A stretch of DNA of 11,972 bases. It comes from Thermoplasmatota archaeon (GTDB lineage Archaea; Thermoplasmatota; Penumbrarchaeia; Penumbrarchaeales; Penumbrarchaeaceae). A program made the position numbers and the translations under genes. Location of the stretch: assembly GCA_029762535.1 (NCBI GenBank), contig JARVGK010000051.1:1-11972 (forward strand), read 5' to 3'. How positions within the stretch are numbered: position 1 is the first letter of the stretch; each line of letters begins with the position of its first letter. This document shows, piece by piece, positions 1 to 11,972 of the stretch. The notes below the pieces were generated by a model that worked only from the letters and a program-made list of their open reading frames with translations, was not told the origin of the DNA and did no database searches.

Positions 1-27
1 GGTTATCGTTTCTTCGAGGGAAAAAAA

Positions 28-519
28 ATGATCAAAAAGAACATCGAGAAAGCGATCAACGACCAGATAAACGAGGAGATGTTCTCCTCGTACCTGTACC
101 TGTCCATGGCGGCACATTTCGAGAGCGAGAACCTGCCGGGAATGGCAAAATGGATGAGGGTCCAGTCCCAGGAGGAAACGGCTCACGCCATGAAGTTCTT
201 CGACTATCTGGTATCCAGGGGTGGCAACGTCAACTTAAAGGCCATAGCTCAGCCGGAGAAGCAGTGGAAAAGTCCTCTTGCCGCTTTCGAGGCAGCCTAC
301 AAACACGAGCAGCATATCACCGGATGCATCGAGAAGATGGTGGACCTGGCCCAGAAGGAGAAGGACCACGCCACCTACAACATGCTGCAGTGGTTCATTG
401 ACGAGCAGGTCGAGGAGGAGGAGAACGCCGATGGGATAGTCCAGCGACTCAAGATGATAAAGGACAATCCCGGAATGCTCTTCATGATGGACCATAACCT
501 GGGCCAGAGAAAGGAATGA
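28..519 (+). CDS. ftnA: Non-heme ferritin (prokaryotic Ftn)
   Basis: 163 aa; full ferroxidase-centre set at canonical positions (E17, Y24, E50, H53, E94, Q127, E129/E130); motifs QINEEMFSSYLYLSM and WFIDEQVEEE. Confidence 0.95.
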   Translation: MIKKNIEKAINDQINEEMFSSYLYLSMAAHFESENLPGMAKWMRVQSQEETAHAMKFFDYLVSRGGNVNLKAIAQPEKQWKSPLAAFEAAYKHEQHITGCIEKMVDLAQKEKDHATYNMLQWFIDEQVEEEENADGIVQRLKMIKDNPGMLFMMDHNLGQRKE

Positions 520-563
520 GCCGATATACCCATCGATAGGGAGCATAGAATGGATGTGATCGA

Positions 564-1055
564 TTGGACCTCACCGGATTCTCAATAAAGGACATTCTGG
601 AGACCGCGATAAAGAGCGAGGTGGAGGCAAAGGCCATGTACCTGGCGCTTGCGGATTCCACCAAGGACGCGTTCCTCGCCGACAGGCTCAAGTTCATAGC
701 GGGCGAGGAGATGAAGCACAAGGTGTATCTCGAGGGCCTGTACAAGCTCACTACGGGGGTTGAGGATCCAAAACTCCCCGAGAGATCCATAGTCCCCCTG
801 CCGGAGGTGAGGATCGAGAAGGGCATGGTCATGGCGAGCGAGGTGATATCCCAGGCCATGACCACGGAGATAGCAGCCTCCGACTTCTACCTCGCCATGG
901 CCGAGATGATAGGCGACCAGGAGAACGCCAGAACGCTCAGGTACCTCTCGAACATGGAGATGGGGCATCACAACTTGTTATCCGTAGAGAGGGACCGCCT
1001 TCTGGAGCAGGAGGATTACGAGTTCGAGTGGCCAATGATGCATGCCGGCCCATGA
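564..1055 (+). CDS. Ferritin-like (rubrerythrin-family) diiron protein without a rubredoxin domain
   Basis: Duplicated E...ExxH pattern (AIKSEVEAKAMY, EEMKH, AMTTEIAASDFY, MEMGH); TTG start preceded by SD-like GGATGTGAT (552-560); tail EDYEFEWPMMHAGP. Confidence 0.85.
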   Translation: MDLTGFSIKDILETAIKSEVEAKAMYLALADSTKDAFLADRLKFIAGEEMKHKVYLEGLYKLTTGVEDPKLPERSIVPLPEVRIEKGMVMASEVISQAMTTEIAASDFYLAMAEMIGDQENARTLRYLSNMEMGHHNLLSVERDRLLEQEDYEFEWPMMHAGP

Positions 1056-1103
1056 CCATCATCCTTATGTGCGAGATGGGTAATCACTTCCTGATATGGA
1101 GCG

Positions 1104-1685
1104 ATGTCCATGAACAGCATAAAGGGAACAAGGACCGAGAAGAACCTGCTGGCCTCCTTCGCCGGGGAATCCCAGGCGAGGAACCGATACAACATGTTCG
1201 CCTCCGCCGCCGCAAAGGAGGGGCTGGAGCAGATAGCGGACTTCTTCAATCAGACCGCCGACAACGAGAGGCTGCACGCCAAGGCCTTCTTCAAGTACCT
1301 CGAGGGGGGAGAGGTGGAGATCTGCGCCTCCTATCCTGCGGGAAGGATCGGCAGCACGGCCGAGAACCTCAAGGCCGCCGCCGAGGGGGAGAACATGGAG
1401 CACACCGTCCTGTATCCCGAGGCCGCGAGGATCGCCGAGGAGGAGGGTTTCCCGCAGATAGCATGTCTCTTCAATCTCATCTCTGGAGTGGAGGTAGAGC
1501 ACGAAAAGCGCTACCGAAAGCTTCTGGAGAACCTTGAAAAAGGCAGGGTCTTTTCGAGGGAGGAAGGGACCAGGTGGGTGTGCAGGAAGTGCGGATACGT
1601 TCACGTCGGCAGGGAAGCGCCCAAGGTTTGCCCCCTCTGCGCCCATCCCCAGGCCTACTTCGAGCTCGAATGCGATAATTACTGA
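1104..1685 (+). CDS. rbr: Rubrerythrin
   Basis: TEKNLLASFAGESQARNRY, NERLHA, GENMEH, VEVEHEKRY diiron motifs plus C-terminal WVCRKCGY...CPLCAHP rubredoxin-like site. Start may be ATG 1110, better spaced from GGAG at 1098-1101. Confidence 0.96.
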   Translation: MSMNSIKGTRTEKNLLASFAGESQARNRYNMFASAAAKEGLEQIADFFNQTADNERLHAKAFFKYLEGGEVEICASYPAGRIGSTAENLKAAAEGENMEHTVLYPEAARIAEEEGFPQIACLFNLISGVEVEHEKRYRKLLENLEKGRVFSREEGTRWVCRKCGYVHVGREAPKVCPLCAHPQAYFELECDNY

Positions 1686-1736
1686 AGGCGACCGCCACAT
1701 ACATCTATCGGATGGTCCATAGACCGTACGATCACA

Positions 1737-3749
1737 ATGAGCCCGTACGATATCAGGGACCCGTCCGCGCAGCGGGCCTACATGATGGCCAATGAGGCCA
1801 TCGTCAGGGCATGCCTGGAATCCGATGTCAAGGTGTTCGCATCCTATCCCGGTTCGCCAACCACCGAGATCCTCGACACCTTTGAACGTATATGTAACGA
1901 CATGGACGTGAGAATGGACATATCCGCCAACGAGAAGGTGGCACTCGAGACCGCAGTGGGCGCCGCCATGGTCGGATGCAGGTCCTTCTGCTCGATGAAG
2001 AGCGTTGGCATGAACGTCGCCTCGGACGCACTATATGTCATGGCCTACACCGGAGTGCGATCCGGATGCGTGGTCCTTCTTGCCGATGACCCTCACGCCC
2101 ACTCCTCTCAGTCGGAACAGGACGGCAGATGGTATGGATACAACTCGTACCTGCCCATGCTCGATCCCTCCGATCCCCAGGAGGCCTACGAGATGGTCAA
2201 GTTCGCCTACGCCCTCTCCGAGAGGTACGGAACTATCGTCCTTCTCAGGACAACCACGAGGATCAACCATCAGAGTGCGGTCGTGGGGACCTCGGAGATG
2301 AGATGGACCTCCTTTTCAAAGGTCAACTGGAAGGACAACAGAAGGAACTATTCCGCCGTCGGGGAGCTCGCAAGGAAGGGAAAAATGAGGCTTCTGGAGA
2401 CCATCGGGAGGATCGCCGACGATACGCGGATGACATCGTTCAATCGCATTGAGCATTTCGACGGTTACGCGCTGAAAAAGGGGGGTCCGGGAAGGTCCGA
2501 TGGATACACCTTCGGGATCGCGACATCGGGGATCAGCTATCAGTACGTCCTCGAGGCGCTGATGAGGCTCAAGATAAAGGCGAGGATACTTAAGATCGGC
2601 ATGATCAACCCGATGCCCGTGGCTCTGATCTCAGGATTCCTCGAAGGGATCGATGACCTCATCGTGGTCGAGGAGCTATCCCCGTACCTCGAGACCTTCA
2701 TAGCATCGGCCGCTCAAGGATCCTTCTCAGGCCTGAGGATATACGGGAAGAGGACCGGTCACCTCTCGGAGTTCTCCGAACTCGACGTTCCATTGGTCCA
2801 GAGGGCTATCGCTAACGTGACCGGGGCTGAGATACCCTTCGACCACCTCGAGCATCTAAAGAGCATGGGTTCCATCGCAGACGGGATCCCCATGAGGCCC
2901 CCTGTCTTCTGCGCGGGCTGTCCTCACAGGGGAACCTTCACGGCGCTGAGGATGGCATTGGGGGACAAGGGCAAGGTCTATCTTTCGAACGATATCGGCT
3001 GTTACACGATGCTCGTTCTCCCTCCCTTTTCATGGTCCGACTCCCAGCTTTGTATGGGATCCTCCCTGGGCATAGCCGCAGGGGTTGATCTCGCCGCCGA
3101 GGAGGACGTCGTATCGGTCATAGGGGATTCTACCTTCTTTCACGCGGGACTGCCAGGCCTGGTGAACGCGGTTCACAACGGCCATGACCTCACACTTCTG
3201 ATCCTCGACAACTCCGTGACGGCCATGACAGGGCAGCAGAGCCATCCAGGGACCGAGGACGCCGCCGGAGGCAGAAAGGGGATCAAGATAGACATAGAGG
3301 GGGCCCTAAGAGGTGTGGGCGTTTCGGATATAACCGTTATCGATCCTTTCCAGATAAGAAAGAGCATCGGACCGATGAAGGAAGCCCTCAAGAGAAGCGG
3401 CGTGAGGGCCATAATATCCAGGGGAGAGTGCGCCCTCTATCATTTCAGGAGATACCGCCGCTCCGGAGCAAGGACGGTACCTTTCTTCATCGATCAGGAG
3501 AAGTGCAGGAAGCCCTACAACTGCATCAAGGACTTCATGTGCCCCGCAATTTCCCTCGGTCCCGACAGGATCCCCGTCATATCGCCCCATATCTGCGTAG
3601 GATGCGGGGAATGCGCCCAGCTTTGCGGTTTCGGTTCCATCAGGTCCACCGCCGTCCTCAAGGGCGGAGAGGACAGAGTGTATTACACTCCGGAGGACTA
3701 CGGGAAGCTCAAGGAAGCAACGACCAAGAGTGAGGAGGTGGAAAGATGA
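1737..3749 (+). CDS. iorA: Indolepyruvate:ferredoxin oxidoreductase, alpha subunit
   Basis: YPGSPTTEI, NEKVALE, MKSVGMNVASD, SSQSEQD, RPPVFCAGCPHR, DIGCY, TPP motif GDSTFFH...N, AMTGQQ and a C-terminal ferredoxin domain. Confidence 0.95.
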   Translation: MSPYDIRDPSAQRAYMMANEAIVRACLESDVKVFASYPGSPTTEILDTFERICNDMDVRMDISANEKVALETAVGAAMVGCRSFCSMKSVGMNVASDALYVMAYTGVRSGCVVLLADDPHAHSSQSEQDGRWYGYNSYLPMLDPSDPQEAYEMVKFAYALSERYGTIVLLRTTTRINHQSAVVGTSEMRWTSFSKVNWKDNRRNYSAVGELARKGKMRLLETIGRIADDTRMTSFNRIEHFDGYALKKGGPGRSDGYTFGIATSGISYQYVLEALMRLKIKARILKIGMINPMPVALISGFLEGIDDLIVVEELSPYLETFIASAAQGSFSGLRIYGKRTGHLSEFSELDVPLVQRAIANVTGAEIPFDHLEHLKSMGSIADGIPMRPPVFCAGCPHRGTFTALRMALGDKGKVYLSNDIGCYTMLVLPPFSWSDSQLCMGSSLGIAAGVDLAAEEDVVSVIGDSTFFHAGLPGLVNAVHNGHDLTLLILDNSVTAMTGQQSHPGTEDAAGGRKGIKIDIEGALRGVGVSDITVIDPFQIRKSIGPMKEALKRSGVRAIISRGECALYHFRRYRRSGARTVPFFIDQEKCRKPYNCIKDFMCPAISLGPDRIPVISPHICVGCGECAQLCGFGSIRSTAVLKGGEDRVYYTPEDYGKLKEATTKSEEVER

Positions 3750-4372
3750 AAGGCGCTTTCAACGTCCTGTACTGCGGAGTGGGGGGTCAGGGGGTCGTTC
3801 TCATGGCGAACATCATCGGCAGGGCCTGCGCCTCAGAGGGCATCAAGGTCATATCGGGAGAACTGCACGGGCTCTCCCAGAGGAGCGGTTCCGTTCATGT
3901 GCATCAGAGAATGGGGGACGATGTCCGATCCCCGCTCATCCCCTACGGTGAATGCGATGTCGTGCTCGCGCTAGAGCCGATAGAGGCCTTGAGGTACGCT
4001 TATTTCCTCAAGAGAGGCGGGACAGTTGTGACCAGCACCGTTGTGATACATCCACCGGCTGAGACCAGCATGATCGTCAGAGGTGAGAAGGAGCGGTATA
4101 TGGAATACGAGGACGTCTCTTCGGCACTGGTCTCCTCCGGCATGATCGTCTACGGTATCGATCCGTTGAGCATCGCCATGGAAGCCGGAGAACCCCAGGC
4201 CGAGAACGTTGTCATGGTCGGAGCCCTCTGCGCGCTGGAGGGGTCCCCTGTATCCAAGAAGGCCGTGTTCAGTGCGGTGGCCGACTCTGTACCGGCGAAG
4301 ACAAAAGAGGTGAACCTCCGCGCTTTTGATATGGGTTATCTGGAGCTGTCAAAGCGTTTGCGCAAATTATAA
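3746..4372 (+). CDS. iorB: Indolepyruvate:ferredoxin oxidoreductase, beta subunit
   Basis: GVGGQGVV, ELHGLSQRSGSV, LEPIEALR, NVVMVGAL, NLRAF; ATGA overlap with iorA; SD GGAGGTG at 3734-3740. Confidence 0.94.
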   Translation: MKGAFNVLYCGVGGQGVVLMANIIGRACASEGIKVISGELHGLSQRSGSVHVHQRMGDDVRSPLIPYGECDVVLALEPIEALRYAYFLKRGGTVVTSTVVIHPPAETSMIVRGEKERYMEYEDVSSALVSSGMIVYGIDPLSIAMEAGEPQAENVVMVGALCALEGSPVSKKAVFSAVADSVPAKTKEVNLRAFDMGYLELSKRLRKL

Positions 4373-4374
4373 AT
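4367..4374 (+). promoter_or_regulatory. Putative archaeal TATA box for rubredoxin, overlapping the iorB last codon and stop
   Basis: TTATAAAT preceded by BRE-like CGCAAA, ending about 45 nt upstream of the rubredoxin ATG; SD GGAGGT at 4407-4412 lies between. Confidence 0.55.
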
Positions 4375-4419
4375 CCGTACGCAAGCATCCGAGGACAGTG
4401 AAAAATGGAGGTTGCTCAA

Positions 4420-4581
4420 ATGGCTTCGAAGTGGAGATGCATGGCTTGCGGTTACATCTACGATCCGGCGAACGGGGATCCCGACGCCGGGATCGCTTCC
4501 GGGACCTCTTTCGAGGACCTTCCCGATGATTGGGTATGCCCGATATGCGGCGTGGGCAAGGACATGTTCGAAGAGGTCTGA
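4420..4581 (+). CDS. Rubredoxin (53 aa; not in the supplied ORF track)
   Basis: Manual translation: [53 protein letters not shown]; CxxCGYxYD and [11 protein letters not shown] signatures; SD GGAGGT at 4407-4412. Confidence 0.97.
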
Positions 4582-4659
4582 TCCTCTTATGTGTCCCGGT
4601 CCAGTTCAAAGCATCGCGATGATGCATCCCTATAGAACCAAGTGCAGGTGAGTGTGAAC

Positions 4660-6312
4660 ATGACAAGCGATCCCTTCACTTTCCTCGTCGGCGGAAAGGC
4701 CGGGGAGGGTGTAAAATCCGCCGCCGGGTCGGCGGCGGACCTGTTCTCTGAAATGGGAAGGCACGTCTTCCAGATGGACGATTATCAGAGCCTGATAAGA
4801 GGCGGGCATAATTTCTCGATGGTCAGCTCGGACATCGAGCCGATCTGGAGCCATCATTCGAAGGCGGACCTGATCGTTTGCCTCGACCAGAAAAGCTACG
4901 ACCTCCACAAGGAGCATGTGTCCGACAGGGGACTCGTGGTATTGAACGAGGGGGCGGTCGAAGGGGAAGGCGCCTTCGTCCCGCTCATCAAGGAGGCGAG
5001 GAAATATCCCAAGCCCGAATTGAGATTGGGCCTTGGAGCATTCACTGTCCTTTGCGCCGTCATGGGCATGCCCGAGGACGATCTGAAACGCATACTCGAG
5101 AGGGAATACCCAAAGGACAGGGAGGTCAATCTGGCATACGGCCTGTCCATATATCATGCCACAAATGAGAGCGTGGGCCAGAGGTTCGATCCCAGACCAG
5201 GGACCTTCAAAGGGTCCAGGATCCTAACGGGAAACGAGGCGATAGCCCTTGGCGCGGCCTCGGCCGGGCTCGATGTCTACTACGCCTATCCGATGACCCC
5301 CTCATCATCCATACTGCATTACCTGGCCGCCCATGACAGGGACCTCGGTGTGGAGGTGGTCCACGCCGAATCCGAGATCGCGGTCATCAACATGGCCATC
5401 GGTTCCACCTACGTAGGTGCCAGGGCGATGGTGGGGACAAGCGGTGGAGGATTCGCCCTCATGGACGAGGCCATATCCCTCGCGGGCATGGTGGAATCGC
5501 CCATACTCTCGATCCTTTCATCAAGGCCAGGCCCCTCCACGGGCGTCCCCACGTACACCGCTCAAGCCGATCTGGACTTCGCTCTGGGAAGGGGTTTCGG
5601 CGAGTTCCCGCAGATCGTAGCCTCCCCGGGGTCGGTCGAGGAGGCGTTCTATCTCGCATCGGAGATGCTCGACCTCGTCTGGAGGTTCCAGACCCCTGGG
5701 ATCATACTCACCGAGAAGCATCTGTCGGAGAGCGCCATGAACGTGAAACTGGATGTGGAGAGGGCATCCTATCCCCAGCCGCTCATGCATACATCGGGCG
5801 AATACAAGCGTTATTCCCTGACCGATAACGGCATATCCCCTCTTCTGTTCCCGCCCTCCCCCCAGATGATAAAATGGAACAGCTACGAGCATGACGAGGC
5901 GGGGATCACGACCGAGGATGCAGGGACCATAGAGAAGATGGCGGACAAGAGGCTCGCCAAGGAGAAGGCCCTCATCAGGCAGATGATCGGGATGAGAACG
6001 GTCAATACGTTCGGGGGCGGCCCCGTGATAATGACCTACGGCTCCACGACCATGTCGGTCATGGAGGCCCTGAGGATCTCCGGGATCGAGGCGAAGGTGA
6101 TACAGCCGGTATATCTCAGACCGTTCCCCGTCTGGGAGATGAAGGCATACATGAAAGAGAGTCCCGTGGTCGTGGAACAGAGCTGTTCAGGGATGTTCGC
6201 AAGGCTACTCAGGGAGAAGGCCGGGATAACGGCATCTCATGTCATAAGACGATACGACGGCAGGCCCTTCGATCCGAAAGAGCTGTCAGAACGACTGAAG
6301 GAGATGATCTGA
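4660..6312 (+). CDS. 2-oxoacid:acceptor (ferredoxin) oxidoreductase, alpha subunit (gamma-alpha fusion, KorA/OorA type); substrate unknown
   Basis: GGKAGEGV, YQSLIRGGHNF, GNEAIALGA, YPMTP, AESEIA, TSGGGFALM, RPGPSTGVPT, YDGRPF. ATG 4660 preferred over GTG 4642 because AGGTGA (4646-4651) is a well spaced SD. Confidence 0.92.
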   Translation: MTSDPFTFLVGGKAGEGVKSAAGSAADLFSEMGRHVFQMDDYQSLIRGGHNFSMVSSDIEPIWSHHSKADLIVCLDQKSYDLHKEHVSDRGLVVLNEGAVEGEGAFVPLIKEARKYPKPELRLGLGAFTVLCAVMGMPEDDLKRILEREYPKDREVNLAYGLSIYHATNESVGQRFDPRPGTFKGSRILTGNEAIALGAASAGLDVYYAYPMTPSSSILHYLAAHDRDLGVEVVHAESEIAVINMAIGSTYVGARAMVGTSGGGFALMDEAISLAGMVESPILSILSSRPGPSTGVPTYTAQADLDFALGRGFGEFPQIVASPGSVEEAFYLASEMLDLVWRFQTPGIILTEKHLSESAMNVKLDVERASYPQPLMHTSGEYKRYSLTDNGISPLLFPPSPQMIKWNSYEHDEAGITTEDAGTIEKMADKRLAKEKALIRQMIGMRTVNTFGGGPVIMTYGSTTMSVMEALRISGIEAKVIQPVYLRPFPVWEMKAYMKESPVVVEQSCSGMFARLLREKAGITASHVIRRYDGRPFDPKELSERLKEMI

Positions 6313-7136
6313 TGGACGATCTGACAACCTATGCCTCGAACACCTGGTGCGTAGGCTGCGGCGACTTCGGCATATTCCAGGCTATAAAGGACGCTGTGAA
6401 GAGGCTCGAGGGTCTGGGTATAGGACGGGACCGTCTTATCATGACGGCCGGGATCGGCTGCCACGGAAAGATATTCGATTATCTTGCGCTGTCAGGCTTC
6501 TATTCCCTGCACGGGAGGGCCGTCTCCACCGCGCAGGGCATAAAGATAGCGAACCCCGATCTCTCGGTGATATGCTTCGAGGGCGACGGCTCCGCCTTCG
6601 GCGAGGGCATCGAGCATTTGATATTCGCGGCCAAGCGAAACATCGATGTGACCGTCTTCCTGCACCACAATTCAGTGTACGGCCTGACCACGGGACAGGC
6701 CAGCCCTTTGAGCGAAAAGGGCTTCCGAGGACGCTCCACCCCCAGGGGATCCCAGGATCCCCCGCTCGATCCCGTCACCCTGATGCTGGATTCCGGGGCG
6801 AGCTTCATAGGACGGGGATACACGGCAAAACTGCCCCAGCTTACGGACCTCATGGTCAAGGCCATACTCCACAAGGGTTTCTCCTTCGTGGACATCATAC
6901 AGCCCTGCGTCTCTTTCAACAACACCTACACGAAGTACGCCCCGATCGTCGAGGATCTGGACAGGCCCGCCTCAACCAGGGAGGAGGCGTGGATGATAGC
7001 CCAGAGGAAGGACAAGGTTCCTTTGGGGGTCATTTACGGATCCAAGGAAGCGCCCTGGGAGAGGCAGGTCCCCAAAGGAGGACAGATGTCCAAGGAAGAG
7101 AGGCACAAAAGGATAAGGTCGCTTCTCGGGGCGTGA
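6312..7136 (+). CDS. 2-oxoacid:acceptor oxidoreductase, beta (TPP-binding) subunit
   Basis: WCVGCGDF, GIGCHGK, LHGRA, GDG...N TPP motif, YGLTTGQASP, QPCVSFN; TGATG overlap with the alpha gene. Confidence 0.93.
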   Translation: MDDLTTYASNTWCVGCGDFGIFQAIKDAVKRLEGLGIGRDRLIMTAGIGCHGKIFDYLALSGFYSLHGRAVSTAQGIKIANPDLSVICFEGDGSAFGEGIEHLIFAAKRNIDVTVFLHHNSVYGLTTGQASPLSEKGFRGRSTPRGSQDPPLDPVTLMLDSGASFIGRGYTAKLPQLTDLMVKAILHKGFSFVDIIQPCVSFNNTYTKYAPIVEDLDRPASTREEAWMIAQRKDKVPLGVIYGSKEAPWERQVPKGGQMSKEERHKRIRSLLGA

Positions 7137-7138
7137 AG

Positions 7139-7146
7139 TTTTATCT
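7139..7146 (+). promoter_or_regulatory. Possible TATA-like box for a leaderless GNAT transcript and/or T-rich terminator of the beta gene
   Basis: TTTTATCT ends about 25 nt upstream of ATG 7172; no SD in front of the GNAT. Confidence 0.3.
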
Positions 7147-7171
7147 TTGTGTTCATGGTTGATGTTCTCGC

Positions 7172-7648
7172 ATGATGGTCATCCGGAACGATATAAGGCC
7201 AGGGGACCTTGGATCGCTGGTCCGGCTGCACGGGGTGATCTACCGGGACGAATACGGCTTCGATCATGTGTTCGAATCCTACGTGGGAGAGTACATGTCA
7301 AGAACCTTCCGAGAACTCCGCGAAGGGGAGAGGGTATGGATCGTCGAGGATGGCGGAGAGGTCCTTGGATGCATAGCGATCGTCAGGCACACTGACGACC
7401 AGGCCCAGCTCAGATGGTTCCTCCTTCATCCAAAGGTCCGGGGGAAGGGTATCGGCAGGAGTTTGCTCGATGCGGCCCTGGATTTCGCCAGGGTATCCGG
7501 ATATTCCTCGGTTTTCCTCCTTACCGAAAGCGTGCTGGAGGTGGCGGCATCGCTCTATCAAAAGGCCGGGTTCGAGCTGACATGGGAGAGAAGGGAGAGG
7601 AAATGGGGAAGCGGCCTCATCCGGCAGAGATACGATCTCATGTTATAG
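7172..7648 (+). CDS. GNAT-family N-acetyltransferase
   Basis: Acetyl-CoA motif LHPKVRGKGIGRSL, AQLRWFLL and AASLYQKAGF; N-terminus RPGDLGSLVRLHGVIY resembles the GNAT half of MarR-GNAT fusion proteins. Confidence 0.9.
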   Translation: MMVIRNDIRPGDLGSLVRLHGVIYRDEYGFDHVFESYVGEYMSRTFRELREGERVWIVEDGGEVLGCIAIVRHTDDQAQLRWFLLHPKVRGKGIGRSLLDAALDFARVSGYSSVFLLTESVLEVAASLYQKAGFELTWERRERKWGSGLIRQRYDLML

Positions 7649-7651
7649 TGT

Positions 7652-8515
7652 TCAATTAACTACCTTGAACTCCTTCTTGATGAGCTTCGCTTCCCTATCG
7701 GGTATCACCGACGAGTCCATCGAGAAGATGACGAAGGCGCTCTCCGATGCTGCGATCCTGTCCCCGAGGACCTGCACGAGGTTGAGGACCCTCTCGAACT
7801 CGACGTTCGTGAATATGAACTCGTAGCCCAGGACCATGACCACCAGCTTCGTGTTCTCGACCAGGGCCGACTGGAGCATTATGAGGATCTTCTGTATGTT
7901 CCCGGGCGAGATCGTCGGTATGTTCGATGTGGGTGCGGTAGAAAGCCATATCGTCGGTATGTCCTTGATCCACGGGGTCCCAAGCAGCGTGTCCGGGTGC
8001 TTCCTGGTGAATATGATCCCCTTGTATCCGTTGGATATCAGGGTGCGGAAATGCTCGATGGCGGAGGTTCCCTCCTCCTCCTCGAAGAGATACATCGCCC
8101 TGGGCTTCAGATAATCGGGCATCGGCACGCTCTCCTTGACATCGATCTTCGGATCGCCCTTCGGGAGGGATGATTCCAGAGTGGTCATGAGATCGGTGAC
8201 GGAGAAGGGCTTTCTCATGCTGGCGATGCCGAGCTTGACGGAGTCCCATACCGCCCGGTCGTCGGCGCTTATTATGATTATGTTCGCCAGGGGATCGAAC
8301 TCCCTTATGACCTGGGCAGCCTCGAGCCCTCCCATGCCGGGCATCCTGTGGTCCATGATGACGAGGTCCGGTCTGACATCGAATCCCTTGTACTTGTCAA
8401 CGGCCTCCTCACCGTTCGAGGCAACGCCCAGAATGTTGTATCCTCTCATGCTCAAGAGATCGGAGTACAGCTGCTGGAGCATCACCTCGTCCTCGACAAC
8501 GAAAATGTTCTTCAT
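7652..8515 (-). CDS. Response regulator: receiver (REC) domain fused to a DUF835-like domain
   Basis: REC residues E8/D9, phospho-acceptor D55 (PDLVIMDHRMP), S83, K102-P; C-terminal half has GIIFTRKHP, IWLS, ISPGNI, GYEFI..N.FE, L.DRI, typical of DUF835. Confidence 0.85.
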   Translation of the reverse strand: MKNIFVVEDEVMLQQLYSDLLSMRGYNILGVASNGEEAVDKYKGFDVRPDLVIMDHRMPGMGGLEAAQVIREFDPLANIIIISADDRAVWDSVKLGIASMRKPFSVTDLMTTLESSLPKGDPKIDVKESVPMPDYLKPRAMYLFEEEEGTSAIEHFRTLISNGYKGIIFTRKHPDTLLGTPWIKDIPTIWLSTAPTSNIPTISPGNIQKILIMLQSALVENTKLVVMVLGYEFIFTNVEFERVLNLVQVLGDRIAASESAFVIFSMDSSVIPDREAKLIKKEFKVVN

Positions 8516-8551
8516 GGGACGGCCACCATCCTCATCGAAGCGTTCCCTCGC

Positions 8552-8569
8552 ATATATTAACCCTTACCC
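8552..8569 (-). promoter_or_regulatory. Putative BRE/TATA promoter of the response regulator
   Basis: Minus strand reads GGGTAAGGG-TTAATATAT, ending about 36 nt upstream of ATG 8515; an AT-rich island in GC-rich DNA. Confidence 0.6.
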
Positions 8570-8610
8570 ATCCTTATCCCGACTTGAAATAAGGGTTCGA
8601 CGGGTTGGCA

Positions 8611-11600
8611 CTACTCCTCATGGACCCTTTTACCGGACCTTCTCGTCATTACGATAAGAACGAGTATCACGAGCAGCAGTAAGAGGACTATACCGCAGCC
8701 GCCGCAAACGAAGCATCCCCATCGCGTTTTAGGCCCATCCACCTTTGCTTCCGCGGGGACCTTGGCCGTATAGACATCGGTCTTTGCCTCTCCCCCGGCG
8801 GAGTCGGAGAGATGATAGCTGTACGTCCTGCCCCTCTTGAAGTTCGATCCGGGGACCGTGGCCTCGTATATGCCCGGGGACGTCTCCGTCAGCGGGAACG
8901 ATCCCACTCCATCGATGACGATGTACACATCCAAACCGGGTTCTCCCTGCGCCCATACTTCCCAGCTCCCGTCATTACCGACCGTCACTATGACGCTGTC
9001 AACATTCCAATCGGGTGTCACTGGAGGGCCCGCTGGTTCTGCTGGTGTCCGGAAACTGCCTGAGAGCATGGGGGCCATGTCGATCCCTCCCTGGGAATTG
9101 GAGAAATGATAGTTGTATGTGGTGTTCCATTCGAAACCGGTGCCGGGGACCTCGACCTCGTAGGTGCCATCATCCCCCTCGATCATCTCGAAGGAGCCGA
9201 TCCCGTCGATCACCATGAATACGGTGAGCCCCGTCATTCCGGTAACGGACGCGCTCAGGTTCTTTCCATCGTCCAGAATCACTTCCCTGGTGTATAGGGC
9301 CCATGTAGCGGCCTCGGAGCCGGTCGTGAAGCTCCAGCGGACCTCGCTTAAGTTCCAGAGGACCTCACCGCCGGCCGATGATAGTGTCTGGAGTACCACG
9401 ACCTCGTATTCCGTCATGGGCTCGAACGGGTCATGGTCGATCATCACCCGCTTACCGTCCTCGTGCAGGGCCAGGGAGAGGTTCCCCGGAAGGGGGGTTA
9501 TCACCACGTTCGCACCGAGCTCTGTCTCATCGACCGGTGAGCTGAACTCGATCACAATGGGAGCGTTCAGGGGAACGTCCGCCCCCGTGGGCGAGTAATA
9601 GGTCACGTTGAATGTCCCGACCTCCTCCCATTCACGGTATTCGAGGCCGATGTCCCATATGTACGATGAACCTCCAAGGAGCATTCCTCCGCTGTCGAGG
9701 TCCAGGTATCCGCTTGTCCCGTAGGCGTATGCCAGCGTCTCCGGAGGGGTGGCGGTGATCCTGATGATGCCGTGCGGCACGTCCTGGAAGATATAACCAC
9801 CTGTCTCGTTGGAGATGGTCTCGAACGTCATCTCGGTCCCGTCGAATATCCTCACGATCACGTCCATTATCGGTTCGCCGTCCAGGGGGCCGCCGTTGGC
9901 CGTGACATATCCGGACACGTCCGCCTCAGTCCTCGGGGGTAGGGTTATCGTCATGGTCATATCGTCGATCCCGTTCATGGAGAACACATCTCCCTCGTAC
10001 GCATCGTAGAGCTCGGAACGCTCTATCACAAGACGATAATCTCCGGCGGGTATGTCGAAGAACAGCTTTCCGTCCCCGCCCGATACTGAAGAGGAGATGT
10101 CCTCCTCTCCCTTCATGAGCTTGACCTCGGCACCTTCGACCGGGTTCCCCTGTTCATCCTGGACGACAACGTCCAGGTAAGATTCCGGATCGAGCGTAAG
10201 TATCAGGTCGTTCACGTCGGCATCCAGATCGAGGTCCCATGTGTCGATGACGGTCATGTTCGTGAAGACCAGCCTGATCCTTCCCGGGTATGTCCTCATG
10301 CTGAAGCTCCCATCGGCCTTCACTTCATCGTAATCCAGGTGGGCCCCTCCCCTCTCCGGATCCGTAGCCACGATCATTCCCTTGACCCCGTTCCCCCCCC
10401 CGTCCACGACCCTCCCGCTGACGTTGAACCGCGTGAGGTCGTCCTCGTCCATCACTATGACGAGGTCGTCCATTGACCGGGTGTTCTGATCCATCTCGCG
10501 GAAGACCGGCTTGTAGCCGTCCTTGTAGAAGCCCATGTAGGTATGGTCCACACCCCAGCTCCTGAAATAGCCGTCGCTTACGGATCCCCCGTCCCACATG
10601 CCGTAAAGGTAAACCTGGTCCCTCAACCATTCGAAGGTCAGCGGGTTCAATCTGGGCCTTTTGAGGTCATGAACGGACATGGAATAGATGTTGACCTGTC
10701 CAAGAGGATCCCCCAAGCTGTCGTACGTCTTGCCGGAGATCCTCTCGAGGGGCTTTGCCGGATAGACGGTGATGTTCTCGGCCACTCCGGTGATCGGGAT
10801 ATTGAGCATGGTCTGATCCGGCACTCTCCATACGGACCTGTAGGAGATATCCGGATAGATGTCATCGATATAAATGGAATAATTACCCGGATAGATCTGA
10901 AGGTCCACCCTGCCGTTCTCATCGGAGAGGGCCGAACTGGTGGAAGTGTAGATGTAATACGGATCCTTTGAATACATGGAAAGCCTCATTCCAGGGACGG
11001 GGATCCCCATCGGGTCGACCACGTGGAAGGAGGCGTTCACCTTCTCGGGGTTCACCGCATACCTGTCAAGGACGATCTTCACATCGGTCGTGGTCGCGCC
11101 GATCCTCATTTCGAGATCCTTCCTGCCGAGGTTGGAGTACGCGTTTACCCGGTAATCTCCTGGAACGACGTTCACGGTGGCCTGACCTGTCGCGTTGGTC
11201 CTTGTATAGAAATACTCATATGATCCTCCGGATAGTCCGTTCCCGTCAAGGTAAACATCCGGCAGCGGTATCGAAGTGATCACATCGATGACCGTGAACC
11301 TGACAGGGGTCGTCGCGGCACCCGTCATCATTTCGACAAGGGTGATCTCGAGTTCCATCGGATCGGTGTTCAGGGCCATGATTTCGATCGACTTGTCATG
11401 GTGGCCGTTGGCGTTGGTATCGAGCGTGACCGGGATCCCAACGGGTACGAAGACCCTTACCCGTCCAGTGGCATTGGTGTTCCTATCCGAGCCTATCCTT
11501 GTGGTGCCCTGGTCTTCGTGGACCTCGCAGCCGTAGTAAACATACGCCCATTGCAGCGGTCCGCTGGAGTTCTTGATGAGTATGTCGACAGGGGCCATCT

Positions 11601-11972
11601 GGGGATTCGCCACCGGTACCTCCAAAGTCACATCGCTTGAGTTCATGACCAGGTTCGAGCGGGCAGATATTTGGATATTGTAGGCGGGGTCCGCGTCCAG
11701 ATACGTGTAGATCTCGTATTCGCCCATGCCCAGCCCGTACGTTCTCCAACCGTCCGAAGCGCCCGACCACATGGAATAGGTATAATAACGGCCGTGATCG
11801 AAACCATCCATGTAACCGTAAATCGTTGTATCACCGGATGTATACACATGTCCCGTCGTCGAATTCACGTATCTGAGATCGAGATCGTTCACGTTCTGAG
11901 GCAGAACAGGAAGCAGAAGGATGTCATGGTCCAATTTCCGTTCGATGGGGTCCAACCGCCCGTAAGATCTGT
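8611..11972 (-). CDS. Large membrane-anchored cell-surface protein, 5'-truncated: tandem carboxypeptidase-regulatory-like beta-sandwich domains, an Ig-like (Big_5-type) domain, two 73-aa repeats and a C-terminal TM helix
   Basis: Frame is open from TTG 11955 to the window edge, so the true start lies outside. Recurrent motifs TNATG/SDENG/SNETG...PG.Y; SP...DVPLNAPIVIEFSSPVD...WSFTT at about 9319-9612; about 16 N-x-S/T sequons by manual count; hydrophobic IVLLLLLVILVLIVM then basic TRRSGKR. Confidence 0.85.
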   Translation of the reverse strand, partial: RSYGRLDPIERKLDHDILLLPVLPQNVNDLDLRYVNSTTGHVYTSGDTTIYGYMDGFDHGRYYTYSMWSGASDGWRTYGLGMGEYEIYTYLDADPAYNIQISARSNLVMNSSDVTLEVPVANPQMAPVDILIKNSSGPLQWAYVYYGCEVHEDQGTTRIGSDRNTNATGRVRVFVPVGIPVTLDTNANGHHDKSIEIMALNTDPMELEITLVEMMTGAATTPVRFTVIDVITSIPLPDVYLDGNGLSGGSYEYFYTRTNATGQATVNVVPGDYRVNAYSNLGRKDLEMRIGATTTDVKIVLDRYAVNPEKVNASFHVVDPMGIPVPGMRLSMYSKDPYYIYTSTSSALSDENGRVDLQIYPGNYSIYIDDIYPDISYRSVWRVPDQTMLNIPITGVAENITVYPAKPLERISGKTYDSLGDPLGQVNIYSMSVHDLKRPRLNPLTFEWLRDQVYLYGMWDGGSVSDGYFRSWGVDHTYMGFYKDGYKPVFREMDQNTRSMDDLVIVMDEDDLTRFNVSGRVVDGGGNGVKGMIVATDPERGGAHLDYDEVKADGSFSMRTYPGRIRLVFTNMTVIDTWDLDLDADVNDLILTLDPESYLDVVVQDEQGNPVEGAEVKLMKGEEDISSSVSGGDGKLFFDIPAGDYRLVIERSELYDAYEGDVFSMNGIDDMTMTITLPPRTEADVSGYVTANGGPLDGEPIMDVIVRIFDGTEMTFETISNETGGYIFQDVPHGIIRITATPPETLAYAYGTSGYLDLDSGGMLLGGSSYIWDIGLEYREWEEVGTFNVTYYSPTGADVPLNAPIVIEFSSPVDETELGANVVITPLPGNLSLALHEDGKRVMIDHDPFEPMTEYEVVVLQTLSSAGGEVLWNLSEVRWSFTTGSEAATWALYTREVILDDGKNLSASVTGMTGLTVFMVIDGIGSFEMIEGDDGTYEVEVPGTGFEWNTTYNYHFSNSQGGIDMAPMLSGSFRTPAEPAGPPVTPDWNVDSVIVTVGNDGSWEVWAQGEPGLDVYIVIDGVGSFPLTETSPGIYEATVPGSNFKRGRTYSYHLSDSAGGEAKTDVYTAKVPAEAKVDGPKTRWGCFVCGGCGIVLLLLLVILVLIVMTRRSGKRVHEE
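8791..9303 (-). repeat. Intragenic duplication of a 73-aa domain (9085-9303 and 8791-9009)
   Basis: Ungapped manual alignment gives 29/73 identical residues; core GL.V..VIDG.GSF...E...G.YE..VPG..F....TY.YH.S.S.GG. Confidence 0.9.

Follow-up and report, generated by a model that had tools for sequence, protein, structure and literature searches.

Does the oxidation of 2-oxoacids supply electrons for peroxide removal in an archaeon that encodes its rubredoxin between two 2-oxoacid oxidoreductases (OFORs)? The question is posed by an 11,972-nt stretch of DNA, here called the window, in which genes for a ferritin (ftn), a PF1190-like ferritin-like protein, rubrerythrin (rbr), an indolepyruvate:ferredoxin oxidoreductase (IOR; iorAB), rubredoxin (rd), an alpha-beta OFOR and a GNAT acetyltransferase follow one another on the plus strand (Table 1). 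Its source is an uncultured sediment archaeon. The co-directional cluster with gaps below 80 nt that the initial annotation described is upheld: from ftn to the GNAT gene the gaps are, in gene order, 44, 48, 51, -4, 32, 60, -1 and 35 nt, and if oforA begins at ATG 4660, probably its true start as homologues align from residue 7, the 60-nt gap between rd and oforA grows to 78 nt, the largest of all. The ferritin-like protein has no rubredoxin domain, and its gene comes after ftn in ten family relatives; the rubrerythrin is of the classical type, with a diiron domain followed by a C-terminal rubredoxin-like domain, and the rubredoxin residues C12, C15, C45 and C48 are invariant. The genome is 93% complete and encodes Rbr, two flavodiiron proteins (FDPs), both away from the window cluster, and one rubredoxin gene; ftn is the sole ferritin detected in it (a single tblastn match) and rd the only rubredoxin-domain gene detected (a single PF00301 match).

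Table 1. Features of the window, with the evidence for each
Feature	Position	Strand	Evidence or remark
Spacer before ftn at contig start	1..27	+	Probably continues the terminal 25 nt of contig C48, past the flavin-reductase stop codon
Ferritin (non-haem), ftn	28..519	+	PF00210, 154.6 bits
Ferritin-like diiron protein, PF1190 (PDB 2FZF) type	564..1055	+	PF02915, 52.8 bits; 2FZF, E 4.3e-21
Rubrerythrin, rbr	1104..1685	+	NF045767, 278 bits (cutoff 200); PF02915 and PF21349; PDB 1B71, E 9e-69
IorA paralogue, clade a	1737..3749	+	TIGR03336, 617.2 bits (under the 650.9 cutoff)
First Fe-S motif of IorA	3504..3545	+	C590-x2-P593-x2-C596-x5-C602-P
Second Fe-S motif of IorA	3594..3626	+	C620-x2-C623-x2-C626-x3-C630-G; four of four cysteines kept
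IorB (gamma-like subunit)	3746..4372	+	TIGR03334, 185.6 bits (cutoff 205.8); PF01558; 4-nt overlap with iorA
Rubredoxin, rd	4405..4581	+	NF045768, 99.2 bits (cutoff 90)
OFOR alpha subunit (gamma-alpha fusion), oforA	4642..6312	+	TIGR03710, 477.3 bits (cutoff 482.75); PDB 6N2N, E 5e-60; 5B46
OFOR beta subunit	6312..7136	+	NF008820, 269 bits; TIGR02177, 243.5 bits; TPP site, single cluster
GNAT acetyltransferase	7172..7648	+	PF00583; final gene of the co-directional run

The window holds no Pyr_redox gene and, as the initial annotation stated, no NAD(P)H:rubredoxin reductase (NROR) gene, and since the sole CxxCxxCxxxC motif in a six-frame scan lies inside IorA, it holds no free ferredoxin gene either. 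However, the window is the whole of contig C49 and begins 27 nt 5' of ftn, so that it cannot tell what lies upstream. The end of contig C48 carries ogg-gaf-sfsA and an Hrb-type flavin reductase, a context found immediately 5' of ftn-ftnlike-rbr in 10 genomes of the same family, where the operon is laid out as ogg-gaf-sfsA and then hrb (a flavin reductase fused to rubredoxin), ftn, the ferritin-like gene and rbr. The two contig ends have no sequence overlap; joined, they would leave a spacer of 52 nt, compared with about 56-69 nt separating hrb from ftn in ten relatives (114 nt in one genome). Judged by this synteny in 10-11 relatives, an Hrb-type, NAD(P)H-type flavin reductase very probably lies directly upstream of the window start. 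Such a reductase could account for the electron supply on its own, an arrangement that the initial annotation named as speaking against its proposal, and a 2-oxoacid-powered defence is possible rather than required. The window would then make up the distal portion of an oxidative-stress operon of rubredoxin, rubrerythrin and ferritin genes that is conserved throughout the family.

Two known systems bear a likeness to this operon. The rbr-fprA-hrb and nror-rub oxidative-stress gene cluster of Moorella thermoacetica, as summarized in later papers (Das et al. 2001; Silaghi-Dumitrescu et al. 2003, cited in PMC3317640 and PMC12288474), places Hrb, rubrerythrin and a flavodiiron protein together in a single defence unit, comparable to hrb-ftn-ftnlike-rbr of the family and hrb-fdp-ftn of genome G006. 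Unlike the Moorella cluster in these summaries, the source genome has a flavin reductase without a rubredoxin domain and a separate rd encoded after the embedded IOR paralogue, adds two ferritin-type genes and keeps its FDPs elsewhere. With the NROR-rubredoxin-rubrerythrin/SOR pathway outlined for Pyrococcus furiosus and Clostridium acetobutylicum (Weinberg et al. 2004; Kawasaki et al. 2009, cited in PMC12016516 and PMC3317640) it shares a rubredoxin-dependent rubrerythrin peroxidase, window Rbr and Rd both exceeding their equivalog cutoffs, but a canonical NROR (PF18267, Rubredoxin_C domain), part of the pathway as outlined there, was not found in the source genome or its 23 family relatives (24 family genomes).

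The IOR embedded in the cluster is a paralogue, the canonical-type IOR of the source genome being the housekeeping copy on contig C9, whose IorA, encoded beside por/vor, scores 787 bits with TIGR03336. The initial annotation called for trees against housekeeping paralogues; in the IorA tree, the window IorA and all other copies linked to a defence island fall into one clade (clade a; SH-aLRT 100), apart from the C9 copy. Like the P. furiosus IOR, reportedly described by Mai and Adams in 1994, the window enzyme has two subunits, the alpha subunit binding TPP and carrying a ferredoxin-like domain at its C-terminal end; unlike it, the window copy falls under the IOR equivalog cutoffs and has seven rather than eight cysteines in that domain. 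P593 occupies the expected site of the second cluster cysteine (CxxPxxC), and the prediction from a proline at this position is a [3Fe-4S] cluster or a ligand other than cysteine. This cysteine is missing in 86 of the 99 rows of clade a and in each of the 11 island-linked copies, and is kept in all 15 clade b and all 6 clade c rows; the single clade a subclade that retains it has no island-linked member.

Eleven clade a members, drawn from four subclades, are situated within or next to a rubredoxin/rubrerythrin/ferritin island (perR/hrb-rd-FDP-ftn-ftnlike-rbr-dsrE-iscSU). Apart from the window, the linkage occurs in a single genome of the same family, three of the same class, one from another class and five metagenome contigs (L182, L198, L199, L236 and L256). 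Gene orders are several: rbr-iorA-iorB-rd in G006, ftnlike-rd-fdp-ftn-x-ftnlike-iorA-iorB-rbr-prx in G039, and iorA-iorB-perR-rd-fdp... in G033, G035 and G031. Within the family, the island-linked copies form the basal branches. Most clade a copies lie outside the island: those of ten derived family genomes, of G040 and of G027, and some 70 of the 80 metagenome loci, with many unlinked loci being on short contigs. The synteny proposed for both oxidoreductases is recovered for iorAB, in a minority of clade a, and not for the alpha-beta OFOR.

We tentatively favour, at somewhat less than an even chance, a reading in which the clade a IOR is a long-standing member of the island, accompanying it since before the phylum's classes split, and constitutes a second, 2-oxoacid-driven rubredoxin input beside NAD(P)H. 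In one input, electrons from NAD(P)H would reach rubredoxin by way of the Hrb-type flavin reductase, and in the other, electrons from 2-oxoacids would pass via the IOR paralogue; reduced rubredoxin would then serve rubrerythrin, which would turn H2O2 into water, and the two flavodiiron proteins, while the ferritins would hold iron. The altered IorA cluster, probably [3Fe-4S] and of higher potential, would fit high-potential rubredoxin rather than ferredoxin. Against this, purified P. furiosus IOR reportedly contains a 3Fe cluster while using ferredoxin. The precedent for OFOR-to-rubredoxin transfer invoked by the initial annotation is sound, as efficient reduction of rubredoxin in vitro is documented for PFORs from Moorella, M. 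maripaludis, D. africanus and C. tepidum, and in E. coli the PFOR YdbK has a protective role in oxidative stress (PMC13768988). These systems resemble the present one in that an OFOR reduces rubredoxin or takes part in stress defence, but they comprise in vitro PFOR tests or a flavodoxin route (PMC13768988), whereas the window case concerns a gene-linked IOR paralogue. Rubredoxin reduction by any IOR, a dedicated paralogue, or gene linkage of an OFOR to Rd/Rbr was not described in the literature searched. The original proposal of a 2-oxoacid-driven defence thus survives in part, favoured by the recurrent iorAB linkage, the altered exit motif and the lack of a PF18267 NROR, and weakened by the lack of such linkage for the alpha-beta OFOR elsewhere, by the many unlinked clade a copies and by the probable upstream Hrb.

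It is only a little less likely that rubredoxin receives its electrons in vivo solely from NAD(P)H, by way of the Hrb-type flavin reductase, and that the IOR is either an oxygen-hardened or stress-time isoenzyme or an oxygen-labile client guarded by Rbr, Rd and ferritin, with released iron being caught. A 3Fe cluster, which is also carried by oxygen-tolerant 7Fe ferredoxins, would suit a hardened isoenzyme. A sole NAD(P)H route is in keeping with the flavin reductase at the C48 end in its family-wide context and with Moorella Hrb acting as an NAD(P)H-dependent dehydrogenase that is partnered by an FDP (PMC12288474). Moreover, Hrb coexists with iorAB in the L256 island and a true NROR in that of L236, with G031 and G035 encoding NROR elsewhere in the genome; the oxidoreductase therefore does not replace the NAD(P)H route. 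The source genome's flavin reductase, however, lacks a rubredoxin domain, and its reduction of free rubredoxin is only putative. As for a guarded client, RBR1 with VOR, RBR2 with POR and RBR3 with OGOR co-purify in Thermococcus kodakarensis, interpreted as protection (PMC12016516), which likewise ties rubrerythrins to the 2-oxoacid oxidoreductases of peptide fermentation. That tie is physical, without gene linkage or rubredoxin, and IOR is not among the RBR partners reported (PMC12016516), whereas in the source genome the tie lies in gene linkage and concerns one IOR paralogue specifically. Protection alone leaves unexplained why only this paralogue is linked, and not the C9 IOR or POR/VOR, and does not account for the altered exit cluster.

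We consider it unlikely that there is no functional tie at all, the clade a iorAB having adjoined the island in an ancestor and the adjacency having been kept in some lineages and lost in most. The island is flanked by sfsA both in G039 and in the family, so that these loci are orthologous by descent, and the linkage may in part just reflect descent from a single ancestral locus; its loss in the ten derived family genomes, its absence from most metagenome loci and the failure to find an operator common to the islands before iorA fit such a history. Chance retention is harder to reconcile with a linkage that survives class-level divergence under at least five gene orders, with the position of iorAB between island genes (51 nt after rbr and 32 nt before rd in the window; fully nested in L198 and G039), and with the restriction of linkage to subclades that share the Cys loss.

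The full model of the initial annotation, in which IorAB and the alpha-beta OFOR are both conserved, dedicated rubredoxin donors that replace a missing NAD(P)H:rubredoxin reductase, now appears very improbable. Both pairs do flank rd across short gaps, no PF18267 NROR is found in the family, and the alpha-beta OFOR, of the two-subunit OGOR/StOFOR type, lacks a built-in ferredoxin domain and depends on an external acceptor. Yet it is near iorAB, rbr or ftn in none of 80 loci from other phyla and none of three same-family orthologues, with rd about 6.7 kb away in one of these loci; the genome has no other 2-oxoglutarate-type OFOR, so that it is probably housekeeping; a TATA-like element (4630-4636) ahead of ATG 4660 may serve it as a separate promoter; and an Hrb-type reductase is probably upstream. 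By its gene neighbourhoods, the alpha-beta OFOR is a lineage-specific neighbour and no conserved part of the defence module. That the IOR paralogue feeds low-potential electrons to Fe-S cluster assembly or repair instead of peroxide removal, a role for an IOR of which we know no precedent, deserves hardly any credence. In its favour, dsrE, tusA-like, iscS and iscU genes adjoin iorAB in the islands of class relatives, L198, L199 and L236; against it, no isc genes were found in the clusters of the window, G006 and G039, where rd, rbr and ftn are present.

With regard to regulation, the islands of relatives hold perR, rd or hrb, FDP, ftn, ferritin-like, rbr, tusA, dsrE, iscS, iscU and SOR genes, and a TGTAATNATTACA palindrome lies 5' of perR; in islands with perR, the Per-box-like palindrome stands before perR or hrb, not before iorA, which speaks against the two-input reading. 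Neither perR nor a Per box was found near the source genome's cluster, which, compared with the PerR-led archaeal islands, is split from the FDPs and carries iorAB and an extra OFOR.

The data show an ordinary Hrb-type rubredoxin/rubrerythrin/ferritin defence operon (Hrb being a flavin reductase-rubredoxin fusion) with an unrelated 2-oxoacid oxidoreductase (OFOR) next door and, embedded in the operon, an anciently associated and sequence-modified paralogue of the indolepyruvate-type oxidoreductase (IOR, encoded by iorAB), whose iorB is followed after 32 nt by the only rubredoxin-domain gene found in the genome. The window comprises the complete contig C49 (11,972 bp) of an archaeal MAG of 2.96 Mb and 93% completeness; ribosomal protein S19e marks the genome as archaeal, and a methanogen origin was ruled out, as mcrA is absent. 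Its plus-strand run of nine genes has successive gaps of 44, 48, 51, -4, 32, 60, -1 and 35 nt. The rubrerythrin (Rbr) combines a diiron four-helix bundle (PF02915, residues 13-141) with a C-terminal rubredoxin-like domain (PF21349, 158-187), scores above the NF045767 equivalog cutoff (278 bits vs 200) and matches PDB 1B71 (E 9e-69), while the rubredoxin (Rd) exceeds the NF045768 cutoff (99.2 bits vs 90) and carries two CxxC pairs whose cysteines, C12, C15, C45 and C48, are invariant in 13 sequences. As the initial annotation had described, the cluster is co-directional and comes without a reductase or free ferredoxin gene: gene calls and a motif search found no pyridine-nucleotide oxidoreductase gene and no free ferredoxin gene in the window, and the sole CxxCxxCxxxC motif lies inside IorA. 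Sigma-70 and terminator scans stayed at chance level. On the minus strand, the response regulator and the surface protein converge on the operon end, with no link to the island seen.

Features of the window (contig C49), of contigs of the same genome (C48) and of loci of relatives (L numbers)
Sequence	Feature	Position	Strand
C49	ferritin	28-519	+
C49	PF1190/2FZF-like ferritin-like diiron protein	564-1055	+
C49	classical rubrerythrin	1104-1685	+
C49	IorA	1737-3749	+
C49	IorB	3746-4372	+
C49	rubredoxin	4405-4581	+
C49	two-subunit OFOR	4642-6312 and 6312-7136	+
C49	GNAT	7172-7648	+
C49	response regulator fused to DUF835	7652-8515	-
C49	surface protein, 1114 aa, CarboxypepD_reg and Big domains	8611-11955	-
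C48	ogg and GAF-domain gene	10202-11273	
C48	Flavin_Reduct protein, 187 aa	12000-12563	
L113	dihydrolipoyl-dehydrogenase-like flavoprotein	6048-7433	
L158	dihydrolipoyl-dehydrogenase-like flavoprotein	1349-2767	
L144	different context of the free rd	7077-8929	
L182	ftn-iorAB		
L198	perR-rd-dsrE-...-fdp-...-iorAB-dsrE-iscS-ftnlike-iscU-...-Dfx-rbr		single strand
L198	rubrerythrin-type rubredoxin-like domain fused to cupin	14215-14679	
L198	PF02943 fused to desulfoferrodoxin	14993-15745	
L236	NROR, rbr, iorAB, then rd-fdp-dsrE-iscS		
L256	iorAB-hrb-fdp		
L112	TGTAATNATTACA	10045	
L147	TGTAATNATTACA	9529	
L156	TGTAATNATTACA	7529	
L157	TGTAATNATTACA	7185	
L160	TGTAATNATTACA	4711	
L198	TGTAATNATTACA	4604	
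L256	TGTAATNATTACA	3818	

The embedded iorAB has the IOR architecture, with PF01855 and PF02775 (TPP domains) and a C-terminal ferredoxin-like domain in IorA and PF01558 in IorB, and the GDS...N motif and the cluster cysteines are invariant. Both subunits fall below their family cutoffs (IorA, 617.2 bits vs 650.9 for TIGR03336; IorB, 185.6 vs 205.8 for TIGR03334), the second IorA of the genome, on contig C9, reaching 787 bits against the same TIGR03336 cutoff; no solved IOR structure is in the PDB. A tree of 40 IorA sequences of relatives resolved three clades, a, b and c, with the C9 copy in clade b and the window copy in clade a, which has a long stem and an SH-aLRT value of 100.

Of the two oxidoreductases that the initial annotation had joined in one module, only clade a iorAB recurs inside or beside the island of rubredoxin, rubrerythrin and ferritin genes; the alpha-beta OFOR does not. 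The order is rbr-iorA-iorB-rd in G006, a genome of the same family, iorA-iorB-perR-rd-fdp-... in three genomes of the same class (G033, G035 and G031), and ftnlike-rd-fdp-ftn-x-ftnlike-iorA-iorB-rbr-prx-nitroreductase in G039, from another class. An alignment of clade a, used to scan metagenomes, brought up 80 loci, every one of which falls in clade a; five of them (L182, L198, L199, L236 and L256) show clear island linkage. Four of six subclades contain linked members, which hold a basal position within the family, a pattern that fits an ancestral linkage followed by several losses. Such linkage is by no means general, being absent from ten derived family genomes, from the relatives G040 and G027 and from about 70 metagenome loci, many of them short. 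None of 20 Rd-anchored loci showed a clade b or c copy at a distance of up to 8 kb from rd. Complex prediction for IorA, IorB and Rd (alignments A1-A3) gave a score of 0.08 (mark 0.32) and was counted neither way. The ten derived family genomes (L142-L152) have a free rd alone in a different context; in L144, the only one annotated, its neighbours are a phosphopantothenate synthetase gene on one side and an AP_endonuc_2/xylose-isomerase-like gene on the other, and the sizes of neighbouring ORFs in the other loci agree with this.

Clade a IorA is further set apart by its ferredoxin domain. In clades b and c this domain carries both motifs complete (CxxCxxCx5CP and CxxCxxCxxxCP), with eight cysteines, whereas the first motif of the window IorA reads C590-R-K-P593-Y-N-C596-x5-C602-P, which leaves seven cysteines, with Pro593 at the position of the second. 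Across the sampled IorA clades, this cysteine is kept in 15/15 clade b and 6/6 clade c sequences and is missing from 86 of 99 in clade a, all 11 island-linked ones included; the 13 clade a sequences that keep it form one basal subclade with no linked member. Loss of such a cysteine usually yields a [3Fe-4S] cluster, which generally has a higher potential and is more oxygen-stable, and the first three cysteines of motif 1 presumably bind the distal, partner-facing cluster, by analogy with the PFOR of D. africanus. Being a single evolutionary event, the loss carries no statistical weight; it nevertheless speaks for a new partner of clade a IorA or for its adaptation to oxygen. A tail of about 35 residues follows the ferredoxin domain (window 3650-3746, IorA residues ~636-670), with the motif GGE(D/N)(R/K)xYYT... 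and no cysteine; it is present in clade a of the family and in G039, while the class-level subclade and clades b and c lack it.

Besides the only rubredoxin, the window accounts for the genome's three rubrerythrin-family genes, its single ferritin and two of its four OFOR alpha genes; the remaining two OFORs lie together on C9, as a por/vor gamma-delta-alpha-beta set followed by the second iorAB. Two flavodiiron proteins (FDPs) are encoded outside the window, on contigs C4 and C20, with no reductase adjoining, and the cluster thus lacks an FDP, unlike the rbr-fprA-hrb cluster of Moorella. No canonical NAD(P)H:rubredoxin oxidoreductase (NROR) was found among the Pyr_redox_2 genes of the genome, which are CoADR/NOX-like, Dld-like, TrxR and GltD-like, and the NROR-specific domain Rubredoxin_C (PF18267) was found in none of the 24 family genomes, whether or not iorAB is linked, though some class relatives have it. 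Rubredoxin itself occurs in all 24, most of which have an Hrb-type fusion instead of NROR. That IorAB linkage and NROR might be complementary was rejected, since G031 and G035 have both. In two class relatives (L113 and L158) a dihydrolipoyl-dehydrogenase-like flavoprotein, with a homologue on contig C43 of the present genome, adjoins the island, and may serve as a further reductase of rubredoxin or of disulfides.

The absence of a reductase from the window is better understood from the likely upstream sequence. In ten family genomes of four genera, the genes ogg, gaf and sfsA (the last on the opposite strand) are followed by hrb-ftn-ftnlike, with rbr next in the seven loci whose contigs extend far enough, and hrb in these relatives encodes a Flavin_Reduct and Rubredoxin fusion; in G006, hrb-fdp-ftn lies at the end of a contig. 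Contig C48 of the present genome ends in ogg, gaf, sfsA and a Flavin_Reduct protein that has 61% identity to the Hrb of G006, has no Rd domain and stops 25 nt from the contig end, just where the rubredoxin domain of the relatives starts. Its rubredoxin domain either was lost, rubredoxin now being a separate gene, in which case the enzyme would need the free rubredoxin of the window, or lies inside the assembly gap. Joined to the window, C48 would leave a spacer of 52 nt (25 + 27), compared with roughly 56-69 nt between hrb and ftn in relatives and 114 nt in one. No overlap in sequence exists between the two ends, so that synteny is the basis on which we consider it very probable that they adjoin. 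Given that Moorella Hrb is an NAD(P)H-dependent dehydrogenase with a flavodiiron protein as partner (PMC12288474), an upstream reductase, which the initial annotation had said would refute its model, is probably present in the form of this Hrb-type enzyme. In every family genome checked (C48 and L265-L276), the defence operon is preceded by ogg (8-oxoguanine DNA glycosylase) and the GAF-domain gene, and oxidative DNA repair is thus kept beside peroxide defence.

The second oxidoreductase has a different history. Its alpha subunit is a gamma-alpha fusion (PF01558, residues 20-162; PF01855, 204-434) and its beta subunit carries PF02775, and a delta/ferredoxin domain or CxxCxxCxxxC motif is absent from the pair. 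The alpha subunit scores just under the TIGR03710 cutoff (477.3 vs 482.75 bits) and the beta subunit reaches 243.5 vs a cutoff of 261.9; among solved structures, Magnetococcus OGOR (6N2N, E 5e-60) and Sulfolobus OFOR (5B46) come nearest, and the closest homologues (53-64% identity) come from Asgard archaea, Zixibacteria, Eisenbacteria and others. None of 80 homologue loci has iorAB, rbr or ftn nearby, one has rd about 6.7 kb away, and the same-family orthologues in G008, G013 and G020 (59-61%) stand alone too, which speaks against the earlier assignment of this enzyme to a conserved module. Since it is the only 2-oxoglutarate-type candidate of the genome, the simplest view is that of a housekeeping enzyme placed here in this lineage. 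Its alpha homologues align only from residue 7, so that ATG 4660 is the likely start, and a TATAGAA element at 4630-4636, about 25 nt upstream, could be the OFOR's own promoter, with a possibly leaderless transcript.

Peptide-fermenting strict anaerobes of sediments must withstand oxygen pulses and, to our knowledge, the power source of rubredoxin-based defences is known for only a few NAD(P)H-linked systems. The reading that we place first, albeit tentatively, is that the IOR paralogue may provide a second, 2-oxoacid-driven input to rubredoxin; it is favoured by a linkage specific to this paralogue, by the altered exit cluster, by the lack of NROR in the family and by the transfer of electrons from PFOR to rubredoxin shown in vitro (PMC13768988). 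The paralogue does not replace the NAD(P)H route, as Hrb or NROR coexists with it in several islands, and the original idea that two oxidoreductases stand in for a missing reductase is not upheld, as it reflects in part the contig break and in part a neighbour limited to this lineage. Second in rank, and possible, is that clade a IorAB is a guarded or oxygen-adapted isoenzyme with no direct electron flow to rubredoxin, for which the RBR-OFOR complexes of T. kodakarensis offer a precedent (PMC12016516) and with which oxygen adaptation through the cysteine loss would agree. An inherited adjacency of iorAB and island without functional tie ranks third and appears unlikely. To return to a 2-oxoacid-driven input, its most specific version, which we regard as rather doubtful, is that the seven-cysteine clade a IorAB is a dedicated 2-oxoacid:rubredoxin oxidoreductase, the outer cluster of which would be a higher-potential [3Fe-4S] cluster tuned to rubredoxin. 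If true, 2-oxoacids from amino acids could directly power the reduction of O2 and H2O2 by rubrerythrin and FDP, independently of NAD(P)H, in peptide-fermenting archaea.

The island, Hrb, rubrerythrin, rubredoxin and ferritins are of known kinds, and other forms of OFOR-to-rubredoxin transfer and of OFOR-RBR association have been described before. The literature searched yielded no report of a linkage of IOR to rubredoxin or rubrerythrin, nor of a 3Fe cluster in IOR, and we did not find described an IOR paralogue clade with a seven-cysteine ferredoxin domain that is recurrently embedded in a defence island. Such a conserved paralogue with an altered exit cluster is a concrete candidate for a second, fermentation-linked electron supply or for an oxygen-adapted isoenzyme.

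The core island of class and phylum relatives runs perR-rd-FDP-ftn-ftnlike-(Dfx)-rbr-(tusA)-dsrE-iscS-iscU, and some copies add hemerythrin or peroxiredoxin. The palindrome TGTAATNATTACA, at no more than one mismatch, has a single copy per locus in seven loci (277 kb scanned); it always stands ~25-50 nt ahead of perR or hrb, never precedes iorA, and is likely a PerR/Fur-type autoregulatory operator in these archaea. The window has four matches at 2-3 mismatches and none at one or fewer (12 of 200 shuffles reach at least four), the whole genome has three at one mismatch or fewer, none tied to defence genes, and neither the window nor the C48 end was found to contain perR; seven loci of relatives have both perR and the palindrome. 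The metagenome locus L198 encodes two fusions, a rubrerythrin-type rubredoxin-like domain with a cupin, and a ferredoxin-thioredoxin-reductase catalytic chain (PF02943) with desulfoferrodoxin, the latter of which hints at ferredoxin-fed superoxide reduction.
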